This document shows positions 1 to 64,000 of a stretch of DNA of 64,000 bases, in pieces. Position 1 is the first letter of the stretch. Every line of letters starts with the position of its first letter. The position numbers were made by a program, and so were the translations under genes. Origin of the DNA: a virus (Duplodnaviria; Heunggongvirae; Uroviricota; Caudoviricetes); the IMG/VR virus record IMGVR_UViG_2541047850_000005, positions 1 through 64,000 of that record; one strand, given 5' to 3'. The notes below the pieces were generated by a model that was not told the DNA's origin, ran no database searches, and was given only the letters and a program-made list of their open reading frames with translations.

Positions 1-771
1 ACCCTCGACAATATCAGAAAGATTTGTCGAGGGTTCGGACTTTCCCTATGTCTGAACGATTAAATATTAACAGCAATTAAATATTTTGTATATGTTATTC
101 TTCTGGTGGCACGACAAAATCATCGAGCTTATTCTTTTCGTCTCGAAGCAACTTGATTTCTTCTTCTGTTATACATTTGTCATAATCTGTTTGTTCAGAA
201 TGGCACAGTGTAACCGCGAATGGATAGCCGGTATAAGACAGTCCCCTAACAGGTTCTAGTTCACCGTTGTCTTTTTTCCTAAATTTGTAAAAGTCAGGAG
301 TGTCATAATTGGTGACGCTAACAAGAGCATATTTATCATTTTCTCTTGCATACACTTCACTAACACCTCTCGATTCGCCCAACTCTCTACTCACATATGT
401 CGAATCACTTGCAGCATCAAACACAGCCTGACCTAATGGAGTTTTTTTTAAATCATCTATTTTCTCTTTTTCCTTCCTGATTTTAGATTCGTTTTCCAGA
501 TAAAGTTTCACACCATTTTCTTTACATGCTAGATTTTGGCGTTCAAAACGTAATCGTTCTCTTGCCGAGTTGGTACTTTTATCCATTGCAACGAATACAA
601 TCGGGTTACGTTCACGAACATCAAAGATGTGTGCATTGAATGCGGTCGCACCTGTATAGGCGTTCAAGACGTTTTTACCATTCACCTCTCCACATACCAT
701 ATATGAATAGCTATTTGATCTTACCCACCAATAGTGGACACAGAACTAAGTGAGTAAACTCTCAGTTAGAG

Positions 772-1080
772 GTGACTCACATGACAAAAACAGTATCAAC
801 CAGTAAAAAACCCCGTAAACAGCATTCGCCTGAATTTCGCAGTGAAGCCCTGAAGCTTGCTGAACGCATCGGTGTTACTGCCGCAGCCCGTGAACTCAGC
901 CTGTATGAATCACTGCTCTACAACTGGCGCAGTAAACAGCAAAATCAGCAGACGTCTTCTGAACGTGAACTGGAGATGTCTACCGAGATTGCACGTCTCA
1001 AACGCCAGCTGGCAGAACGGGATGAAGAGCTGGCTATCCTCCAAAAGGCCGCGACATACTTCGCGAAGCGCCTGAAATGA
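772..1080 (+). CDS. insE: IS3 transposase OrfA (HTH DNA-binding subunit)
   Basis: 102-aa ORF, sequence matches remembered IS3 OrfA (..[34 protein letters not shown]..); leucine-zipper-like C-terminus. Confidence 0.9.
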
Positions 1081-1943
1081 AGTATGTCTTTATTGAAAAA
1101 CATCAGGCTGAGTTCAGCATCAAAGCAATGTGCCGCGTGCTCCGGGTGGCCCGCAGCGGCTGGTATACGTGGTGTCAGCGGCGGACAAGGATAAGCACGC
1201 GTCAGCAGTTCCGCCAACACTGCGACAGCGTTGTCCTCGCGGCTTTTACCCGGTCAAAACAGCGTTACGGTGCCCCACGCCTGACGGATGAACTGCGTGC
1301 TCAGGGTTACCCCTTTAACGTAAAAACCGTGGCGGCAAGCCTGCGCCGTCAGGGACTGAGGGCAAAGGCCTCCCGGAAGTTCAGCCCGGTCAGCTACCGC
1401 GCACACGGCCTGCCTGTGTCAGAAAATCTGTTGGAGCAGGATTTTTACGCCAGTGGCCCGAACCAGAAGTGGGCAGGAGACATCACGTACTTACATACAG
1501 ATGAAGGCTGGCTGTATCTGGCAGTGGTCATTGACCTGTGGTCACGTGCCGTTATTGGCTGGTCAATGTCGCCACGCATGACGGCGCAACTGGCCTGCGA
1601 TGCCCTACAGATGGCGCTGTGGCGGCGTAAGAGGCCCCGGAACGTTATCGTTCACACTGACCGTGGAGGCCAGTACTGTTCAGCAGATTATCAGGCGCAA
1701 CTGAAGCGGCATAATCTGCGTGGAAGTATGAGCGCAAAAGGTTGCTGCTACGATAATGCCTGCGTGGAAAGCTTCTTTCATTCGCTGAAAGTGGAATGTA
1801 TCCATGGAGAACACTTTATCAGCCGGGAAATAATGCGGGCAACGGTGTTTAATTATATCGAATGTGATTACAATCGGTGGCGGCGGCACAGTTGGTGTGG
1901 CGGCCTCAGTCCGGAACAATTTGAAAACCAGAACCTCGCTTAG
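1077..1943 (+). CDS. insF: IS3 transposase OrfB (DDE catalytic subunit)
   Basis: 288-aa ORF overlapping orfA stop (ATGA); DDE integrase-core motifs (..WAGDITYL.., ..HTDRGGQY.., ..DNACVESFF..). Confidence 0.9.
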
Positions 1944-2258
1944 ACCTGTGTCCATATTACGTGGGTAGGATCAATTTTCACCTAACTGAATAGCTCGCAT
2001 ATTCGTGAACCGACCAGCATCAGGATCTAGCAGTGTAGAGCGAATATCCTTTTCAACTAGATCTATGGCTCGCTCTTCATCAGAATCACAACCTGTTAAT
2101 AGTAAAGCCGCTATTAACAATGCTAATGAGTATTTTTTATTCACCCCATTCTTCATGAAACTTATTCCATAATCAATTTTTGGTGGAATGTACGGTTAGT
2201 CTGTCTACGCATCATAGAGATGTATATAATGACCAAAAAAGACTTAAAAAGGTAGACT

Positions 2259-2777
2259 ATGGTTAAAGACATCACCTACGGCATACCGGCTGAAGTCTGG
2301 CCGCGAGACTACGAACATGCTGAGCGCACCTTGCTCTTCTGGCGGAGTGCAAAATTTCCTGTAAGAGTCACTCTCGAAGACGGCCAAGTGTTTTGCATGT
2401 ATGTCTACGGGCTATTGAGCGCAAGAAATAAGCTGAACCTCACACCAGATCCGCTTAGCAACACAAATCGTATAAGGCTCCCTCTTGAGCGCATTAGCAC
2501 AATTGAGTCGGGCATAGAAGAGGTTGACACTTCATTCACAGGTCGACTAACGCTAAACAATGAACAGATGGTTAATCAGCCATCACGTCGTGACTTTTTT
2601 AAGATATGTCGTCAGGCTTACCAAAACGGCAAATCTATAAGGGTCTACATGGCAGACGGTCGCGAAATTGAGGGAACGTCAGATGGCGTTGACGCCTGTC
2701 TAGTCACACTTAAGTTGGAAGACGGTAGAAAAATACTTATTTTCTTCGATTGGGTTGAACGAATCCTTCCGTTTTAA
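2259..2777 (+). CDS. hypothetical protein (172 aa, internally repeated)
   Basis: ORF with upstream AT-rich promoter-like region; no recognised domain. Confidence 0.5.
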   Translation: MVKDITYGIPAEVWPRDYEHAERTLLFWRSAKFPVRVTLEDGQVFCMYVYGLLSARNKLNLTPDPLSNTNRIRLPLERISTIESGIEEVDTSFTGRLTLNNEQMVNQPSRRDFFKICRQAYQNGKSIRVYMADGREIEGTSDGVDACLVTLKLEDGRKILIFFDWVERILPF

Positions 2778-3075
2778 TTTCTATAAGGGTAATAATCGGC
2801 TAAGTCCGGTTATTATTTTACATGCCATTCGTTTAACACTCATTCAATTCTCCCCCGTATAAATATATAAGGTCAAAAGCCGGAATTTATTATTTATTTA
2901 GGGAACACCTTCGACGATCTAACTTTTATTTCTAGGACTTTCATCCCTGCAAAAAAACTTAAAAAAAACACTTGCAATCTTTTTTCGCGTATCGATAATT
3001 GAACGCATCAGGAACGAGTGCAAAACACTTTCTTTCTTGAGTTAAATTTTAATATTTATACTAAGGAATAAAATC

Positions 3076-3726
3076 ATGACTAACATTATCATTTCTAAAA
3101 AATCCATCATTGAAGCTGCTTCCATTGTATCCGATGAACTGCGCGAAAAAGCAGATCTGGCAACTCAAACATATAACGACCATTATAAAAATGGTACGCA
3201 CACTAAAGCAGACAAAGCAAATATGCAAGCTGCGACCACTAAACTTGCTTACTTCATCAACAACGTCGTAAACGCAGTAGAAGACGAAAAATTATGCTCT
3301 GTTTTCTACTATGCGATTAAAGCAAGTAAACAAGCGCCAGAAGTATTTTTCCGTGATGCTATGACTAATAGTTATTCACTGGAAAAACTGGTTTATCTGG
3401 TTAAATCCATTAAAGCTGGTAAATGTGTTTATTCCGTCGCTGATATGTCTGGATCTCGTGTATTCGCTTTAATCGATATGATTAACGACGAGATCGACAC
3501 GTTCACCAATGGCGCTGTTTTCGATTTAATGAATGAAGCTAAAAAAGCGTGTGAAATTAAATTGGACGCTGGCTATACTCAAGCCAACCAGTTGATCAAT
3601 CTTTGCGAACGTCTTGGACTTGTTGAAAAAGTCAAAGGAGCTGGGATCGCAAAAGCTGGTACTCAGCAATATCGCTTCATTAAAAATGATTTCTACAATT
3701 ATTTAGCTGATGCTTTCAAAGCGTAA
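3076..3726 (+). CDS. hypothetical protein (216 aa)
   Basis: ORF preceded by GGAAT-type RBS (aaggaataaaatcATG); AT-rich; followed by hairpin. Confidence 0.55.
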   Translation: MTNIIISKKSIIEAASIVSDELREKADLATQTYNDHYKNGTHTKADKANMQAATTKLAYFINNVVNAVEDEKLCSVFYYAIKASKQAPEVFFRDAMTNSYSLEKLVYLVKSIKAGKCVYSVADMSGSRVFALIDMINDEIDTFTNGAVFDLMNEAKKACEIKLDAGYTQANQLINLCERLGLVEKVKGAGIAKAGTQQYRFIKNDFYNYLADAFKA

Positions 3727-3773
3727 TTAATGGAATCAAGCGCCCATAGTGGGCGCTTTAAAGGAGCTTTAAA

Positions 3774-3977
3774 ATGATCAGCTATGACAAGATCCGCGCG
3801 GAATATCGCGCAAAGTATCGCGCTTATAAACTGGAATTAATCGATGATTTGATCGCGCAACGCGACCAATTAAATTTTACGTTTTCTGATTTGCTTAACA
3901 GCAAGCAAGATTGCAAGCGCAAACGTGAATACTTACGTTTAAGCGCATTAATCGGAAAACTTCAAAATTCTATTTAA
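3774..3977 (+). CDS. hypothetical small protein (67 aa)
   Basis: ORF with RBS aaaggagc upstream. Confidence 0.4.
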   Translation: MISYDKIRAEYRAKYRAYKLELIDDLIAQRDQLNFTFSDLLNSKQDCKRKREYLRLSALIGKLQNSI

Positions 3978-3998
3978 TTTTTTTTAAGGAGCTTAATC

Positions 3999-4229
3999 AT
4001 GTTTGTTCTTATCGCTGGCGTTAACGTCCATAATGAATATTATGTTAATCGCATCGCTGGGATCGCTGGTTACGCTGGGCGCGCAGTCGAGCTTATAGAT
4101 GAAACGACGCGCAAAATTGACTTATTGAGCGACCAGGAGCGAAAAAAAGCAGACGTGAACGACGCTGATATATTTTTAATGTTAAAAGCGTTTGTAGAAA
4201 TGGGGTTTAAAATCAGTTTACACAAATAA
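3999..4229 (+). CDS. hypothetical small protein (76 aa)
   Basis: ORF with RBS ttaaggagc upstream; followed by strong terminator. Confidence 0.4.
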   Translation: MFVLIAGVNVHNEYYVNRIAGIAGYAGRAVELIDETTRKIDLLSDQERKKADVNDADIFLMLKAFVEMGFKISLHK

Positions 4230-4233
4230 AATC

Positions 4234-4258
4234 GAGCGCCCACTATGGGCGCTTTTTT
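4234..4258 (+). terminator. rho-independent terminator (GAGCGCCCA-cta-TGGGCGCTT + T6)
   Basis: 8-bp GC-rich stem followed by TTTTTT; a near-identical hairpin occurs at ~3739..3759 and a second hairpin+T-run at ~4282..4306. Confidence 0.6.
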
Positions 4259-4844
4259 CGTTTCCAATACACCTACCATAACGCGCCAATGATGGCGCGT
4301 TTTTATTGTCTTTAACTCACTCCAACAACATAAAAATAAGCGCCAAAATAACGCCATAGACGCGATTTTATATCCTTGCCAGTACACACCCATTACTTAA
4401 CACATTAACGCGCTTAAAACGCGTTATATTGCGCTATAGAGTATGGTTAATCATTGGCTTTTAGTCTTGCTTTATGATCCGCGTTTATTTGTCGGCGCGG
4501 ATCGGCATTTTGTTTTGTTCCGTATCCGCTCGCGTATTATGTGCGCGTGATTTTTCACATAATCACACCACTTAATCACGTATGTGATTACGCTACGAAA
4601 GAAATCTGGATGTCTCAGGCGACGAAAGTCATAATAATTTTCCCCGCTCACCTGTCCGACAACCGCTGGTTGGATTCCACCAGCTTCCCGATGTTTTTTC
4701 TACATAAAGGCGAATGCAGCCGTTTCCCGAAAAAATCCTGGCCGTTTCCCGTCGGCTAATGAATACGTTCCTCGCCGTTTCTGAAAATTTCCCTACGGCA
4801 GCTGATGGATATAGAGAAAGGGCCGTTTCTGGCCCTCTTCTCAG

Positions 4845-5327
4845 TTACACGCCATCAAGGATGTGGATGCGGTTGCTTGCGTATACATTCAGCATAAAGT
4901 TAGCGCAAAACAGTTTCCATGTATCAACGCCAGCGGTATACGTAATGTTTTTGCATTTAATTGCATTGTTGGCGATCCGCATCCCCTGCGATACTGCTTC
5001 ATCGTCGGAAAATTTGAACGACGATTGAGTTTTAATCCAGACAGAAATCTGCGTAGCGAACTCAATCAGCTTGGACTGGCAGAATCGCCCGGAGCGCACC
5101 GGAAAGACGAACGTTCCGAATCCAGAATTTACCACATACGCTTTCTCAAATACCCGCGAGTAACGACGATTGCCAATGATGTCGCGTGCAATAATGCATT
5201 TTTCTTGTGCTGACAGTTCTACCGTCTCATTGTCGCGCCATGCACCAAGTACTCGTTTTTCAATGTCAGAGAACGTTACAGCGATATTGCCATGTGCGGG
5301 TGCGTTTACAGTAGCGATAAAATTCAT
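4845..5327 (-). CDS. hypothetical protein (160 aa)
   Basis: ATG at 5325..5327 with AAGGAA RBS; conserved AACAAATTGTTTTC motif upstream. Confidence 0.5.
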   Translation of the reverse strand: MNFIATVNAPAHGNIAVTFSDIEKRVLGAWRDNETVELSAQEKCIIARDIIGNRRYSRVFEKAYVVNSGFGTFVFPVRSGRFCQSKLIEFATQISVWIKTQSSFKFSDDEAVSQGMRIANNAIKCKNITYTAGVDTWKLFCANFMLNVYASNRIHILDGV

Positions 5328-5677
5328 GATTAATTCCTTATCGTAAATAACAAATTGTTTTCTTGTTGGCGTTAATTATCGTTGTACGAATAAGGCATCA
5401 AAGTGGAAAGTTGCGGTAGCCGGACGGGAACAGGTGGGTTTGTCGGTTGCCTGGAGGTAAGAGGTTGGTGTTTTTAGCCTGCGGGAAACAGGATGGTCAT
5501 TTAAGGCCACCAGCAGTGGTGGCCTTAATAATTATCGACCGATTACGCTAAGGATCTTTTCCTCAACTGATTTGTTGTTGCGACTAAACTGCCTTGCGTA
5601 TCTGATGACAGAAGAGGCGTTTTGCTTTCTGACTATCTCGGCTCTTTCCTTCAGGCGTTTCTTGAAATCGCCCATAT

Positions 5678-6052
5678 TTACCACCAGGCGCAGAAGGTCA
5701 GTCTGTTATTGTGAAAGTCGTGGTTCTTAATCAGCTCTTCCACAAGTTTTTTCAACTCCCCCACGTCATGCCAGTACCCTTCATCGTACTCCTGACTGCC
5801 GAAGAAAAAACCTTCACAGGTAGGTAAGTACTCTTCGCAGTTACTTTCGTTCATGTGCATCAAATGAGCTTTCAGAGCACAAATGTCATTCATCGTTAAT
5901 TCTAAAAGCTCACAATTTTTGACTTCACCTACGTTGCGTTCCATCCACCCAAAGAGAGCATTGAACTTACGGAAGTAAGCAACCTTCTTTCTGGATGCAT
6001 CGTTATTCAGATCGTTTTTTGGTTGCGTCTCAATGTAGATATCAAGTCCCAT
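5678..6052 (-). CDS. hypothetical protein (124 aa, Cys/His-containing)
   Basis: ATG start with AAGGAAACC RBS and upstream palindromic motif. Confidence 0.5.
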   Translation of the reverse strand: MGLDIYIETQPKNDLNNDASRKKVAYFRKFNALFGWMERNVGEVKNCELLELTMNDICALKAHLMHMNESNCEEYLPTCEGFFFGSQEYDEGYWHDVGELKKLVEELIKNHDFHNNRLTFCAWW

Positions 6053-6170
6053 GATGGTTTCCTTATCAAGTTGCTTTCAGTGAAAGCATTTTCACAAATC
6101 AGATAAGGCAGAAAACAAATTGTTATCGGGCATAAGAAAATGGCGCGGTTTACGCGCCATTCAAAGAGGA

Positions 6171-6566
6171 TTAAGCGAATACGCTTTCAGGGATTAAGGT
6201 GTCAGCAGGAATGCCGGAGGTAATGCGCAGACCATACTGACCAATCCAGGTAGTGTTAGTGTTCAGACTGGAAGCGAATACGGTGTTAACCATATTCATC
6301 ATGGTTTCAAACACCTCTTTATTCACCTTACGGAAGTAACTTTCAATTTTCAACAACAACGGGTCCGTTGCATCAAAAATGGACTGATATTGCGCCTCAT
6401 ATTCCCCGCCTGATGTATCTCCTTTACGCACAATAGTACTTGCCTGAACTTCAGTTCCAGTTTCGGTGTTGTACGTAACGACGGTGATTTTAGCTACATT
6501 CTTACCTTCGGCGCTTTCTGAAGCATAGTAGACATCAACTGTCAGGTTTTCTCGTTTAACGCTCAT
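6171..6566 (-). CDS. hypothetical protein (131 aa; start moved to internal ATG with GGAGAG RBS)
   Basis: ORF track 6171..6578; ATG at 6566 has a better Shine-Dalgarno. Confidence 0.5.
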   Translation of the reverse strand: MSVKRENLTVDVYYASESAEGKNVAKITVVTYNTETGTEVQASTIVRKGDTSGGEYEAQYQSIFDATDPLLLKIESYFRKVNKEVFETMMNMVNTVFASSLNTNTTWIGQYGLRITSGIPADTLIPESVFA

Positions 6567-6692
6567 ATCACTCTCCATAGTGTCTTGGTTATTTTTCTAT
6601 TTTATAGACATAGGTATGTACTTACAATACAAAAAAAACCCGTAAGGATGGCGGGGCTGTCGTACTGTCGACTAATTACCACTTGCACATTA

Positions 6693-7004
6693 TCAGGCTA
6701 TTGCCATCACTGATGCTCTCTGAATCTCTTGCTGGGCCACGCGGTTAACTTCCATCAAAGCCAGTTCGAGCTGATGTTCCGGCCACATTCTTTGAAATGC
6801 CATCCAGCCTTTTCCACGCTGGCGACGAACATTCATTACATAACGAGTAAAGGTGTTTTTATCGAAAGACACCGCTGTTTCACGGAACAGACGAATAGAG
6901 GTTCCATTGGCAACGATGTCCAGCAAAGTTAATTGAGCAACCAGCGCAGGCTTCTCTTTTCTCTTCTGGTCTTTGTCCAGACCAAGAACCAATGATTTTT
7001 TCAT
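6693..7004 (-). CDS. hypothetical protein (103 aa; ATG start MKKSLVLG)
   Basis: track ORF begins at a TTG; in-frame ATG at 7004 has GGAG RBS and the conserved motif just upstream. Confidence 0.5.
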   Translation of the reverse strand: MKKSLVLGLDKDQKRKEKPALVAQLTLLDIVANGTSIRLFRETAVSFDKNTFTRYVMNVRRQRGKGWMAFQRMWPEHQLELALMEVNRVAQQEIQRASVMAIA

Positions 7005-7157
7005 CACAACTCCGTAAACAACTTGTTTTCTCAATGTCGTAAATAATACCAGTAAGAAAACGGCTACAAAGCATATTGATCAGGTGCATGAGCGATATGC
7101 AGGTTCTTCCCTGCGGCTATAGAGAAATTAAGCCAGCAATGCTGGCTTTGGTTGGGA

Positions 7158-7487
7158 TTACGCGAATACCTCAAGAAACTCCTGAACGTCCCAATGCTGG
7201 ACGAGGTGAAGATAGACCTTAGAAATCACGTCATTTTCACTATCGCATGTGAAGTAGTACTTCTGGCTGCGGTTGTATGTGTCCACACAAAATTCGCTCA
7301 TATCCATAAAGTCAGCATCTTCACCCATGTCGCAAATCATCAAAGCAGGTGCGTCATCACGAGTCATCAGCTCCAGCACCCATATTGAATTAATCAGAGT
7401 GGAAGACCAACCTTCCAGCTCATAAAACTGGTCAAACTCTTTTTGAGTCAATTTCTTAATTTGGTTGATGTCGATATTTGCAAACAT
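7158..7487 (-). CDS. hypothetical acidic protein (109 aa; start MFANIDIN)
   Basis: in-frame ATG at 7487 preceded by AAGGAT RBS and the conserved motif. Confidence 0.5.
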   Translation of the reverse strand: MFANIDINQIKKLTQKEFDQFYELEGWSSTLINSIWVLELMTRDDAPALMICDMGEDADFMDMSEFCVDTYNRSQKYYFTCDSENDVISKVYLHLVQHWDVQEFLEVFA

Positions 7488-7626
7488 AAAGCAATCCTTA
7501 AACATGTTGTTTTCTGAATTACGTAAACAATACCAGTAAGAAAACGGCCACAAAGTATATCGTTACGGTGCTGCGCTGCCCCGGAGGTTAATAGCGACAA
7601 AAGCCACCGTGCTGGTGGCCTCACTC

Positions 7627-7845
7627 TTAATCTTGGTCGTCCGGGAACTCGCTGTGTACCGCGCCAACCAGCTCCCGCTTTTCATCTTCACTCAGCAGGT
7701 GCCAGATATCCTTCCCTTTGGGCGATTCCCCTTCTGCCGGGACGAACGACCACAACTTGCGGTACAACTCCGGCCCCACTGCATCCAGACACTCAGCCAG
7801 GGAATCCACGCCCCACACCTCAACCGTCACAGGCATCTTAATCAT
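7627..7845 (-). CDS. hypothetical small protein (72 aa)
   Basis: ORF with GAGGA RBS. Confidence 0.45.
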   Translation of the reverse strand: MIKMPVTVEVWGVDSLAECLDAVGPELYRKLWSFVPAEGESPKGKDIWHLLSEDEKRELVGAVHSEFPDDQD

Positions 7846-8439
7846 CTCTTCATCCTCACTTCGTTTCTATAACGTCTAAATATGCTGTTTACTTGTTGGT
7901 GTTATTATCGCAATAAGACAAAGGCGAAAAAGGATTTTATGTCGGGAAAGCCAGGCTGGGCAGTGAATATCCGGGAACGACACGAGAGCCAGTATTTACG
8001 ATATTCTGCTCTACGCACGCCGCGGGGCTGGTGGGCAGAATAATCCTCTCCCCGAAAACCTACTGAAATCGATTGTGACCCGCTGGCTGTCTGGCACAAT
8101 TACGCTGTATCTGGCATTCAGAGGGAATCCAGCGGTAAGCAAGTCAGCCTGCACGTGAGCGTCTCTCTTCTTCCCGCACATTACAGGTGGGTAGCTGCAA
8201 CTCTCTCTCGCTATACCGGTACGCCGCCGTTCCTGAACCGGCATCGAGCCTTTTCCCGAAATCCACACAGGCAACTCGACCGTTTCCCTGAAAATCCCCA
8301 GCCGTTTCTGTAGCGTATGCAACCTTTTCTCTGTATGGACCGAAGGCTGACCGTAGGGGTGTTACGGGGGATGATGGTAAGATGTTGAATAAATACGAAA
8401 AAGGAGGCGACACCCCTCCTTCCCTCCCCACTTATACAT

Positions 8440-9300
8440 ACCTTGCTTCTTCGCTATACATGTTGTGTTTTCTTCGTGTTTTATCTGTCTCAACCTCTCT
8501 ATAGGCGTTAATGCTTACTCCTTCCAGAACGTTCTATACGGCGACTATTTCTGTTGGTGAATTGGGTGTGTTGTTTTCTCTGTCGATGTATGTGGTTTCG
8601 TTCGTTTTGCGGTGGTTCTTCTATGGGGTGTTCTCGTCGTTTTGGTGATTGTTCTTCTCCGTGTATGGAGTAATGGCAGGTGGGCGATTCCTTTCGTTAT
8701 TGTGTTTGAGTTGTTTGTCTGGAGTGTGTGAAGGGCTTTTGTAGTTATTCGTGTATTGGGTAATGGCGTTTCCCGTGATTGTTATGTTTCGTGTCTTTTG
8801 GGATTGAGAGAAACCTTGCGGTTACAGGCTTCGTTGGGGTTTCAGCGGTTCAGGTGTTTCTTCGCTGTTTGGGTAATGGCGTGTCGTGGGTATCGCGCGT
8901 ATGAATGTTTTCGGATTGCCTGTGAAAGTTAGGTTGGTTATCCGGTAGCCTGGGAAGAAGAGGTGGGGTCTTTTCGGTAGCCTGCCATAAAGAGGTTGGT
9001 TGTTTTGGGTAATGGCATATGTGTTATTTGGTTGTTTTGTTATGCCTGAAAATAAGTTGTTTATATGGTTGTGTAACGCAACGGGAGCGATTTTGAGCGT
9101 GTGTTTTTGTTGGTAGTGTGTTGAGTCGTCTGTGGTGAAAATTGGACGCTGTGGAGCTGTCTGCTGCGTAGGTTTACGGGTATAAGAAGTGATGTGTGAA
9201 AACGTCAATTTTTTAGACCAAATCGGGAGAAAGCGTTGATGTTTCGTTGATCTGTTATTTAGTTGTTTTCTTATTGGTATAAACAACTGTAACCTATTGA
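8440..9300. repeat. strongly G+T-skewed non-coding tract with degenerate ~100-135 bp repeats (recurring GGGTAATGGC core)
   Basis: plus strand nearly devoid of C/A runs; GGGTAATGGC-like core recurs at ~8664, ~8762, ~8872, ~9008; CGGTAGCCTG repeated twice. Confidence 0.5.
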
Positions 9301-9414
9301 TATTTAAGGATGTGATTGCAGGCATGGAAGGGGAGTAGTGGCGATCAACGGATTCTTATAGAAAAGAATCAAATTGTGACCGCCATTATCAACGGTTTGA
9401 ATATGTTTGCAGAT

Positions 9415-9714
9415 TTACCAGTTCCAGCACTCAAGCCCTTCAACGACCGGCGCACCACAATCAAAATGTACAGAGTCAAAGCCTACATCAAGTACTTTCT
9501 GAATGTTAGCAATCGCGCCTTCGGATATACCATATCGACGCAAGTCGTCTTTCCAGACATCATCCTGTAACCCGGCGTGGACAATACAACCGCCATCAAT
9601 TTGTGAAACCCAATCCAGCTCATTGCTTGCGATCATGAATCGGCGAGCATCTTCCTCTGATGTATGAGATGAACTGATCAATGCCACCTGGTAGGCTTGG
9701 GTAATGTTCAACAT
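9415..9714 (-). CDS. hypothetical protein (99 aa; start MLNITQ)
   Basis: in-frame ATG with GGAG RBS; two copies of conserved motif upstream (9727..9790). Confidence 0.5.
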   Translation of the reverse strand: MLNITQAYQVALISSSHTSEEDARRFMIASNELDWVSQIDGGCIVHAGLQDDVWKDDLRRYGISEGAIANIQKVLDVGFDSVHFDCGAPVVEGLECWNW

Positions 9715-9823
9715 TTCAACCACTCCAAAACAAGTTGTTTTCTTATGTGGCTTATTATCTCTAACAACAAAAGGCAGAAAACAAATTGTTTTAGGTACTG
9801 TGTAAATCAGAAGGGATTGTGTC

Positions 9824-9854
9824 TATATGAAAATGCCCGGCGTGTTGCCGGGCA
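9824..9854 (-). terminator. rho-independent terminator downstream of metG
   Basis: hairpin ATGCCCGGC-N5-GCCGGGCAT followed by TTTT on the minus strand. Confidence 0.6.
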
Positions 9855-9875
9855 TTGCGAAGAGAGGTTGCTTAA

Positions 9876-11909
9876 TTACTTAACCTGGTGACCAGGTTTA
9901 GCACCAGCATCCGGGCTTAACAGGAAGATATCTTTCCCACCAGGACCAGCAGCCATCACCATGCCTTCTGAGATACCGAAACGCATTTTACGCGGAGCCA
10001 GGTTAGCCACCATAATGGTGTGACGACCAATCAGTGCCTGTGGGTCTGGATAAGCAGAACGAATGCCGGAGAAGACATTACGCTTTTCCCCACCGAGATC
10101 CAGTGTCAGACGCAGCAGTTTGTCAGAGCCTTCAACAAACTCCGCGTTTTCAATCAGCGCCACACGCAGGTCAACTTTGGCGAAGTCGTCAAAGGTGATG
10201 GTTTCCTGAATCGGGTCGTCAGCCAGTGGGCCAGTTACCGGTGCGGCTGTGGCTTTCACTTCTTCTTTGGATGCTTCCACCAGTGCTTCCACCTGTTTCA
10301 TATCGATGCGGTTATACAGCGCCTTGAACGGATTCACTTTGTGGCCCAGCAGCGGTTGCTGGATACCATCCCAGGTCAGTTCTGTATTGAGGAATGCTTC
10401 TGCGCGCTCGGTCAGTTTCGGCAGTACCGGTTTCAGGTAAGTCATCAGCACGCGGAACAGGTTAATGCCCATAGAGCAAATCGCCTGCAGATCGGCATCG
10501 CGACCTTCCTGCTTCGCCACCACCCACGGAGCCTGTTCATCGACATAGCGGTTAGCCAGGTCAGCCAGTGCCATGATTTCACGGATAGCTTTACCAAATT
10601 CGCGGCTTTCCCATGCTTCGCCAATCACTTCAGCGGCATCAGTAAAGGTTTTGTACAGTTGCGGGTCAGCCAGTTCGCTTGCCAGCACGCCGTCAAAACG
10701 CTTGTTGATAAAGCCTGCATTACGGGAGGCCAGGTTAACCACTTTGTTCACGATATCGGCATTCACTCGCTGAACGAAATCTTCCAGGTTGAGATCGATA
10801 TCATCAATGCGCGAAGAGAGTTTCGCAGTGTAGTAGTAACGCAGGCTGTCGGCGTCAAAATGATTCAGCCAGGTGCTGGCTTTAATGAACGTGCCGCGAG
10901 ACTTGGACATCTTCGCACCGTTCACCGTCACATAGCCATGAACAAACAGGTTGGTCGGCTTGCGGAAGTTGCTGCCTTCCAGCATGGCAGGCCAGAACAG
11001 GCTGTGGAAGTAAACGATATCTTTACCGATGAAGTGGTACAGCTCGGCGGTGGAGTCTTTCTTCCAGTATTCATCGAAGCTGGAGGTGTCGCCGCGTTTG
11101 TCGCACAGATTCTTGAAGGAACCCATGTAGCCAATCGGCGCGTCCAGCCAGACGTAGAAATATTTGCCCGGCGCGTTCGGAATTTCAAAACCGAAATAAG
11201 GGGCGTCGCGGGAGATATCCCACTGTTGCAGGCCAGATTCAAACCACTCCTGCATTTTATTTGCCACCTGCTCCTGCAACGCACCGCTGCGGGTCCATGC
11301 CTGCAGCATTTCGCTGAAAGAAGGCAGATCAAAGAAGAAGTGTTCGGAATCACGCATTACCGGCGTAGCACCAGAAACTACCGATTTCGGCTCGATCAGT
11401 TCAGTCGGGCTGTAAGTCGCGCCGCAGACTTCACAGTTATCGCCGTATTGATCTGGCGCTTTACATTTAGGGCAGGTGCCTTTTACAAAACGGTCCGGCA
11501 GGAACATGCCTTTTTCCGGGTCGTATAACTGAGAGATGGTGCGGTTTTTAATAAAACCGTTCTCTTTCAGGCGAGTATAAATAAGCTCGGACAACTGACG
11601 GTTCTCTTCGCTGTGCGTCGAGTGATAGTTGTCATAGCTGATGTTAAAGCCTGCAAAATCAGTCTGGTGTTCCTGACTCATTTCGCCAATCATCTGTTCC
11701 GGTGTGATACCAAGCTGCTGTGCTTTCAGCATGATCGGTGTGCCGTGGGCATCGTCGGCACAGATGAAATTAACCTCGTGGCCGCGCATTCGCTGGTAAC
11801 GAACCCAGACATCAGCCTGGATGTGCTCCAGCATATGGCCGAGGTGGATTGAGCCGTTAGCGTACGGCAGCGCGCACGTCACCAGAATTTTCTTCGCGAC
11901 TTGGGTCAT
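9876..11909 (-). CDS. metG: methionine--tRNA ligase
   Basis: 677-aa product starting [26 protein letters not shown] (HIGH motif), KMSKS motif, C-terminal tRNA-binding domain; track ORF extends upstream of the true ATG. Confidence 0.95.
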
Positions 11910-12066
11910 AGTAGGCATTACTTCTTTGTAGTGAAAAGGGGCTTGATAGTAACAAAATGGCCTTATGTCTGCCATGTGATAACAGCATTTCTCATAAATG
12001 ATTAAATGCCGTAGCTGGAGTACACTACAAGGCGACAATTGCGCAAATTAAAATAAAGGAGACGGG

Positions 12067-13167
12067 ATGAGCGAGTCCAAATCGCCGGATGCCCTGAGAG
12101 CAATGGTAGCCGGTACGCTGGCTAATTTTCAGCACCCAACCCTGAAACACAACCTGACTACGCTTAAAGCGTTACACCATGTTGCGTTGATGGATGACAC
12201 ACTGCATGTCGAACTAATCATGCCTTTCGTGTGGAATAAGCCTTTTGAAGACCTGAAAGAGCAATGTAGTGGTGATCTGCTCCGTATCACTGGCGCAAAG
12301 GCTATCGACTGGAAGCTGTCGTACAACATTGCCACGCTTAAGCGCGTCAAAAACCAACCAGGCATTAATGGCGTTAAGAACATTATCGCCGTCAGCTCAG
12401 GCAAGGGCGGCGTTGGTAAATCCTCCACGGCGGTAAACCTGGCACTGGCGTTGGCTGCTGAAGGTGCGAAAGTTGGTATTTTGGATGCCGATATCTACGG
12501 GCCATCAATTCCAACCATGCTTGGCGCGGAAAACCAACGTCCAACCTCACCGGACGGTACTCACATGGCACCGATTATGTCTCATGGACTGGCAACCAAT
12601 TCAATTGGTTATCTGGTAACTGACGACAATGCGATGGTGTGGCGTGGTCCGATGGCGAGCAAGGCGTTAATGCAGATGTTGCAGGAAACTCTATGGCCTG
12701 ATCTGGACTATCTCGTTCTCGATATGCCGCCGGGTACTGGTGATATTCAGCTGACGCTGGCGCAGAACATTCCTGTAACTGGTGCTGTTGTGGTAACTAC
12801 GCCGCAAGATATCGCGCTGATCGATGCGAAGAAAGGCATTGTGATGTTCGAAAAAGTCGAAGTGCCGGTACTGGGTATCGTCGAAAACATGAGTGTGCAT
12901 ATTTGCAGTAACTGCGGTCATCACGAGCCAATTTTTGGCACCGGTGGCGCACAGAAACTGGCCGAGAAATACAACACGCAGTTGTTAGGCCAAATGCCAC
13001 TTCATATCTCTCTTCGTGAAGATCTGGATAACGGAACACCAACCGTTATTAGTCGTCCAGATAGCGAATTTACGGCTATTTATCGTGACCTTGCAGATCG
13101 CGTTGCTGCCCAAATGTATTGGCAAGGTGAAGTAATACCTGGCGAAATCGCATTCCGCGCAGTGTGA
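12067..13167 (+). CDS. apbC: Fe-S cluster carrier ATPase ApbC/Mrp
   Basis: P-loop SSGKGGVGKSSTAVNLA, CxxC motif (HICSNCGH), divergent from metG as in enterobacteria. Confidence 0.9.
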   Translation: MSESKSPDALRAMVAGTLANFQHPTLKHNLTTLKALHHVALMDDTLHVELIMPFVWNKPFEDLKEQCSGDLLRITGAKAIDWKLSYNIATLKRVKNQPGINGVKNIIAVSSGKGGVGKSSTAVNLALALAAEGAKVGILDADIYGPSIPTMLGAENQRPTSPDGTHMAPIMSHGLATNSIGYLVTDDNAMVWRGPMASKALMQMLQETLWPDLDYLVLDMPPGTGDIQLTLAQNIPVTGAVVVTTPQDIALIDAKKGIVMFEKVEVPVLGIVENMSVHICSNCGHHEPIFGTGGAQKLAEKYNTQLLGQMPLHISLREDLDNGTPTVISRPDSEFTAIYRDLADRVAAQMYWQGEVIPGEIAFRAV

Positions 13168-13194
13168 TAAAAAGGTGGTGCAATGCACCACCTA
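13168..13194. terminator. hairpin terminator between convergent apbC and umuD-like gene
   Basis: AGGTGGTGCA-a-TGCACCACCT stem with A/T runs on both sides (bidirectional candidate). Confidence 0.5.
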
Positions 13195-13204
13195 AACAGT
13201 TCTC

Positions 13205-13594
13205 CTACATCACAGGACAATCATCAAACTCGCCACTTCTTGCGTCGTTGATAATGTGAGTGATCACACCAAACACGGCATTGCTGCCCGTGCATCCATC
13301 ATCATCCTTTGGCAATGCTTCCTTCTTACCAGTTCTTAAATCCTCCAGATGCTGACGTGGATACTTCCGGTATCTTTTTACGCGATATTCCCCATCCAGA
13401 GCACATACAAGAAGAGATCCATCAACAGGAGTGAGTGAGGAATCGACCACCAGCAATGCACCCTGCAATATTCCCTCACGATGATGGCTATCAGCTGCCC
13501 TCAAGAAGTAGGTCGCTGAAGGATGTCTAATTATCTGCTGATCAAGAGAAATACGGCTCTCAGCATAATCCGCCGCAGGAGAGGGGTACCCCAT
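13205..13594 (-). CDS. umuD: UmuD-like S24 peptidase (translesion-synthesis accessory, HumD/UmuD' type)
   Basis: 129 aa; alignment-by-eye to UmuD (..HPSATYF..A.DS....GI..G.LL.VD.....G.......DGE..VK..); Ser and Lys of the S24 dyad present; LexA box upstream; no umuC adjacent. Confidence 0.75.
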   Translation of the reverse strand: MGYPSPAADYAESRISLDQQIIRHPSATYFLRAADSHHREGILQGALLVVDSSLTPVDGSLLVCALDGEYRVKRYRKYPRQHLEDLRTGKKEALPKDDDGCTGSNAVFGVITHIINDARSGEFDDCPVM

Positions 13595-13612
13595 AGCGTT
13601 TTACCTCAAAAA

Positions 13613-13632
13613 TACTGTTTATCTGTACAGTA
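13613..13632 (-). promoter_or_regulatory. LexA (SOS) box TACTGTTTATCTGTACAGTA upstream of umuD-like gene
   Basis: perfect CTGT-N8-ACAG core ~20 bp upstream of the ATG at 13594. Confidence 0.7.
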
Positions 13633-13751
13633 TACATTAAAGAAGCACCTTTGGTGCATTAGAGAAATGCAAAACGATAATAGAGGCTAAATCGAGGTAG
13701 AAAACACATTGTTTAAGGCCACTAATTGTGGCCTTAATGGAGAGGGGATGC

Positions 13752-14276
13752 TTATTGGCTATGGCTAAAAATCAAATTAGACACTTCATGTGGTTGTAGC
13801 TCGTCAAGATCCGGTGCCACAAAACCTTTTCCGAAAGACTTCACAAGTGATTCACCAGCCGCATCATTGTCACCTATTACACGAAAGTCATACGGCAGCA
13901 TTGCCAGTTGACGACGTAATCCTGCTGAGAAAGTCGAACCTAACAGCGCCCACGAATTTCCGCCCGCGTTGTGCACTGCTGCACTTTTAAAAATCGACTC
14001 AGTTATCCATATCGGTCCATCTTTTAAAGGAAGATAGGTTCCCCATAGTAGCTGTCTGCCGTGCGCTCGTGTGAAATACCGGGCCATCTTCGGATTGCTG
14101 TGCTGCTTAGGAGCGCCTGGTCTGTATGTCTGATACCCGGCCAACATCCCATCAAACCTGTATAGAGGGAATGTAACAACTCCTTCGCTTTCATCGATCC
14201 ACTGTCTATATGGGTGTATATCATGGCGGTAGTTACGAGTCAGCAAATGAGCTTCCAGCTTTCCAAATTTGGTCAT
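13752..14276 (-). CDS. Toprim-domain protein (primase-like)
   Basis: ..PIWITESIFKSA.. and ..VIGDNDAAGE.. resemble Toprim Glu and DxD motifs; start set at internal ATG MTKFGK. Confidence 0.55.
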   Translation of the reverse strand: MTKFGKLEAHLLTRNYRHDIHPYRQWIDESEGVVTFPLYRFDGMLAGYQTYRPGAPKQHSNPKMARYFTRAHGRQLLWGTYLPLKDGPIWITESIFKSAAVHNAGGNSWALLGSTFSAGLRRQLAMLPYDFRVIGDNDAAGESLVKSFGKGFVAPDLDELQPHEVSNLIFSHSQ

Positions 14277-14289
14277 AACTTCGCATCCC

Positions 14290-15144
14290 TCATAACACTT
14301 CCCATTTATCACCATATTTCTCCATAGCTCTTAGCCAGTAAACATGGCCACTAGGCATAGTGATGTGAGGCTCGCCAAACTCTTCTCCATGCACATCAAA
14401 GATGTCCCCAACAGAGAATTGGGGGATTTCTGTGCCGTTTTCACCTATATGCGTAATTCGTATACGTTTCGGTTGAGATTCGCCCCCTTTGAGCGAGTTG
14501 TTCACGGCTCTTGCAATCTTCTCCCGCAATTGCTGCGTTCCGTGATACGAAACCGCAATATCCCGCAACTCGTTCACCAGTTCTCGAATTTGGTGATCTT
14601 TAAGCTCATTATTTGGGTGATGGGCAACAACTCTGGTTAATTCACCCTTGTCTTTTGCTCTTACGTATGCAGCTCTTGTGCATTCGACCCATGTATTACC
14701 GCCTACATTAACTTCGTAGATTAGGCTGGACTTATCTGTTAATTCGGCACAAATACGGGCCGTGGTCTGACAACTAGAGCATTCGCAGTGATCACGGAAA
14801 CCGTGATCTACTGGCTTCGGTTTCACATCATCAACTTTTTCTACCCTATTGGAATTTAAATACTTCGAAGCCTTGCTATGCCAATCGCTGGTTTTAGGAT
14901 CTTGTCCATCCATCAAACGCCAGGCTTCAGCGATTAACTCATAACTAGTGACTGTAGCTTCCTGCGCATCACCAATAAGTCGTGTAATCTCTCTTTCAAG
15001 CCGACCGCCTAATTCCGTTTTAGTGCAATGTTCTGACCAATCGCCAGCCTCAAGAAGCGCGAGAATGTTTAAAATATCGTCCAATAGAACGGTAGTATTT
15101 TCGACTTCCTTCTGAAGCTCTCCGGCTGCTGATTTATGCGTCAT
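14290..15144 (-). CDS. hypothetical protein (284 aa, Cys cluster HCECSSCQ; possible primase zinc-binding partner)
   Basis: ORF with ATG; immediately upstream of the Toprim gene. Confidence 0.5.
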   Translation of the reverse strand: MTHKSAAGELQKEVENTTVLLDDILNILALLEAGDWSEHCTKTELGGRLEREITRLIGDAQEATVTSYELIAEAWRLMDGQDPKTSDWHSKASKYLNSNRVEKVDDVKPKPVDHGFRDHCECSSCQTTARICAELTDKSSLIYEVNVGGNTWVECTRAAYVRAKDKGELTRVVAHHPNNELKDHQIRELVNELRDIAVSYHGTQQLREKIARAVNNSLKGGESQPKRIRITHIGENGTEIPQFSVGDIFDVHGEEFGEPHITMPSGHVYWLRAMEKYGDKWEVL

Positions 15145-15410
15145 TCGTCATCCTCATCCGACTCATCCTCATCACAGGTTGAGAGTAGTGGGTTAGTCAT
15201 TCGTCCTACTTGAGTGGCGTAGCCACGCCGACAGAGATTGCGCAGCACACTGTATATTTCGAACATCTCGGTTCGTTCCTCACCAACATCAAGCTCAGAT
15301 GCTATAGCGTGGCATTCAGTCGCGAGAGCCGATATTTTCTGAAATAACTCTGCTTTATTCACTCTTCGACTCCTGCGGAGGTTCTGGTAGCGGCATCCAG
15401 TGTGTGACAT
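15141..15410 (-). CDS. hypothetical small acidic protein (89 aa)
   Basis: ORF overlaps the 3' end of the upstream gene by ~56 nt; start uncertain. Confidence 0.3.
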   Translation of the reverse strand: MSHTGCRYQNLRRSRRVNKAELFQKISALATECHAIASELDVGEERTEMFEIYSVLRNLCRRGYATQVGRMTNPLLSTCDEDESDEDDE

Positions 15411-15963
15411 TGCTAATCAGACCATATTCATTCGTTTGAGGATGGTTGCCGTTATCGTCTCCGTATTTAAGACTCTCCATAAAGCCATAATGCCTATCAC
15501 CATTAACGCTCACAAAGCCGTAATAAGCAGGTATAACGCCGATCTCACACGTAACCAGCAAAGGAAAACTAGTTCTCCAATTTAGCTCGCCGATTACAGG
15601 CATCTGCTCACTACAGCTTATCCAACCATCAGGAGTAACCGGATAGTTGCGCATTGCGACCTTAAATGCCTCATAGAAGCAACCTTTCAGATTATTGAAC
15701 TGACGCCCGTTCAGAGGGCCATGTTCTGTCAACATGTTGTGTAATTTCCATGCCGCGTCGTTAACTTCGTTGGATGATCTGGGAGGCAACTTGCAAGTTT
15801 GGCTTACAGGTTCTGCACTATCAGCTTCGCGCCGCTTCTGTAGCTCTGCTGCCATCGCTCTCACGACTTCAACTGGTGCCCTTGCAGCAAACTCTATGTT
15901 GGTGATCAGCTCATTAAGATATTGCTCGCCTGGATACTGTTTCTTATCGGTTATAGTAGTCAT
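15355..15963 (-). CDS. DUF551-like phage protein (202 aa)
   Basis: C-terminal ..TPDGWIS..W.PLPEPP motif reminiscent of DUF551; start at internal ATG MTTITDKK abutting upstream stop. Confidence 0.5.
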   Translation of the reverse strand: MTTITDKKQYPGEQYLNELITNIEFAARAPVEVVRAMAAELQKRREADSAEPVSQTCKLPPRSSNEVNDAAWKLHNMLTEHGPLNGRQFNNLKGCFYEAFKVAMRNYPVTPDGWISCSEQMPVIGELNWRTSFPLLVTCEIGVIPAYYGFVSVNGDRHYGFMESLKYGDDNGNHPQTNEYGLISNVTHWMPLPEPPQESKSE

Positions 15964-15964
15964 A

Positions 15965-16402
15965 TCACTCTCCTTTTCCCTGAAGCATGGCAGCGTGGCA
16001 GGCATCCTCTACGCCCTTAACTGCATCTGCGCAGTAGTTATAGCGATTGCATTCCACTAACTTCTGCTTGAGATTTTCAATTGCTTGCGCGACATCAGCC
16101 TGTATTACGGGAACGAGGGGAGCGGCGTATACTTCAATTGTCCCATTATCAATAGGCCACTCCCCATCCTTGATGTAGTCACTTGTGCCGTCAACTTGCT
16201 GTTCTGCAATGTGGAATGCACCTATTGGTTTTGTCTCAAGTGAGGCCAGTGCAATTCGTGCCAGTTTTAGATCTCGTTCGACCATCTCAATAACAACTTT
16301 GCAGTCCGCACCTTCTTTACTAACACGTCCTTTCAAGTCTTCCAGATAACTAACGCTTTCGCGTGCATGGGAGATTAACTGTTCTTTGGTTAAGGTGGTC
16401 AT
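15965..16402 (-). CDS. hypothetical protein (145 aa)
   Basis: ATG overlapping upstream stop (translational coupling). Confidence 0.5.
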   Translation of the reverse strand: MTTLTKEQLISHARESVSYLEDLKGRVSKEGADCKVVIEMVERDLKLARIALASLETKPIGAFHIAEQQVDGTSDYIKDGEWPIDNGTIEVYAAPLVPVIQADVAQAIENLKQKLVECNRYNYCADAVKGVEDACHAAMLQGKGE

Positions 16403-16587
16403 TAGGCAGCTCTCTCAACAACAAGCAATTCGTCGTAGTCATAATCAGTTTCGGAACCATCCGTACCGAACAGAGTCACTTTGTCATCTTCCATCCAAAA
16501 AGATTTAACCGCACATTGTTGACCTTTAGATGTTATGAGCACATCACCAGGGATTACATCTTCAGCGCGAACTTCTAGTGTTCTCAT
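16402..16587 (-). CDS. hypothetical small protein (61 aa)
   Basis: ORF in operon context. Confidence 0.4.
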   Translation of the reverse strand: MRTLEVRAEDVIPGDVLITSKGQQCAVKSFWMEDDKVTLFGTDGSETDYDYDELLVVERAA

Positions 16588-17114
16588 CGTGCTGACCCCT
16601 CTTTGGTTAAAATGCCTGCTGCAATGCTGTTTATGATGCTGTCAGTGCATGGAGTAGAAAGCTGGGCATCTCCAGCAATTTTCATGACCTCAACATCCGC
16701 ATATCGAATACCGAGGTGTATCAGACCGGCTATACCTGACTTAAGTCGAACATTTTCCATAAACAGATCTTTTTCCCGCTGTTTAGCGGCTTCCAACTCC
16801 ATCGACAATTTTTCCAACTGCTCTTTATGCTTCTTGTATTCCTGATACGCGTGCCAAGACTGACCTTTGCGCACACTATCAGTGATATCAGCAACCTGCT
16901 CCGGTGTTAGCGTGGTCAGTGGCTGTGCTGGAAAAATCATCACCTTCCCGGCATCCCAATCAAAACCCGCCTGAATTGACTGAACCTCAACTGATGGTGT
17001 TGAACCGATGCGACCAGGCGAATGAACAACGATCGTTACATCCATATCGCGACGATGGCTGTGGTTGTTGGACAAAATACGATTCACCAACTCAGAAAAT
17101 TTGGAAAATTTCAT
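16584..17114 (-). CDS. hypothetical protein (176 aa; start MKFSKFSEL)
   Basis: track ORF extended upstream; ATG at 17114 abuts the stop of the upstream gene. Confidence 0.5.
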
Positions 17115-17434
17115 GCTGATCCCTCTTTTTCTCCCCGGATAATTCTGTTGCACACATCCACACACTCGTCGCAGATGAAAACGGCGTCCCCAGCAATTAA
17201 CTTTTTGACGGCGTACTGGGATTTGTTGCAGAAGCTGCAACAAAGTGTTCGCCTGACTGATAAGGATGGAGCGCCAGATGTCAGCCGCTCCATATCGTTC
17301 TTGCGACGCAATATCACACGGCTGAACTCAACCAGTTTCTCCGGGGATATCTCCTCCTCCGTAGCAAGCGCCTCTAATCGTTCGAGTATGTGGAAGGCTT
17401 TTTTCTGGGTAATTGCAGAATGCGATGTGGTCAT
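17111..17434 (-). CDS. protein with ClpX-type C4 zinc-binding domain (ZBD) homolog
   Basis: C-terminus ..[34 protein letters not shown].. closely parallels the ClpX N-terminal ZBD (CSFCGKSQ..KLIAGP..YICDECV..C); start at ATG with AAGGAGAG RBS. Confidence 0.65.
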
Positions 17435-17435
17435 C

Positions 17436-17966
17436 TCACTCTCCTTTGATGCGAATGCCAGCGGCGCGGGAATCATTCCATCGCTTTACTTCTTCACGAA
17501 TTACGTCAATGCATTCTTTCGAATCCATTAGGTAATCTTCATCAAAAAGACGTTCCTGTTCGTTTTCTATCGCAACAATGATTGCTTCAACTAACTTTTG
17601 TGCCTGAGAATCACTTTCTAACTCTGCTATGCGCTTACTTCCATCCGAGATAACGCCCTCGTAATACTCACGCTGCTCGTTGAGTTTTGATTTTGCCAAC
17701 TCCAGTTGTTTTGTTAGTTCCGCAATACGGCAAACATCGTTGATACGCGTTTCCTCTAATGCGTTGATCTCATCCAGTAGTGCCAGCACGGTTTCTGGTC
17801 CGGCCAGAAATTTGAAGGCGTTGAGGGCATCAATATCAACACCGCTATCTTTAAGTTCCTGTTCACTTAACAAGTCATCATCAGCTGGCAACATTAACAG
17901 GCGTTCCATTGCTGGAATTGCACGTTCCGCCACCTCACGCAGTGCCTGGTAATTAATTTCGCTCAC
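17436..17966 (-). CDS. hypothetical acidic coiled-coil protein (176 aa)
   Basis: ORF, operon context. Confidence 0.5.
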
Positions 17967-18207
17967 TGGCTGCCTCCTGCTTTTCTGCCTTCAACACCAT
18001 GCGAGAACCATCATCCAGCTCCCACACTATCTCACCACCTTCAGCCATGACCAGTTGCCACACCAATTGAGCAGCCTCATTGGTAACATCACGACCTGGA
18101 TCATTGCCAACGCGCATACGTCCACCTTCAACATCGCGCATTTTTGCCAGCATGATAGTTTTTGATAGCGGTGAAAAACCAAGCTGTAGTCGTGCTGAAT
18201 TACTCAC
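17953..18207 (-). CDS. hypothetical protein (84 aa)
   Basis: ORF, operon context. Confidence 0.4.
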   Translation of the reverse strand: MSNSARLQLGFSPLSKTIMLAKMRDVEGGRMRVGNDPGRDVTNEAAQLVWQLVMAEGGEIVWELDDGSRMVLKAEKQEAASERN

Positions 18208-18710
18208 TGGTTGCCTCCTTTGCGAAGCTGGTCGGCGAACAAACGTACACCAGACGCTTCACTGCGTAGAAACTTAACGGCATCATCAAAACCACCTCGT
18301 TCTGCGTCGTCTGCTCCGTTGTCGAGGTTATCTGCGTACATCTCTACCCCCTGCGCCCGTACTTCAGCCAGAAAAGCATCGGTGGCTGGAGTCTCCGTTA
18401 ATTCGCTAACCCAATTATCTCCGTGTTCCTCGGCACGCATCGCATCGAATGCTCGCTCAGATTCTTTCAGGGCTGCATTCTCCGCCGCTAATGCGTCTCT
18501 CTGCGCCCGCAACTTCTCAATTTCGGCAGCCATGTAGTAACCAACCATAGCGAAGACGGCAAAAGAGTTGTCTGCCTCATCAGGCGACACTGAGGCCATT
18601 AGCAGACCATCGTAATAATCGTGACTCCCATTGGTGATCGCCACCGCATAGGAGTCGTGGTTCTCACGCTTGTGAATGAGAACTACGGGGTTTTCGATTT
18701 TGTTACTCAT
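18204..18710 (-). CDS. hypothetical protein (168 aa)
   Basis: ATG preceded by GGAAAAACAC-type leader seen at many genes of the island. Confidence 0.5.
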   Translation of the reverse strand: MSNKIENPVVLIHKRENHDSYAVAITNGSHDYYDGLLMASVSPDEADNSFAVFAMVGYYMAAEIEKLRAQRDALAAENAALKESERAFDAMRAEEHGDNWVSELTETPATDAFLAEVRAQGVEMYADNLDNGADDAERGGFDDAVKFLRSEASGVRLFADQLRKGGNQ

Positions 18711-18848
18711 GTGTTTTTCTCTTCTTTGCTGTTACATAAGCACTACCAAGTGCTGGTTTATTTTCACAAATAAGAAAATGTAGAAAACAATTTATTTAAG
18801 GCCACAACTTATGGCCTTTATTTATTCATGCCGAAGGATTTGTAGCGT

Positions 18849-19229
18849 CTAATTGCCGTATAAAATGGGGTGAGGTGCTTGCCAGTAGGCTCCACCGGTC
18901 CATGTGAACCCCATGCGAATAAGAGTGTTTATTGCGGCTTTGGTAGACTCCGATTCGACACTGGCTTTACGAAACTCTTGAACCTCTTTCGCCAACCTGT
19001 ATGTAATTGTGCAGGGGACGATTGCAGCCCAGCCTTTCTCATGACTGTTAATGACCATCTGGATGTGACCATCCAGAATAGGTTGATTAGACATGTTATT
19101 GAAAATGTCTGCCTGTTTTTGAATGTGAAGAAAAAGCCTTGCCAGCTCCATTTGCTCACTACGAGACAAGGGATTATCAAGAGGGCTTTTTGCAAAAGCG
19201 GCTATACGCTGTGCGTCAATGCCAAACAT
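18849..19229 (-). CDS. hypothetical protein (126 aa)
   Basis: ORF, stop/start abutting next gene. Confidence 0.5.
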   Translation of the reverse strand: MFGIDAQRIAAFAKSPLDNPLSRSEQMELARLFLHIQKQADIFNNMSNQPILDGHIQMVINSHEKGWAAIVPCTITYRLAKEVQEFRKASVESESTKAAINTLIRMGFTWTGGAYWQAPHPILYGN

Positions 19230-19933
19230 CAGCGCACCTCACCATCTTTATGGCTGGAGTTAACTTCCGCCATTAAATGTCTGACGTAATCGACAAGAGA
19301 GCCACCTGGTGGAATCTGGCATTCCTCAACTAACTGGAAGTAGATATCCGCAGCATTACGTGTATTGCTACCCGCGCATATTCTTTCTTCCCGAAGTGCA
19401 TGAAGCTCGTTGATCAAACGGTCACACTCTCCGTTACGCTGATCCACAACAGCCTCAAGTTCTGCGACGCGTTCACCTGGCGTCTTACCTTCTTCGCGTT
19501 GGATGGTAACGACGAAATCGCCAATTGCAGGGACGTTGTAATCCAGCTCAAGGTAGTTTTTGGCACCGCTGCGGACGAACTCACCCGCGAACATGGTGGC
19601 GAACATCTCAGAGGCCATTGTGCTGTTGAAAAGTGACTCCAGATCTAACGGAGTCCCGGCAGCCAGAGCCTCTTTTGCTGTATCCATTGCATCCATGAAC
19701 CGATCAAACTCATTAGCGCGCTTTTCCAGGTCTTTCCATTGCTCGCTCCAACGTTTGGCAATGAAGTCTATGAATGTTTTCGCGGATTCATCAAAATCCC
19801 CCTCAAACTTAACGATGCCTTTATCAATAATGATCTGGCCTACCGCATCCTCTGCATAACCTTTCAATGTAAACTTGAAAGGAAAATCAGAATGGCCTGT
19901 GACGTTAAAATGCTCTAACTGGAGGTTGTTCAT
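19229..19933 (-). CDS. hypothetical protein (234 aa)
   Basis: ORF with ATG and A-rich leader. Confidence 0.5.
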   Translation of the reverse strand: MNNLQLEHFNVTGHSDFPFKFTLKGYAEDAVGQIIIDKGIVKFEGDFDESAKTFIDFIAKRWSEQWKDLEKRANEFDRFMDAMDTAKEALAAGTPLDLESLFNSTMASEMFATMFAGEFVRSGAKNYLELDYNVPAIGDFVVTIQREEGKTPGERVAELEAVVDQRNGECDRLINELHALREERICAGSNTRNAADIYFQLVEECQIPPGGSLVDYVRHLMAEVNSSHKDGEVR

Positions 19934-19994
19934 ATGTTTTTCTCTTATCGTTTAGTTATTACATTCTTACACAAATTAAGTAAGTATTTACCTA

Positions 19995-21680
19995 TCATTT
20001 AACGCGTTTGAAAACGTATACGCTGACTGTGATCCCTGTGTCTTCAAACTCGTTGGTAAACGACTTCCCTCTGGCATAAACGTAATTATCCATCGTCATC
20101 CAGTCCAGTATTGGCGCAGTGCCCGGCAATACTGCTACAAGACGCCCGCCGACTTTCAGATGCCCCAGCGCAGCCAGCGTGTGCTCTCTATGACGACCAA
20201 GCGAGTACGGCGGGTTCATAACGATTTTGTCGAACTGATAACCTGCGTTGTCCTCAGACCACTTTATGAAGTCGCAGCAAATCGTGTTCGTATACCCTTT
20301 TCCACGCAGGATATCAGCGAAGAGAGGTGCGATTTCTATACAGGTAACATCTTCCAGATCGGCGTTAATATAGGCCAGAAGATCCCCACGTCCGGCTTGA
20401 GGCTCCAGCAGCTTCTCACCAGGCTTCAATTCAGTGGCTCTGGCAACGTACTCAGCAATCAAGCGTGGGGTAGGGTAGAACTGGTGTGATTTTGTATCCG
20501 GTATTAAACCGGTAGCCACAATCGTATTTAGCGTATGGCCGATCTCATACTGGAACTGCCAGTGCTTTTTCTCCTGCACGCCGCCAATGAAGCTCAGTGT
20601 GCGCTCAAGCTCTTCCACCTGCGACTTCTGGAGAGCTGAATCAGAGAAGTACCATACGCCTTTGTCTTTGCTCAATCGCCCGTCACGAAGCGCAGTGCGA
20701 ACCGGCACGGAGATCGTCTTCTGGATTAACCCGAACTGCTTTGGTGCCCGTGTTTTTGGCGCAGTTCGGCATGGCGCGGGGATTGCAGCAGGCATACTGT
20801 AAGCCAGCACCTCATTCAACTTCCAGGCCACGTCAGGATGTATTTCAAAGTGAACGTTGCCGTTCTTGAACATCTTCACGCGCATCAGATTTCCATCGAC
20901 GTTCATCCAGTCACCGGTCTGGCAGTCGTTTGCCCTATACGCAGCTGATAGCACCTCAGCAGTGCGGTTGATGGTAATAAATTCTTTGTGCGCGAAGAAA
21001 TGAAGCAAGACACGCAGATCGTCGATGTAGTCCTCTTTGCGATAGTTCACGCTAACGCTGTCCCGCCAGAAATCAGAAATGCAGTCAGCGATTATCAGCC
21101 GCTCGCTGAAACCGTTTGTCTTATTTGTCTTGTGCGCAGGACTCAGCGCCTTAAACAAGCCATACACGCGCTCAGAGAGATATTTGTGCCTGTCATTCAG
21201 CAAATTAAGCATCGTGGGTATGACCGTTTCTGCTTTGAACTCCGGTACACCAACGAACTCTTTAACCTTCATCTGATAGCCGGTTCTGTCAGTTTTGATG
21301 ACTTCCTGCTTGCCCTCGATAAATTGCTCACGCCACTCGTCGCGACGGGAAGCTGGCATGATCAGCAGAACGTTAGTCATATCCGTGACCTTCCTCCAGT
21401 ACTCGGCCCAAATATTCTGTTTCACCCATTCCAGATCGACGTTATCCAGCCAGACTCGATTCAAACGTGAGCGATCTTCATCTGGTCGGTGGTTTAGTCG
21501 AAGCAGGCGATTAATCATGTTGTGGCGTTCATCGCCATAAACGAAGTCGTGTACCTGATACATGAAGGAGATCTCTTTCTCGCACTCGGCCACAATTTCG
21601 TGGATGACGTTCATTTCCTGTCGATAGTCGATAGCAGTGTTTGAGCTGGCATCGTCCATGATGGAAAGAGCTGTATTCAT
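19995..21680 (-). CDS. two-domain protein with C-terminal gamma-class N6-adenine DNA methyltransferase domain
   Basis: FYPTP (motif X-like), LEPQAGRGDL (SAM-binding GxG), NPPY catalytic motif in the last ~170 aa; ~400-aa N-terminal domain unassigned. Confidence 0.7.
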   Translation of the reverse strand: MNTALSIMDDASSNTAIDYRQEMNVIHEIVAECEKEISFMYQVHDFVYGDERHNMINRLLRLNHRPDEDRSRLNRVWLDNVDLEWVKQNIWAEYWRKVTDMTNVLLIMPASRRDEWREQFIEGKQEVIKTDRTGYQMKVKEFVGVPEFKAETVIPTMLNLLNDRHKYLSERVYGLFKALSPAHKTNKTNGFSERLIIADCISDFWRDSVSVNYRKEDYIDDLRVLLHFFAHKEFITINRTAEVLSAAYRANDCQTGDWMNVDGNLMRVKMFKNGNVHFEIHPDVAWKLNEVLAYSMPAAIPAPCRTAPKTRAPKQFGLIQKTISVPVRTALRDGRLSKDKGVWYFSDSALQKSQVEELERTLSFIGGVQEKKHWQFQYEIGHTLNTIVATGLIPDTKSHQFYPTPRLIAEYVARATELKPGEKLLEPQAGRGDLLAYINADLEDVTCIEIAPLFADILRGKGYTNTICCDFIKWSEDNAGYQFDKIVMNPPYSLGRHREHTLAALGHLKVGGRLVAVLPGTAPILDWMTMDNYVYARGKSFTNEFEDTGITVSVYVFKRVK

Positions 21681-21783
21681 AATTGCACCATTAAGAAATG
21701 ATTTGTTTAATGATGCAATTATTTCAAAAATAAAAAGGTGCTAAATAGAAATTAACAGGCAATACTTAAAATAAAGGCATTGA

Positions 21784-22458
21784 CTAATCATACTTGGATG
21801 TATTTATAACCAGGACTTTATTTGTATATAGTTTTTTTACATCCCATGTAACATTACTTGAATACCATTCACCATTATATATTTGGTTTCCCGTTGCGCC
21901 TGTCATTGTTACGTATACAGGTCTGTCGTAAGGTGTTCGTCTATAGTTATATACTCCAACCATTGCAGGCATTATCGCACACGGGTATCCCATATTTATG
22001 GTAAATTGAGGATTTGTAATAGTGATAATCTCTGCATCAAGGGGCATCATCTCACCGTGATATACCATTTTACCTGCGCTATTATACATGGCAATACCAT
22101 ATCCTGAATGTGGTAACACCATATCAGAAAAAGCATAAACTGTTATCGTTCCGGGGTTTCCTCCAACCTGATTCAGTCTGAGAACATTATACCCATCTCT
22201 AAATTCATGAACGAACATCATATTCGCCTTATTACTGCTTTTTATAAAGAAAAAACATGATTTGTTCGACGGTATTGAAGTCTTAAAAACAGAACCTTTA
22301 GACGTGGACATTGTCCCCCTATTAATCAAATTTTGCGGTGTAAATTCTGGACTCATCCACACATTACCATTTGACTGAGTAATTGACATCCCGAACATTA
22401 TTGTTATCCCCAATATGTATATATATAAGATCCAAGTCCCTTGTATAAATTTGACCAA
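21784..22458 (-). CDS. hypothetical Tyr/Asn/Thr-rich protein with N-terminal hydrophobic segment (AT-rich cargo gene; start uncertain, TTG or internal ATG)
   Basis: ORF in markedly AT-rich segment; overlaps upstream ORF in another frame. Confidence 0.4.
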   Translation of the reverse strand: MVKFIQGTWILYIYILGITIMFGMSITQSNGNVWMSPEFTPQNLINRGTMSTSKGSVFKTSIPSNKSCFFFIKSSNKANMMFVHEFRDGYNVLRLNQVGGNPGTITVYAFSDMVLPHSGYGIAMYNSAGKMVYHGEMMPLDAEIITITNPQFTINMGYPCAIMPAMVGVYNYRRTPYDRPVYVTMTGATGNQIYNGEWYSSNVTWDVKKLYTNKVLVINTSKYD

Positions 22459-22685
22459 CTTACTGTATTGCCGTTAATAGTGATAGTTGGTGTAGGTATA
22501 TTTACATGGTTATCGTTATTTAAAGGCATCAATGAGCACACAGCATGTAATGATTTGCCAGGTGGTGGATTTGGGTAAGTCTTAGAGCCTGACGTGGTTG
22601 TAAATCGATCAAGAAAAAAAATAGGAGTAAGGAAGCCGGTAACGTTAACTCCCTTATTATTGTAGATCCCTGTACCGTATGCCAT
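22404..22685 (-). CDS. hypothetical protein (93 aa), possibly the N-terminal part of a frameshifted gene with 21784..22458
   Basis: ATG start; 55-nt out-of-frame overlap with the next ORF. Confidence 0.35.
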   Translation of the reverse strand: MAYGTGIYNNKGVNVTGFLTPIFFLDRFTTTSGSKTYPNPPPGKSLHAVCSLMPLNNDNHVNIPTPTITINGNTVSWSNLYKGLGSYIYTYWG

Positions 22686-22739
22686 TTTTCATCCTTGTTT
22701 TTATCAACATAATATGGCCGATCATGCGGCCATATCAGA

Positions 22740-23309
22740 TCAATTAGAGCTTTGAAAGGCTTTGTGTGGCTGTGTTGCGAGGTTATGTCGATGGCTTAAC
22801 TCACGCATCATGTCTTCAAAGCGACTCTTTGTGTCGTCGAGTTGGTCAGCCATTGCTCCTAAAAGCTGACGAACTACCATCGGATCGTCGCTGTTTAGTG
22901 ATGGCATTTTATAACCCGCCTGAGAAGACATCAGATTGAATGCAGACATCAACATCGTTAGAGAGGATTTAAGCCCGGCAATTTCACGATCTTTGCTGGC
23001 AATAATCGTCTCACTTTTGTTACTGTCATGAGTTCCTTGAGTCTCGCTCACCATATCCAAAGTCGCCTGCAACTTATCAGCGCGCTCTTTTTCAGCAAGA
23101 TAATGAACACCGAAATGATGTGCTAAAGCTACAACCTGAGTTGGCTCTTCAAAGGTGGACTCAAAATTAAGTGCTGTAACCACTCTCTCAAAAATGGAAA
23201 CGTCTTCTATTCCTCGAAGAATGGCTAACATTTTGACCAGTTCATTAGCATCCATTTCTTCGAATAAGGCGTTTTGTTCATCAGCTATCGCTTTGCATTT
23301 CTTGCACAT
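22740..23309 (-). CDS. hypothetical protein (189 aa)
   Basis: ATG with GGAAAAACAC leader and conserved motif upstream. Confidence 0.5.
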   Translation of the reverse strand: MCKKCKAIADEQNALFEEMDANELVKMLAILRGIEDVSIFERVVTALNFESTFEEPTQVVALAHHFGVHYLAEKERADKLQATLDMVSETQGTHDSNKSETIIASKDREIAGLKSSLTMLMSAFNLMSSQAGYKMPSLNSDDPMVVRQLLGAMADQLDDTKSRFEDMMRELSHRHNLATQPHKAFQSSN

Positions 23310-23448
23310 GTGTTTTTCCTAATGCTTAAACAAGTTGTTTTCTTATTGGCTTTATTGTGATGTGGCATAAAAGGGGAGCAAGCTAAACGTAAAGGTGCAA
23401 ACTCTCTATTTCGGTCAACGAAACACAATGGCCATTTGACCCTTGTCA

Positions 23449-23607
23449 TTAACACGTTGCTTTACGGACTAGCGGATAAGCGAAGTAGATCGCCAGACCA
23501 ATGAGGACGCCATCAGAAATGACAGACATCATCTTTCCCGTAAAATCCACCAACACCGCCATCACCAGAAGAGCAATGACGGTCACAAGCCGGAATCTCT
23601 CAAGCAT
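23449..23607 (-). CDS. small hydrophobic protein (~52 aa, two predicted TM segments), not in ORF track
   Basis: ATG overlaps the TAA of the upstream TerB-like gene (TAATG); translation MLERFRLVTVIALLVMAVLVDFTGKMMSVISDGVLIGLAIYFAYPLVRKATC read by hand. Confidence 0.35.
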   Translation of the reverse strand: MLERFRLVTVIALLVMAVLVDFTGKMMSVISDGVLIGLAIYFAYPLVRKATC

Positions 23608-24032
23608 TAGAGATAAGCATCCAGTGACAACTGAAGCGCCTGGGCGATCTTTTTCAGCGCCTGCTCTTCTGGTTCATCAATGCCGTCTTGGTCGGCAATA
23701 TCAAGGCACAGACAAAGTACATCTACTGCATCATCAGTCCCGGCCACATCCGCCAGCTCACGTAAAGCCTGGGCATTAGCACGGCGCGGTGAGGCTTCGT
23801 ATTGAGCGCGGATATTGGCGCTCATCTGGGCAATCTCACCAGCAAAAGGAGAAAATGCAGGCAGAGCTGCAATTGTTTTCTCAAGAATGGAAATTTCTTT
23901 TGCATCGCATGTACCGTTGGCATAGGAGATCATGTACCCACCCCACACGGTGGCTTCAACCGCATCACGGTTCTCCATTTTTTTGACTTCGATAACTGCT
24001 TTACGAGTTTTCTTTTTGAAGAAACCTAACAT
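23607..24032 (-). CDS. TerB-like domain protein (141 aa)
   Basis: all-alpha composition with ..LCLCLDIADQDGIDEPEEQALKKIA.. resembling the TerB (tellurite-resistance B-like) motif. Confidence 0.45.
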   Translation of the reverse strand: MLGFFKKKTRKAVIEVKKMENRDAVEATVWGGYMISYANGTCDAKEISILEKTIAALPAFSPFAGEIAQMSANIRAQYEASPRRANAQALRELADVAGTDDAVDVLCLCLDIADQDGIDEPEEQALKKIAQALQLSLDAYL

Positions 24033-24125
24033 GTGTTTTCCTTTTGTTATTTGTCAAAACAAGTTGTTTTCTAGTTAAATAAATTGCTTACGCAAAGGCG
24101 GTCAATGCATATGCACTAACAACCG

Positions 24126-24314
24126 TCAGAAATAACCAAGTACCGAACCGACTGGAAAAATAAAAATCCCAACTACACGAGCCAAGGTCATGCCAGCCTG
24201 AAACTGGAGATCGCCAGAGCAAACAAGTTTTATAATGTTCGATACCCAACCGGCGGCCATGAGGGCAAGAATTGCCAGCCAAATTTTTCCAAAGTGATTT
24301 GAAAACCAGTTCAT
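24126..24314 (-). CDS. small membrane protein (62 aa)
   Basis: two hydrophobic segments; ATG overlaps stop of upstream 83-aa ORF (ATGA). Confidence 0.45.
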   Translation of the reverse strand: MNWFSNHFGKIWLAILALMAAGWVSNIIKLVCSGDLQFQAGMTLARVVGIFIFPVGSVLGYF

Positions 24315-24529
24315 ACAACCGCCTTAGTCACAGCATGATCCTGAGTAACTGGATGAACTTGAGGTATCGCATCCACCGTCATCCCATCCAGAGTGACAGG
24401 ACGCTCTGCTGGAGTGGTGGTAATTGTCGTCGACGGAGGTGTGGTGATGGATGAATCCGGCATCAAAAGGCTCTGGCCGGCTGGAACGGCTACCGTCGCC
24501 AGTGAAACTATAATGAGAACGTAGGCCAT
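24311..24529 (-). CDS. small secreted Pro/Thr-rich protein (start MAYVLIIVSLATVAVPA)
   Basis: signal-peptide-like N-terminus, AAGAGG RBS; alternative frame to 24324..24839. Confidence 0.35.
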   Translation of the reverse strand: MAYVLIIVSLATVAVPAGQSLLMPDSSITTPPSTTITTTPAERPVTLDGMTVDAIPQVHPVTQDHAVTKAVV

Positions 24530-24839
24530 TGGTTTCAGCCTCTTTCTTTGAAAATTTTCCATTCGAACTGTCCTTGTTGTTTTTCTCCTTCACTAAAGGC
24601 CGTGCATTTTTCGCTTGGTGTGAAGAACCAGAGGTAACAATCGCCCCCACGTTCGCAACAACTGACGCTTGCTTATCTAAACGTTCATTCAGCAACCGAA
24701 CGGTAGTCTCAAGTTCATCAAGACGTGACAGAACACGACCGCTAAATAATTCGGCCAAAATTTGACGTAGTGAACGAGGACGTTTAGTTGCAGAAGTGAA
24801 ATAGGTTTGACGTGCCATGTGGACTCCATCCAGTGTCAT
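24324..24839 (-). CDS. hypothetical protein (171 aa; C-terminal half low-complexity and possibly spurious)
   Basis: longest ORF in track; overlaps the 83-aa ORF in another frame, so only one of the two is likely real over 24324..24562. Confidence 0.3.
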   Translation of the reverse strand: MTLDGVHMARQTYFTSATKRPRSLRQILAELFSGRVLSRLDELETTVRLLNERLDKQASVVANVGAIVTSGSSHQAKNARPLVKEKNNKDSSNGKFSKKEAETNGLRSHYSFTGDGSRSSRPEPFDAGFIHHHTSVDDNYHHSSRASCHSGWDDGGCDTSSSSSYSGSCCD

Positions 24840-24963
24840 AAAGAGTTGCGGCTGGCGATTGCCAGCCGCCTTTCTCGTTCCATCCTGGAACTGTGTCTTA
24901 CCGACACATTGTCATCCTGACGCCGATAAGATACATGATTTATAATGATAGGTAAACACTTAC

Positions 24964-25557
24964 TTACTGCTTGTTATAAACAAAACCAATATCTTTCTTG
25001 TGAGGCATATCTGCTGCGGAAAAAGCTGCGATCTTCGCGAGTCGATCACATATTTCATTTTCACGATGCCCGGCGTGACCTTTAACCCACTTCCAGCGAA
25101 CATTATGTCGACTTGCGGCCTCATCCAGACGCTTCCACAGATCAACATTCTTTACCGGTTTTTTGTCAGAAGTCATCCATCCATTGCGTTTCCACCATTT
25201 CATCCACTGTGTCATGCCGTTTTTCAGATACTGGCTATCAGAGTGCAAAATAACGTTGCATGGATATTTCAAACGCTCCAGCCCGATAAGTGCCCCCATC
25301 ATCTCCATGCGGTTATTGGTGGTGCTATGAAAACCATCTGAGAACTCGCGTTCCTCACCACGATACTGAAGAACGATACCGTAACCGCCCGGGCCACCCG
25401 GATTTTTAAGGCAAGAGCCATCACTGAAGATTTTCACGGTTTTAAGCTGGGGATTGAACTCTACGACAGGCGTTGTGGGATTGGTACGGGGAGAATTTTT
25501 GTTTTTGGCTTTTTTGCGAGTTTTTGCTTGCGATCGGGCTGGTGTCTTCGTCGTCAT
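24964..25557 (-). CDS. rnhA: ribonuclease HI with basic N-terminal extension
   Basis: ..[18 protein letters not shown].., ..TTNNRMEMM.., ..HSDSQYL.., ..[15 protein letters not shown].. match RNase HI active-site motifs; start at internal ATG with GGAG RBS. Confidence 0.85.
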
Positions 25558-25611
25558 ATAAACTCCTGAATCAAGCGCCGCGCCGATTTTTTTTTCCTCG
25601 CGCGTGCGCAC

Positions 25612-26141
25612 ACGCGTGCGTGTTAATAATTATTAAAATAAACAAATTACTTCCCAGAACAGGTTTTTATAAACCTGAACTGAACGAACGAAGTGAGTGA
25701 AGTTCACCTCGAACGAAGTGAGAGGTTGTCTTTTCAGGTAATACTCTCCCAGGGAGGTGAGTATAAAATTCCTCACCAACCTGGTCGTTTCATAACCTGA
25801 AAAGTTATGGTCTAAGTCTACTGCCAGCTTAGACTTGGGAAGTTATGGATGACAGCACCCCAGAACCGAGATCTTCCCACACTTTATGAAGGGGAGTACT
25901 GGATTCAACCTCTCGAAACACCCCAGACTCGACAATCATAAAGTGACCCTTGTCTCTGCTCACTTTGGTTCCCCCTTCCCCGACACCTAAACGGCACCGG
26001 TTCTACGCTGGTAGTGAGCTTTTTAAACCTGACGCCAGTGACGCTTACCCCCACCCATCAGGTCGAGCCTCCAGTCTACGACTGGAAACAATCAGATCTT
26101 AGCACTTACAATTCACTTTATGAATAGTTTGTACTTATCTA
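25612..26141. other. ~530-bp ORF-free region with multiple inverted repeats and short direct repeats (candidate structured ncRNA or cis element)
   Basis: no ORF >=60 aa; palindrome GCGCGTGCGCACACGCGTGCG; hairpins CAGGTTT-ttata-AACCTG, GGTGAG-N10-CTCACC, AAGTCT-N12-AGACTT; direct repeat GAACGAAGTGAG x2. Confidence 0.4.
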
Positions 26142-26396
26142 TCATTGTGATTGATTATTTTCTCGACCATGTAGTTGAACATTCAAGGCAAACACCTCAT
26201 TGATCAACTCACCTAAAAGCTGTTCAACAAGTTCGCGATGCTCCCCAAGATGCAAGCACTTAATTGCCCATTCGTACAAGTTGAAAGCCTGCTCTCGATC
26301 TTTCATCATTTCACGAGCCTTAGCCAGAAAATCGCTCTCTACGAGCGCAACGACATTAGTCGGGTATGACATGTTGGTTTCCTTAAAGTGGTTCAT
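26142..26396 (-). CDS. hypothetical protein (84 aa)
   Basis: ORF with ATG, AAGGAAACC RBS. Confidence 0.4.
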   Translation of the reverse strand: MNHFKETNMSYPTNVVALVESDFLAKAREMMKDREQAFNLYEWAIKCLHLGEHRELVEQLLGELINEVFALNVQLHGRENNQSQ

Positions 26397-26556
26397 AAAA
26401 TCGATTTTAAAGCGTCTGGGAAGGGGGTCTAGTGGATTCTGTAGTGATGTTCAGGTCTGGGAGTCTCTGATACAAAACAGCCTGCTTCCGTATATTAATA
26501 ATTAATATGTAGTTATTTATATACAGAAGCAGGTTAATTACACTCGCCAGAACAAA

Positions 26557-27150
26557 CTAAGCAGCCTTCTTTGATGCTCTTTTTTTTCTGACCACATTCG
26601 CAGGATCATACCCTCCCAGACTTTTCATGACGTCCAAAGGGATCTTGCTTATAGAGTGCCCAGCGTCCTGACAGAATCCTCGAAAAACAACGAGCATACT
26701 GCCACCGGGGTTGATGTTTACTTCTACCTGACCCAAATTGACGTCAGGCTCGACAAACGCTACGCGGCCACCAGACAGAATAATCGTCTCATTCGCATAC
26801 TCTGTTGCACGCTCATACCACTTTGTATCGAGGGATTGAGGAATTAGCATCACTGTTGTAACTCCGCGAGCCTGCTCACGTATAGCCGCATCAATCCAGG
26901 GGGAGATTTTGGAGTAGGGTGGATTGAGGAAGGCAATTGTACCTGGCTGCCCCCATTCAGATTTCAAAGCATCGCGCTCAACGCCTATGAAAATAGGCAG
27001 CTTTGCATTGTCCTTGTTGCAGGCAACGTCAACATCAAATGTCACTCCAAGATAACGTTGAATGGCAGAAAACAGCCAATCAGGTGTTCTCCAGAGATCA
27101 CGAAGAGAGTTGTCGCGCTTTCGCTGTTTGATTTTTTCGGCTGCAATCAT
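26557..27150 (-). CDS. phage-type DNA N6-adenine methyltransferase (Dam-like)
   Basis: ..IAFLNPPYSKISPWI.. (NPPY catalytic motif) in a ~200-aa protein, typical of small phage Dam enzymes. Confidence 0.8.
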   Translation of the reverse strand: MIAAEKIKQRKRDNSLRDLWRTPDWLFSAIQRYLGVTFDVDVACNKDNAKLPIFIGVERDALKSEWGQPGTIAFLNPPYSKISPWIDAAIREQARGVTTVMLIPQSLDTKWYERATEYANETIILSGGRVAFVEPDVNLGQVEVNINPGGSMLVVFRGFCQDAGHSISKIPLDVMKSLGGYDPANVVRKKRASKKAA

Positions 27151-27214
27151 CTTTTTTCTCGATAGGTAAGTGATTACCTATTTTTGCATTTGATTTCATG
27201 TATGGCAATCAAAT

Positions 27215-27260
27215 AAAACGCGCCAGAAATGCGAACAAGAAGCTCTCTGGCGCGTTTTTG
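27215..27260 (-). terminator. rho-independent terminator (CGCGCCAG..CTGGCGCG with T-runs on both strands)
   Basis: 8-bp GC stem, T-tract on the minus strand downstream of 27334..28143; a second hairpin CTGGGTA..TACCCAG follows. Confidence 0.5.
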
Positions 27261-27333
27261 TGGTGCTGGGTATGGGTTATGCTTACCCAGCACTATAAAG
27301 CTCTCTATGGGCTTTATTTTCAGTAGGGGAACG

Positions 27334-28143
27334 TCATCCAATAGTGTACTCCGCGACAAACTTCTTAACGATCGGTGATTCTTCGTTCAATGTTAGATTT
27401 CCACCGTCTCTAACAGCAATTCCTGTAGCTGGAAATACAGCCATCATTTGCCCAGCCTGAGTTGACGCAGTGTTAAGCGGATACGGTTTTTCTGGATTGC
27501 TCATTAAAGCAATCTTAATACTATTACTTGTAGCCTTCTTTTCTGTGAGAAGGTGTCTCATGGAAATTACCGTGTAAACACTAATATCTGGACCTCCGCT
27601 AAACCAATTAAGAAGATTTAATATCTTATCCTTCGCTTTGACAGGCGCGTTTTCGTAAGCGTCTAAGAAAATATCTTTTTCTAAGCCTGCTTTATTGAAA
27701 AACGAATCATCTTTATCACTTAAAGTAAAACGAGGACCTCTTGCAACACGAGCTTTTTTATTTGTATTGCTATCATTTGACTGTTGAACTTTTAATTCAT
27801 CATTAACCTCAACACACTCTTCAACCTCAATAAATCCCAATTGTTCTGGCTCGTTTTCGGCAGCTTCAACACTTTCAGCGTTAATTACGTTTATAGGCTC
27901 ATGCGCTAACTCCAACTCATTTAAAGCAGAGCTGAAATCACCTGCTTTTTCTTCATTGAACAGTTCTTCGGCAACATCATCAGAACTCATGGCTACGCCA
28001 GCATCGAGGCCGAGAAGCAGATCGTCAATATCATCAGTATTTTCAACCTGTGCAGCTTTTTTTACTGGTTCATCAAGTGATTGCAACATGGCTGTCAGCT
28101 CATCCAGATCATCATTTGTCATTACATTTTCAACCGAACTCAT
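27334..28143 (-). CDS. hypothetical highly acidic protein (269 aa)
   Basis: ORF with ATG; N-terminal two-thirds very D/E-rich. Confidence 0.5.
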   Translation of the reverse strand: MSSVENVMTNDDLDELTAMLQSLDEPVKKAAQVENTDDIDDLLLGLDAGVAMSSDDVAEELFNEEKAGDFSSALNELELAHEPINVINAESVEAAENEPEQLGFIEVEECVEVNDELKVQQSNDSNTNKKARVARGPRFTLSDKDDSFFNKAGLEKDIFLDAYENAPVKAKDKILNLLNWFSGGPDISVYTVISMRHLLTEKKATSNSIKIALMSNPEKPYPLNTASTQAGQMMAVFPATGIAVRDGGNLTLNEESPIVKKFVAEYTIG

Positions 28144-28263
28144 GTAAGTCTCCTTCTGTTTAGTTGCATTTGCGTTTCGATGGCTACATTTTGACTAAAC
28201 CTATCAGGCGGAAAAGTATTAAATACAGGCAGGAAATGATTGAAAGGCGACTGTTCTTTAAAA

Positions 28264-28300
28264 GAAAGCCTGCTTCAAACTCTCTTTAAAGCAGGCTTTT
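28264..28300 (-). terminator. hairpin terminator (AAGCCTGCTT..AAGCAGGCTT + T-run)
   Basis: 10-bp stem followed by T-rich tract on both strands. Confidence 0.5.
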
Positions 28301-28303
28301 GTT

Positions 28304-28861
28304 TTACACAATTTCAGAGGGTAATTTAAAAAATCCGTATTTATTACGTGCCTTAAAGAAGCATTGCATCATTAAGTTTGTGTCATATAAGGCACTATGT
28401 GCTTTGGCATGATCGTATATAAAGCCAAGAGAGAAGGCCAATTCTTCAAGGCGAGGACGTTTACCGTCTTCTGTGGCCCACAATCCCGATAACATAGTAT
28501 CTATAACGGGAACGTCTGGCAGTCTTACTCCATACCCTGAAAACTCGTGTCGAATAAATGGTATATCAAACGCTTCGCCGTTATGAGCAATCCACGCACT
28601 ACATGCCCCCATATAAGCGCCAATTTCGCTGGCATGATTTGACAACAAAGGTTCAGCTGCGAGCTGTTCTAATGAAATGCCATGAACGGCTTGAGCTTTC
28701 GGATCTATGTTTCTGCGAGGGTTAAAACGCATCTCCAGACTATCAATATGTCTCTGTGTCTCCAGTTCATAGCGGGTAATTGCGATTTCAATAATTTTAT
28801 GACCAGCAAGGAAATCCAGTCCCGTAGACTCGATATCGATGCCTGCAACAATCGTTGTCAT
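28304..28861 (-). CDS. DEDD-family 3'-5' exonuclease (DnaQ/epsilon-like)
   Basis: Exo I GIDIESTGL, Exo II HNGEAFDIPF, Exo III H..YD motifs. Confidence 0.8.
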   Translation of the reverse strand: MTTIVAGIDIESTGLDFLAGHKIIEIAITRYELETQRHIDSLEMRFNPRRNIDPKAQAVHGISLEQLAAEPLLSNHASEIGAYMGACSAWIAHNGEAFDIPFIRHEFSGYGVRLPDVPVIDTMLSGLWATEDGKRPRLEELAFSLGFIYDHAKAHSALYDTNLMMQCFFKARNKYGFFKLPSEIV

Positions 28862-28870
28862 CAGAACTCC

Positions 28871-29290
28871 TTACAACTTCTTAGCGCCCTTAAGTAGTGC
28901 GCTACGTACAAATTGAGCCGCTTTTTTCAAAGTTTCTTGACTGGTTTCACAGACAATCGGATTTTTCCACTTACCTGACGCAGTGTTGAGAATATTGATT
29001 TGGTTGCTATCCAGACAAACAGAGATATAAAGCACCGTGCCACCAGCCAGCATCAAATGCATAGGAAACAGAGGCTTTTTACTGTCTTCACTGAACTGAG
29101 ACATGGCGATGTTAATGGCTTCACCTACTTGTGCGCCAACAAGCCCCTGCGCAGTTTCGAATATGGCACGAATAGCCAGACGAGCCTCTCGATCGCTCAT
29201 AAGCGACCGGGAATGTTCGTCCGCTACACGAATCAAAGCCTCTGTTGTTTTCCGATCCAGTTCATCTTCAAGCAACATTTCACTAAACAT
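28871..29290 (-). CDS. hypothetical protein (139 aa)
   Basis: ORF in operon with exonuclease. Confidence 0.5.
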   Translation of the reverse strand: MFSEMLLEDELDRKTTEALIRVADEHSRSLMSDREARLAIRAIFETAQGLVGAQVGEAINIAMSQFSEDSKKPLFPMHLMLAGGTVLYISVCLDSNQINILNTASGKWKNPIVCETSQETLKKAAQFVRSALLKGAKKL

Positions 29291-29351
29291 TTTTTATCCT
29301 TAACCCATTTTGAGAGTTTTATTGTCGCAATGTCGAAGAGGCGAACAATTT

Positions 29352-29996
29352 CTAATGAACGGTCACTCGGCCACAGAACCGGTTTTCTATCTTTTCTACA
29401 GCGTTATCTAGCACTCTCATCACTGATCTGGCTCTTGCTTCAACCGTGCGATATCGGTTGGAAACGACGAAGGTTTGCAGATCCCCCCTTTGCGGATGCA
29501 GGTGAATTTTTGTCAGTTCCCCGCACATCAACGCATCAATACGAGCGACATACAGACGGTCTAATGATGCTCGTTGTGATCGCAAGTAATCTCGCTCTGA
29601 GAGAGCGACTCCCGGGCGTAGGCCAGCAATGGCGTTAAAGTTTGAAATAGCAGTTTTGTGGCAAAACTTTTCGATATCGAGGGCTAACTCAATACATCGA
29701 TCTTCATTGGTATGGCCGACCAAATCCAACGTGTAGGCCATAACATCAGCAGGTGTGCGATCGATAACAAAGCCTTCAACACCACGCGTAAGTAGCTCTA
29801 TATGCTTTGCTATTTCCATTTGAATCTGAAGCCGCTCATATAGAGGCATAGACTCACCTACTCGAACACCGAGTCGGCTCATCAAACTTCCGACACCAGC
29901 ATCCACGTAAGGGATTCCGTAATGTTTGTCGATATATTTTGCCAGGGTTGTTTTCCCACTGCCCTGAGCACCAGTGATCCCAATCCGGTAATCCAT
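29352..29996 (-). CDS. P-loop nucleotide kinase (dNMP kinase-like)
   Basis: Walker A GITGAQGSGKTT at N-terminus, 214 aa; sits in nucleotide-metabolism operon. Confidence 0.7.
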   Translation of the reverse strand: MDYRIGITGAQGSGKTTLAKYIDKHYGIPYVDAGVGSLMSRLGVRVGESMPLYERLQIQMEIAKHIELLTRGVEGFVIDRTPADVMAYTLDLVGHTNEDRCIELALDIEKFCHKTAISNFNAIAGLRPGVALSERDYLRSQRASLDRLYVARIDALMCGELTKIHLHPQRGDLQTFVVSNRYRTVEARARSVMRVLDNAVEKIENRFCGRVTVH

Positions 29997-30472
29997 TACG
30001 ACCTTCTGTATACGATCTGCGAAAAGCCAGGCTCTTCCTCGCTGGCTCGTTGGGTAAAAACTGTTTCAACAGGCACAAAGCCTAAATTACGCATCATGCT
30101 TGCCGGGAAGAATGCATCGGCGTTTGGCACATCAACGCCGATGTGGGAGAGCCAAATCTCTTCAACATGCGGCATGAATAGCGAGTAAATTTGTTCCCCG
30201 CCAATCACCCACACAGGCTCTGGTAATCGCAACACATCATCCACACCAGCAGGGTAGAATCCATTTGGTACAAAGCCATGAGAGCGCGTCAAAACGAGGT
30301 TATGACGCTCTGGAAGAGGGCGTTTGAGACTTTCCATCGTTTTACGCCCCATAACGACAGTGGCGTTTTTGGTGAGTCTCTTAAATAGCTTCAGATCGGT
30401 AGAACAACGCCAGGGCAGTTCGTTCGCTATGCCGATCTCATAGTTACGGCCAACAGCAGCTATCATCTTCAT
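29996..30472 (-). CDS. dihydrofolate reductase
   Basis: MIAAVGRNYEIG..LPW.. N-terminal DHFR signature, 158 aa; adjacent to thymidylate synthase. Confidence 0.85.
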   Translation of the reverse strand: MKMIAAVGRNYEIGIANELPWRCSTDLKLFKRLTKNATVVMGRKTMESLKRPLPERHNLVLTRSHGFVPNGFYPAGVDDVLRLPEPVWVIGGEQIYSLFMPHVEEIWLSHIGVDVPNADAFFPASMMRNLGFVPVETVFTQRASEEEPGFSQIVYRRS

Positions 30473-30870
30473 TTGCTCACCTCATAGATGACCGGTCTAT
30501 GATGAGAGTCAGCTAAAGCGGCACGGAGTCGAGGATCGTGCACCAGCGCAGCGATAAGCAGATCGCCTTTATGCTCCGCTAATGTGCGCTTAATATGCTT
30601 CTCATAACTGGTGCCATTCGGTACGAGATGAAGCCAGTCGTAATCAACGCCAAAATCTTTCAGCCATCGTTTAGTGGGCGCTTCAAGAGTTTCAGAGCGG
30701 CTACTGATAAGCACCACTTCAGCCCCTGAGCGAGCAAAACCACGCAACATACGGCTGGTGGGGAAAATGAGTTCATCACCGGCAATGAGCTGGTCTGCAT
30801 CCGTGTCAGGTACAGATTTACGATGGCTGGTATTTGCCAGCACACCTTCAATTTCGCATAAGACATACAT
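30469..30870 (-). CDS. hypothetical protein (133 aa; start MYVLCEIEGV), possible degenerate HAD-like fold
   Basis: track ORF overlaps thyA stop; internal ATG with AAGAGG RBS chosen. Confidence 0.45.
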   Translation of the reverse strand: MYVLCEIEGVLANTSHRKSVPDTDADQLIAGDELIFPTSRMLRGFARSGAEVVLISSRSETLEAPTKRWLKDFGVDYDWLHLVPNGTSYEKHIKRTLAEHKGDLLIAALVHDPRLRAALADSHHRPVIYEVSK

Positions 30871-30883
30871 ACCTCTTGCCATA

Positions 30884-31987
30884 TCACACCGCCACTGGAA
30901 CCTTGATCCACGGTAGAGGGTCATAGCCAAGAATCAGAATATCGTCCCATTTGAAATCATCCAGCTCAGACCATTCATGAGGGAAAATAACGACCGGATC
31001 TGAATGCTCTGGAGCCTGTCGTTTCATTAGCTCACACACACCTTCCATGTGGTTGTTGTACAAATGCACGTCAAAGCCAAAATGCACAAATGCACCGGCC
31101 ATGTGACCCGTAATCTTCGCGAGAAAATGAGTGAGAATGCCATAGCCAGCAATATTGAATGGCATACCAACAAAAGTGTCTACGCTACGCTGTACGAGGC
31201 AGGAGTTGAGGATGCGTTTGGGGATTCCAAGTTCATCCAGTTCAGTTTCAGTAACACTGCCGTCCATCTCCAGATCGTATAGCATCTTGGTGTAGATAGA
31301 CTCATAACCGAGGCGACTGTGTTGAAGACCAATGTCAGTTGCCATCGTTAAACGGGTTTCAAAATCAAGCTCACGACTCCACAAAGAGAAGACAAAGTGG
31401 CAAGGTGGCAGTTTCATATCCTCAAGCTCGCCTACGTTCCATGCGTTAAGCATGATGCGACGATCGGTAGGGTTCGTGCGCAGTGTGTCGACAATACGCT
31501 GTAGCTGATCGATTTCACGGGACAGCACTACGCGATCTTCACTGATACCCAGGTATCCCTCGACTTTGTACCCGCGTTCACGGAAAGTAGCGATCTTGCT
31601 CAGATATTCACTATGGCTCACGATGCGGGTATCTTCCCATCGACGCCACTGCTTACCGTAAACCGGCCCCAAATCGCCATTCTCATCGGCCCATGCATCC
31701 CAAATCTTAACGCCGTTATCCTTAAGAAATTGGATGTTGCCCGTGCCTTTCAGATACCACTCAAGTTCGACAAGCAGTGGTTTAAGATTTACCGCCTTTC
31801 CAGAAATAAGCGGCACAGTCCCACCAGTAAGCATGTAGTAAGAGGGAACGTAGCAGGTGCTTAAAGTACCAGTGCCTGTGCGATCATCAGTCTGCACGCC
31901 GCTTTTAAGCACCGTCTCAATAACTTTTGCATACGATGCGTTTGTTACCTGACCGTTCGTATGCTCACGATTCAAAAGGAGTGACAT
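30884..31987 (-). CDS. thyA: thymidylate synthase (ThyA family) with ~80-aa internal insertion
   Basis: DDRTGTGT, GDLGPVYGKQWRRW, DRRIMLNAWNVGEL, PPCH (catalytic Cys), QRS.D..VGMPFNIA; 367 aa versus ~264 for bacterial ThyA. Confidence 0.9.
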   Translation of the reverse strand: MSLLLNREHTNGQVTNASYAKVIETVLKSGVQTDDRTGTGTLSTCYVPSYYMLTGGTVPLISGKAVNLKPLLVELEWYLKGTGNIQFLKDNGVKIWDAWADENGDLGPVYGKQWRRWEDTRIVSHSEYLSKIATFRERGYKVEGYLGISEDRVVLSREIDQLQRIVDTLRTNPTDRRIMLNAWNVGELEDMKLPPCHFVFSLWSRELDFETRLTMATDIGLQHSRLGYESIYTKMLYDLEMDGSVTETELDELGIPKRILNSCLVQRSVDTFVGMPFNIAGYGILTHFLAKITGHMAGAFVHFGFDVHLYNNHMEGVCELMKRQAPEHSDPVVIFPHEWSELDDFKWDDILILGYDPLPWIKVPVAV

Positions 31988-32069
31988 AAAACCTCACGAA
32001 GATAAGTAATCAATTATTTATCACGTGAGTTTACATTCATTGATAACACAAGACCAGATAGATAAAAAA

Positions 32070-32105
32070 TGGTGGCCATAGGCCACCAAAAAGAATAGTC
32101 GCTCC
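32070..32105 (-). terminator. rho-independent terminator (TGGTGGCC-ata-GGCCACCA + T6)
   Basis: hairpin followed by TTTTTT on the minus strand downstream of 32155..33024. Confidence 0.5.
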
Positions 32106-32154
32106 AGAGTTTTATACGCAAATCAAATATACATTAGTAGATAATCACCTACAA

Positions 32155-33024
32155 TTATTTTTTGATCATTCCGTACATTGCTGAGGCTTTAGCTTGCTCA
32201 ACAAAGGAGGATAAATCGACATCACTATAGGTTGGAGACTTCAGAATCTTTCCATCGGAAATTCGAAAACCGATCATCTTATCGGTGCCATCAGCATGGC
32301 GGAATCCCAGATCTGAAGAGTCGTATTTGCAGTTGGCCACAGCCTGGCGACGTTCCTCGACATCAGCAGGCCATAATTTTGTCATGTTAGACCGATGAAT
32401 TTCGCCAACCAGCTCGACTACATTGATACCGAGGAAATCAGCCAGTCGATAGGTCATCATGCACGCCACATAGATTTTGTTCATGACACGGCGCAGTTCC
32501 TGAATCAGCTCAGAATCCTTAACAGTCTTGTTCTCAAGTTTATCTGCCAGCTCTTCGAGCATACATGACGCCTCACGAGCTTCCTGAAATGGCATTGCCA
32601 TATCATCGAAAACAGTGTTACCGGGCACAAAAATTGTCTGCATAAAGCGATCAATGCTCTGTTCCTGCGTGTAATAGGTCATGCCGGTAGAAATACCACC
32701 TTTGATGGCGACCATCGTACCAACACCAACGTATAAAAAGTCGGCCATTGCATCCAGCAGTTGCTCAATATCCCCATTCATTGCAGCTGGAATACCTTCC
32801 ACTACAGCTTCTTCATGAATCAGGCTTGCACGGAGACGAAGCAGCTCTGGTGTCGGCATAACGCGTCTCGGATGCTGGAAGAGTTCATGAAACTGATCGA
32901 CCATCTTGTAAATACTTTCAGTAGCTACACCATGACCTTCATGCAACTCATATGGTTCTGGCTTAAATCCAATGAGACGATCGGTGGCAAGTTTCAGGTG
33001 GTCAGTCAGTTTGGTAAAGTTCAT
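32155..33024 (-). CDS. hypothetical protein, possibly all-alpha NTP pyrophosphohydrolase (MazG/HisE-like)
   Basis: 289 aa from ATG MNFTKLTDH (AAGGAAC RBS); ..LIHEEAVVEGIP..DIEQLLDAMADFLY.. resembles the EExxE..D motif; weak. Confidence 0.45.
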   Translation of the reverse strand: MNFTKLTDHLKLATDRLIGFKPEPYELHEGHGVATESIYKMVDQFHELFQHPRRVMPTPELLRLRASLIHEEAVVEGIPAAMNGDIEQLLDAMADFLYVGVGTMVAIKGGISTGMTYYTQEQSIDRFMQTIFVPGNTVFDDMAMPFQEAREASCMLEELADKLENKTVKDSELIQELRRVMNKIYVACMMTYRLADFLGINVVELVGEIHRSNMTKLWPADVEERRQAVANCKYDSSDLGFRHADGTDKMIGFRISDGKILKSPTYSDVDLSSFVEQAKASAMYGMIKK

Positions 33025-33101
33025 GCTAGTTTTGTTCCTTCTTAATTCTTGTGATCCATTGTGGCCCAGCGTTGCCAGGCCACATAATGCTTTGTATCGG
33101 T

Positions 33102-34244
33102 TTACAGGTCTGCAAACTGGCTTAGAGAAGCCTTGTCCACGGTAGAATCGATCTGACCTACCAGATATGTGCTTTGCTCTGCCTCTTGTGGTGCAATTTG
33201 CAGTGTGTCGGTTAACAACCACTTGTTCATCCAGACCAGCGGATCGGTGGTAACCTCTGGAAATAAAGCCTTCAGGCCAAGACGATTCATAGCCAGATTG
33301 GTGCGGTATTTTACATAGGTCTTCAAAATATCCGCGTTTAAACCAATCATCGAACCGTCTTTGAAGAGATACTCGGCCCAGTTCATTTCTTGTTCGGCGA
33401 CTGATTTCATGGTGTCGTAAATGACGTTTTCTTCATCAGCAGCAATCTCTTTCCACAATAAACCTTCGCGACCGGTACGCATGAAGCGGATCATGCGTTC
33501 AGTTCCTTCGCAATGCAGAGCTTCATCACGGGCAATAAAGCGCATAATTTTGGTGTTACCCTCAAGCAACTTCCGTTCGCCAAAGGCAAACGTACATGCA
33601 AAACTTACATAGAAACGGATCGCCTCAAGCGCATTAATGGACACCAACGTGCGGAAAAGCTGACGGTGCAAAGGGTATGGCTCCCAGCCATATTCATTTA
33701 CGTACAGACGTTCAAACTCCTTCTCACCTAACGACTGGCGCTCGCAGGTCATCCCATAAAGCCTGTCATATTCAGCAGAGATACTGATCGCTCGGTTGAT
33801 GATTTCTTCATCCGTAACAATACCGTCAAAAACAATGCTCGGATCGTCCACCATGCCACGAATAATGTGGGTGTAGCTGCGGCTATGGATAGTCTCAGAG
33901 AAAGACCATGTTTCAACCCACGTTTCCAGTTCAGGAATAGAGATAAGCGGCAGCAGCGTTGCATTTGGGCTACGTCCCTGAACTGAATCGAGTAACGTTT
34001 GATAACGGAGATTGCTCAGAAAAATGTGACGTTCGTGGTCCCGCAGCTTCGTGTTGAAGTCGATACGATCGCTCGAAATATCAACTTCTTCCGGCCGCCA
34101 GAAGAAAGACAATTGACGTTCAATCAACTTTTCAAAATCACGGTATTTTTGCTGATCGTAACGTGCCACGTTGACAGATTGTCCGAGGAACATAGGCTCT
34201 TTGGTTGCATCATTAGCACCCAAACGGAACGTTGAATATGACAT
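33102..34244 (-). CDS. nrdB: ribonucleotide reductase class Ia small subunit
   Basis: ferritin-like di-iron motifs (..[15 protein letters not shown].., ..DEALHCEG..), C-terminal tail for R1 binding; start at ATG MSYSTF. Confidence 0.9.
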
Positions 34245-34349
34245 GTGTTTTTCCTTTTGCTTTTTGATGTGTTTAAACAAGTTGTTATCCTATTTGTTTA
34301 AACAAGGCTTACAAATCAAAGAGAAGGTGGGGATACACCCCACCATATG

Positions 34350-36665
34350 TCAGATTTTGCAGGCTCCGTCGCACTCATCTTCTGGCTCGACGGCTACAGC
34401 TTGCGTCAGTGGATTCTGCGGTTCGTCGTCATCACGCTTTCCTGCCCCATCTCTGGTGTTGTGGTAGTAAAGCGTTTTAACTCCCATCTTGTAGGCGAGA
34501 AGCAAATCTGACAGTAGCGTCATCATTGGGACTTTATCGTCTTCAAAGCGAGAAGGGTCATAGTTGGTATTGGCCGAAATAGCCTGGTCAAAGAACTTCT
34601 GGATGATCGCCACCTTTGTCAGATAGCCGCGGTTGTCCGGCATATCCCACAGGTATTCATACTGTTCCTTCAGTTTTTCAAACTCAGGCACGACCATCTT
34701 AACGATGCCGTCCTTAGAAGATTTCACCGACACCGGTCCACGAGGCGGTTCGATGCCGTTTGTGGAATTAGTGATCTGGCTGGAAGTCTCGCATGGCATT
34801 TGTGCCGTCAGTGTGGAGTTGCGAAGACCGTATTTTGCAATACGTTCACGCAGTTCTTCCCACGGCATCTTTAACTCAAAGTTGGTTTCGCCACTTTCGT
34901 CTAATGAAGAACGATAGTGGTCGATCGGCAACTGACCAATTGCGTACTTGGTCTGCTCAAACCAGTCACACTCACCTTTTGCTTCAGCAAGTCGGCAGCT
35001 GGCATCAAGAAGGTAATACTGGATAGCTTCGAACGTTTCATGCACCAGTTTATTGCCAGCGGTATCAGAATAACGAACGCCATTCTTTGCCAGGTAATAA
35101 GCAAAGTTGGTTACACCGATTCCCAGGCTACGACGAGCTTTGGCAGGCACTTCAGCTGCCTCCATCGGATAGTCTTGATAATCCAGTAACGAATCCAGTG
35201 CAGCAACGGCATAGAACGCCACCTCTTTAAGAGACTCCAGTGAACGGATGGCTCCGAGGTTAAAAGCGGATAAAGTGCAAAGCGCGATCTCACCGTTCGG
35301 GTCGTCGGTAAATGCCAGTGGACGAGTGGGTAGAGTGATCTCCATGCACAGGTTTGACTGGCGAACAGGTGCAAGAGCAGGAATGAAAGCGCCATGCTCA
35401 TTAATATGATCGACGTTCGCAATATAAATTCGGCCAGTGGACGCTCGTTCCTGCATCAGAGATGAAAACAGCTCAATGGCAGGCACTGACTTCTTGCGAA
35501 TTGAATCATCGGCTTCGTATTTATGGTACAGCTTTTCAAACAGATCTTGGTCTGTGAAAAAGGCTTCGTACATATCAGGCACATCATGCGGGCTGAACAG
35601 AGTGATGTTCTCGCTTCTGACGAGTCGACGGTACATCAGACGGTTACTCATGACGCCGTAATCAAGATGGCGAACGCGGTTTTCATCGATACCACGGTTA
35701 TTTTTCACCACCAGCAGACTTTCAACTTCAAGATGCCAGATCGGGTAAAACGCTGTTGCTGCGCCACCACGAACACCACCTTGCGAGCAAGATTTAACAG
35801 CAGTCTGGAAATGCTTCAGGAATGGAATAACTCCGGTATGGGTGGCTTCACCATTGCGGATCTCACTGCCCAGCGCACGGATACGGCCAAAACCAATACC
35901 AATTCCAGCACGACGTGAAACGTAGTCGATAATTGCGGCTGAAGCTGCACTAATACCTTTCAGACTATCGCCAGACTCAATCAGCACACAACTGGAGAAC
36001 TGACGGGTTGGAGTACGGACGCCGACCATGATTGGTGTGGGCAGAGACAGTTTGAACGTACTTGTAACGTCATAGAAACCTTTGACCATCTCCATACGTG
36101 TTTTGCCAGCGCAGTCGTCTTCCCAATTCTGGAACAGACACATGCCCACCAGCATATAGATATGTTGCGGCCCCTCATGAATCTCACCAGTAACACGGTT
36201 TTGAACGAGGTATTTGCTTTGCAACTGCGCCGTAGCTGCATAGCCAAAAAGATCGTCACGTTTCGGCTTAATGTAATTGCCGAGTTCTTCGATCTCTTCA
36301 AACGAATAATGTGTCAGCAAATCCTTGTCATAAACGCCCTTGTTAACGTTCTTGACAATGTGTTGGTAGAAGTTCGGATAGTCGTAACGACCGAAGGCAT
36401 CTTTGCGGATTTTAAAAATGTTCAGGCGGGCAGCCACCTGCGAGTAATTTGGTGCATCTGGTGAGATCAAATCAGCGGCAGATTTAACCAAAGCCTCATG
36501 CAACTGGCTGGTGGTAATCCCATCAAAAATGCTGGCCGCAGCTCCCATTGCTACAGCGGATGCGCTTACACCACGAATGCCTTCTACGCCATACATTACG
36601 ACGCGGTTGTATTTTTCTTCGGATAACGGCTCTGTTTGGCCGTTACGTTTTACGATGCTTATCAT
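34350..36665 (-). CDS. nrdA: ribonucleotide reductase class Ia large subunit
   Basis: N-terminal ATP-cone (VKRNGQTEPL..), catalytic-site Cys motifs, C-terminal CxxC (..ECDGACKI); 771 aa. Confidence 0.95.
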   Translation of the reverse strand: MISIVKRNGQTEPLSEEKYNRVVMYGVEGIRGVSASAVAMGAAASIFDGITTSQLHEALVKSAADLISPDAPNYSQVAARLNIFKIRKDAFGRYDYPNFYQHIVKNVNKGVYDKDLLTHYSFEEIEELGNYIKPKRDDLFGYAATAQLQSKYLVQNRVTGEIHEGPQHIYMLVGMCLFQNWEDDCAGKTRMEMVKGFYDVTSTFKLSLPTPIMVGVRTPTRQFSSCVLIESGDSLKGISAASAAIIDYVSRRAGIGIGFGRIRALGSEIRNGEATHTGVIPFLKHFQTAVKSCSQGGVRGGAATAFYPIWHLEVESLLVVKNNRGIDENRVRHLDYGVMSNRLMYRRLVRSENITLFSPHDVPDMYEAFFTDQDLFEKLYHKYEADDSIRKKSVPAIELFSSLMQERASTGRIYIANVDHINEHGAFIPALAPVRQSNLCMEITLPTRPLAFTDDPNGEIALCTLSAFNLGAIRSLESLKEVAFYAVAALDSLLDYQDYPMEAAEVPAKARRSLGIGVTNFAYYLAKNGVRYSDTAGNKLVHETFEAIQYYLLDASCRLAEAKGECDWFEQTKYAIGQLPIDHYRSSLDESGETNFELKMPWEELRERIAKYGLRNSTLTAQMPCETSSQITNSTNGIEPPRGPVSVKSSKDGIVKMVVPEFEKLKEQYEYLWDMPDNRGYLTKVAIIQKFFDQAISANTNYDPSRFEDDKVPMMTLLSDLLLAYKMGVKTLYYHNTRDGAGKRDDDEPQNPLTQAVAVEPEDECDGACKI

Positions 36666-36738
36666 GTATCACCAAATAAAGAGGGCCACTAAATATAGTG
36701 GCCCATGTTAATAGATAAGCACCTACCTATCAATGAAA

Positions 36739-37308
36739 TCAAATGAGAGACTTAAGAACATCGCGCACCTGGCGGAACTGATCTGTTTGCATACCGGTAT
36801 GGATGGCAGCCACCGCATCAGCCAAATGTTCGTTTTTGTTCACGAGAACATCCTGTCCAGATTGCTTACGACGCAGCCACGGTGCTTTAGGGTGTTTTTT
36901 CGTAGCCCACTGGATAATCTCTTCTTTCGATGTAGTAAGTTTATTGCCGACAAAATGCTTGATTTCGTTTGGAGTAACCTGGATCAATGGCTTATCCACA
37001 CACGCAAGTACACCGATACAAATACCGTAAGACGTCTGCGAACGAGAGTTTTGGCTCCCAACCGGTAGCTCACAAAAAACCATATTTGCCTTATCAATGA
37101 TTGGCTTCGCAACACGCCATATTTCACTGGCTCGGCGCAGATCGTCACTGTTCACACGAACGGTCTTTTTGTTACTCCCCGCTTTAGTCTCAACAAGAGT
37201 AAGGCCGTGAATCTCAAGTTCGTCCGTCTCAAGGTCTAAAGTGCCCACAGCAAGCCCAAAGTTGCTCATTGAGGGATCAACACCAACTACGCTGATTTTT
37301 TTACTCAT
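36739..37308 (-). CDS. RuvC-fold Holliday junction resolvase-like protein
   Basis: N-terminus ..ISVVGVDPSMSNFGLAV.. resembles the first acidic motif of RuvC/YqgF-type resolvases; 189 aa. Confidence 0.55.
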   Translation of the reverse strand: MSKKISVVGVDPSMSNFGLAVGTLDLETDELEIHGLTLVETKAGSNKKTVRVNSDDLRRASEIWRVAKPIIDKANMVFCELPVGSQNSRSQTSYGICIGVLACVDKPLIQVTPNEIKHFVGNKLTTSKEEIIQWATKKHPKAPWLRRKQSGQDVLVNKNEHLADAVAAIHTGMQTDQFRQVRDVLKSLI

Positions 37309-37317
37309 ATAGTCTCC

Positions 37318-38076
37318 TTACCATGTTCCCCATATAGGGTTTTCCAATAATCTCGCCTCCAACGAATTGGCTACTATTGCCGTTTGCAACGTTGGTTGGG
37401 GATAGTTTGCAAAGTCTGAATACTCATTTTCCTGCGTGACACGTTTATCTGCGGCATGTTTATCTGCGGCATGTTTTACACCACTTGCTATGAAATGACG
37501 CATGATGCCCAACAGCCTCCGACTGTCTGCACTATCGTTTGCTAAAACATGAGGGAGCTGAAGTTCGATTTCTACCATTTCTCCATACTTACCAACAAAC
37601 TGTAGTTTGTCCGCACTGTACTTTTTATCCCTCCTTTGGATAAGGAAACCAATAAAAGCATCACCTGGCGATGCCAAACTATCCACCCGCTTATTGGCAA
37701 GTCGAATAAGGTTCGTGAAAGCCATACAGTGATGCGCACCCATTCCCCCAAAGAACCCTTCGCTATTAATGTTAAGATCTTCAGTTTCATGGGATGCAAT
37801 AAACCCAGGCCCGACGTTGGGAAGATATCCCCCCTCAACAAAAGGATTAATCAGGATCGGCGCAATACATCCAGGTGGTAGTGATTTCAAACTTTGCATC
37901 AATGGCGTCTCGGATATTAGACCAAGCAACGCGGCGAATTGTACTCCGTCAATATTGTTGCTGCCCCACAGAATACGTGGAGCCGCACCATTGGAAGTAT
38001 GCCCATTGATCAGTTTTATCGACTGCATCACTGCAAATACCTGCAAAAACTGCGAGCGGCTTAATTTAAACGACAT
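37318..38076 (-). CDS. hypothetical protein (252 aa)
   Basis: ORF coupled to sbcC-like gene. Confidence 0.5.
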   Translation of the reverse strand: MSFKLSRSQFLQVFAVMQSIKLINGHTSNGAAPRILWGSNNIDGVQFAALLGLISETPLMQSLKSLPPGCIAPILINPFVEGGYLPNVGPGFIASHETEDLNINSEGFFGGMGAHHCMAFTNLIRLANKRVDSLASPGDAFIGFLIQRRDKKYSADKLQFVGKYGEMVEIELQLPHVLANDSADSRRLLGIMRHFIASGVKHAADKHAADKRVTQENEYSDFANYPQPTLQTAIVANSLEARLLENPIWGTW

Positions 38077-39982
38077 AGCTGCGCCCCTCTTTAACTTCCA
38101 GCGTAATAGTTTCCCGGAACCATGACTTCATCTCTTTATGGGAGATAATCAGCACAGTACCTCGCTCGCGAGCTTTGGACTCCAGAATACCCATGAGGCG
38201 TTCAAGACCGGCTGTATCGAGTGCATCGTCAATTTCGTCGCCGATAAACAAATCGATGTTTTTACTCGCCCGGTTACTAACCAGATCCTGCAATGCCAAA
38301 GAACACGCAATGCGAACCTTCCGCTTCTCACCACCAGAGAGGGTCTGGAACGACTTACTTGAACCTTTCTTCTGCACACTAATGTTGAATTTGTCGCGAT
38401 ACTCACCTTTTTTGGTGACATCCATCGTCGACCACTCAGCAGTAATATTCCCGTCAGACAACGTATTGAGATACTCGGCAGTGCGTGTATTCAGGAAAGG
38501 CGTAACAGACGTCAAAATATGAGAACGCACCCCGGCAGGAGAGTAGACCTGACGAGCTTTTTCCAATAGCAACGTTTGTTCCTGAATAGCCTTCAACTCA
38601 TCTTTTAAGGACTTGAAGGTAGACTTACTGGATACCAGGTTATCTTCGTGTCTGGCGATAAGAGCAATAAACGGATTAATCTCTTTTGATATACGATCGA
38701 CCTCAGTACGAGCACGAGTCACAAGAGACTCAATAGCAACAACCTCCTTCTCACGATGACGCAAAGATGAGAGTTGTTTCGTAAGCTCTTCAATCCGGGC
38801 AATGATAGCCGTTACATCAGGTGTCGTTTTAACAAGGGCAGACTCAATGCTTAACGCTTTCTCAAGATTCGTTTTGTGTTTAGCCATTGCCTCTGCAAGT
38901 GTCTTCGCCTGACCAATTTCCTGACGTGCTTGTTCAATGAAATTCTCCTTCACCGTTGATAGATCTTCTTCGCAGTAGGCTTTGCCACAAGTAGGGCATG
39001 GTGATCCCACTTTAGTACCAACCTCTTCTGCTTTGGTCTTAAAATTACGCGCGCGGCTCATTGCATCAGCCTGACTATTTTCTGTAGCTTTGATGCTTGC
39101 CCGAATATCAGTTATCGCACCACGAACTTTGAGCAACTTGGCGTCATGTTCTTCTTTTGAGGCTAACTTTTTGCGCTCACTTTCGATTGCCTTCTCGGTA
39201 TCACGGATCTGTTCGGGAAGAGTGCGGATCTCAAGTTCAACTTCCGTTAACTCAACTTCGGCACTGGCCAGCCCAGCCAGGGCATCGTCATAACGTTTAG
39301 AACGCTCTTGCTCCCATGATTCAGAGGAGGCTTTCGCTGACTCAATTTCTGACTGTGTTGCCTCAATGGTCGAGATTGTCGACTCCAATTTGGTTTTAAC
39401 CACATCCATACGTGCGGCAGCTGCATTAGCTCGCTCACGAGCAATAGCGTAGGCGCGTGTCAGTCTGTCAACGCCAGCGGCTTCTTCTACGATGGTTTTG
39501 AGGTTTTTGTCGGACATTCCAGGTAAATCTGGCATAGCTTCTTGGCTCGCATAGATGGAAGCCATGAAAACCTCTTTAGATGCACCGATCAGACGCTCGA
39601 CGAACTCTTGCGTCAGCGCATCTTTGCCTTTCGTCATATCGCCGTCTTCACCACGAACGATAAGCCGATTTTTGAACTCTTTGTGTTTACGGTGACGAAT
39701 GATCGCATATCTCTTGCCTTCATCCTCGATGGTTACTGCAACACGACAGTTCTTTTCATGGTCGGTAGACAACACATCGTCACCCTTCACACCATGAGCT
39801 GTTTCGCCATAAAGACACCACATCAGGCTATTCATTAGCGTTGACTTTCCAGAGCCATTACTTGATGCGGAACTATCATCACTATTAACACCCTGAATGA
39901 GCACTAAACCACGCTGATCTAACTCGACCTCCGCGCTGGCGATAGCCATAAAATTCTCAACCTGGAGCTTTAAAAACTTCAT
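38066..39982 (-). CDS. sbcC: SbcC/Rad50-like ATPase (T4 gp46-like recombination nuclease subunit)
   Basis: Walker A ..SNGSGKST.., zinc hook CPTCGK in central coiled coil, signature LSGGEK, Walker B LFIGDEIDD, H-loop ISH. Confidence 0.85.
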   Translation of the reverse strand: MKFLKLQVENFMAIASAEVELDQRGLVLIQGVNSDDSSASSNGSGKSTLMNSLMWCLYGETAHGVKGDDVLSTDHEKNCRVAVTIEDEGKRYAIIRHRKHKEFKNRLIVRGEDGDMTKGKDALTQEFVERLIGASKEVFMASIYASQEAMPDLPGMSDKNLKTIVEEAAGVDRLTRAYAIARERANAAAARMDVVKTKLESTISTIEATQSEIESAKASSESWEQERSKRYDDALAGLASAEVELTEVELEIRTLPEQIRDTEKAIESERKKLASKEEHDAKLLKVRGAITDIRASIKATENSQADAMSRARNFKTKAEEVGTKVGSPCPTCGKAYCEEDLSTVKENFIEQARQEIGQAKTLAEAMAKHKTNLEKALSIESALVKTTPDVTAIIARIEELTKQLSSLRHREKEVVAIESLVTRARTEVDRISKEINPFIALIARHEDNLVSSKSTFKSLKDELKAIQEQTLLLEKARQVYSPAGVRSHILTSVTPFLNTRTAEYLNTLSDGNITAEWSTMDVTKKGEYRDKFNISVQKKGSSKSFQTLSGGEKRKVRIACSLALQDLVSNRASKNIDLFIGDEIDDALDTAGLERLMGILESKARERGTVLIISHKEMKSWFRETITLEVKEGRSYVV

Positions 39983-40211
39983 ATAACACCTTTGATACCG
40001 TGTGTTAGCTTTTGACCTTCTTTCAATCTGAACTCCGTATGCGCCGGGAAGGATCTGCGCCTCAATACGCCTTTTCTGGTTAACCTTCCAAGATAAAACG
40101 CTACGGGATTTCCTTGTGGCGGGTAGGGCTTGTGAAACATCACCGTCTGGCCTCGTTCAAGTCTTTTCATCGTGATGGCAAAGTCTCGAAAGCTCCCATA
40201 ACGACTTTGCC

Positions 40212-41297
40212 TCACACAGCCTCCGAACTCTCCGCTTCGGTGAGGATTTCCTGACACAAAATATCCAACTTGCTCAGATCAAATCCGCCGTCAGTATCGT
40301 GGACAATCTTGCAATAAGCAGATACCGACTCTCCCAGGCTATCGATTTTGCTGGTTTCCGTTGTGCTTACTGTCCCTTCCATCATTGATGACTTACGGAT
40401 GAAGTTGCACACGACACCTTTTGCACCCATTGTTTTGAGGATGTTCTGGTACTTAATGCCTTCTTCATCGTTCTCAATTACGGCGCGGAAACGCACGTAG
40501 TTGCCGCGAATTTGGTCATCGGCAACATAATCTTCTAGGTTAATGAATTTAGGCGCACTGGTTTCGTAGTGACTGAAACTGCCGTCCGGGTTTACGATCA
40601 TGTAACCAGCCAGAGATCCAACATCTCCCCAATTTTGATGGGTCAGCGCACCGACACTGATAACTCCAGGAATGACCTCTTTGTGGTTGTGGTAATGCCC
40701 ACTAAGCACGAGACGAAAGCCGATATCCTTTAACTCCTGCGCATCGATACCGACGTCAGGCATTGTTGGAATGGCTTTGTTAATGGATGTATGGATAACA
40801 ACGTCATGATTATCACCTTCTACGCTCTTACGTAATGCTTTCAGATCGCTGATAAGCTCCGCATGATTGTTACGCCAGCTAATCAGGTGGACAGTCACAT
40901 CACCAATTTTTATTGAGTGTGGGCGTTTGCCACATACGATTACCACGCCGATAGAACTCAGCGATGCTGCTGCGTTGGCGCTATATACTGAATCGTTGGT
41001 TTCAAGATCGTGATTACCGGCCAGCATTACTACTGTCAGATCAAGCTCGTTGATAATCCACTTGTACGTTTCAGTTACGTAATGCAAAACAGAAGGGGAC
41101 ACAGTTCCTCGGACGTGAAATGTATCACCGGCAACCAACATGTACTTACAACCGGCCTTCTTCATGGCGATGGCTGCTTCTTTCGTTGCTTCCAACTGTA
41201 TTTCAAGTCTGGAGTTAAGCCCCTCAGCGTTCGTCGTGGAGAACGCATCCCATTTGTGGTAGTGGCAGTCAGAAATGACGCCGTATGGCAAAGTCAT
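40212..41297 (-). CDS. sbcD: SbcD/Mre11-like nuclease (T4 gp47-like)
   Basis: calcineurin-like phosphoesterase motifs (..ISDCHYH.., ..AGDTFH.., ..GNHD..). Confidence 0.85.
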   Translation of the reverse strand: MTLPYGVISDCHYHKWDAFSTTNAEGLNSRLEIQLEATKEAAIAMKKAGCKYMLVAGDTFHVRGTVSPSVLHYVTETYKWIINELDLTVVMLAGNHDLETNDSVYSANAAASLSSIGVVIVCGKRPHSIKIGDVTVHLISWRNNHAELISDLKALRKSVEGDNHDVVIHTSINKAIPTMPDVGIDAQELKDIGFRLVLSGHYHNHKEVIPGVISVGALTHQNWGDVGSLAGYMIVNPDGSFSHYETSAPKFINLEDYVADDQIRGNYVRFRAVIENDEEGIKYQNILKTMGAKGVVCNFIRKSSMMEGTVSTTETSKIDSLGESVSAYCKIVHDTDGGFDLSKLDILCQEILTEAESSEAV

Positions 41298-41551
41298 GTG
41301 TTTTTCCTTTGTGGTTATTTTGATACAAATTTTAAGAGCAATGAGAAGGTAAACAACTATGCATAACGGTATGTTAGGAATGAAACGAGCGTCTTAATAT
41401 ACAAAATTTATAAGTAAGTATATACCTATTTGTTGTGACGCAACTTTGCTTGTCTGTATGACTAAAAATAAGACAGGATCACTGTAGAACGCTATGAGAG
41501 CTATTTTGAGGGGGCGTAGATTCTATCTACGCCAATATACGATCTGGAGGG

Positions 41552-42196
41552 TTACAGCGCGTCAGTGGGCTTTTTACGCGCTGCGTTTATGCTTATGACG
41601 CCAGCTTTTGGACGTGGGTCAACAAGGTTAAGCTCTTCTTCACTGTGGTATTCGAGGTCGAACTCACGTTTTACATGTCTGATGTAGATTGCGGTGAGCA
41701 GGCTATCTTTGGTCAGAAAGTGTCCGTAGGATTTGCGGATCACTTCTTTTACCTTCTCGATTTTCTCACCACCCATACAGAGATGATTAAATCGGCTGTG
41801 TTTCCGCAACATTTCGTCTACTGGGCCTGAGTAAACCTTGTCCACTTTCCCAAAACGGATGATTTTCCCTGTGTCTGCGGATACGAGGCAAATCAGCTTG
41901 TCTGGTGATAAACGATCTCGCCACGTCACACCTGAACGGAGTGTGTTGAAGTAGGGGGCATCCAATCCGATGATCGGTTTACGAAATGCGAGCAATGGAA
42001 CGTACCTGATGCAACTGTTTAAATGAAAATTCACACCAGCCTTATCAAGTTTTATTCTGGTTTCGTAGATCGGGCACTTCGCCGCTATACCGCAGATGTC
42101 ACAAAGCAACTTCTGCTTGTTCAGGTTGGAATTTGATTCGATAGTGTAGGAGCCGTCTTCAAGACGACGAACCCAGCGCGTGCGTTTTAGATCCAT
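41552..42196 (-). CDS. hypothetical protein (214 aa)
   Basis: ORF; divergent from repA origin region. Confidence 0.5.
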   Translation of the reverse strand: MDLKRTRWVRRLEDGSYTIESNSNLNKQKLLCDICGIAAKCPIYETRIKLDKAGVNFHLNSCIRYVPLLAFRKPIIGLDAPYFNTLRSGVTWRDRLSPDKLICLVSADTGKIIRFGKVDKVYSGPVDEMLRKHSRFNHLCMGGEKIEKVKEVIRKSYGHFLTKDSLLTAIYIRHVKREFDLEYHSEEELNLVDPRPKAGVISINAARKKPTDAL

Positions 42197-42282
42197 ATGT
42201 CATTTTTCTGTGATTGTTAGCCGAGGCAACGATAACCCACCAGGTGCGCCGAAGGTAGTAAATGCCTGTTTTAATTATTCAC

Positions 42283-42356
42283 ATATCCACAGGATAGATC
42301 CTAATAAAGAGATCCATAGATAGATCCTTGTATAGATCAAATAAGATCCCCGATCG
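42283..42356. promoter_or_regulatory. origin-like element: DnaA-box-like TATCCACA plus cluster of six GATC (Dam) sites
   Basis: ATATCCACA at ~42283..42291; GATC at ~42297, 42311, 42323, 42335, 42345, 42352 within ~60 bp, immediately upstream of iterons. Confidence 0.5.
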
Positions 42357-42395
42357 CTGTAAGCCGCGCCACGACTGGTCTGAAGCCATGTTCAT

Positions 42396-42497
42396 GTATG
42401 CTGTCAGCGGTAATTGATAGTCTGTCAGCGGTTCACCGTATGCTGCCAACTGTTTTTGGTATTCTGTCAGCGGCAAATCAAGTATGCTGTCAGCGGT
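42396..42497. repeat. iteron cluster upstream of repA (about 4 copies of TATGCTGTCAGCGGT-like 15-mer)
   Basis: direct repeats at ~42398, 42421, 42461, 42483. Confidence 0.8.
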
Positions 42498-42517
42498 TGA
42501 ATGACAAAGGTGTCCAC

Positions 42518-43612
42518 ATGTCCACAAAAAATAAAAAAGGTAAAAATAACAAAGAAGTAGAAGATAACATCGACAACTTTGAAGAAGGTTCCCTTGAATT
42601 GTACACAGGGGAACTTGTCCCTAATAGCAACAATACAGTCCAACCAATTGCGTTGATGCGACTGGGGTTGTTCGTCCCCACGCTTAAGGGAACAAAATAC
42701 AGTAAACGTAACAAGCCAAATGAGATCGATGCTTCAAAGGAGCTTGTCCAGCTCGAAGTAGCCCGTTCTGAAGGCTATTCCGATATCAAGATAACCGGTC
42801 CTCGTCTCGACATGGATCATGATTTCAAAACGTGGGTGGGCGTTGTGCGTTCGCTGGCAGAATACGGCGAACCTAATGGTCGTGTCGAGTTAAGCATCAC
42901 GAAATTTGCGAAGTTTTGTGGCTATCCATCGTCACAGATCCGCAAAACACTCCGCGACCGGCTTACAAACAGTCTTTTGAAGATCATGCGTACAACTCTG
43001 TCTTTCCAGAGAACGTATGAAGAAAAGAACGTCGACGGCTCTAACAAGATCTCGCTTCTGATGGTGCACCTCATCAATAGCGTGGACTACAACGAGCAGA
43101 AAGATACGGTGGTGTTCTATGCAGAACCGAAGCTGGCCGAACTATATCGCTTTGACCATAAGGTTCTTTTGCAGTTAAAGGTTATCAATAAGCTACCACG
43201 CAAAGAAACAGCACAGGCTCTGTACACCTTCATCGAAAGTCTTCCAACCAAGCCTGCGCCGGTATCGCTTGCTCGATTGCGTGCGCGACTCAATTTGAGT
43301 AGCAGGAATGTCAGCTCGCAGAATCAGACTATACGTAACGGCTTAAAAGCTCTCCAAGATTTGGGCTATCTCGAATACAGCGAGATTAAGCGTGGGCGGT
43401 CGATCTATATCCAGATTCACAGCCGCAATCCAAAACTCAAAGTCGCACCGCCAAAACCTGAAGACATCGAACCCAAAAAACCAGATGAGAAAGCTGGGGA
43501 AATTGATGCCAAACAGAACATTATCAACAAGATAACCGAACTTTCGCAGAATTTGACGCCTGAAAATATCAAGATGATTGAGATCCTTTCCAATAGTCTC
43601 AAACTGCTTTGA
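42518..43612 (+). CDS. repA: iteron-type plasmid replication initiator (RepA/RepE-like)
   Basis: 364-aa basic protein flanked on both sides by iteron arrays; start set at ATG MSTKNKKGK (track ORF runs through the upstream iterons). Confidence 0.7.
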   Translation: MSTKNKKGKNNKEVEDNIDNFEEGSLELYTGELVPNSNNTVQPIALMRLGLFVPTLKGTKYSKRNKPNEIDASKELVQLEVARSEGYSDIKITGPRLDMDHDFKTWVGVVRSLAEYGEPNGRVELSITKFAKFCGYPSSQIRKTLRDRLTNSLLKIMRTTLSFQRTYEEKNVDGSNKISLLMVHLINSVDYNEQKDTVVFYAEPKLAELYRFDHKVLLQLKVINKLPRKETAQALYTFIESLPTKPAPVSLARLRARLNLSSRNVSSQNQTIRNGLKALQDLGYLEYSEIKRGRSIYIQIHSRNPKLKVAPPKPEDIEPKKPDEKAGEIDAKQNIINKITELSQNLTPENIKMIEILSNSLKLL

Positions 43613-44143
43613 TATGCTGTCAGCGGTGAAATGTATGCTATCAGCGGCTATTTTTCTGAAAAGTATGCTGTGAACGGTTAAAGATATGCTACCAGCGGTA
43701 TAGTGAGATAAACGTATGCTGTGAGCGGTAAATCATCTATCACCACTCAATGCTCTTTTATACCTCCCCAGTGGTTACTAACCTCGAAGAGTGCATTCCA
43801 TATAGGTTTGCGCTCACTAACATTCTATTCCCATTGCGCTGATTACTTGTAGTGAAAGGTATTTATTGCCTGCTGCTCCCTGATAGAACGTATGCTGTCA
43901 GCGGTGTTTTATTGAGGAATTTTTGTTTGGATATGCTATCAGCGGTAATTAATGGCATATGTCAGACCTTCGTATGCTGCCAGCGGTAATTTTGTTCTGG
44001 TTATACCCATACCGGTACACATTATTCATGCAATGTCTTAAGTATGCTGTCAGCGGTAAAAAATCGAGTAAAGTATGCTGTGAGCGGTGAGATAGACTCT
44101 CGATATGCTATCAGCGGCAGTTGATTGTGTATGCTGTCAGCGG
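43613..44143. repeat. iteron array downstream of repA (about 12 copies, incA-like copy-control locus)
   Basis: TATGCT(G/A)(T/C)(C/G)A(G/A)CGG(T/C) repeats at ~43613, 43634, 43663, 43684, 43715, 43891, 43932, 43973, 44043, 44073, 44104, 44129. Confidence 0.85.
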
Positions 44144-44191
44144 TGACGACTATGAAATATGACTGCGGAACGTGCCGCAGTCAGTTTGCAT

Positions 44192-44404
44192 TTAGTGTAT
44201 TTTCTTCAACAGACCCCAAAGTGTTCCGGCTTTTGTAGTCAGTTTTCCTGTTTCTGGATCGTACATACGCCATTCACGCCGCTGGTGGACGATATACCCA
44301 TCTTCACGTTCCAGACGCTCAAGAATGCCAGGCTGCTTGAAACCCTTAGCACGCCAGTATCCGCTTGTTTTCTCGATTTCCAGACCTGCCAGTGTTAATG
44401 CCAT
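44192..44404 (-). CDS. hypothetical basic protein (70 aa)
   Basis: ATG overlapping stop of upstream gene (TAATG). Confidence 0.4.
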   Translation of the reverse strand: MALTLAGLEIEKTSGYWRAKGFKQPGILERLEREDGYIVHQRREWRMYDPETGKLTTKAGTLWGLLKKIH

Positions 44405-44739
44405 TATCCAACCTCCTTGCAGTCATCGAAAAGGTAGCTTTGCTGAGAAGCGTGAACGCCATAGAAGCCCTTGTATTTGTTGTATACGAAGTGGTCTTCT
44501 CCGACGCCGGTTAATTTGCCATTACGGTTTGTGAGATATGGGGATGACAATACTCGATCGTCACGCACAACATAGAACTGGTCGCCGCTGTCTACGACCA
44601 TCGCTCCATATGGTGCTTTTATGACGTCGGTAAGAGCGCCATTCTTAACGTCGGCTACAGACATTTCACACTGATAAACAGTGGTGTCGGTCACAACGAT
44701 CGAGGAAAGGAACAACAGAGCGAATGGGATGGCCTTCAT
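44404..44739 (-). CDS. hypothetical secreted protein (111 aa, signal peptide)
   Basis: N-terminal MKAIPFALLFLSSIVVT hydrophobic signal; AAGAGG RBS. Confidence 0.5.
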   Translation of the reverse strand: MKAIPFALLFLSSIVVTDTTVYQCEMSVADVKNGALTDVIKAPYGAMVVDSGDQFYVVRDDRVLSSPYLTNRNGKLTGVGEDHFVYNKYKGFYGVHASQQSYLFDDCKEVG

Positions 44740-44954
44740 GCTGCCACCTCTTTGATTACATCAAATGCTGAATTAAATACGAGCACGATAGCCAAAGCGT
44801 TTATGACTACGTCGTTCACCGGGGAAAAGACTTTACGAATGACACCGGTGAAAATGCAGTCGATGACAAAAGCTATTGAAACGATGAGTAACAAGTATTC
44901 AATAAAAATCTTAATGATAGGTAGATACTAACTTATATAAATTTTACTGTAAAC

Positions 44955-45230
44955 TCACTCAAAAGTGCTGATGCTTAAAATACGCTCAAGATGTGCGGCA
45001 TCTTCATCACTGATTTGTTGAGTCTCTTCTACGTACCAACAGTTGCCGTTATGCCAACAAACACCATCATCATCAACCATCACTGAATCAGCGTCATGAC
45101 CTGTATATTCAACGAGAATACGCTGGATCAGCGCGTCAGTTTCTTCGTCGTTAAGACCATCGGCTTTGACCATAAAAAGCGGAAACACGTCATAGACAGT
45201 GCTGGTAACGATTCGAACTAAAACTCTCAT
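44955..45230 (-). CDS. hypothetical acidic protein (91 aa)
   Basis: ATG with GGAAAAACAC leader. Confidence 0.45.
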   Translation of the reverse strand: MRVLVRIVTSTVYDVFPLFMVKADGLNDEETDALIQRILVEYTGHDADSVMVDDDGVCWHNGNCWYVEETQQISDEDAAHLERILSISTFE

Positions 45231-45285
45231 GTGTTTTTCCTTTTGTGGTTAGTGTTTACTTATTTTGTTAGTTATGAATAGGCGA

Positions 45286-45711
45286 TCAATCTTCTTGTTT
45301 AGGGAAAAACTGTTCAATAACTCTGTCAACGGCTGTGTCTATATGGAGTAGATGCCACACAACCATATCTTTGCTTCCCATGCCTTGTGTGAATATCACG
45401 TCATACTTACGCCATGCGCAGTGGAACCAATATGCTGAGTCATCAATTGGTAAATCCTCTCCCGCCTCTTTGAAGTATTTCAGCAGCATTGCCTGCTCTG
45501 CCGTTGGCGTTGGGCCTATTTCCTGAGCGTACATACGGATGAATCGCTGCCAGTCTGTCTCGTCGGGGGTTGGATCTGGTGGGGTCATTTCTGAGATAGC
45601 GTTTCGTAGCTGATGCGCCCAATCAGGTTCAGGAAAGCCTTTTGCTACTTCATCATCAATAACATCCAGAGCCACGTTTGCGGCATCGTAGAGTTTCTTA
45701 ATAGCTGTCAT
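45286..45711 (-). CDS. hypothetical protein (141 aa)
   Basis: ATG with conserved motif upstream. Confidence 0.5.
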   Translation of the reverse strand: MTAIKKLYDAANVALDVIDDEVAKGFPEPDWAHQLRNAISEMTPPDPTPDETDWQRFIRMYAQEIGPTPTAEQAMLLKYFKEAGEDLPIDDSAYWFHCAWRKYDVIFTQGMGSKDMVVWHLLHIDTAVDRVIEQFFPKQED

Positions 45712-45803
45712 GTTTTCTTATCCTTTTAAACAAATTGTTTTCTTAATAAGATAATTGCGATAAAAAAGGCGTCCAACTGGACGCCTGATCTTCTCAAAGA
45801 GAG

Positions 45804-46634
45804 TTATTTCACTGTAATGAAAGGAGTGTTAGCCCCTTGAGTCATGTACTGCGGTAACTGGCCATTCCATTTATTGATGGCTTCCAGCTCCATAACGTTC
45901 GGGTTTTGACGCAGAGCTTCACCGCGCAGACGAATGGCGTCTGCTTCTGCTTGCGCACGAGCACGGATAGCATCAGCTTCACCATTAGCCTGTTCACGTA
46001 GCATATTCGCCTCAGCTTTACGTTGTTCAACTTCCTGCTGACGTTGCAGAGTACGCTGGTTAGCCGTTACTTTGGCGTTGATAGATTCAATGACGGTTTT
46101 TGGGTAATCAGGCTTTCCAACCCATGACAGGCTCAGTACCTCAATACCAACCGGAGACATCTCTTTCTGAATATCTTTCAGTGCGTTGTCCAGCAATTGT
46201 GCCTTACCACCGTCGATAAATGAGTCAGTGGTCATACGGCTGGCCAAACGGTTTAGAGAGTCGGCAATTTTCTGACGCAGATCTGATTCGGTGATATCGT
46301 CTACGCCTTTGCGATAGGTCTGGAACACCGTCGTTACCTTGTCACGATTAACCAGATACGCAACGCCAATTTTGTGACCAATAGCAGTACCGTCACTCAT
46401 CTGGAATGTGAACGGCTCGTCGTAGGTCTTCATTTGTTTGAAGGTCGGGAATACGTAAAGTTCGGTGTTAAGACCTGTCCATTGGCGACCAACGCCAACT
46501 ACTTCACCAATCCCTTTGTCTTCACCTAATTTGTTTACTTTGATGCCAACGTATCCAGGCTCCACGCGATCACAGCCAGTAAGACCCATTGTGCAAACAG
46601 CGGCCACGATCACTGCCAGTAAACCTTTCTTCAT
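45804..46634 (-). CDS. SPFH/band-7 (prohibitin/HflC-like) lipoprotein
   Basis: lipobox signal MKKGLLAVIVAAVCTMGLTGC, SPFH-like core followed by A/E/R/Q-rich coiled coil. Confidence 0.7.
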   Translation of the reverse strand: MKKGLLAVIVAAVCTMGLTGCDRVEPGYVGIKVNKLGEDKGIGEVVGVGRQWTGLNTELYVFPTFKQMKTYDEPFTFQMSDGTAIGHKIGVAYLVNRDKVTTVFQTYRKGVDDITESDLRQKIADSLNRLASRMTTDSFIDGGKAQLLDNALKDIQKEMSPVGIEVLSLSWVGKPDYPKTVIESINAKVTANQRTLQRQQEVEQRKAEANMLREQANGEADAIRARAQAEADAIRLRGEALRQNPNVMELEAINKWNGQLPQYMTQGANTPFITVK

Positions 46635-46637
46635 TAC

Positions 46638-46838
46638 TTACTTCTCCTTCGAATTGATGAGTGACTTTAGAAACTTACGACCTGCAATAAACCCGATCAC
46701 AGGAGCGCCAAAAGCAACGATGATTCCAAGCATTACGGCAATGTCGCTTTTAGTAGAGATCAGCGACGGAACCAGCAAACAGTAGATGAAAACTACAGAT
46801 AGACCTGTAACTACTGCCATAAGATAGAGTTTGATCAT
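46638..46838 (-). CDS. small two-TM membrane protein (66 aa), partner of SPFH gene
   Basis: two hydrophobic segments; stop 3 nt before SPFH start (coupled). Confidence 0.5.
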   Translation of the reverse strand: MIKLYLMAVVTGLSVVFIYCLLVPSLISTKSDIAVMLGIIVAFGAPVIGFIAGRKFLKSLINSKEK

Positions 46839-46930
46839 GTGTTTTCCTATGTGGTTGTTATGCGAAAATAATAAGTAAGTGCTTATGTATTTTCAAGAGA
46901 TAAAAAAGGCGTCCTGTGGACGCCTTGTGT

Positions 46931-49270
46931 TTACTCTTCTACTGACTCGGTGGGGTTGTCTTTTGCTCTTCGGTCGTCGATTGCCTGCAAAGCCGCAATG
47001 ATTTCAGCCAGTGGCTTCTCCCGATACATCTCGACGATCTGCGATTTGGTGTATTTCTTGTCACCAATTTCAACTCGCCCGCTGGCGTTCTTTGGCAGGT
47101 ATCCTTCTTCCAGCATGTACTCGACGAGCGATTCGATAACGTCGAGGCCACGAGTAGGATCGAAGTAGAATTTCCAGGTGCATTTGCCATACGGTGGTGC
47201 AACTTTGTTTTTGATGCATTCTGCGCCTACGTCCTGGCCGATCTTCTCTTTACCATCCTTCATCACCGATGCACCAAGACGGATACGTACAGAAGCGTAG
47301 AACTTCGGTGAATCTCCACCTGGCGACGTAGTAGGGTCGCCAAACATTACACCGATTTTTGTGCGAACCTGATTCAAGAAGATGATGCAGGCGTTGTATT
47401 TGCGTGCCCACAAAGCCAGAGTAGGGAAGTTCGCACTTGTCGCACGAGCCAGTGCCGTATTGTCGTTCATGTTTAGCTGATCTTTGTCTTTGGCAGTGCC
47501 TTCAGCCATCTTTTCGAACTTCTCGGCTTTGGAGTTCGGAACCATAGACGCAAGTGAGTCAGCCACGATACAGATAGGTGCTGATTCAGGAATAAGCTCT
47601 TCATCACGTACCAATTTAAGAATTGTGCCGATCAACTCTACAGAGTCTTCGAAGGTATCAGGCTGCTTGTATACCCACTGACCGTCATCCTCATCTGCGT
47701 TCAGGCCATTGGCTACAGCCAGGCCAACGTCAAAACTGTTTTCATGATCGAGGAATACCGCCAGACCATCTTGTTTTTGAGCGGAGATCATCGCTGCTGT
47801 TGCAAGGAATGTGTTGTGGCTGATAATCCCGTTAGACCAGAAAGAGTGTGTTTCCGGCATCGCTACGTCGAACGTTGGTGCTTCACCTTCCTCAATAGCC
47901 ACGACTTCGTCGTAGAATAAGTTAGAGCCAATTACCGCTGCCAGTTGTGCAAACAGATGCTCGTTAAAACGATTCTTTCTGCCAATGAAGGAGACATAGA
48001 TTTCTCGCAGTTTGTCTATTCCGACACGATCGCCGCGGCCAATAACGTGGTCTACCAGAGCGTAGTCTTCACGGGTGGTCTTGGTGAGCGACTCGTAGAG
48101 TGATTTCACTAAGCCGCTGATGTGCGGAACATAGCCTGAGTAAGTGCGGTCAAAACCAATGTCCCGTTTGGTTGCCACTGATAAACGTGCCGGAGATTCG
48201 AAACCAATCGTTGACAGAAAAAGGTCGTAATTAGAGCCACTGAATGACAGCCGGTAATATGTATTTTCATAACCCGCGACGTGTTTTTCAGAGATAGTTG
48301 ACGTAATCCCCAGATTCAGGAGCATGAGGCGAATTTGCTGTAGCAGCAGCCCACTCGCGCTCACAACCTCAATGCAGCGACCACCATTGACGTGGCATTC
48401 CAGCTCAAAGTAGCCGCGAAGGAATGCAATTTGAGCCTCGCTATTGGCGCGACGCACACTCAACGGAACCTGCTTGCCAGCAGCTTTCTCATACTCCAGA
48501 CCATATTCTTTAAAAAGCAGCGAACGCACCTCTTTGCTAAACAGCACATGGTCTTCCGAGCCGTTATGTTTTCTCGTAACTGGCATCTTGTCTGATACCA
48601 GCGAAATGAGGCGGTAGTACTCATCCTTGATGAATGGATCTGTGTTAGAAAAATGCACAGAATTTTCAGAGGCCACGTATCCGTCAGCAATTAAATAGCC
48701 CATCAGTTTTGCGATATTGGCATCCAAGTGCTGATCGCCGAATTGATGTGTGCCAACCATTGAAGGAATCGTGTCGCCTACACTGATTTTTTCAGCATAC
48801 CGCCAGACGATATTGCCTAAGTCGTCAACCACACGAATTGGGTGACGGAACGTAGCCTCGATGTAACCCCCTGATGCCAGCTTAATGCGCTTGAATTTGC
48901 GACGGTTGTTCCATGTCAGGTGTGAGGTTTTCTCTATCACGCCATTTTCATTGATGAGTCCAACGTTATGCTCTACATCGCGAGTAGTGCATGTTGCTTT
49001 GTGCCCCTCAATCTCAAACAGTTCTTTCACTGTTACCATTCCACGCTCCGTCAGCAGCATGGTGTCTGCGGTAACACATTTCCCCGCACTTGGAGGACCG
49101 AATACTTCGACGATACGACCACATGGGAAACCGCCATCGTAACGACCGGAAATCGCTTTGTTTAACGGAGGAAAGCCTGTGTCAATCCAATGAGTTACTT
49201 TCTGAATTTCGTCGTTGCTACCGATTTTCTTTTTCAGAGCAAGTGCCAGTGCGGATTTTCCTTTTGCCAT
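46931..49270 (-). CDS. recA: RecA-family recombinase interrupted by a 422-aa intein
   Basis: exteins align by eye with E. coli RecA (RIVEVFGPPSAGK|T.., ..IIFLNQVRTKIGVMFGDPTTSPGGDSPKFYASVRIRL..); extein total ~357 aa. Confidence 0.85.
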   Translation of the reverse strand: MAKGKSALALALKKKIGSNDEIQKVTHWIDTGFPPLNKAISGRYDGGFPCGRIVEVFGPPSAGKCVTADTMLLTERGMVTVKELFEIEGHKATCTTRDVEHNVGLINENGVIEKTSHLTWNNRRKFKRIKLASGGYIEATFRHPIRVVDDLGNIVWRYAEKISVGDTIPSMVGTHQFGDQHLDANIAKLMGYLIADGYVASENSVHFSNTDPFIKDEYYRLISLVSDKMPVTRKHNGSEDHVLFSKEVRSLLFKEYGLEYEKAAGKQVPLSVRRANSEAQIAFLRGYFELECHVNGGRCIEVVSASGLLLQQIRLMLLNLGITSTISEKHVAGYENTYYRLSFSGSNYDLFLSTIGFESPARLSVATKRDIGFDRTYSGYVPHISGLVKSLYESLTKTTREDYALVDHVIGRGDRVGIDKLREIYVSFIGRKNRFNEHLFAQLAAVIGSNLFYDEVVAIEEGEAPTFDVAMPETHSFWSNGIISHNTFLATAAMISAQKQDGLAVFLDHENSFDVGLAVANGLNADEDDGQWVYKQPDTFEDSVELIGTILKLVRDEELIPESAPICIVADSLASMVPNSKAEKFEKMAEGTAKDKDQLNMNDNTALARATSANFPTLALWARKYNACIIFLNQVRTKIGVMFGDPTTSPGGDSPKFYASVRIRLGASVMKDGKEKIGQDVGAECIKNKVAPPYGKCTWKFYFDPTRGLDVIESLVEYMLEEGYLPKNASGRVEIGDKKYTKSQIVEMYREKPLAEIIAALQAIDDRRAKDNPTESVEE
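47813..49078 (-). other. intein with LAGLIDADG homing-endonuclease domain inserted in the RecA P-loop (between K64 and T+1)
   Basis: starts with Cys (CVTADTML), ends ..IISHN followed by Thr; LAGLIDADG-like motifs LMGYLIADGYV and AFLRGYFELECH. Confidence 0.75.
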
Positions 49271-49272
49271 GA

Positions 49273-49545
49273 TCAGGCTCCTTTTGTTTCGTTGATTCGT
49301 TTTAAAGCGGCGGATTCGTCGAATACAATCGCATCGTGGTTAAGGTGTCTGGATACACGAGCGAGGATTTTTACGACCTGCTCGCTGACTAATCCAAACT
49401 CGCGATCTGTCGCTTTCATTCCGGCAGCGTCTAGAATTGACGGCAGTGCGATGACAGCGTACTCACCGTGATAAAAGACAATCTCTTTTGCCAGTTGGGT
49501 AGGGGTGGTTGTAGCGCCATTAATAATCGATTTAAGCATTAGCAA
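49273..49545 (-). CDS. hypothetical protein (90 aa)
   Basis: ORF between FEN and recA genes. Confidence 0.4.
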   Translation of the reverse strand: MLMLKSIINGATTTPTQLAKEIVFYHGEYAVIALPSILDAAGMKATDREFGLVSEQVVKILARVSRHLNHDAIVFDESAALKRINETKGA

Positions 49546-50534
49546 TACCTTTCGAATGGAAGAACAAACACTTCAAGGTCTTCAAGGAACGAACGGAAAT
49601 TCAGCTCGTAGCACAGTTGCTCGAATGCTTTCACGTCACGATTGCCTTTGATTGTTTCGATTTCGGTAGGCGGAAACTTCGTCTCAATCAGGTTCATTAG
49701 CGTGATGTTTCTCTTGAACGCTTCGAGCATTCGACAGCCTGTTTTCTCGTTGAAGGCATTCTTCGCTAGTTTGTTGAAGGCGGTCTTATGACGCCCTTTA
49801 TTAACCACGATTGAGCCGTCGTTGATGCCGCGTACCATCGTTGCGACACTTCCCCATTCATGCAGTAGCTCTTTCGCACCGCCAGCACCAATGCCACCAA
49901 CACCGCTAATGTTGTCCGATTTATCGCCTTGTAATGCTTTTGCTTCCAAAAATGCGCGAGGAGTAGCGAATCCTGTCAGCTCCGCAAATTGCTCAAAATT
50001 AACCTGCTTGTTTTTGGCGTCTTCGCGCAGGCTTACCCAGCTTACGTTTTCGCGAACTAACTGAAGCCAGTCGCTATCGCCTGTTAACAGATAGATGTGT
50101 TCAACGATTGGCTGCGGTGCAATGCTGGCTACCAGCAGCCCGGCCAGATCATCCGCTTCTGCATCTTTTGCAATGAGTTGGGTAACTCCAAGCGCGGTCA
50201 TCATTTTGAGGATGTATGGCTTCTGGATAGCAAAGCCTTCCTTCATCTTTTTCATATCAGGATCGTCGTCGCGATTTGCTTTGTAGTCCGGGTAAAAGTC
50301 GCGACGCTTGTCACTAAATCCATCCCAAAGAATCATAGGTCGGGCATGGAGGATGGAGGCATAACGACGGACGTTCTTAACAAAGCCGAAAGCAGCCTGT
50401 ACTTCCATTTCGCCGTTGTGCAATTTGTCAGATTGTTGGTGGTAATAACCCAGGCTATTGCCATCTACGAAGAGATAATTCTCCGGTACATTCCTTCCAA
50501 AAAGTAAGGCGTCCGTAGACGCCTTACTGGTCAC
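49539..50534 (-). CDS. 5'-3' exonuclease / flap endonuclease (T4 RNase H / Pol I 5'-exo family)
   Basis: ..LFVDGNSLGYY.., ..GDSD.., ..GDKSDNISGVGGIGAGGA.. (helix-hairpin-helix region); apparent GTG start. Confidence 0.8.
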   Translation of the reverse strand: MTSKASTDALLFGRNVPENYLFVDGNSLGYYHQQSDKLHNGEMEVQAAFGFVKNVRRYASILHARPMILWDGFSDKRRDFYPDYKANRDDDPDMKKMKEGFAIQKPYILKMMTALGVTQLIAKDAEADDLAGLLVASIAPQPIVEHIYLLTGDSDWLQLVRENVSWVSLREDAKNKQVNFEQFAELTGFATPRAFLEAKALQGDKSDNISGVGGIGAGGAKELLHEWGSVATMVRGINDGSIVVNKGRHKTAFNKLAKNAFNEKTGCRMLEAFKRNITLMNLIETKFPPTEIETIKGNRDVKAFEQLCYELNFRSFLEDLEVFVLPFERYC

Positions 50535-50543
50535 GTAATGGGA

Positions 50544-51572
50544 TTAAAGAGAGTCCAGCTCTCTCAGTAGGTCATCCAGACCTTCATCTTCCGTCGCAGA
50601 TGCGGCTGCTACAGATGTCGCTGCGACTGCTTCAGACTCTTTGACTGATACTGCAACGGCAGCGGAACTTGCTTCTGGTTTAAATTCAGTTTCAACGGCA
50701 CGGAGGATTTCTTCATCAACCAGACTGGTTGGTTCAGAAGCTGGGGTGTGAGCGGTAGCTACAGCAGTCGCACCCTCCGTATGACCAGTGACAGAGCCAA
50801 ATCCAGGCAGTGCCGCAGCCGATGTTTTCGCGGTTGAGGAAATTGCTGGTGCAGATGCTGCGGCAGTTGGTGCAGCGATGCCAATCAGACGACCCATAGT
50901 GCGAACTGTCGACAGAAGACGAGTTTCATCAGCCTGATTTGCGTATGCGATCAGATCATGCTGGGTGTTCCAGAATTTATCTTCGATATCGCCTTTGTAG
51001 ACTTTACGCTTAGGCGAGACGTCATATTTGGTATCGCGACCAGAGCCAGTACGTTTAATCAGGAATGCGTAGCCTTCCTCTTTGCTCAGTGGATTACCGA
51101 TATCATCAGCGATGTCTTCGGTGATTGCTTTGCAGATATCATCGAATACAGTAGACGGCAGCTCGATTAACTGGCATTTCTCAGCATCTGCGAAATCCTC
51201 ACGAGCAGAAAGAATGCCGTTGACCAGGTAGCGAGGAGTGGCACGCATTTGACCGATGCGTTCTTCCATTGCTTTGTTACCCTTGTGACGAGCGCGACCT
51301 TCCATCACCATTTCGCATAGCTGACAAGCGCGACCGTGAGTATGTTGCTCACAAATATAAGCGTTGGTTGCTTCTTTACCTTCCTCGTTCTGATACTTAA
51401 CGTAGTGCATACCGAAAGTCTGGAAGAACTTACCGTTTGGGTCGTCTTTATTCGGGAAGATGCGGATATAGTTGACGCCGTCTTTTAAGCGAGTCAGATC
51501 AACGTTGTTACCACGTTTGGCGGCAATGTCTTCACGAGTTTTGTTAAGCAAATCAAGTAATGTCTTAGACAT
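50544..51572 (-). CDS. single-stranded DNA-binding protein, T4 gp32-like
   Basis: ..IRIFPNKDD.. and His-Cys-Cys-Cys spacing (MHYVK..ICEQHTHGRACQLCE) reminiscent of gp32 zinc site; long Ala/Ser-rich linker and acidic C-terminal tail. Confidence 0.6.
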   Translation of the reverse strand: MSKTLLDLLNKTREDIAAKRGNNVDLTRLKDGVNYIRIFPNKDDPNGKFFQTFGMHYVKYQNEEGKEATNAYICEQHTHGRACQLCEMVMEGRARHKGNKAMEERIGQMRATPRYLVNGILSAREDFADAEKCQLIELPSTVFDDICKAITEDIADDIGNPLSKEEGYAFLIKRTGSGRDTKYDVSPKRKVYKGDIEDKFWNTQHDLIAYANQADETRLLSTVRTMGRLIGIAAPTAAASAPAISSTAKTSAAALPGFGSVTGHTEGATAVATAHTPASEPTSLVDEEILRAVETEFKPEASSAAVAVSVKESEAVAATSVAAASATEDEGLDDLLRELDSL

Positions 51573-51689
51573 GTGTTTCTCCTTGTTGTGATTTGGCCGA
51601 TGGCGCTATGCGCGTTGGGCTTTCGTTCATTCGTGGCTCTTTCGAGCTGTTTAATGATAGATCAGTGCTTACTTATTATCTATCAAAAA

Positions 51690-52121
51690 TCAACGGGGAG
51701 TAATAAAGCGTTCAGAGCCTAATCGCTCTAATTCAACGATGGCCATCTTTGACGCCTGAACGATCATGTCTCGGCGATGCGAAAAGGCGGCGACAGCATG
51801 TTTGTATATGTCTGCGATGTGCCGTGCTTCATCCAACTTCTGCCGTTTAGACAGATACTGTGGGTTTGTTTTAACCTTAGCGTCCAGTACAGATTCGTTG
51901 AACTTAATGCCGTTCATACTCAAGTTCTTACGCTCTGTGTCGTATAGCTTTGCTTCAACAGCTTCAAGGTTAAGTTTTGCTTCTGCGACACTTCTTTCTG
52001 CATGGGCGAGTTTTGAGCCATATTCCATCAACAGGCGGGGTTGTCTACGCCAGACTTCCTCCAGATTGTCTCGGTCAAACTCGAGATCAGACATTATTTT
52101 CTCGTAAATATCGGTGATCAT
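51690..52121 (-). CDS. hypothetical coiled-coil protein (143 aa)
   Basis: ORF immediately downstream of the polymerase gene. Confidence 0.5.
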   Translation of the reverse strand: MITDIYEKIMSDLEFDRDNLEEVWRRQPRLLMEYGSKLAHAERSVAEAKLNLEAVEAKLYDTERKNLSMNGIKFNESVLDAKVKTNPQYLSKRQKLDEARHIADIYKHAVAAFSHRRDMIVQASKMAIVELERLGSERFITPR

Positions 52122-52246
52122 GTGCTTTCCTTTTTACTTATCATCTTATATTGATTATATCATTGTGATGATAAGGCAAGGAGTTCGAGGATAGGGGATA
52201 TGAGGGGATAAGAGAAAACATGGCCATAGAGGCCATGTTTATTGGA

Positions 52247-55200
52247 TCACGACTTAATAGTTTCTGCTACGTCGGCTAATATCGCTTCTAGTCGTTCTCC
52301 CTCTTCAGGTCTGAAGTAAAGAATGTTGGGGTTAAACCCGTAAAAGACAGTAACGTCAAGGTCTGGAAGATACTCCTTCCTGCCGACCAAATCGGATGGC
52401 TTGTTTTTGTTGTTAAACAATGCCGTTGCCCGGCTGCCACACGTCAGCACATAGGTCGGACGCACCAGATTGATCTCTTCACGTATAAAGTCGGTGAACT
52501 GGCCGATCTCGTCTTTGGTGTAGTCTTTTTCTTTGTCTTTAACCTTCTTGCAAACGCCTGTGACATAGAGATCGCCCATGCGTAAATCTCCAGCCGTCAA
52601 TAGCTTGGCCTTAAAGTCGTCGTATCCGTTCTCCATAAAGTAACCTGTTCGAGCATCATTGCCGTTCGCATTGTCCAGAATGATCATGATTTTCGGCTTA
52701 ATACCAATGCTGGGGCGGATTAGTTCATCACCTAAGCCCATTTCAGCCGCCATCCGTGTCATGAGCACGTTAATCTCAGCCGAACGTTTGGGGTTCATCT
52801 CAAACGGACGTGAGGCTTTAACTGCGTCTATGACAAGATTTCCCATCAATTCCGCTTGGTCGCGGAGACGTTCTGGATCAGTTGCTGGCAGACTACCTGG
52901 CTCGATGGATGCAAACGCACCTACTTTTCGCAGTGATTCGCGCACTCGACTATTACAGGCACGTTTCTCGACAGCTTCTTCGAATTGCGCCAGTGACTCG
53001 AATTTGCCGCCAACTTTTTCTCGCGCTCTCATGATGGCTTGGCAGCCATTCTCAGAACACCCCTTCACAGCAGAGAAGGGTGCATACAGAACCTGGCTGC
53101 CATCTTCAAGCGTGCGGATCTCGATTCGGTTAGATGACACGTTAACGTCTGGTGGCAATACGCGAATACCATAGGTCAGCGCATCTTTAACCAGCCCTTG
53201 GTGTTTATCTTCGCCAAGAATAGTGAGAGCAGCAGCGAAAAACTCTGCGGGATAATGAGTTTTCAACCACATAGATTGATAACTGATTAAGGAGTAAGCA
53301 ACAGAGTGTGATTTGTTGAACTGGTAGGCACCATTTTTTTCGAATGCGGTCCAGATCTCCTTCGCTTTCATCTCTGATAGGCCAGGATGTGACGCTGTAA
53401 CGCGTACTGCGTTTATAGGTAGTTTTGCGCCGTGCTCAAGTGCCTCTTCGACAGTTTTCAGAGTTCCGTCTTCGCATTTAAAATGTTCCGCACGGTGAAT
53501 GCGCTGTGTAGTGCCATCTTCCAGCTCAACGTCTATCCAGCCAGCTTGAGCCTGAACGATGAACTTCTCGCCCATGCTCTTCATTTTTTCCATGTTCTTC
53601 TTACCGATTGCGGAACGCACACCGTCAGCTTCAGCCATTGTGAAGCCGGCAAGCAATCGAGTCGCGTTCATCGTCTGTTCCTGATAGAGAATCACGCCAT
53701 TTGTTTCCGCGGTAAGTTCATCAAGAACGGGGTGTAATGATTCCGGCGTCATAAAGCCTTTGGCGACAGAAACATAGTCATCCAACATGCCTGATTGAAT
53801 TGGCCCCGGCCGGAAGAGCGCAGTTGTAGCGACGACCGTTTTAAAGCTCATTGGCTCAATTCCACCACCTAAATCTTTAAGCAGCTTGCGCATTGGGCCT
53901 GATTCAAGCTGGAAAACACCTTGAGTGTACCCAGCAGCAAAACCATCCAGTACCTTGCGATCTTCAAGAGAAATGGCATCAAGATTGATATCCTCACCTG
54001 TGTTCTCTTTAATGTAGCGTTTTGCACTATCGAGCAAATCGAGAGTCGCCAGGCCAAGTACATCCAGCTTAATTAGGCCCATAGCCTCGCAGTAACGCTT
54101 GTCAAATGCGATACAACGCGCGTCACCACGGCGTTCAACCGGTGTACGTTCTGTCAAGGGAACACCTGCTACGATCATCCCTGCCGCATGTCTGCCAAAG
54201 CCACGCATAATGCTTTGTAACTTACAGGCTGCATTGAATGCATCAGGATATTTTGTCGCGTATTTGTCGAGACTTGCTAGTTGTTCGCGCAGCTCTTCCA
54301 ATGGAAGGCTATCATCCTCGACGTTCTTCAGTTCTTTTGATACCGCCATATCCGCAGCATCGACACCGTAAATACGCGCAGTGTCACGCAGCGCAGAAGC
54401 AGCGCCCAGATAGGTGAAGTTCGGAATACCGGCAACGTAATCTTCGCCATAGCGTTCATTCAGATACTCGATCACCTCATGACGACGTGCCTGACTGAAG
54501 TCTAAATCAGCATCCGGCAAGTCGAGACGCTCAGGGTTGATGAAACGCTCAAACAGAAGACCGTGACGGATTGGGTCGACGTTGGTTATGCCTATGCACC
54601 ACGCCACCAGAGAACCGGCAGAGGAACCACGACCAGGCCCAACGGGAATGCCAGTTTCACGACTATGATTCATCAGATCGCGCACCATCAGGAAGTAACC
54701 ACAGAATCCCAGGCGAGTCAGCGTGTCCATTTCGTACTTTAGCCGCTCAACATAAACCCTGTTCTCAGAAGCAGGTGGTGTGTATCCAAACTCTTTTGTG
54801 GTAAGACGTTTACGCAGCCCTGCAACAGCCAGTTTCATCAGCGTTGCAGGTTCGTCGTCTGCCATCTTGGGCAGTGCTGGTGGCAATTCATGCCAGCGCC
54901 ATGTGCAGGCATCGATAATGGTATCCTGCGTTGTTGAGGCCATTGCAGCTGTTACCGGCACATCCATGCGAACGGAGAAGGCTTTAAGCGACTCAAGGAG
55001 ATGGCGGCGACCATTGACGGCGTTATCTCGCTGGTGGGGGATACGCAGACGATGCGGCTGGTCGATTTTTATGTTGTTCGTAACCATGTGCGCAATGTCT
55101 TTAATGTCTGCATCGTCGATCGATTCGTAATAAGCGGGATAGAACGCTACTGGCTCTATTTTCAGTGCGCTGGCTACTTTCATCGCTCGGACGTTAATCT

Positions 55201-55765
55201 GGTCGTAGAATGGGGTAGGGTGCGGATAAACCACGCTATAGAAGTTGTCTTTTCCACCCGCTGTAATCAGTGTGCTTATGATTTTTGCAAAATCGTTGCG
55301 TTGGAACACGCTACCGATGTCGGAAGTGAGCAGGATGATGTTGCCTTTGGCATATGTAGAAACCAACTGTTCGAGCGAGAGACGCGGTACAAAGTAGAAC
55401 TGTTCTCGTGTGTTGGCCACCGTCATTAGTTCGCAGATGTCGCGATATCCTTGCTCATTTTTAATTAGAGCGGTAAACGAGTAGTTACGTCCCCGCTCTA
55501 ATGATTCCATACATCTCATAGATTCTTTAGCAAGTTTAGCACGGTGCTCGTATGTGGGATCATCAACAATGTTTAGTTTCACACCACAAATAACCGCCAT
55601 GTCGTCACCAGCGGCACGTTGTAGTGGAATAACGCTCGCAATATTCATGCTATCTGCTGAAATTACAGCGGTGTAGCCAGCTTCTCTGGCAATCTTCACC
55701 GCGTTTTCTGCTTTTAAAGCCGACTCCCCAAGTGAGAAGTCAGTTCGAACCATCAGTGCCTTCAT
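52247..55765 (-). CDS. dnaE: DNA polymerase III alpha-like (DnaE-type, C-family) replicative polymerase
   Basis: 1172 aa; N-terminal PHP-domain-like region, large multi-domain architecture typical of DnaE; the island encodes its own DnaQ-like exonuclease. Confidence 0.85.
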   Translation of the reverse strand: MKALMVRTDFSLGESALKAENAVKIAREAGYTAVISADSMNIASVIPLQRAAGDDMAVICGVKLNIVDDPTYEHRAKLAKESMRCMESLERGRNYSFTALIKNEQGYRDICELMTVANTREQFYFVPRLSLEQLVSTYAKGNIILLTSDIGSVFQRNDFAKIISTLITAGGKDNFYSVVYPHPTPFYDQINVRAMKVASALKIEPVAFYPAYYESIDDADIKDIAHMVTNNIKIDQPHRLRIPHQRDNAVNGRRHLLESLKAFSVRMDVPVTAAMASTTQDTIIDACTWRWHELPPALPKMADDEPATLMKLAVAGLRKRLTTKEFGYTPPASENRVYVERLKYEMDTLTRLGFCGYFLMVRDLMNHSRETGIPVGPGRGSSAGSLVAWCIGITNVDPIRHGLLFERFINPERLDLPDADLDFSQARRHEVIEYLNERYGEDYVAGIPNFTYLGAASALRDTARIYGVDAADMAVSKELKNVEDDSLPLEELREQLASLDKYATKYPDAFNAACKLQSIMRGFGRHAAGMIVAGVPLTERTPVERRGDARCIAFDKRYCEAMGLIKLDVLGLATLDLLDSAKRYIKENTGEDINLDAISLEDRKVLDGFAAGYTQGVFQLESGPMRKLLKDLGGGIEPMSFKTVVATTALFRPGPIQSGMLDDYVSVAKGFMTPESLHPVLDELTAETNGVILYQEQTMNATRLLAGFTMAEADGVRSAIGKKNMEKMKSMGEKFIVQAQAGWIDVELEDGTTQRIHRAEHFKCEDGTLKTVEEALEHGAKLPINAVRVTASHPGLSEMKAKEIWTAFEKNGAYQFNKSHSVAYSLISYQSMWLKTHYPAEFFAAALTILGEDKHQGLVKDALTYGIRVLPPDVNVSSNRIEIRTLEDGSQVLYAPFSAVKGCSENGCQAIMRAREKVGGKFESLAQFEEAVEKRACNSRVRESLRKVGAFASIEPGSLPATDPERLRDQAELMGNLVIDAVKASRPFEMNPKRSAEINVLMTRMAAEMGLGDELIRPSIGIKPKIMIILDNANGNDARTGYFMENGYDDFKAKLLTAGDLRMGDLYVTGVCKKVKDKEKDYTKDEIGQFTDFIREEINLVRPTYVLTCGSRATALFNNKNKPSDLVGRKEYLPDLDVTVFYGFNPNILYFRPEEGERLEAILADVAETIKS

Positions 55766-55945
55766 GTGTTTTTACCTTTCTGGTTTTTTTGATTTTGTCA
55801 TTTGGGAAGCCTACGAACTTCCCATGCATCGAAATCGCAACTTCTTTTGCTGATTGGTGACAATAAGGCTTGTCTGGACACACCAGACAAGCCTTACCAG
55901 TTTCAGAAGCAGCGATAAGAGAGCCGAAACATCCTTTACGCACGA

Positions 55946-57181
55946 TCAACCAAATATTTTTTGAACAACTTCACGAGCCGCTTGTGCAGAAGCTGAAGGG
56001 AGTTTGTTAATGAAAGAACGCTCAATACCTGTCACAAAATCGCCTCGCATCATTCCAATCTTGGCCGACAACAAAAGCTCACGAGGCCCAATCGGTTGGC
56101 TGATATTGTGTTCTTCGTATCCATCGCGAACGATACCGGCAAACTTAACCATCTTTTCAGCGTATTCATCCACGATGCCGGCATTTATCAACATGTTGAT
56201 CTCTGCCTCTTTGCTCATGTATTTCACATTCGAAACGATGCCAAAACGCGAAAAGTTAGCGGCGTTCTGGATGTTTGTACCCTGGTACAAGCCGGTTTCA
56301 TCACCAGATCCGTTCGTGTTGCCAGTGCCAATGAAAGCAAACCGTTCATGCGGAGTAATGCGACGCCATTCTGGAGTCGCCTCTTTGATGACCAACGCTT
56401 CACCTTCCAGCACTGGCTGATACACGCCAAGAATCTGTGGAAACGCAAAGTCGTATTCATCCGCGAGGTAAACCCAGCCATGCTTCATTGCGAGCGCAAG
56501 CAAACCAGGCTCGAAATACGTAGAGCCATCACGCGCCAGAATTTGTCCCGTAACATGAGCCTCTTCCATTGATGCTGTATGTTGGGCACGGATTAACGGA
56601 CGATTGAGCAAAGCACATAGTTGTGTAGGCAATGAAGATTTGCCTGTTCCTGCATGACCCCACAAATAGCCTGGTATGCCAAGTTCAAGCATCATGAAAA
56701 TGTCTTTGATCAGTTCGAAGTCGCCATATACGTATCCCTTCTTCACTTCTGGAACGAACTCTGGAAACGGCGTATTGACGTTGACGCTAACCATGAGCGG
56801 CGTCCCACGTTTTGTTCCGAGTTCTTTCACCGTTACATTTAGCATTTCGTGAGCTGCGACCAGATCTGTCTTGTACTCAACTGTGCCTGTATAGCCTGGG
56901 CTATTGGTCACGCCAGATGATTTGGCCATTTCGCTTTTTTGCTCGGCACGTTTAGCTTGAATTGCATCAAGTGCCTTTTTCGATAGCGTTGGCTCATCTG
57001 GAAACTGCGTTGTGTACATTTTCAGTACGGTGTCAGGATCGGCATCTTTTACTGACTCAGGAATGCCCTCGCAATTACCATTGGCTACATGGGACTTAAA
57101 ATAGTGAAATGATTTTCCGCACCACTTGCAAACAAGGTAATCAGAAGGATTTTTTTCATTTTGCAGTGCAGTAGTAGTCAT
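55946..57181 (-). CDS. CobS-like MoxR-family AAA+ ATPase with N-terminal Cys/His zinc-ribbon-like segment
   Basis: Walker A ..GHAGTGKSS.., Walker B ..VYLADEYD..; N-terminal CKWCGK..H..C. Confidence 0.7.
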   Translation of the reverse strand: MTTTALQNEKNPSDYLVCKWCGKSFHYFKSHVANGNCEGIPESVKDADPDTVLKMYTTQFPDEPTLSKKALDAIQAKRAEQKSEMAKSSGVTNSPGYTGTVEYKTDLVAAHEMLNVTVKELGTKRGTPLMVSVNVNTPFPEFVPEVKKGYVYGDFELIKDIFMMLELGIPGYLWGHAGTGKSSLPTQLCALLNRPLIRAQHTASMEEAHVTGQILARDGSTYFEPGLLALAMKHGWVYLADEYDFAFPQILGVYQPVLEGEALVIKEATPEWRRITPHERFAFIGTGNTNGSGDETGLYQGTNIQNAANFSRFGIVSNVKYMSKEAEINMLINAGIVDEYAEKMVKFAGIVRDGYEEHNISQPIGPRELLLSAKIGMMRGDFVTGIERSFINKLPSASAQAAREVVQKIFG

Positions 57182-57276
57182 GCGTTTTTCCTTTGTTTTC
57201 TAATGAGCTTTCAACTTCTTATATAAATATACCATCAAATATCGTAAGTGATTACTTATCATTAAGGCTATTCTAA

Positions 57277-59385
57277 TCACTTCAAAATGATACGAGATAG
57301 TTCAGTAACTACAGATGAACCAAGACTATCAACGCTCGTTACCAGGGCATGGTTTGCGTAAAATCTCTCCGGTGCGTCAGTCATGATGCCAATTGCCATC
57401 AAATCAATGTCAGTCTGCGTTTCAATTTGCTTCGCAACCGAACGCAAATGAGCGTCAAAACCTCTCCCAACAGCCAACGGCTCGCCATCATTCAGAACAA
57501 GCATGATCTTCCTGTCCTCCATGCGACCGGAAAATAACGATGCAAGGCTGGCTATGCTTTCACCATCCACGTTATTAAGAAGTGGGAATGTGTAGCCTAC
57601 GCACCCCATACGTGAGCGAACTTCGCGAGAATTTACCTTTTCATTCCAATTTTTGATGATAGGTAGCATTAAAGATTCAAAGCGAGAGAACTCATACTTG
57701 ACAGCCTTAAGTTCTCCTGCCGCCATATGACTACCAAATGTAGTGAAGCCGGTGATAATGTTGGGAACATTTATTCGATCAAGGGCATCGGCGATGGTAT
57801 ATGCACTTGCAAGAGCCAATTGTATCGTTATACCACTCATTGAACCTGATAAATCAATCACTTGTTGAACACAGGCGTTAACGGCTTTAGATTCTTCTTT
57901 TTTACGAAACACGCGATCATCATTCATTGCTAATCTGTAGATACTAGAACCATGAATGCGCCCCCGACGCTGGCCCGGTATAAACTGAACTCTGTTTCTG
58001 CTTGCTATTGCTCGCTCCAGGTCTTTTGCCAGCGTCGACGAAACACCTGACGAAAGATGCTTTTCAATATATTTGTCGAAGAGCTGGTTGCCTTCAGGAA
58101 CGATGCGATAGCGGCTGATTGGATATCCTCCTAAATCAATATCGGAGAATGTTTTAATAAGCCGTTTGATATGGGCTTCTGCCTGATCAATCGAGCCGAT
58201 GAAGTCGTATGAGCGATTGTATGGCCTGTATTCACTTTTCGAGCTTTCTGTTAACTCGCTTTTAATCGTTTCGGATAGAGCATCTTCTGTCATGCCTCCG
58301 ACTTCATCTTCTATGCTATCCAGCTCCTCTAAAGCCTCTTCCAGACTCATTTTTGACGTAGTTGGAATATCTGAAGAGCCGTCTTCTGTCGTTTTTCTTT
58401 TTTCGTGGTCAGCGGTTAATGATTCTGACGCCGCGTTATCAGAAGCATCAGAATCTGATACCTCTTTATCATTTTCTGTATCATCGAATATTGTTTCTGA
58501 TGATTCAGAATTATCTGAATCATCACTGTCGTTATTATCATGTTTGTGCTTACTATGTGATTCTGATTTGATAGATTTGTGATTATCTAACAATGAGGGT
58601 GTCTCATGATCTTCGTTGTCTTCATTGTTTTCTCCAGAGGCATCCGTCTGGTCAGCGTCTGAAGGATCGGAAGTTTTTCCCGGAGCTGACTCCTTACCTT
58701 TGCTTTCACTTTCAGTGTCTTTGAGGATCTTAGCTATGGTCGCAGCCACCTTTACACAATCCTCGGTGCAAGACATGTTACGCACGGCCACATCGATACC
58801 ATGTTCTTTTAATAATGAAATTGGTTTCTCAATGACAGGCCAATATTCATCCATGAAATCTACGAACGGTGCTTGGCCATCCCAGGCTCTTACAACCGGA
58901 CAGAGAAAGAAGTTTAGAAAAAGCGCGCGCTGATCTTTGCCACAATAAGCAATAGCCTCTGAAGCCTTTGGTTTAAAGACTTTTTCGATTATAAGGCGCT
59001 GAGTTGCCATCAGATTACGTCTTGTTCCGTTAAAGACCTGACCCATTTTTCGCTCGATGAACACGTCTTCTAAGGCATTCCATAGCGACCAGGAAGGAAC
59101 GCGTCCTTTTTCTTTCATTTTGTTGGACACACGAATATCGGTAAACAAAATGTGAGCAACCTCATGATCGAGAAATCCGCGCACAGCATTCATCAATGCC
59201 GGTGTTGCGTTATCCGGGATTGATGGGATGTTTACGAGAATTGGCTCTCCATCATCATTATAGCGTACATAAGCGTCGTCCCCTCGTTCTGCAACAGGGA
59301 TGTTTTTACCTGAAAGGAGAGCGACTACTCGTTTTACACTGTCACGGAAGTCCTGAACCTCTTTGATGGAACGTTTTTTAGACAT
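57277..59385 (-). CDS. CobT-like protein with C-terminal von Willebrand factor A (vWA) domain and acidic low-complexity central region
   Basis: MIDAS-like motif ..VIDLSGSMSG.., D/E/S-rich linker, 702 aa; adjacent to the MoxR-like ATPase. Confidence 0.7.
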   Translation of the reverse strand: MSKKRSIKEVQDFRDSVKRVVALLSGKNIPVAERGDDAYVRYNDDGEPILVNIPSIPDNATPALMNAVRGFLDHEVAHILFTDIRVSNKMKEKGRVPSWSLWNALEDVFIERKMGQVFNGTRRNLMATQRLIIEKVFKPKASEAIAYCGKDQRALFLNFFLCPVVRAWDGQAPFVDFMDEYWPVIEKPISLLKEHGIDVAVRNMSCTEDCVKVAATIAKILKDTESESKGKESAPGKTSDPSDADQTDASGENNEDNEDHETPSLLDNHKSIKSESHSKHKHDNNDSDDSDNSESSETIFDDTENDKEVSDSDASDNAASESLTADHEKRKTTEDGSSDIPTTSKMSLEEALEELDSIEDEVGGMTEDALSETIKSELTESSKSEYRPYNRSYDFIGSIDQAEAHIKRLIKTFSDIDLGGYPISRYRIVPEGNQLFDKYIEKHLSSGVSSTLAKDLERAIASRNRVQFIPGQRRGRIHGSSIYRLAMNDDRVFRKKEESKAVNACVQQVIDLSGSMSGITIQLALASAYTIADALDRINVPNIITGFTTFGSHMAAGELKAVKYEFSRFESLMLPIIKNWNEKVNSREVRSRMGCVGYTFPLLNNVDGESIASLASLFSGRMEDRKIMLVLNDGEPLAVGRGFDAHLRSVAKQIETQTDIDLMAIGIMTDAPERFYANHALVTSVDSLGSSVVTELSRIILK

Positions 59386-59943
59386 GGCTAATCCTTTGTT
59401 ATGAAAACAAATTATTTACTAGTATGTTTAATGTAGCACTGCGCGAACAGGGAACTAAGCCATTCGCGCAGGTAGCAGAGGGGTTAACAGGTTCTGACGG
59501 CTAAAGAGCCAGAGCCGGTATTGATAAGCGTGAAGCGTTTGTTATTAAGTAGGAATATAAAGGCTGTTGCGTCATGCATACCAACCTGAATCTGCTCATT
59601 TGGTAATTCGGTGAGAATGTCAGCTACACATTCATCAGCTAATTTTTCAACGTGTCCGATCTCAAGAGTGATTAGGCTGGAAATAGTTGTTTTCATTCAA
59701 TCAATCCATTCTAACTTAAAATATGGTAGGGAGTACTATTAAATCTTATATCATAATTGAACTTATCTATATCATATCTGAGTTAGTTTTGTTACATGTT
59801 ATTAGTCGTTTTTCTCCATTAATGAATGCTGATTGGTTAATATTTGTGCCTGTAGAAAAAATGATTATATCTTTACAACCCTAACCTTTGATGTAATATC
59901 GGTAAGCACTTACCAGAGAGTTTAACGCGCAAAGGTCGCAATA

Positions 59944-60330
59944 ATGTCTGACAAAAACATTGAATTTATAGAAAGTCGCTATGCTGCTTTTATCGCAGGG
60001 CTGATTGAATCCTCACCTATGAGTCAGGCCCAAATAGCCAGACTTATTGGTTATAAAAATGCCAACAACCTTTCTTTAATTAAAAGTGGTAAAATTCCTT
60101 TGCCTATCGATAAGGTTCGTCCGCTGGCGTTGGCGCTGGGTATTGAGCCAAGTCGTCTTATGATGATGGTGCTGGAAGAACGCCAACCTGAACTCGCAGC
60201 ATTTTTATACAAAGAAGGCACCGCTCCTCTTAACGAGGACGAAAAACAGGTTCTTGCTGCATATAACGAGCGATTCGGTAAAGAGAAAGGCGCATCACAA
60301 AAGGTTGTTGAGGCCATAAAGTCTCTATGA
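59944..60330 (+). CDS. HTH (XRE/Cro-CI-like) DNA-binding protein
   Basis: ..SQAQIARLIGYKNANNLSLIKSGK.. helix-turn-helix; convergent with and overlapping the integrase 3' end. Confidence 0.65.
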   Translation: MSDKNIEFIESRYAAFIAGLIESSPMSQAQIARLIGYKNANNLSLIKSGKIPLPIDKVRPLALALGIEPSRLMMMVLEERQPELAAFLYKEGTAPLNEDEKQVLAAYNERFGKEKGASQKVVEAIKSL

Positions 60331-61428
60331 AAAATTTAGACGAATAAGCTCTGTTGATAGACGATCTCCCTTGAATTTGTGGTCAATTTCGTCTAAATCC
60401 GGTTGCTCTACGATTGATGCGATGTACGTTGAGAAACTTTCTAAGGCGTCTCGCATCTCGTCCATATAATCGTGCCGGTCGTAGACCCGATCTATCCCCT
60501 CAAGACTGTGGTTCATGATTTTGCGTGATACCTCCTGGCTTATGCCTAATGCTGGGAAGTAACTACGCGCAGTACGACGCAAATCTCGGGGTGTAAATGG
60601 CGCAAGCTCCATCAGTTCTGGTCGTTCCAGAATACGACGTAATGCCTGGGCTATTGCCACTTTAGACATAGGAAGGTCTTTCCCGATTTTTTTATTCGAA
60701 GGCACGAGCCACTGGCTGTCTTTACCGTATTCGAACAACTCTTCAATGCATGTGCGCATTAATGTGCTTAAAGGCAGCGAATGCTCACGTGCTGACTTGT
60801 TTCTCTTGCCTTGATTCCAAACTCCACGCTTAAGATTGAACTCACTTTTTTTAGCCCTCAGTACTTCGTCAGGTCGTCTTGCTGATACAAGACACAGCCT
60901 GGCCGCCCATTTTGTACCAGCGCACACATTGAAGTAGTCCCATATATTCCAGAACACCCATACCTCTGCGTCGGTCAGCTTCCGCTCGCGAGGTGTGGGC
61001 TTTGCGCCACCGGCAACTTTGTTTAGTGACATATCGTTTAACGGTGACACGTCTATCATCCCCTGGAAGGCGCACCAGCTAAGGAACTGCTTCATCAGAG
61101 AGAAAACGCGGCGGCCCATAACAATTTTGCCATCCAGTATTAGTGGGTTGACCAGTTGGTTCACCATGAACCTATTAATGTCACTTACTTTTACATCGGC
61201 AATGTGCGGCAAAACATGTATCAAAATACAATGAACAGCGATCTCTGGCCGACGTCTGGTTATCAGCAGAGATAAGCGAGTGAATAACATGAATGCGTCC
61301 GAGAATTTCATATCATTGCTAACCTGCGAGATCATAACGGCCTGCATTTGAGATGCTCTTTCGAGATACTCAATCGCCTCTTTTGAGGTGTTCTCAGCAG
61401 CGCGTGCTCTGTCAAAGCTATTTTTCAT
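60325..61428 (-). CDS. int: tyrosine recombinase / phage-type integrase
   Basis: C-terminal catalytic region ..FTPRDLRRTARSYF..RKIMNHSLEGIDRVYDRHDYMDE.. (R..H-x-x-R..H/Y pattern of tyrosine recombinases). Confidence 0.8.
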   Translation of the reverse strand: MKNSFDRARAAENTSKEAIEYLERASQMQAVMISQVSNDMKFSDAFMLFTRLSLLITRRRPEIAVHCILIHVLPHIADVKVSDINRFMVNQLVNPLILDGKIVMGRRVFSLMKQFLSWCAFQGMIDVSPLNDMSLNKVAGGAKPTPRERKLTDAEVWVFWNIWDYFNVCAGTKWAARLCLVSARRPDEVLRAKKSEFNLKRGVWNQGKRNKSAREHSLPLSTLMRTCIEELFEYGKDSQWLVPSNKKIGKDLPMSKVAIAQALRRILERPELMELAPFTPRDLRRTARSYFPALGISQEVSRKIMNHSLEGIDRVYDRHDYMDEMRDALESFSTYIASIVEQPDLDEIDHKFKGDRLSTELIRLNFS

Positions 61429-61444
61429 ATGACAATCACCGAGT

Positions 61445-61464
61445 TACGCCGATTTACTGTATAA
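61445..61464 (-). promoter_or_regulatory. LexA (SOS) box TACTGTATAAGTAAACAGTA upstream of the integrase gene
   Basis: CTGT-N8-ACAG core, 17-36 bp upstream of the int ATG. Confidence 0.6.
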
Positions 61465-61522
61465 GTAAACAGTATATTAGGCATAGATTCTTATAGGATC
61501 AAGAGTAAAAGTAACTCATTTT

Positions 61523-61563
61523 CAGTAATGATTCCATACATAGTAGGTATGGAATCATTACTG
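61523..61563. repeat. perfect 16-bp inverted repeat CAGTAATGATTCCATA-N9-TATGGAATCATTACTG
   Basis: read directly; located ~100 bp outside the integrase start, candidate recombination or protein-binding site. Confidence 0.5.
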
Positions 61564-61892
61564 CATTTTCAGCCAATTCTGTAGCGCCTACGACTACGCT
61601 AACGAAGCGTTCGGGGTAACAGTTCCTCCCATCGTTAACTTGGTGAATATGTACTATTATCTACTAACTTAATAGGGCAATGTGATAAGGGGCATCAATT
61701 TGTATAGTCTGCATTCACTGCCCTTATAGCCAGGCGTGATAGTGGAAAAACGGTCAGGATCAAATCATCTTGGATGACAAAAAAACTATTGCAAAAAATA
61801 ATAACTAGTATTTTCCACTTTCTGAGTATGTGTGGGTTTTTAATAAATACTGTCTATATATTATACCAAAAAATATAAATATTTAGATAATA

Positions 61893-61917
61893 AATAAAAA
61901 GCCACAATGCGGTGTGG
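61893..61917 (-). terminator. rho-independent terminator downstream of AraC-family gene
   Basis: GCCACA-ccgcat-TGTGGC hairpin followed by TTTTT on the minus strand. Confidence 0.55.
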
Positions 61918-61960
61918 CAAGATCTGAAGGGGTATATCAGAGGGCTGGTTTAATTGTGGG

Positions 61961-62743
61961 TTATTTTGAGATATATAAAGTTTTGTGTGGCTGTTTATTT
62001 TTCAGGTAAAATTGTTTAGGTGTCATATTGAAGTACCTCTTAAACACTGAGATAAAGTATGCTTCACTTGTATATCCTAAACACTTGGCGACAAAACCAA
62101 CTTTCCCAGTGTTGTGTTCTAATAGTTGTAACGCGTTTTTCATTTTAGTATCTAAAGTTAACTGTGTAAAAGTATAATTTTCCTCTTTTAGTCTTCTCCT
62201 CAATGAGGATTCTGAAGTATAAAGAGCGGAAGCCATTTCGCCTATACGCCATTGTTGAGTTAAGTTTTTTTCTAAGATGGATGATACTTTTTCTGAAATC
62301 AAAATTACTGGCATTGACTGCTTAAAGAAGTTTGTAAGTTCATAGGTGTCTATGCGGCTGAATAAAAATAACAGTATGCTAACGCGTCTAAAACCTGATT
62401 TTTCATTTTTAAGTTGTCTAAAGGCTAACTCTTCTTCCGTGTTCAGACTTGGTCCGATAATTAATGGTGGTTTGTTGTTGGTCGGGTGTATATTAACGCA
62501 GGAGAGAAATTTCACAATAATTCCAATATCCTCATCTTGAATAGTATAAATTTCGTCAGCAGAAACACGTCCGCTCAAACCAACAATTTTACTCTTTTTG
62601 CTAATAATGAAAAATGTATTTTTTAAAAGTTCTATCTCTTGATGCTCATTCAAATAAATTTTTATTGATTGATGTTTGACATAAACTAAGGTGTATTTAT
62701 TAAATATCATGTTTTTAAATGGCAACATGGTATTTTCCATCAC
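61961..62743 (-). CDS. AraC/XylS-family transcriptional regulator
   Basis: C-terminal double HTH signature (..IGEMASALYTSESSLRRRLKEE.. and ..VGFVAKCLGYTSEAYFISVFKRYFNMTPKQF..). Confidence 0.8.
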   Translation of the reverse strand: MMENTMLPFKNMIFNKYTLVYVKHQSIKIYLNEHQEIELLKNTFFIISKKSKIVGLSGRVSADEIYTIQDEDIGIIVKFLSCVNIHPTNNKPPLIIGPSLNTEEELAFRQLKNEKSGFRRVSILLFLFSRIDTYELTNFFKQSMPVILISEKVSSILEKNLTQQWRIGEMASALYTSESSLRRRLKEENYTFTQLTLDTKMKNALQLLEHNTGKVGFVAKCLGYTSEAYFISVFKRYFNMTPKQFYLKNKQPHKTLYISK

Positions 62744-62799
62744 GCAAATTTTTATATTACCACACCATGATTATGATGTGGTACATACTATATGAATAT

Positions 62800-64000
62800 C
62801 TATTCGCAAACTAGGGAGAGTCGACTTATCTTGCTTTGGTTTGCTTTTAATTCAAATCGTGCGGAGCATTGGCTTTCTTTATTGTCTCCCCATTGGACAT
62901 GCATTTCACCTCTGTCAGGCATACCACTCATCCATACCTGCCCATCGTTCGAAACAATGCTTGTTACACTGATATCTCCGGCTTCTCCTTTTAACGAGGC
63001 AATAGCGCCAAAAGGAACGAAATTACCATTTTTTCTAATCAAAGTAATAAGTGCCTTATGTCCAGATACTACATTAAATTTGGCGTGAACTAACGCCCCA
63101 CGGGAAGGTACTACCGTTAAATCAGATTTAATTATTTCAGTTTCTTCATTAACCTTGTTTACGTCTAGAGATATTCCATTTTTTCTATAGGGTGAAAGGT
63201 AAGGAACCACAGCATATCCATTGAAATCTGTGCTAATACCAATACCTCTTTTTACTTTGATGTCTTCTACGCCATTAGTGTCGATCAATGCATTAGCTCC
63301 GTCAAGAGATAACGGCTGAGACAATACAATCCCTTTTTTGTGTACAACTACTCCACCGCTAATGCCAAATTGTAATTGTTTTGAGTTATGTTGATGTGAC
63401 ACTGTTGATTGTATCTCTCCCTTGGAGGATTTATATCTCAGCGTTGCATTACCTGAACTGGAGTCACGACTACCGCTATGATAACCTTCCATGAAACTAT
63501 AATATAATTGCTGGTCTATAAAATAACCACTCACACCTGCTTGTGTATTTGTGCTATTTCCTGAATTGTATACATTTGTTGTCAATGATGCATTACTATA
63601 GTTCGAAAAAGAACTAAAAGGTACTGAAACTGAAAGATAAACAGATTTATCTATATCTTCATATTGTGGTTGTTTATTATAGTTTAATGACAAGGATGTA
63701 AATACCTTTTTTACAGGAAACGAATACGATAGCCGAAATTGGCGACTATCTTTAGCATTTCTATAAGTAGTCCAGTCTGAGGATAAGGTCAATTGGTTAG
63801 TATTGCCAATACTTTGTTGCAACTGAGTGGTAATTCTATTTATTTTATTAAATTTGGAATTATTACCAATCTTCATCTGTTGATAATCATTAAAAGAATA
63901 GAAGTTCTGTGAATTATAAAGTTGCTCTGTCAAATTCAAATAAGTACCTGTAGACTCAAATCCTTTCGCAAACATTAGTCGAGTTACAGAACCATTTTCA
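62800..64000 (-). CDS. fimbrial usher protein, C-terminal portion (gene continues beyond window end)
   Basis: C-terminal usher signature ..VPFGAIASLKGEAGDISVTSIVSNDGQVWMSGMPDRGEMHVQWGDNKESQCSARFEL..; the track ORF is open to the window edge. Confidence 0.8.
   Translation of the reverse strand, partial: ENGSVTRLMFAKGFESTGTYLNLTEQLYNSQNFYSFNDYQQMKIGNNSKFNKINRITTQLQQSIGNTNQLTLSSDWTTYRNAKDSRQFRLSYSFPVKKVFTSLSLNYNKQPQYEDIDKSVYLSVSVPFSSFSNYSNASLTTNVYNSGNSTNTQAGVSGYFIDQQLYYSFMEGYHSGSRDSSSGNATLRYKSSKGEIQSTVSHQHNSKQLQFGISGGVVVHKKGIVLSQPLSLDGANALIDTNGVEDIKVKRGIGISTDFNGYAVVPYLSPYRKNGISLDVNKVNEETEIIKSDLTVVPSRGALVHAKFNVVSGHKALITLIRKNGNFVPFGAIASLKGEAGDISVTSIVSNDGQVWMSGMPDRGEMHVQWGDNKESQCSARFELKANQSKISRLSLVCE

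Follow-up and report, generated by a model that had tools for sequence, protein, structure and literature searches.

Does a temperate phage of Escherichia coli make its own copy of the domain through which the host unfoldase ClpX receives its substrates, and if so, what could such a copy do without the motor? The zinc-binding domain (ZBD) at the N-terminus of ClpX is a docking platform for SspB, RssB, UmuD, trigger factor, lambda O, MuA, and FtsZ. The question arises from a 64,000-nucleotide stretch of tailed-phage DNA, which we call the window (positions 1 to 64,000 of IMG/VR record IMGVR_UViG_2541047850_000005). An initial annotation of this DNA proposed that an island at positions 16584-17476 encodes a stand-alone homolog of the ClpX ZBD. 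The features of the locus, in the direction of transcription, are as follows.

17436..17966, minus strand: Ead/Ea22-like gene, upstream of the ZBD gene (Pfam Ead_Ea22, E 7.6e-24)
17441..17446, minus strand: Shine-Dalgarno sequence AAGGAG, 6 nt 5′ of the ATG and within the 3′ end of the preceding gene (from reading the sequence)
17111..17434, minus strand: gene of the 107-aa two-domain ClpX-ZBD protein (ORF listing, Pfam, PHROG 6797, and identity to PhiR41_1)
17279..17407, minus strand: predicted N-terminal helical hairpin, residues 10-52, with helices at 10-26 and 31-52 (AlphaFold2, pLDDT ~75-87)
17246..17278, minus strand: low-confidence linker, residues 53-63 (mean pLDDT 56 for residues 51-60)
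17120..17245, minus strand: C-terminal ClpX-type C4 ZBD, residues 64-105 (Pfam, phmmer, AlphaFold2, Foldseek)
16584..17114, minus strand: downstream gene for a 176-aa protein, whose PHROG matches (6026, 368, and others) are all without known function
16402-16587, minus strand: gene for a 61-aa protein, 3′ of the 176-aa gene and overlapping it by 4 nt

The window is 99.7% identical to the 108-kb Escherichia phage PhiR41_1; the carrier is a temperate SSU5-like phage-plasmid and not an island. Genes for metG, apbC, and a humD-type protein lie a few kilobases from the ZBD gene; the window holds no tRNA genes and no Rfam families. The interval first assigned to the ZBD homolog does contain its gene but also spans the unrelated 176-aa gene. 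Its upper limit, 17476, is that of a 121-aa ORF, an open frame that extends into the upstream Ea22-like gene. We rejected this ORF as the true gene, since the homologs begin with MTTSHSA, which is the N-terminus of the 107-aa protein (its C-terminus is GEKEGSA). The same 107-aa product is encoded by PhiR41_1, where coding sequence XSB42465 shows 100% amino acid identity. A single nucleotide separates the stop codon of the Ea22-like gene from the start of the ZBD gene, as in a tightly packed operon. At the other end, the stop codon of the ZBD gene and the start codon of the 176-aa gene overlap in ATGA, and because of this overlap the 176-aa gene is probably translationally coupled to the ZBD gene in the window, a candidate case of coupling. 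A promoter scan of the window returned promoter-like sites no more often than in shuffled sequence, and P1 C1 operators were absent throughout the window at up to 3 mismatches. We infer the timing of ZBD gene expression from the position of the gene only.

The protein segment on which the proposed homology was based is present exactly in the window, and the homology itself was borne out. The Pfam profile PF06689 (zf-C4_ClpX) matches residues 65-100 with 57.4 bits and an E value of 1.3e-15, against a gathering cutoff of 27 bits, and the match covers profile positions 2-38 of 39. A phmmer search of all PDB sequences reached the E. coli ClpX ZBD entries 2DS5 and 1OVX at an E value of 1e-14. We then modeled the 107-aa protein with AlphaFold2 from a 32-sequence alignment. 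The ZBD is predicted with a pLDDT of 86-93 and has, in this prediction, the treble-clef beta-hairpin and C-terminal helix. Foldseek superimposed the predicted domain on 2DS5, 2DS6, and 2DS8 with an rmsd of 0.5 Å and 71% identity over 38 residues; target-normalized TM-scores to 2DS5, 2DS6, 2DS7, and 2DS8 were 0.83-0.92. The putative zinc ligands C66, C69, C88, and C91 form a CxxC-x18-CxxC motif with the spacing of C14, C17, C36, and C39 in ClpX. The C-terminal domain is thus a bona fide zf-C4_ClpX domain. Given the retained ligands and hydrophobic positions, it would be expected to bind zinc and to dimerize.

The rest of ClpX is missing, as the initial annotation had stated. Against the ClpX equivalog models TIGR00382 and NF003745 of NCBIfam, the protein scores 39.7 and 41.9 bits, where the cutoffs are 370.75 and 359 (that is, ~40 bits in place of ~360), and the alignments are confined to the ZBD, at profile positions up to 48. 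Because it fails this equivalog test, the protein is not a ClpX. An AAA+ module is absent from the 107-aa protein and from the product of the downstream 176-aa gene, and the ORFs adjoining the ZBD gene have no AAA+ match in Pfam. The 176-aa protein has no significant Pfam match of any kind.

The description of a ZBD-only protein, on the other hand, had to be abandoned, as the AlphaFold2 model and the family alignment both contain a second conserved domain, the N-terminal helical hairpin. The order of domains is the reverse of that in ClpX, with the hairpin N-terminal and the ZBD C-terminal, and the linker between them varies in sequence and length across the family alignment. Conservation of the hairpin roughly equals that of the ZBD, and this holds even for the P88-type members, which are 50% identical overall. 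It has no match in Pfam, in PHROGs other than 6797, or structurally in the PDB. An exhaustive phmmer search with the hairpin against 1.84 billion representative proteins returned 9 clusters, 8 of which are the PHROG 6797 family or its fragments. By this search, the hairpin appears essentially confined to the PHROG 6797 family and almost never occurs without this ZBD. One resemblance was to the BAG domain: phmmer reached a single multi-BAG eukaryote-like protein at an E value of 5.8e-5, but the Pfam BAG model (PF02179) gave no match and hhalign assigned a probability of only 56%.

We then considered how closely the docking surface of ClpX is kept in the phage family, using a table of 31 unique ZBD cores. 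All 31 have the four cysteines, F68 (the equivalent of ClpX F16), G82, I87, V92, and C95. At the position of ClpX I46, 28 of the 31 have I or V; that of I47 is kept in 90%, and those of L12, V24, I28, V33, I35, and V40 are kept in 87-100%. Each position of the hydrophobic core and patch of the ClpX ZBD is identical or conservatively substituted. The main departures are two. Most SSU5/D6-type members have Asp or Glu at the beta-hairpin position of ClpX Pro31, and Phe or Cys in place of Tyr34, substitutions that could alter peptide docking; the P88-type copies retain AGPSVYIC exactly as in ClpX.

The ZBD core of the family shares 68-76% amino acid identity with E. coli ClpX, and synonymous sites are saturated (pS 0.83-0.97); between SSU5/D6-type and P88-type copies, dN/dS is 0.21-0.33. 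Since the identity has survived despite saturation and dN/dS is low, the ClpX-like residues appear to be held by long-term purifying selection and not to be remnants of a recent capture. A recent capture from host clpX was not borne out on the DNA level, where blastn matched only the ~220 genomes with the phage gene; clpX itself was never matched by the window copy (E ≤ 1e-5) or the P88 copy (E ≤ 10). Compared with E. coli ClpX, certain metagenomic ClpX N-termini are nearer to the phage domain, with 81-83% identity over the core, and ~40 residues are too few to resolve the donor lineage.

The full-length protein matches PHROG 6797 with an E value of 2.9e-58, residues 1-106 aligning with profile positions 1-106 of 107, and the N-terminal half alone matches at 1.5e-27. 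PHROG 6797 is listed as of unknown function, and the RefSeq name of the family is "ClpX C4-type zinc finger protein"; the name "carboxylate--amine ligase" in older records is wrong. A copy is present in ~220 of 5,426 complete E. coli genomes (~4%), about half of them chromosomal and half plasmid-borne. Four kinds of temperate element carry the gene: SSU5-like phage-plasmids, D6/P1-like phage-plasmids, P88/P2-like prophages, and lambdoid prophages. D6, a P1-like phage-plasmid, has a copy 86% identical to that of the window, directly after an Ea22-like gene, and the same order of an Ea22-like gene followed by the ZBD gene is found in a lambdoid prophage and in the Esc11 plasmid; in P88-like prophages the Ea22-like gene lies two genes downstream. 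P88-like prophages of the P2 family, such as that of UTI89, have the ZBD gene in the slot gpA-ParM-ParR-[ZBD]-...-portal (gene Q). The copy of the lambdoid prophage is 100% identical in DNA and lies in the nin-like region, with O/P-type replication genes on one side and RusA on the other. Both in lambdoid and in P2-like prophages, the ZBD gene belongs to the early operon and lies just 3′ of the replication genes.

We looked for a conserved partner gene among these neighbors and rejected the idea, as the downstream gene differs among the window, D6, and the P88-like prophages, and only the Ea22-like neighbor recurs. The 176-aa protein has no similarity to the product of the gene downstream of the P88 homolog. 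Phage Cyrano, 95% identical over the region, is without both the ZBD gene and the 176-aa gene. Because Cyrano does without it and so few E. coli genomes have it, the ZBD gene is accessory, dispensable cargo.

What might such cargo do? We reasoned that a docking domain without its AAA+ motor would be a competitor, and the best mechanism we can offer is that of a decoy for ZBD-dependent recognition by ClpXP; we hold it tentatively, at somewhat under an even chance. A temperate phage would make a small zinc-binding protein whose C-terminal domain faithfully reproduces the structure of the ClpX N-domain. The phage ZBD would capture the docking peptides of ZBD-dependent adaptors and substrates and withhold them from ClpXP, so that ZBD-dependent proteins would be selectively stabilized and ZBD-independent degradation, of the ssrA type, would be left untouched. 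The hairpin might add avidity through oligomerization or supply a second binding specificity. The most economical target would be a phage early protein that ClpXP degrades, for example a lambda O-type initiator, because in lambdoid and P2-like prophages the gene has replication genes as its neighbors. Alternatively, the target may be a host regulon under ClpXP control, such as that of sigma-S through RssB.

The selectivity proposed here follows from the intact docking pocket and from a precedent for inhibition by the ZBD in trans. In vitro, purified ClpX ZBD at 5-20 µM inhibits the RssB-mediated breakdown of sigma-S by 0.6 µM ClpXP, free ClpX ZBD cross-links to RssB's C-terminal domain, and deletion of the ZBD abolishes RssB-dependent degradation of sigma-S, with ssrA degradation unaffected (PMC7226468). 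Similarly, the ClpX N-domain is required for recognition of MuA, FtsZ, and adaptors and not for that of the ssrA tag (PMC5415555). F16 and I46 form a hydrophobic pocket for trigger factor that overlaps the sites of lambda O, SspB, and RssB (PMC7804408, from which we took the residue-level map of XB contacts). The isolated ClpX ZBD in vitro is an experimental precedent for the decoy idea, and the only one. Together with it, the conserved ZBD fold, the docking residues, the selection, the position after replication genes, and the stand-alone ZBDs of unrelated phages count for a decoy, which would bind such ligands and affect proteolysis. Several points count against it. The free ZBD needed a ~10-30-fold molar excess over ClpXP (PMC7226468), and a decoy therefore requires high expression or extra avidity. 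The substitutions at Pro31 and Tyr34 in SSU5/D6-type members and the dispensability of the gene are also unfavorable, and a pure decoy leaves unexplained why the hairpin is as conserved as the ZBD.

Alternatively, the phage ZBD may form heterodimers with the ZBDs of host ClpX subunits, either as a dominant-negative poison that disrupts the trimer-of-dimers arrangement or as a tether that anchors the hairpin and a bound cargo on ClpX, a phage-encoded adaptor that would deliver a protein of the host or of a rival phage for degradation. The phage family retains the ClpX residues that make up the hydrophobic core and C-terminal helix, the ClpX ZBD dimerizes by itself (PMC7226468; PMC5415555), and a conserved second domain on a flexible linker, as modeled, is the architecture expected of an adaptor. 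However, ZBDs pair at very high local concentration in the ClpX hexamer. The ClpX ZBD dimer is reportedly very stable (Wojtyra et al. 2003), so that exchange with a free monomer would be unfavorable. Moreover, no cargo can be identified, and the neighboring genes vary; we regard the poison or tether as unlikely. A function of the zinc ribbon that has nothing to do with ClpX, in binding nucleic acid or another protein, strikes us as similarly doubtful. Likeness to ClpX would then reflect constraints of the fold and the zinc site only. Treble-clef zinc fingers are versatile, an N-terminal ZBD occurs with a second C4 motif in proteins P0034, P0036, P0039, and P0109, and zf-C4_ClpX is found fused to cyanobacterial sigma factors (PMC11119718); the hairpin, too, would allow such a use. 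But the identity to ClpX extends well past the zinc ligands in spite of the saturated synonymous sites, and the surface-exposed docking residues, namely F16, I46/I47, and the LIAG..V.I of the beta-hairpin, are all kept.

The gene could also serve exclusion or defense. Made in the lysogen, the protein would block ZBD-dependent steps of superinfecting elements, such as disassembly of the Mu transpososome, or, as an anti-defense factor, prevent ClpXP-dependent activation of host toxin-antitoxin-type immunity. In P88-like prophages of the P2 family, the gene lies between replication gene A and portal gene Q, in the slot where P2 carries tin and old. That slot of P2 is reportedly a defense hotspot (Rousset et al. 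2022). A ClpX-dependent phage defense is also known, since CmdTAC is inactive in a clpX deletion strain (bioRxiv 10.1101/2024.02.24.581848). Yet the CmdA degron is a C-terminal Ala-Ala (bioRxiv 10.1101/2024.02.24.581848), of the ssrA type, whose direct recognition is ZBD independent (PMC7226468, PMC5415555). Of 8 proteins taken from the window and from the P88 locus, comprising the ZBD protein and neighbors, none matched a PADLOC-DB 2.0 defense model at E ≤ 0.01, and the lambdoid copy is found in the nin-like early-lytic region and not in a slot for lysogenic conversion. A role in exclusion or defense is the least probable of the explanations we considered.

Returning to the decoy, its mode of action would be nearest to that of the laboratory ZBD competitor. 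Compared with the ZBD of E. coli ClpX, the phage domain has the same C4 spacing, the 71% identity and 0.5 Å fit over 38 residues in the model, and the retained docking residues; it differs in having no AAA+ motor, in being C-terminal and preceded by a helical hairpin, and in the replacement of Pro31 by Asp/Glu and of Tyr34 by Phe/Cys in most of the window's subtype. The competitor of Micevski et al. 2020 (PMC7226468), an isolated ClpX ZBD, is likewise motor-less and acts as proposed for the phage protein, but it is a laboratory construct, whereas the phage protein comes from a natural, selected gene and has an extra domain. A looser likeness would be to the anti-adaptors IraD, IraM, and IraP of E. 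coli (PMC4428439, PMC3877760). These are small proteins that stabilize sigma-S by blocking adaptor-mediated delivery and leave the protease itself uninhibited. Unlike the phage protein, they bind RssB through unrelated folds and show no ZBD homology; each is also specific to a single adaptor, unlike a ZBD mimic, which would compete across the whole range of ZBD ligands.

Phage modulators of host proteases offer a further loose parallel. Lambda RexB has been reported to protect lambda O, Phd, and MazE from ClpP proteases, and T4 PinA and T7 Gp4.5 are Lon inhibitors. T5 Gp00X induces proteolysis of RpoS by ClpXP, according to a meeting report (PMC11806420). All four are small phage proteins that retune host proteolysis, but none of them is known to copy a domain of a protease component, and their folds and mechanisms are unrelated. 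Short phage proteins that are essentially a ClpX-type ZBD do exist elsewhere, among them an incompletely annotated ORF of Caulobacter phage Cr30 (L007 2522-2761), a 65-aa "Clp protease" of Pseudomonas phage PP9W2, and the members of PHROG 12435 and PHROG 5259; in contrast to PHROG 6797, they are without the N-terminal hairpin. Judged from sequence, the stand-alone ZBDs of unrelated phages such as Cr30 and PP9W2 point to a recurrent phage strategy.

Taken together, the four unrelated lineages of temperate coliphage may share a natural, selective anti-adaptor of ClpXP, built from a copy of the ClpX docking domain and a hairpin. We put this joint reading forward more tentatively still than the decoy mechanism itself. 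The hairpin would make the ZBD multivalent or target specific. The branch of ClpXP proteolysis that depends on adaptors and the ZBD would be shut off, including lambda O-type proteins, MuA, sigma-S/RssB, UmuD/UmuD′, and SspB-enhanced ssrA degradation, and bulk ssrA quality control would keep running.

The initial annotation knew of no characterized decoy of this kind, and a full-text literature search found no paper on the function of this family, nor one on that of any ClpX ZBD that stands alone or is encoded by a phage. The domain assignment is already public through PHROG 6797 and RefSeq; what we describe is a known docking domain that phages carry without the motor and in fusion with a novel hairpin. 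Databases already show ZBD-only ORFs and inhibition in trans by the ZBD is known, so the idea will not startle a ClpX specialist. It is directly and cheaply testable with existing ClpXP assays. Should the decoy prove wrong, the hairpin-ZBD fusion still marks an uncharacterized protein in a few percent (~4%) of E. coli genomes. ClpXP governs initiators of phage replication (lambda O), the transposition of Mu, the sigma factor of stationary phase, SOS mutagenesis proteins, and some defenses based on toxin-antitoxin pairs. If the decoy is real, inhibition of a host AAA+ protease through mimicry of one of its own domains would be a first for phages, and the protein would serve as a natural tool with which to turn off adaptor-dependent degradation and nothing else. 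The strategy may be general in phages, as the stand-alone ZBDs of Caulobacter and Pseudomonas phages suggest, and it would give mobile elements a new and simple route to retune host proteolysis.

Although the initial annotation placed the gene for the 107-aa protein on an "island," the element that carries it is an SSU5-like phage-plasmid, not a chromosomal island. It is 99.7% identical to Escherichia phage PhiR41_1. Identity to phage Cyrano is 95% (context, window 1-25000). This relative lacks both the zinc-binding domain (ZBD) gene and the 176-aa gene that follows it: in Cyrano (L015 15104-15846, compared with window 16402-17434 and otherwise 95% identical), the 61-aa gene comes immediately after the Ea22-like gene. 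Together the two missing genes form a presence/absence polymorphism, and they lie within a cassette region rich in Ea22/Eaa/Eae/DUF551-type genes. The 176-aa protein (window 16584-17114, minus strand) itself looks mosaic, with residues 1-114 matching PHROG 6026 and residues 95-171 matching PHROGs 11761 and 492, all three of unknown function. Its gene contains predicted terminator-like hairpins on both strands at 16661-16676.

Within the ZBD core, codon 65 of the window copy (17240-17242) encodes Cys in place of ClpX Tyr13 (LCCSFC). Cys occupies this position in 2 of the 31 distinct family cores, and Tyr in most. Between the window copy and that of the P1-like phage-plasmid D6, core dN/dS is about 0.9-1.4, a value resting on very few substitutions.

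The N-terminal helical hairpin (residues 6-52; window 17279-17419) gave a weak but library-significant phmmer match (E 5.8e-5) to P0122, which is 650 aa long and contains multiple BAG repeats (5 stretches by Pfam BAG); the region matched corresponds to helices 2-3 of these repeats. The hairpin had no match to the Pfam BAG model, and hhalign gave a probability of 56% for hairpin versus BAG. The resemblance may be a coincidence of helical composition.

A stand-alone ClpX-type ZBD open reading frame (ORF) is also found in Caulobacter phage Cr30:

L007 2522-2761 (NC_025422 about 81470-81709): stand-alone ClpX-type ZBD ORF, up to 79 aa

Its sequence includes ...[37 protein letters not shown]..., and the existing annotation (gp170) covers the last 41 codons only. 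In Caulobacter, the cell-cycle adaptor CpdR is docked by the ClpX ZBD (PMC7804408).

The window also carries the following genes:

9876-12038, minus strand: methionyl-tRNA synthetase gene, full
12067-13167, plus strand: ApbC/Mrp-like ATPase gene
13205-13594, minus strand: HumD/UmuD'-like S24 peptidase gene

Host UmuD delivers UmuD' to ClpXP via the ZBD. Because of this route, HumD is a conceivable candidate beneficiary of a putative decoy, in which the phage ZBD would compete for ZBD-dependent ClpXP ligands.

In the P88-like integrated P2-family prophages (L005, L006, and L009-L014), a plasmid-partition pair, ParM and a ParR-like protein, is encoded after replication gene A and before the ZBD gene. 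Apart from the lambdoid type, all element types in which the ZBD gene occurs have plasmid-type partition functions. A link to an extrachromosomal lifestyle is possible.

Follow-up and report, generated by a model that had tools for sequence, protein, structure and literature searches.

Two orphan adenine-N6 methyltransferase genes of an SSU5-like phage-plasmid, the larger fused to a YdiA/DUF4942 module

We start from the methyltransferases (MTases) that mobile elements carry without a nuclease. Such enzymes evade host restriction on entry (PMC5778455, PMC7736820, PMC11541004), and published work attributes a protective role to phage and plasmid orphan MTases (PMC11541004, PMC5778455). Among the small phage enzymes, those of VT2, HP1 and T1 are reported to be GATC-specific, and PMC7556043 cites them as cloned Dam MTases. 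A further point of reference is the group of YdiA/DUF4942 (PF13708) proteins, known from the leading regions of conjugative plasmids and from CP4-type genomic islands. The DUF4942/YdiA families are significantly enriched in anti-defence-rich plasmid leading regions, and the YdiA entry in Suppl. Table 1 of the same study reads "uncharacterized" (PMC11541004).

The DNA under study is a window of 64,000 nucleotides (the whole stretch analysed). Its identity is 100% to Escherichia phage PhiR41_1, 98.7% to plasmid p09EL50 and ~83% to Salmonella phage SSU5, in which both MTases are annotated as well. Judged by its identities to PhiR41_1 and SSU5, the element, which the initial annotation called an island, is an already known phage-plasmid of the SSU5 type. 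The two MTase genes, 4.9 kb apart, belong to its replication and nucleotide-metabolism gene block and sit 15-22 kb away from the origin. Both open reading frames agree exactly with their first description, and both coincide with annotated coding sequences in p09EL50, labelled "DUF4942 domain-containing protein" (561 aa) and "phage N-6-adenine-methyltransferase" (197 aa). Families and motifs confirm that they are adenine-N6 MTase genes. Two stand-alone genes of this kind, from catalogued families, are ordinary for phages; the one point of interest is the front half of the larger enzyme, an uncharacterised YdiA/DUF4942 module. The features of the two genes are:

19995..21680, minus strand: gene for the 561-aa YdiA/DUF4942-MTase fusion, an orphan N6-adenine MTase (open reading frame; phrog_6263)
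20766..21680, minus strand: residues 1-305, YdiA/DUF4942 module (PF13708)
20496..20765, minus strand: residues 306-395, linker and small alpha/beta subdomain (charge by segment, secondary structure)
19995..20495, minus strand: residues 396-561 and stop, Rossmann MTase core without a TRD (motifs X, I and IV)
26557..27150, minus strand: gene for a 197-aa phage-type N6-adenine MTase (PF05869/TIGR01712; phrog_111, E = 2.7e-64)

Architecture of the larger enzyme

The catalytic core of the 561-aa protein contains motif X (QFYPTP, residues 400-405, FYPTP starting at 401), motif I (EPQAGRG, residues 426-432, AGRG starting at 429) and motif IV (NPPY, residues 489-492, nucleotides 20205-20216). From these positions (401, 429 and 489), the core occupies the last ~165 residues with the order X-I-IV; a gamma-class core confined to the C-terminus had been proposed, and this is what we find. 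Among 134 representatives, Q400, E426, G430, G432, E449, D470, N489 and P491 are invariant or nearly so. A Foldseek search against the PDB gives matches to TrmN, M.TaqI and HsdM that cover only ~170-200 residues of the protein, and the catalytic core has no target-recognition domain. Over its full length the protein matches phrog_6263 ("DNA methyltransferase", E = 2.8e-299); its 362 homologues include full-length orthologues, carried on ~100-118 kb contigs from many Enterobacterales.

The N-terminal ~400 residues had been described as lacking any recognisable motif, but residues ~20-305 belong to the catalogued DUF4942/YdiA family, residues 140-295 matching PF13708 with E = 1.7e-20 (73.9 bits, cut-off 25). 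The module has an acidic helical start (residues 1-82) and a conserved core (residues ~83-303) that ends in an AIPxxxR motif. It is followed by a basic linker (residues 304-327, net +5) and by the small alpha/beta subdomain, which travels with the MTase core: phrog_9133, a 1259-aa family, matches residues 328-560 (E = 3.1e-50). A search for a relative of the module with a solved structure found none. The fusion itself is fixed. Nearly all of the best 150 among 1,493 representatives carrying the module measure 510-580 aa, 7 of 8 sampled long ones (>500 aa) proved to have an MTase domain, and DUF4942-MTase proteins are found only on mobile elements.

The next question is what the module does. 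As a target-recognition module, one of the functions first suggested for it, it would be atypical: across the 134 representatives (~30% identity) its conservation equals that of the catalytic core, and it also occurs without an MTase. IncI plasmids carry a complete stand-alone form, a 282-aa protein with no MTase motifs, whose gene is the nearest to oriT in the leading region, in the company of ardA and psiAB. This form, the enrichment of the family in leading regions, and the presence of the MTase core with the 328-395 subdomain in giant, DUF4942-free multi-domain proteins of phages all favor reading the 561-aa protein as a "mini-polyvalent" anti-defence protein. Its N-module would then act independently of methylation, for example against a host defence factor that it binds or inhibits, or by binding entering single-stranded DNA, and the MTase core would be a separate second function. 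The universally conserved polar residues S180, H183, T185, N186, D221, R223, D262, H277 and N289 suggest a defined site in the module, which also fits. Yet several of these residues are replaced in the stand-alone YdiA (H183 by Y, R223 by V), and the length of the fusion is near-invariant over hundreds of clusters, which fits an obligatory unit better than a loose fusion. Moreover, the MTase core is without a recognition domain of its own, so substrate binding must be supplied from elsewhere. We therefore regard this two-function arrangement as unlikely. Under the explanation that we prefer, methylation of the element's own DNA, the conserved module would hold or find the DNA substrate for the otherwise bare core. 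Since the module barely varies, the family may share one target, probably short or relaxed.

Is DNA the substrate? The literature searched holds no measured activity, substrate or specificity for any DUF4942-MTase. NPPY/DPPY cores are common to RNA and protein MTases, and the best Foldseek matches include TrmN, RlmL/K, Trm11, ErmE and PH1948. The NCBIfam matches (Erm, KsgA) are weak, and PF02384 (N6_Mtase) stays below its threshold (13.6 against 20.4 bits). From these observations one could propose that the larger enzyme modifies RNA (m6A/m2G in tRNA or rRNA) or protein, with the N-module recognising that substrate. We find this very improbable. Gamma-type DNA amino-MTases are marked by QFYPTP, then EPxAGxG, then NPPY, and two of them, M.TaqI and HsdM, appear among the structural matches; the PADLOC Type II MTase (MTase_II, E = 2e-10) and PHROG "DNA methyltransferase" profiles also give significant matches. 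In addition, the core is shared with giant phage proteins, and bona fide DNA MTases are repeatedly found clustered with the gene. Aside from this, the occurrence of NPPY cores in RNA and protein MTases, the RNA MTases among the best structural matches, the sub-threshold PF02384 score and the atypical character of the N-module as a recognition domain are points that we count against our preferred explanation.

The small enzyme and the replication origin

For the 197-aa protein the profile scores are 129.3 bits with PF05869 and 112.5 bits with TIGR01712, well above the respective cut-offs of 28.1 and 97.05; its NPPY is at residues 76-79 (nucleotides 26914-26925). In an alignment with the Dam enzymes of VT2-Sakai, HP1 and T1 (37%, 30% and 28% identity, respectively), the motifs DxWxTP and NPPYS are invariant; by analogy with these relatives, its target is probably GATC. 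We searched for a solved structure of any PF05869/TIGR01712 family member and found none. The initial annotation spoke of a small "Dam-like" NPPY enzyme some 5 kb away. The motif and the distance stand, while "Dam-like" applies only through the Pfam name. PF05869 has no sequence relationship to E. coli Dam (PF02086).

The initial annotation also suggested for the small enzyme a part in replication control through a GATC cluster at the origin. The origin region, which is outside positions 19995-27150, contains:

42275..42355, plus strand: core of a P1-type oriR, two DnaA boxes at 42275-42291 and six GATC sites at 42297-42355 (sequence, P1/P7 identity)
42396..44148, plus strand: rep gene and flanking ~20-bp iterons (repeat search, open reading frame)

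The cluster is real. The six GATCs fall within 55 bp (42297-42352) just 5' of the rep gene (42398-43612), which p09EL50 annotates as a "RepB family plasmid replication initiator". Over the whole window GATC is neither enriched nor depleted (~1 per 244 bp; 262 observed against 245 expected), a figure that is neutral as evidence for protective methylation. The origin core (42264-42385) has 77-83% identity to P1/P7 oriR, in which the counterpart sites carry the label "Dam site; methylation site", and all six sites are kept in SSU5 and in Klebsiella pJN2-26, with variable spacers. The iterons (family D1, 16 copies) are 4-5 at 42396-42501 and 12 at 43612-44148. As in P1/P7, there are tandem DnaA boxes with GATC Dam sites, and as in P1, iterons lie on both sides of rep in a layout that resembles incC-repA-incA. 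The iteron sequence and the Rep protein differ from those of P1, and the P1 record K02380.1 annotates four GATCs, against six here. GATC methylation would presumably act on this cluster.

The weak part is the link to the small enzyme. A dedicated replication-control role for it is possible but unproven, because host Dam would normally methylate a P1-type oriR. The more general proposal is that methylation by both enzymes is mainly regulatory, the small enzyme controlling the P1-type origin (initiation timing, SeqA sequestration) or packaging, and the large one setting epigenetic marks that would affect the lysis-lysogeny choice or gene expression. The six sites, homologous to the P1 oriR Dam sites and conserved in SSU5 and the Klebsiella relatives, agree with this proposal. 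So does the biology of P1, whose oriR needs Dam methylation and whose own Dam is required for pac cleavage. To our knowledge, however, none of the known hosts (Enterobacterales) lacks Dam, and in the plasmid state this host enzyme would serve the origin. PF05869 enzymes are present in ~2,000 phage records; the phages among those listed are mostly not known as plasmids and include lambdoid phages, T1 and HP1, for which we know of no P1-type plasmid origin. Both genes are also remote from the origin, within the nucleotide-metabolism block, and no regulatory site is linked to the larger enzyme. Taken together, these points make a mainly regulatory purpose improbable.

Orphan status and the probable protective role

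Family and PADLOC searches of 10 neighbouring open reading frames gave no nuclease or defence-system match, the only annotated matches being RNase HI, a DEDDh 3'-5' exonuclease and TerB, and no nuclease partner was found beside the distant homologues. The earlier observation that a cognate restriction endonuclease is lacking is thus upheld. In prophages, the distant homologues occupy early regions, next to other orphan MTases, and in the IncHI2 plasmid pEC-IMP the same large enzyme is two genes from a Dam-family MTase. One may still ask whether either MTase, or both, could be part of a restriction-modification or methylation-associated defence system with an unannotated neighbouring open reading frame as partner. 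Of the larger enzyme's PADLOC matches the best is mad2, a component of methylation-associated defence (E = 7.8e-16), several adjacent frames are without a family assignment, and one homologue is labelled "RE endonuclease". The mad2 match, however, is limited to the MTase core (residues 382-523), and the neighbours, which match no PADLOC model or nuclease Pfam family beyond the two nucleases above, are not conserved among SSU5-like elements, prophages, Dolphis and IncHI2 plasmids. The Dolphis "RE endonuclease" has the same DUF4942 and MTase architecture with no nuclease domain. Such a system is hardly credible at this locus.

The explanation we favor, with somewhat better than even confidence, is that both genes encode orphan adenine-N6 DNA MTases that methylate the element's own DNA and so evade host restriction. 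Of the two roles initially proposed, self-protection is the more reasonable, given the protective orphan MTases described in phages and plasmids. DNA methylated by both enzymes would escape restriction upon entry or replication in a new cell. The small enzyme would keep the rapidly replicating phage-plasmid DNA fully GATC-methylated and, as a side benefit, would cover the six conserved sites of the origin. We infer the specificities of both enzymes and the timing of their expression, as well as the DNA substrate of the larger one and the role of its N-module.

Comparison with known systems

In its order of motifs X (xFYxTP), I (ExxxGxG) and IV (NPPY), the larger enzyme follows the gamma class (M.TaqI, HsdM, PF02384), and its Rossmann core superposes on M.TaqI, HsdM and TrmN. 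Unlike M.TaqI and HsdM, it is without a C-terminal recognition domain or an HsdS-type partner, and ~395 residues of a different conserved module precede the core. Residues ~83-303 align with YdiA of an IncI-gamma/K1 plasmid (hhalign probability 98.8%); both proteins match PF13708 and are confined to mobile elements. YdiA, however, is a whole protein encoded beside oriT, whereas the module here is joined to an MTase, within the replication block of a phage-plasmid. The giant multi-domain ("polyvalent", DarB-like) proteins of phages and plasmids also contain an MTase domain: residues 328-561 match PHROG families of 1,259-3,925 aa, and the same core lies within proteins of Vibrio phage D60 (3,066 aa) and Pseudomonas phage phiC725A ("internal virion", 3,787 aa). 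The 561-aa enzyme differs from these giants in size and in having no helicase or other enzymatic domains.

The small enzyme resembles the phage Dam enzymes (PF05869/TIGR01712: HP1, VT-2/Stx-phage, T1) in being small, phage-borne and orphan, without a separate recognition domain, and differs from them by eight inserted residues and by a basic C-terminal tail that is longer than theirs. Neither enzyme has homology beyond the MTase fold to M.EcoGII, M.EcoGIX or the P1 enzymes. M.EcoGII and M.EcoGIX are beta-class (DPPY) and Hia5 is alpha-class, while both enzymes here have NPPY and belong to other families; relaxed or single-strand specificity, shown for those known enzymes, is conjecture for the present two. 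What they have in common with M.EcoGII (prophages), M.EcoGIX (IncI/IncF leading regions) and P1 Dmt/Dam is the likely role, nuclease-free methylation against restriction on entry.

The element and its two methyltransferase genes

The part of the window that carries both methyltransferase genes (19500-27500) shares 100% identity with Escherichia phage PhiR41_1 and 98.7% with plasmid p09EL50 (from E. coli O104:H4 2009EL-2050) and with Shigella sonnei plasmids of ~108 kb. Salmonella phage SSU5, whose record annotates both methyltransferases, shares ~83% identity with the same segment, and 710 plasmids match it, nearly all of them non-mobilizable. The identities to PhiR41_1 and SSU5 contradict the initial annotation, which had spoken of an island; by sequence comparison, the element is an SSU5-like phage-plasmid rather than a genomic island. 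Elements of this type spread among clinical E. coli, Salmonella, Shigella and Klebsiella; the range of hosts open to them is probably set in part by their methyltransferases. The features of this segment are as follows.

19995..21680, minus strand: large enzyme, a 561-aa fusion of a YdiA/DUF4942 module and a methyltransferase core
23449-24032: TerB-domain protein (141 aa, PF05099) and a 52-aa DUF3927 protein, between the methyltransferase genes
24848-24869: strong, bidirectional, terminator-like hairpin of nine pairs (eight of them G-C), just downstream of rnhA and between the methyltransferase genes
25612-26141: ~530 bp with no convincing reading frame and no Rfam match, between rnhA and an 84-aa reading frame upstream of the small-methyltransferase region
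26557..27150, minus strand: small enzyme, a 197-aa phage-type N6-adenine methyltransferase

Both methyltransferase reading frames lie exactly where they had been placed initially and coincide with annotated coding sequences of near-identical public records. They belong to a long same-strand gene block that also encodes, among others, RNase HI, a DEDDh 3'-5' exonuclease, NrdAB, dihydrofolate reductase, thymidylate synthase, SbcCD-like proteins and, farther off, DnaE. The number of promoter-like sites found in a promoter scan (16) equals that expected by chance (16.3) and so provides no promoter evidence on operon structure. The hairpin at 24848-24869, between the two genes, suggests that they are in separate transcription units. 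Searches of the whole window for tRNA genes and Rfam families gave zero matches. Elsewhere in the window, at 9876-13167, metG (a 720-aa methionyl-tRNA synthetase reading frame, minus strand) and apbC/mrp (plus strand, 12067-13167) are arranged divergently, as they are on the E. coli chromosome, yet with just ~90% identity to the chromosomal copy; copies on other plasmids (236 plasmid places) match the segment at 98% identity, its GC content is 0.516 against ~0.46 in its surroundings, and it gives the impression of a housekeeping segment captured long ago.

Does either methyltransferase have a restriction partner? Among the 10 reading frames flanking the two genes, several of them unannotated, there is no nuclease match in Pfam or PADLOC besides RNase HI and the DEDDh exonuclease, no match to a defence system, and no adjacent cognate endonuclease gene of the kind expected in a Type II restriction-modification system. 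The orphan status proposed for both enzymes is therefore supported. The neighbouring genes also differ between the window and the other elements that carry relatives, with no conservation. A restriction or defence partner hidden among the unannotated neighbours is, given these searches, highly improbable.

The reading that we prefer, and consider on balance probable, is that both proteins are self-protective orphan DNA adenine methyltransferases that would methylate the phage-plasmid's own DNA. The small enzyme would probably modify GATC; the large one would be a core devoid of a target-recognition domain (TRD) that depends on its fused YdiA/DUF4942 module to engage the substrate, with a target that is probably family-wide and short or relaxed. 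Both genes are already in public databases under family names, with many near-identical copies; they are of known kinds and the finding is an ordinary one. Since phages and plasmids routinely carry orphan methyltransferases, it matters little as it stands, and the remaining interest is in the YdiA/DUF4942 module, for which the large enzyme offers a convenient experimental handle.

The large enzyme and its YdiA/DUF4942 module

Residues ~396-561 of the large enzyme form a bare Rossmann core with QFYPTP (400-405, motif X), EPQAGRG (426-432, motif I), E449, D470-F471 and NPPY (489-492, motif IV), all invariant or nearly so among 134 representatives that are 28-35% identical to the query. FYPTP from residue 401, AGRG from 429 and NPPY from 489 had thus been read correctly. 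In the AlphaFold model (pLDDT 82), the ~70 residues after NPPY provide the last Rossmann strands, and since the protein ends with them, there is no C-terminal TRD of the kind that marks the gamma class. The initial assignment to that class agrees with the motif order (X, I, (II, III), IV); the missing C-terminal domain and the score against PF02384 (N6_Mtase; 13.6 bits, below the gathering score of 20.4) speak against it.

A Foldseek search of the whole model against the PDB leaves the N-terminal module (residues ~1-305) unmatched and matches methyltransferase cores alone, over ~170-200 residues: TrmN, M.TaqI (E 4.9e-7), Type I HsdM and several RNA methyltransferases. The PADLOC Type II methyltransferase models and mad2 match the core as well, and PHROG family 6263 'DNA methyltransferase' matches the protein over its full length. 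A non-DNA substrate, with which the RNA methyltransferases in the list would be compatible, is very unlikely beside M.TaqI and this PHROG family. Membership in a MADS system, defined by a full-length mad2 match together with the other system genes, was considered and rejected: the mad2 match is limited to the core (residues 382-523) and the neighbours have no PADLOC match. Nor is the protein polyvalent or DarB-like, as its 561 residues consist of the DUF4942 and methyltransferase parts, with no helicase or other domains.

We turn to the module itself. The N-terminus had been described as having no recognisable motif, which does not hold, since residues 140-295 match PF13708 (DUF4942) with E 1.7e-20 and 73.9 bits (cut-off 25). 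A model of residues 1-392 alone reaches a pLDDT of 81.6. Profile searches of PDB sequences with the module gave nothing significant, and the viral structure library BFVD gave two uncharacterised phage proteins and nothing else. By charge, the linker 304-327 (24 residues, net +5) is the one clearly basic segment and residues 1-82 are acidic, so that the analysis shows no clear DNA-binding signature besides the linker.

Among 1.84 billion representatives, a profile search picked out 1,493 proteins that contain the module, 413 of them at E < 1e-30. The top 150 almost all have lengths of 510-580 aa, and in a sample of ten, DUF4942 is present in every one and a C-terminal methyltransferase domain in seven of the eight long ones; on these lengths and this sample, the architecture of module plus methyltransferase is fixed. 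The conservation of the module equals that of the catalytic core, with a mean top-residue fraction of 0.68-0.73 for residues 161-200 and 261-300, and no fewer than 98% of the 134 representatives retain each of the polar residues S180, H183, T185, N186, D221, R223, D262, H277 and N289.

The module also occurs by itself. The E. coli IncI-gamma/K1 plasmid pEC16I_2 (locus L014, 6629-7477) encodes a stand-alone 282-aa DUF4942/'YdiA' protein with no methyltransferase motifs, which aligns with residues 83-303 of the large enzyme at an hhalign probability of 98.8%. Its gene is the one nearest to oriT/nikA in the leading region and is co-oriented with ardA, psiB and psiA. A translated search located the DUF4942 core on 2,793 plasmids, of which 1,759 are conjugative. 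Two YdiA families listed as 'Uncharacterized; DUF4942' (2,171 and 551 members) appear in a supplementary table of Samuel et al. 2024 (PMC11541004), both significantly enriched in leading regions, and one source gives the name 'YdiA' to the pHCM2 orthologue of the large enzyme. M.EcoGIX of IncI plasmids was considered as a DUF4942 enzyme and ruled out, being a beta-class DPPY enzyme (PMC7736820).

A module that is conserved like the catalytic core and is also found alone argues against a simple variable target-recognition domain; a target-recognition or regulatory module had been suggested initially. What, then, could the module do? One tentative answer is that YdiA/DUF4942 may work autonomously in establishment or anti-defence, as a domain with a conserved active or binding site of its own (LSxxHxTN, DLR, H277, N289). 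It would act alone in IncI-type oriT-proximal leading regions and genomic islands, and fused to a TRD-less methyltransferase in phages, phage-plasmids and IncHI2 plasmids, where it might, for example, direct methylation to element DNA that has just entered or is single-stranded. We regard this as rather doubtful; if true, a function would be assigned to one of the largest families of uncharacterised leading-region genes, and a new mode of DNA methyltransferase targeting would be defined. The main rival to our preferred reading has the module carry an anti-defence function independent of methylation, so that the large enzyme would be a small two-function fusion. The stand-alone protein of pEC16I_2 is in line with such independence and the fixed architecture fits it less well; we judge it unlikely. 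For a module so widespread (~1,500 sequence clusters, ~2,800 plasmids), no described function was found: the literature searched mentions DUF4942 in gene tables only, and a search for PF13708/Methyltransf_27 found nothing.

To return to the complete two-part enzyme of the preferred reading, distant full-length homologues (33-38% identity) are located in prophage early or replication regions, in Variovorax and an enterobacterial genome. These two prophage homologues adjoin other orphan methyltransferases (PF01555, PF00145) and no nuclease. A third distant homologue adjoins a Dam-family gene in the layout of pEC-IMP, an IncHI2 plasmid of Enterobacter cloacae (locus L015, 2994-7278; also L008), where a 563-aa DUF4942-methyltransferase is two genes from a PF02086 Dam-family methyltransferase. 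SSU5-like elements, IncHI2 plasmids and prophages thus have in common a DUF4942-methyltransferase paired with a second orphan methyltransferase, which is of a different family each time.

Two further observations concern phage proteins. Gp121 of Pseudomonas phage Dolphis (locus L009, 1936-3624) is a 562-aa full-length member with DUF4942 and methyltransferase parts that is labelled 'RE endonuclease' and has no nuclease domain; judged by its domains, the label is probably a mis-annotation. The methyltransferase core with its preceding subdomain is also found inside giant proteins of 3,066 aa (Vibrio phage D60, locus L010, 727-9927) and 3,787 aa (Pseudomonas phage phiC725A, locus L011, 2103-13466), the latter annotated as an internal virion protein and adjoined by lysis and tail genes. 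The core is the sole part that the giant proteins have in common with the large enzyme.

The small enzyme

The small enzyme matches PF05869 with 129.3 bits (cut-off 28.1) and the NCBIfam equivalog TIGR01712 'phage N-6-adenine-methyltransferase' with 112.5 bits (cut-off 97.05). As in that family, its 197 residues include no separate recognition domain, and NPPY is at residues 76-79, as first read. Some 2,000 phage records contain a homologue. No solved structure for the family emerged from profile searches of PDB sequences. PF02086, the alpha-class (D12-class) family of E. coli Dam, is matched by neither window protein at E values up to 1, whereas the IncHI2 Dam-family gene reaches 143.9 bits against it. 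The description 'Dam-like' given to the small enzyme is, for this reason, apt in name only.

The small enzyme is 37%, 30% and 28% identical to the VT2-Sakai, HP1 and T1 enzymes, respectively, and D18, W20, T22 and P23 (DxWxTP) and NPPYS are invariant in their alignment. The HP1, VT-2 and T1 Dam enzymes reportedly target GATC. On this relationship GATC is the best guess for the target of the small enzyme, held with moderate confidence because the identity to the studied enzymes is just 28-37%. PMC7556043 cites the enzymes of HP1 and VT-2 as phage Dam methyltransferases that have been cloned. The non-specific enzymes Hia5 and M.EcoGII were considered as members of the same family and ruled out: Hia5 is alpha-class and related to Dam/DpnM, M.EcoGII is a 349-aa beta-class DPPY enzyme (PMC5778455), and as neither is related to the small enzyme, the argument that they would supply against the GATC prediction falls.

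A strongly basic tail, VVRKKRASKKAA, makes up the C-terminus of the small enzyme (26557-26616). A tail that resembles it is present in T1 Dam and absent from HP1 Dam, and on this comparison the tail may be an accessory DNA-binding element.

The origin and its GATC sites

The next question is "does GATC methylation serve replication of the element?" The origin features are as follows.

42264-44148: origin layout of two DnaA boxes, six GATCs, 4-5 iterons, rep and 12 iterons
42275..42355, plus strand: P1-type oriR core
42297-42352: the six GATCs, within 55 bp immediately upstream of rep
42398-43612: rep gene

The GATC cluster noticed at the outset is therefore present, in a window whose total GATC count (262 observed, 245 expected) is near expectation. 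All six sites are kept in SSU5 and in a Klebsiella relative, with spacers that vary. DnaA boxes and clustered GATCs adjoin rep-flanking iterons, as in a P1-type oriR, and the P1 record annotates the GATCs of oriR as 'Dam site; methylation site'. Replication from P1 oriR depends on GATC methylation. Because the window origin resembles P1 oriR and has conserved Dam sites, GATC methylation very probably matters there too.

It does not follow that the small enzyme is a replication-control factor, since the hosts of the element, to our knowledge, all have Dam and the enzyme's family is common in phages with no plasmid origin known to us. Of the proposal that the enzyme serves replication control, what stands is that the origin sites are real and conserved; host Dam and the spread of the family weigh against the rest. 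According to Drozdz et al., just about half of the lambda Dam sites are methylated, and it is plausible that the small enzyme supports GATC methylation when replication outruns host Dam. Methylation that is mainly regulatory would find a possible place of action in the conserved origin sites; in view of host Dam, we consider it improbable beside the self-protective role that we prefer.

The comparison with P1 can be made directly. The segment 42264-42385, including the two DnaA boxes and the GATC sites, is 77-83% identical to the oriR of P1 and P7, so that the window and P1 have the origin core in common, while their iterons and Rep are different.

What the first reader, a model, noticed from the sequence alone, without database searches (positions are those of the whole stretch)
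23449..24032. TerB-like protein translationally coupled to an unannotated ~52-aa hydrophobic peptide
The stop codon of the TerB-like gene overlaps (TAATG) the start of a short ORF, absent from the ORF track because it is under 60 aa, that encodes two predicted transmembrane helices. TerB domains are associated with membrane stress and conflict systems; a coupled small membrane peptide could be a toxin or holin-like effector with the TerB protein as sensor or regulator.
Basis: partly seen in the sequence, partly recalled or inferred. Interest (0 to 1): 0.45.

Follow-up and report, generated by a model that had tools for sequence, protein, structure and literature searches.

The report
Phage P1-type tciA–tciB gene pair
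The flagged genes are a copy of the known, already annotated phage P1 tciA–tciB cassette, a TerB-family protein plus a coupled 52-residue membrane peptide; it is common in phages, its function has never been tested, and nothing found here supports a toxin or holin role.

Summary
On the minus strand a 141-aa TerB-family gene (23607..24032) ends in TAATG, which starts a 52-aa hydrophobic ORF (23449..23607).

The ORF is real. It matches Pfam DUF3927 (E 2e-12) and PHROG 1470 "TciB-like" (E 8e-21), is under purifying selection, and was intact and start/stop-coupled in 78 of 80 related viral contigs.

It is not new or unannotated. The window is an SSU5-like phage-plasmid, about 100% identical to Escherichia phage PhiR41_1. 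GenBank and RefSeq records annotate both genes, and phage Cyrano calls them "P1 TciA-like" and "P1 TciB-like". The large protein is 80% identical to P1 TciA and the peptide 37% identical to P1 TciB. P1 has the same 1-nt overlap.

The cassette occurs in P1-like, D6, SSU5-like, lambdoid, N4-like and jumbo phages, and in about 10% of complete E. coli genomes. P1 tciABC is non-essential for plating.

My best reading is a bicistronic accessory unit producing a membrane-associated TerB–peptide complex, analogous to TerB–TerC, that acts in membrane stress or competitor exclusion. That function is inferred. The toxin/holin idea has no positive support. Interest is low.

The parts
23607..24032 (-). tciA-like gene: 141-aa TerB-family protein with a conserved basic N-terminal tail (MLGFFKKKTRK...) and a six-helix acidic domain
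   Evidence: ORF. Pfam TerB E 1e-5, above the gathering cut-off. PHROG 632 'tellurite resistance' E 2.8e-61. 80% identical to P1 TciA. The family profile hits solved TerB 2JXU at E 3.2e-14. AF2 model pLDDT 87.8, helices 22-36, 44-56, 58-80, 82-96, 102-113 and 120-132, with the N-terminal ~20 residues at low confidence. dN/dS 0.03-0.14.
23449..23607 (-). tciB-like gene: 52-aa DUF3927 hydrophobic peptide, with family-wide near-invariant R6, D21, F22, S28, D32 and P45
   Evidence: ORF. Pfam DUF3927 E 1.9e-12. PHROG 1470 'TciB-like' E 7.8e-21. 37% identical to P1 TciB. dN/dS about 0.2-0.3. Hydropathy. Conservation profile over about 116 family representatives. AF2 model is a single helix 2-51.
23605..23609 (-). 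TAATG stop/start overlap coupling tciA-like and tciB-like translation; only a weak GGA Shine-Dalgarno-like element lies 12 nt upstream
   Evidence: Sequence. The same 1-nt overlap occurs in P1 (tciA end 70658 = tciB start 70658). Among 78 IMG/VR loci with intact TciB, 55 have a 1-nt overlap and 23 a 4-nt overlap. In 13 phage lineages the start lies within -7..+4 nt of the stop.
24038..24043 (-). Shine-Dalgarno-like AAGGAA upstream of the tciA-like ATG (spacing about 5-7 nt)
   Evidence: Minus-strand sequence ...ACAAAAGGAAAACACATG.
24055..24071 (-). Palindromic motif AGAAAACAACTTGTTTTG centred about 31 nt upstream of the tciA-like start; a putative operator or regulatory element shared by about 13 sites in the window
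   Evidence: 19 strand-matches (about 13-14 distinct sites) against 0.36 expected from shuffles. Nine sites lie 3-39 nt upstream of minus-strand ORF starts. The motif is also conserved upstream of the next gene in Klebsiella phage pJN2-26. Its function was not tested.
23425..23446 (-). Terminator-like hairpin immediately after the tciB-like stop, closing the bicistronic unit; the stem is weakened in this window
   Evidence: In the window the stem is CAAGGGTC-AAAT-GGCCATTG (about -11.5 kcal/mol for the 46-nt region). Cyrano has a perfect 9-bp stem (-20.8 kcal/mol, z -4.8). Klebsiella pJN2-26 keeps the stem with a compensatory A:T to G:C change. The simple consensus terminator scan did not report it.

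Best explanation
This is the SSU5-like phage-plasmid copy of the phage P1 tciA–tciB accessory ('moron') cassette.

Shown: one short transcription unit carries two genes. It has its own upstream palindromic motif and ribosome-binding site, and a terminator-like hairpin directly after the second gene. The stop of the TerB-family gene overlaps the start of the 52-aa DUF3927 gene, and both genes are under purifying selection.

Inferred: ribosomes finishing tciA re-initiate at the overlapping ATG, which has only a weak Shine-Dalgarno, so the peptide is made in a fixed ratio to TciA. The peptide inserts into the inner membrane with its basic ends in the cytoplasm and its conserved Asp21-Ser28-Asp32 face in or near the outer leaflet. 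TciA is a soluble acidic TerB domain with a conserved Phe/Lys-rich N-terminal tail. It docks at the cytoplasmic face, giving a minimal analogue of the TerB–TerC membrane complex of tellurite-resistance (Ter) systems.

The cassette is dispensable for lytic growth. It most likely changes membrane or ion-stress physiology of the infected or lysogenised cell, for example resistance to pore-forming colicins or superinfecting phage, or protection from premature membrane collapse.

Confidence in the identity as a tciA/tciB homologue and real coupled pair is about 0.95. Confidence in a membrane complex is about 0.5. Confidence in the specific protective or exclusion role is about 0.3.
For: Identity:
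- 100% DNA identity to Escherichia phage PhiR41_1 and 97% to Cyrano, which labels the genes 'P1 TciA-like' and 'P1 TciB-like'.
- 80% and 37% protein identity to P1 TciA and TciB.
- PHROG 632 and 1470, Pfam TerB and DUF3927.
- TerB homology through the family profile to 2JXU, E 3e-14.

Unit:
- The same gene order and overlapping stop/start occur in P1, D6, lambdoid phages (Fostie, JLK-2012, Evi), N4-like SP-076, jumbo phage ChrisDB, Pantoea LIET2 and Pseudomonas ZY21.
- 78 of 80 IMG/VR loci have an intact coupled TciB.
- dN/dS is below 0.35 for both genes.
- A terminator-like hairpin with a compensatory change follows the pair, and a shared upstream motif precedes it.

Membrane association:
- The peptide's hydropathy.
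- K/R residues at both ends, and invariant D21/S28/D32 with helical periodicity.
- TciA's N-terminal 20 residues carry net +5 against -11 for the rest, are conserved, and are modelled at low confidence.

Precedent:
- TerB is membrane-associated and is an interaction partner of the integral membrane protein TerC (PMC11003894; PMC12054061).
- TerB domains in the defence systems Bunzi and Shango were proposed to act in membrane surveillance (10.1101/2022.05.11.491447).
- Stand-alone phage TerB was proposed to serve competition with superinfecting phages (PMC7824862).

Accessory nature:
- P1 tciA/B/C were scored non-essential by CRISPRi (PMC10695390).
Against: - No experiment shows that TciA binds TciB, that either is at the membrane, or that the cassette gives any phenotype. 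The 'tellurite/colicin resistance/cell-division inhibition' label is by homology only.
- TciA and TciB similarity patterns are discordant. P1 versus D6 is 30% for TciA but 61% for TciB. The window versus P1 is 80% for TciA but 38% for TciB. This argues against a tightly co-evolved interface.
- No genuine TerB–DUF3927 fusion exists. The few long hits are frameshift or chimeric assemblies.
- AF2 models the peptide as one long helix rather than a hairpin, and each hydrophobic stretch has only about 14 strictly apolar residues. The topology is therefore uncertain.
- Some phage TerB genes lack the peptide (PMBT3, Vibrio BUCT194) or are followed by an unrelated coupled membrane ORF (Pseudomonas AF).
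- The window's TciA has Asn at position 39 of the first ADG motif, where 31 of 34 relatives have Asp.
Confidence: 0.5

Rival explanations
1. The 52-aa peptide is a membrane-damaging toxin or holin-like effector (depolarisation, lysis timing or abortive killing), and the TerB protein senses a signal and restrains or releases it.
For: The peptide is small and strongly hydrophobic with charged ends, like class II holins and many membrane toxins. In several lambdoid and related phages the pair sits just upstream of the lysis cassette, downstream of antiterminator Q. Tight translational coupling is typical of two-component toxin/regulator pairs. The conserved polar Asp-Ser-Asp face could line a pore.
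Against: The peptide matches no holin or toxin family, and neither protein matches any PADLOC defence model. Phages carrying the pair near lysis genes have their own annotated holins and endolysins. In this window, in P1 and in N4-like or jumbo phages the pair has no annotated lysis gene among its neighbours. P1 tciA/B/C knock-down has no plating defect. The gene order, large protein first and peptide dependent on it, together with free recombination between TciA and TciB types, does not fit a specific antidote–toxin pair. The pair is stably carried in about 10% of complete E. coli genomes.
Confidence: 0.12
2. Counter-defence decoy. The phage TerB homologue and its membrane partner mimic host TerB and occupy or mis-signal host membrane-surveillance machinery (Ter systems, or TerB-domain defence systems such as Bunzi and Shango), blunting host immunity rather than protecting the cell.
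For: The protein is a full-length homologue of the ter-operon TerB, including a similar N-terminal tail region. Ter systems and terC reduce phage growth. TerB domains occur in validated defence systems. The pair is found in strictly virulent phages (N4-like SP-076, jumbo Erwinia phages), where lysogenic conversion makes no sense.
Against: No data support it. Classical P1 hosts such as E. coli K-12 have no ter operon (my own knowledge, not tested here), yet the cassette is kept. The conserved dedicated membrane partner suggests an autonomous unit rather than a decoy for a host complex. No hit to known anti-defence families was sought or found.
Confidence: 0.15
3. No functional partnership. The small ORF is an unexpressed or unrelated hitch-hiker next to a stand-alone TerB gene, and the overlap is incidental.
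For: Overlapping TAATG junctions arise by chance; a spurious third TAATG ORF follows the peptide. Published descriptions of phage TerB usually speak of a 'single' or 'standalone' terB gene.
Against: The pair is conserved from enterobacterial phage-plasmids to Pseudomonas and Erwinia phages at about 25-40% identity, always immediately downstream with the start within -7..+4 nt of the stop. 78 of 80 IMG/VR loci are intact. Purifying selection acts on the peptide. Pfam and PHROG families exist for it.
Confidence: 0.03

Closest known systems
Phage P1 tciA–tciB(–tciC) operon (GenBank AF234172; my own knowledge attributes the annotation to Łobocka et al. 2004, a paper that could not be read here); PHROG 632 + PHROG 1470
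   Same: TciA is 80% identical, and the peptide is 37% identical and in the same Pfam family (DUF3927). Gene order and the 1-nt stop/start overlap are identical. Both are accessory genes of a phage-plasmid.
   Different: There is no tciC equivalent; a terminator-like hairpin follows tciB here. The genomic setting differs. In P1 the genes lie in the C1-controlled ban operon among tRNA genes. Here they have their own upstream palindromic motif and no tRNAs. The window protein has Asn39 in the first ADG motif.
TerB–TerC core of the terZABCDE(F) tellurite-resistance, phage-inhibition and colicin-resistance system
   Same: It is a TerB-family protein of the same length class, alignable over nearly its full length to the solved Klebsiella TerB. 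It is encoded directly upstream of a membrane protein gene. TerB is reported as an interaction partner of membrane protein TerC.
   Different: The membrane partner is a 52-aa DUF3927 peptide with no detectable similarity to the multi-pass TerC. No TerZ/A/D/E/F or associated biosynthetic genes are nearby. No tellurite, colicin or phage phenotype has been shown for the phage pair.
TerB-domain anti-phage systems Bunzi and Shango
   Same: They have a TerB domain linked to the membrane and a proposed membrane-surveillance role.
   Different: PADLOC models of known defence systems gave no match. The cassette has no ATPase, helicase or other effector genes, and it is carried by phages, including virulent ones.
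Small phage membrane proteins: class II holins/pinholins and superinfection-exclusion proteins such as T4 Imm or HK97 gp15 (named from my own knowledge, not tested here)
   Same: It is a small, hydrophobic, phage-encoded protein, often at 'moron' positions such as between Q and the lysis genes in lambdoid phages.
   Different: There is no sequence-family relationship. It is always paired with a cytoplasmic TerB protein, is not next to an endolysin in most genomes, and is non-essential in P1.

Membership tests
TerB family (Pfam PF05099) | Profile match above the curated threshold | tested here: met
   Pfam TerB 26.2 bits against a gathering score of 24.4, E 1e-5, residues 33-136. The margin is small, but it is reinforced by a profile of 9 phage homologues hitting solved TerB 2JXU at E 3.2e-14, profile positions 13-137 against chain residues 19-145.
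TerB family (Pfam PF05099) | All-alpha TerB-like fold | tested here: inconclusive
   The AF2 model (pLDDT 87.8) is a six-helix bundle. The best PDB match by Foldseek is 2H5N (PG1108), probability 1.0, TM 0.53-0.60, but E only 0.027. The same chain is a weak sequence-profile hit (E 0.22). 2JXU did not appear in the Foldseek list. The afdb50 library was unavailable.
TerB family (Pfam PF05099) | Two repeated (A)DG...E acidic motifs | tested here: inconclusive
   The second motif is intact (IADQDGIDEPEE; D111, D114, G117 and E122 conserved). The first reads YANGTCDAKE, with Asn39 where 31 of 34 relatives have Asp. That these motifs define the family and bind metal is my own recollection of the literature, not tested here.
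Ter (terZABCDE) tellurite-resistance system | TerB encoded with TerC, TerD-family and other ter genes | tested here: not met
   The neighbours are hypothetical phage proteins and RNase H, with no TerC or TerD hits. It is therefore a TerB-family protein but not part of a Ter system.
P1 TciA/TciB cassette (PHROG 632 + PHROG 1470; Pfam DUF3927) | TciA-type TerB protein | tested here: met
   80% identity to P1 TciA over 141 aa. PHROG 632 E 2.8e-61, full length.
P1 TciA/TciB cassette (PHROG 632 + PHROG 1470; Pfam DUF3927) | DUF3927/TciB-type peptide immediately downstream with overlapping stop/start | tested here: met
   Pfam DUF3927 E 1.9e-12. PHROG 1470 E 7.8e-21. 37% identity to P1 TciB. TAATG overlap here and a 1-nt overlap in P1.
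P1 TciA/TciB cassette (PHROG 632 + PHROG 1470; Pfam DUF3927) | Third small gene tciC | tested here: not met
   P1 TciC (35 aa, MGFWDFADKHPIV...) has no counterpart here. The ORF after tciB is a basic 54-aa read-through of the terminator and the next gene's upstream region. tciC is also absent from most other lineages examined, so it is not a core feature.
Holins | Membership of a known holin family, or position next to an endolysin in a lysis cassette | tested here: not met
   No holin family hit in Pfam or PHROGs. The neighbours here are not lysis genes. Relatives with lysis cassettes have separate annotated holins.
Holins | Required for lysis or plaque formation | not testable with these tools
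   The only indirect evidence is that P1 tciA/B/C were scored non-essential in a CRISPRi screen (PMC10695390).
Toxin–antitoxin or abortive-infection pair | Toxicity of one component neutralised by the other | not testable with these tools
   No match in PADLOC. No experimental data were found in the literature searches.
TerB-domain defence systems (Bunzi, Shango) | Match to system-specific models and presence of partner genes | tested here: not met
   PADLOC gave no hit at E <= 0.01 for either protein or its neighbours.

The most novel reading that the evidence does not exclude
The 'stand-alone' TerB genes noted in many phage genomes are really an autonomous two-part membrane module. A roughly 50-aa DUF3927 peptide oligomerises in the inner membrane, its near-invariant Asp21-Ser28-Asp32 helical face forms a cation- or proton-binding site or pore, and the coupled TerB protein gates or senses it. 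Phages of many families would use this minimal replacement for TerB–TerC to control the membrane potential or ion state of the infected cell, for superinfection exclusion, colicin resistance or evasion of membrane-triggered abortive infection.
Probability: 0.2. Interest if true: 0.5.

Novelty: already known. Interest (0 to 1): 0.18.

Why it matters
As a discovery it matters little. The gene pair is annotated in phage P1, has Pfam and PHROG families, and is routinely annotated in E. coli genomes.

Its residual value is that the function is still untested for a cassette that is widespread:
- about 10% of complete E. coli genomes carry it;
- at least 415 IMG/VR contigs carry the closest TciA clade alone;
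- it occurs in phages from P1-like phage-plasmids to N4-like and jumbo phages.

The literature often calls phage terB 'single' or 'standalone' and overlooks the coupled membrane peptide. Recognising the two-gene unit and its invariant Asp-Ser-Asp signature gives a compact, easily testable entry point into what TerB domains do at the membrane. That question also bears on Ter systems and on the Bunzi and Shango defence systems.

Tried and rejected
- A mixed alignment for the natural fusion P0214 mis-aligned the peptides to the N-terminus, so it was not used. The tool returns no PAE, so interface confidence could not have been judged anyway.
- I looked for Rosetta-stone fusions. P0214 (196 aa, TerB + DUF3927) is a single P1-like contig with a 1-nt insertion just before the stop. 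P0261, P0296, P0311 and P0327 are frameshifted or chimeric. None counts as evidence.
- The Foldseek afdb50 library was unavailable.
- The search for related loci with the diverse alignments A1 and A4 failed for lack of a conserved stretch. The closer alignment A2 worked but samples only the near clade.
- PMC523184, my recalled id for the P1 genome paper (Łobocka et al. 2004), is not held. The P1 information comes from the GenBank annotation.
- A single-sequence search against PDB sequences found nothing meaningful.
- No tRNA genes and no Rfam families were found in the window.
- The consensus promoter scan found no convincing sigma-70 promoter for the pair and missed the terminator hairpin.
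- The third TAATG-coupled ORF after tciB was considered as a tciC analogue and rejected.

Full report
**What is in the sequence.** Both ORFs of the finding lie on the minus strand. A 141-aa ORF spans 23607..24032 and a 52-aa ORF spans 23449..23607. On the minus strand the junction reads CTC-TAATG-CTT. The TAA stop (23609..23607) and the ATG start (23607..23605) share one base. The first gene has a good ribosome-binding site (AAAAGGAAAACAC-ATG). The second has only a GGA 12 nt upstream, so its translation probably depends on re-initiation by ribosomes terminating on the first gene; this is inference. The peptide is MLERFRLVTVIALLVMAVLVDFTGKMMSVISDGVLIGLAIYFAYPLVRKATC. It has two hydrophobic stretches and is the most hydrophobic of 134 small ATG-ORFs in the window.

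**Is the small ORF real?** Yes, on four lines of evidence.
- It matches Pfam DUF3927 (E 1.9e-12) and PHROG 1470 'TciB-like inhibition of cell division or resistance to colicin' (E 7.8e-21).
- Pairwise dN/dS between homologues is about 0.2-0.3, against 0.03-0.14 for the TerB gene.
- In 16 phage lineages fetched from GenBank, 13 have a homologous 50-62-aa ORF whose start lies within -7..+4 nt of the TerB stop.
- Among 80 IMG/VR loci carrying close TciA relatives, 78 have an intact coupled peptide gene: 55 with a 1-nt overlap and 23 with a 4-nt overlap. The other two share one homopolymer frameshift.

A third TAATG-started ORF follows the peptide's stop. It is basic and runs through a hairpin and the next gene's upstream region, which shows what a chance ORF looks like here.

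**Where the window comes from and whether the ORF is unannotated.** The region is 100% identical to Escherichia phage PhiR41_1 and 96-98% identical to phages CMS-2020a and Cyrano. All of these are roughly 108-kb SSU5-like phage-plasmids.
- All annotated records call both genes, and Cyrano labels them 'P1 TciA-like protein' and 'P1 TciB-like protein'.
- In RefSeq, 535 of 5426 complete E. coli genomes have a match. PGAP names the pair 'tellurite resistance TerB family protein | DUF3927 family protein'.

**Identity of the large protein.** The Pfam TerB match is only just above threshold (26.2 against 24.4 bits). PHROG 632 'tellurite resistance' matches at E 2.8e-61. A profile built from nine divergent phage homologues hits the solved Klebsiella TerB (2JXU) at E 3.2e-14 over almost the whole length.
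- An AlphaFold2 model (pLDDT 87.8) is a six-helix bundle preceded by about 20 low-confidence residues.
- Its best PDB match by Foldseek is 2H5N, with probability 1.0, TM 0.53-0.60 and E 0.027.
- The N-terminal tail (MLGFFKKKTRKAVIEVKKME, net +5) is strongly conserved, while the rest of the protein is acidic, net -11.
- The window's copy has Asn39 in the first 'ADG' motif, where 31 of 34 relatives have Asp.
- No other ter genes are nearby. This is a TerB-family protein but not a Ter system.

**Relation to phage P1.** The large protein is 80% identical to P1 TciA and the peptide is 37% identical to P1 TciB. In P1 the genes tciA, tciB and tciC follow each other with 1-nt overlaps. [quoted passage not shown] The window lacks tciC; a terminator-like hairpin follows tciB instead. 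That hairpin is perfect in Cyrano, carries a compensatory change in Klebsiella phage pJN2-26, and is weakened by two substitutions in the window.

**Distribution.** The cassette occurs in these groups:
- P1-like and D6 phage-plasmids;
- SSU5-like phage-plasmids of Escherichia and Klebsiella;
- lambdoid phages, between antiterminator Q (often with tRNA genes) and the lysis cassette;
- N4-like Salmonella phages;
- Erwinia jumbo phages, Pantoea LIET2 and Pseudomonas ZY21, where the peptide gene is not annotated.

An exhaustive profile search of 1.84 billion representative proteins finds only 151 DUF3927 clusters at 50% identity, almost all 45-66 aa and stand-alone. A few have C-terminal extensions that look like coiled coils (my reading of the sequences). 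The rare long hits containing TerB sequence are frameshift or chimeric assemblies, so they give no fusion evidence.

Some phage TerB genes lack the peptide (PMBT3, Vibrio BUCT194). Pseudomonas phage AF has a non-homologous coupled single-pass membrane ORF instead.

**Features bearing on mechanism.** Across about 116 family representatives the best-conserved peptide positions are Asp21, Ser28, Asp32, Phe22, Pro45 and Arg6. Conservation through residues 18-36 has alpha-helical periodicity.
- Basic residues sit at both ends (R4, R6; R48, K49). This fits an N-in/C-in hairpin with the acidic centre toward the periplasmic side.
- AlphaFold2 instead models one continuous helix, residues 2-51, pLDDT 89.6. 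The number of membrane passes is therefore unresolved.
- TciA and TciB similarity patterns are only loosely correlated (Spearman 0.44) and sometimes discordant. P1 versus D6 is 30% for TciA and 61% for TciB. The window versus P1 is 80% and 38%. The two genes have recombined between lineages, which argues against a highly specific antidote–toxin interface.

**What is known experimentally.** I found no test of function.
- A genome-wide CRISPRi screen scored P1 tciA, tciB and tciC as non-essential (PMC10695390).
- For bacterial Ter systems, TerB is reported as an interaction partner of the integral membrane protein TerC, and terC contributes to phage resistance (PMC11003894 and PMC12054061).
- TerB domains in the defence systems Bunzi and Shango were suggested to act in membrane surveillance.
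- Stand-alone TerB in jumbo phages was proposed to serve competition with superinfecting phages (PMC7824862).
- Papers on phage PMBT3 and on Klebsiella prophages discuss phage TerB as a single gene.

**Best explanation and rivals.** The pair is a bicistronic accessory unit. It most plausibly makes a membrane-associated complex of a TerB domain with a small DUF3927 membrane peptide, a minimal analogue of TerB–TerC, and alters membrane or ion-stress physiology or excludes competitors. Identity and coupling are shown; the complex and its role are inferred.
There is no family match, and separate holins exist where lysis cassettes are adjacent. No lysis gene is annotated among the neighbours here or in P1, and P1 tciABC is non-essential. 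No experiment excludes the idea.
- A decoy or counter-defence role against host TerB-based surveillance is an open alternative, favoured by the cassette's presence in strictly virulent phages.
- Chance adjacency is effectively excluded by conservation.

**Verdict.** The pair is annotated in phage P1, covered by Pfam and PHROG families, and already annotated in identical public sequences. The function remains unknown. The useful residue is the near-universal coupling of 'stand-alone' phage TerB to a DUF3927 peptide and the peptide's invariant Asp-Ser-Asp signature, which make a simple experimental programme possible.

Noticed in passing
window 23742..23773 (minus strand), PAM 23774..23776: A 32-nt spacer in the type I-E CRISPR array of E. 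coli EC42405 (NZ_CP043414.1, next to cas1e/cas2e) is identical to this stretch of the tciA-like gene. The 3 nt 5' of the protospacer are ATG, which I recall as an interference-proficient I-E PAM. It records natural CRISPR targeting of this phage-plasmid group.
   Followed up: partly
window sites 5348, 6111, 7014, 7500, 9048, 9726, 9777, 13700, 18783, 23328, 24055, 34275, 45728, 59403 (each about 15-17 nt): The palindromic motif (A/T)AGAAAACAA-N-TTGTTTT occurs at about 13-14 sites against 0.36 expected. Nine copies are centred 3-39 nt upstream of minus-strand ORF starts, including tciA-like (24032) and the 189-aa gene (23309). It is probably an operator or another regulatory element defining a regulon of this SSU5-like element. 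The binding factor is unknown.
   Followed up: partly
window 24126..24314 (minus strand): Another small hydrophobic ORF (62 aa, PHROG 6006, two hydrophobic stretches) lies directly upstream of the tciA-like gene, separated from it by the palindromic motif. A homologue appears fused to TciA in a mis-called database protein (P0151). Its function is unknown.
   Followed up: no
window 24311..24562 and 24324..24839 (minus strand): Two overlapping ORFs in different frames both match PHROG families strongly: phrog_15659 at E 1e-47 and phrog_10411 at E 8e-77. Public records annotate only the longer one, so one PHROG family probably derives from mis-called genes.
   Followed up: no
window 23916..23918 (codon 39 of the tciA-like gene): The window's TciA, like that of PhiR41_1, has Asn in the first 'ADG' motif of the TerB domain, where 31 of 34 close relatives have Asp. 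The effect on function is unknown.
   Followed up: partly
loci L004 (P1), L006 (D6), L008 (JLK-2012), L011 (ChrisDB), L012 (ZY21): In several unrelated phages the tciA–tciB cassette sits next to tRNA genes (Asn/Thr in P1, D6 and JLK-2012; several in ChrisDB; Arg in ZY21). This suggests the cassette and tRNAs occupy the same accessory hot-spot or travel together. The window itself has no tRNAs.
   Followed up: no
locus L013 (Pseudomonas phage AF) about 1932..2150; locus L014 (Vibrio phage BUCT194) 1..1392: Where the DUF3927 peptide is missing, TerB genes still pair with other membrane proteins. Phage AF has a 73-aa single-pass membrane ORF overlapping the TerB stop (GTGA). BUCT194 has a second TerB gene followed by a 340-aa membrane protein.
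   Followed up: no
locus L012 (Pseudomonas phage ZY21), starting 3 nt after the TerB stop at 983: A 62-aa TciB-like ORF (MAWVRDLGSRLRAILILILLFGVVVIDSVSRIISMCADGFLAILIFVLIWPLIKAKSTTAKR) is not annotated in the GenBank record.
   Followed up: no
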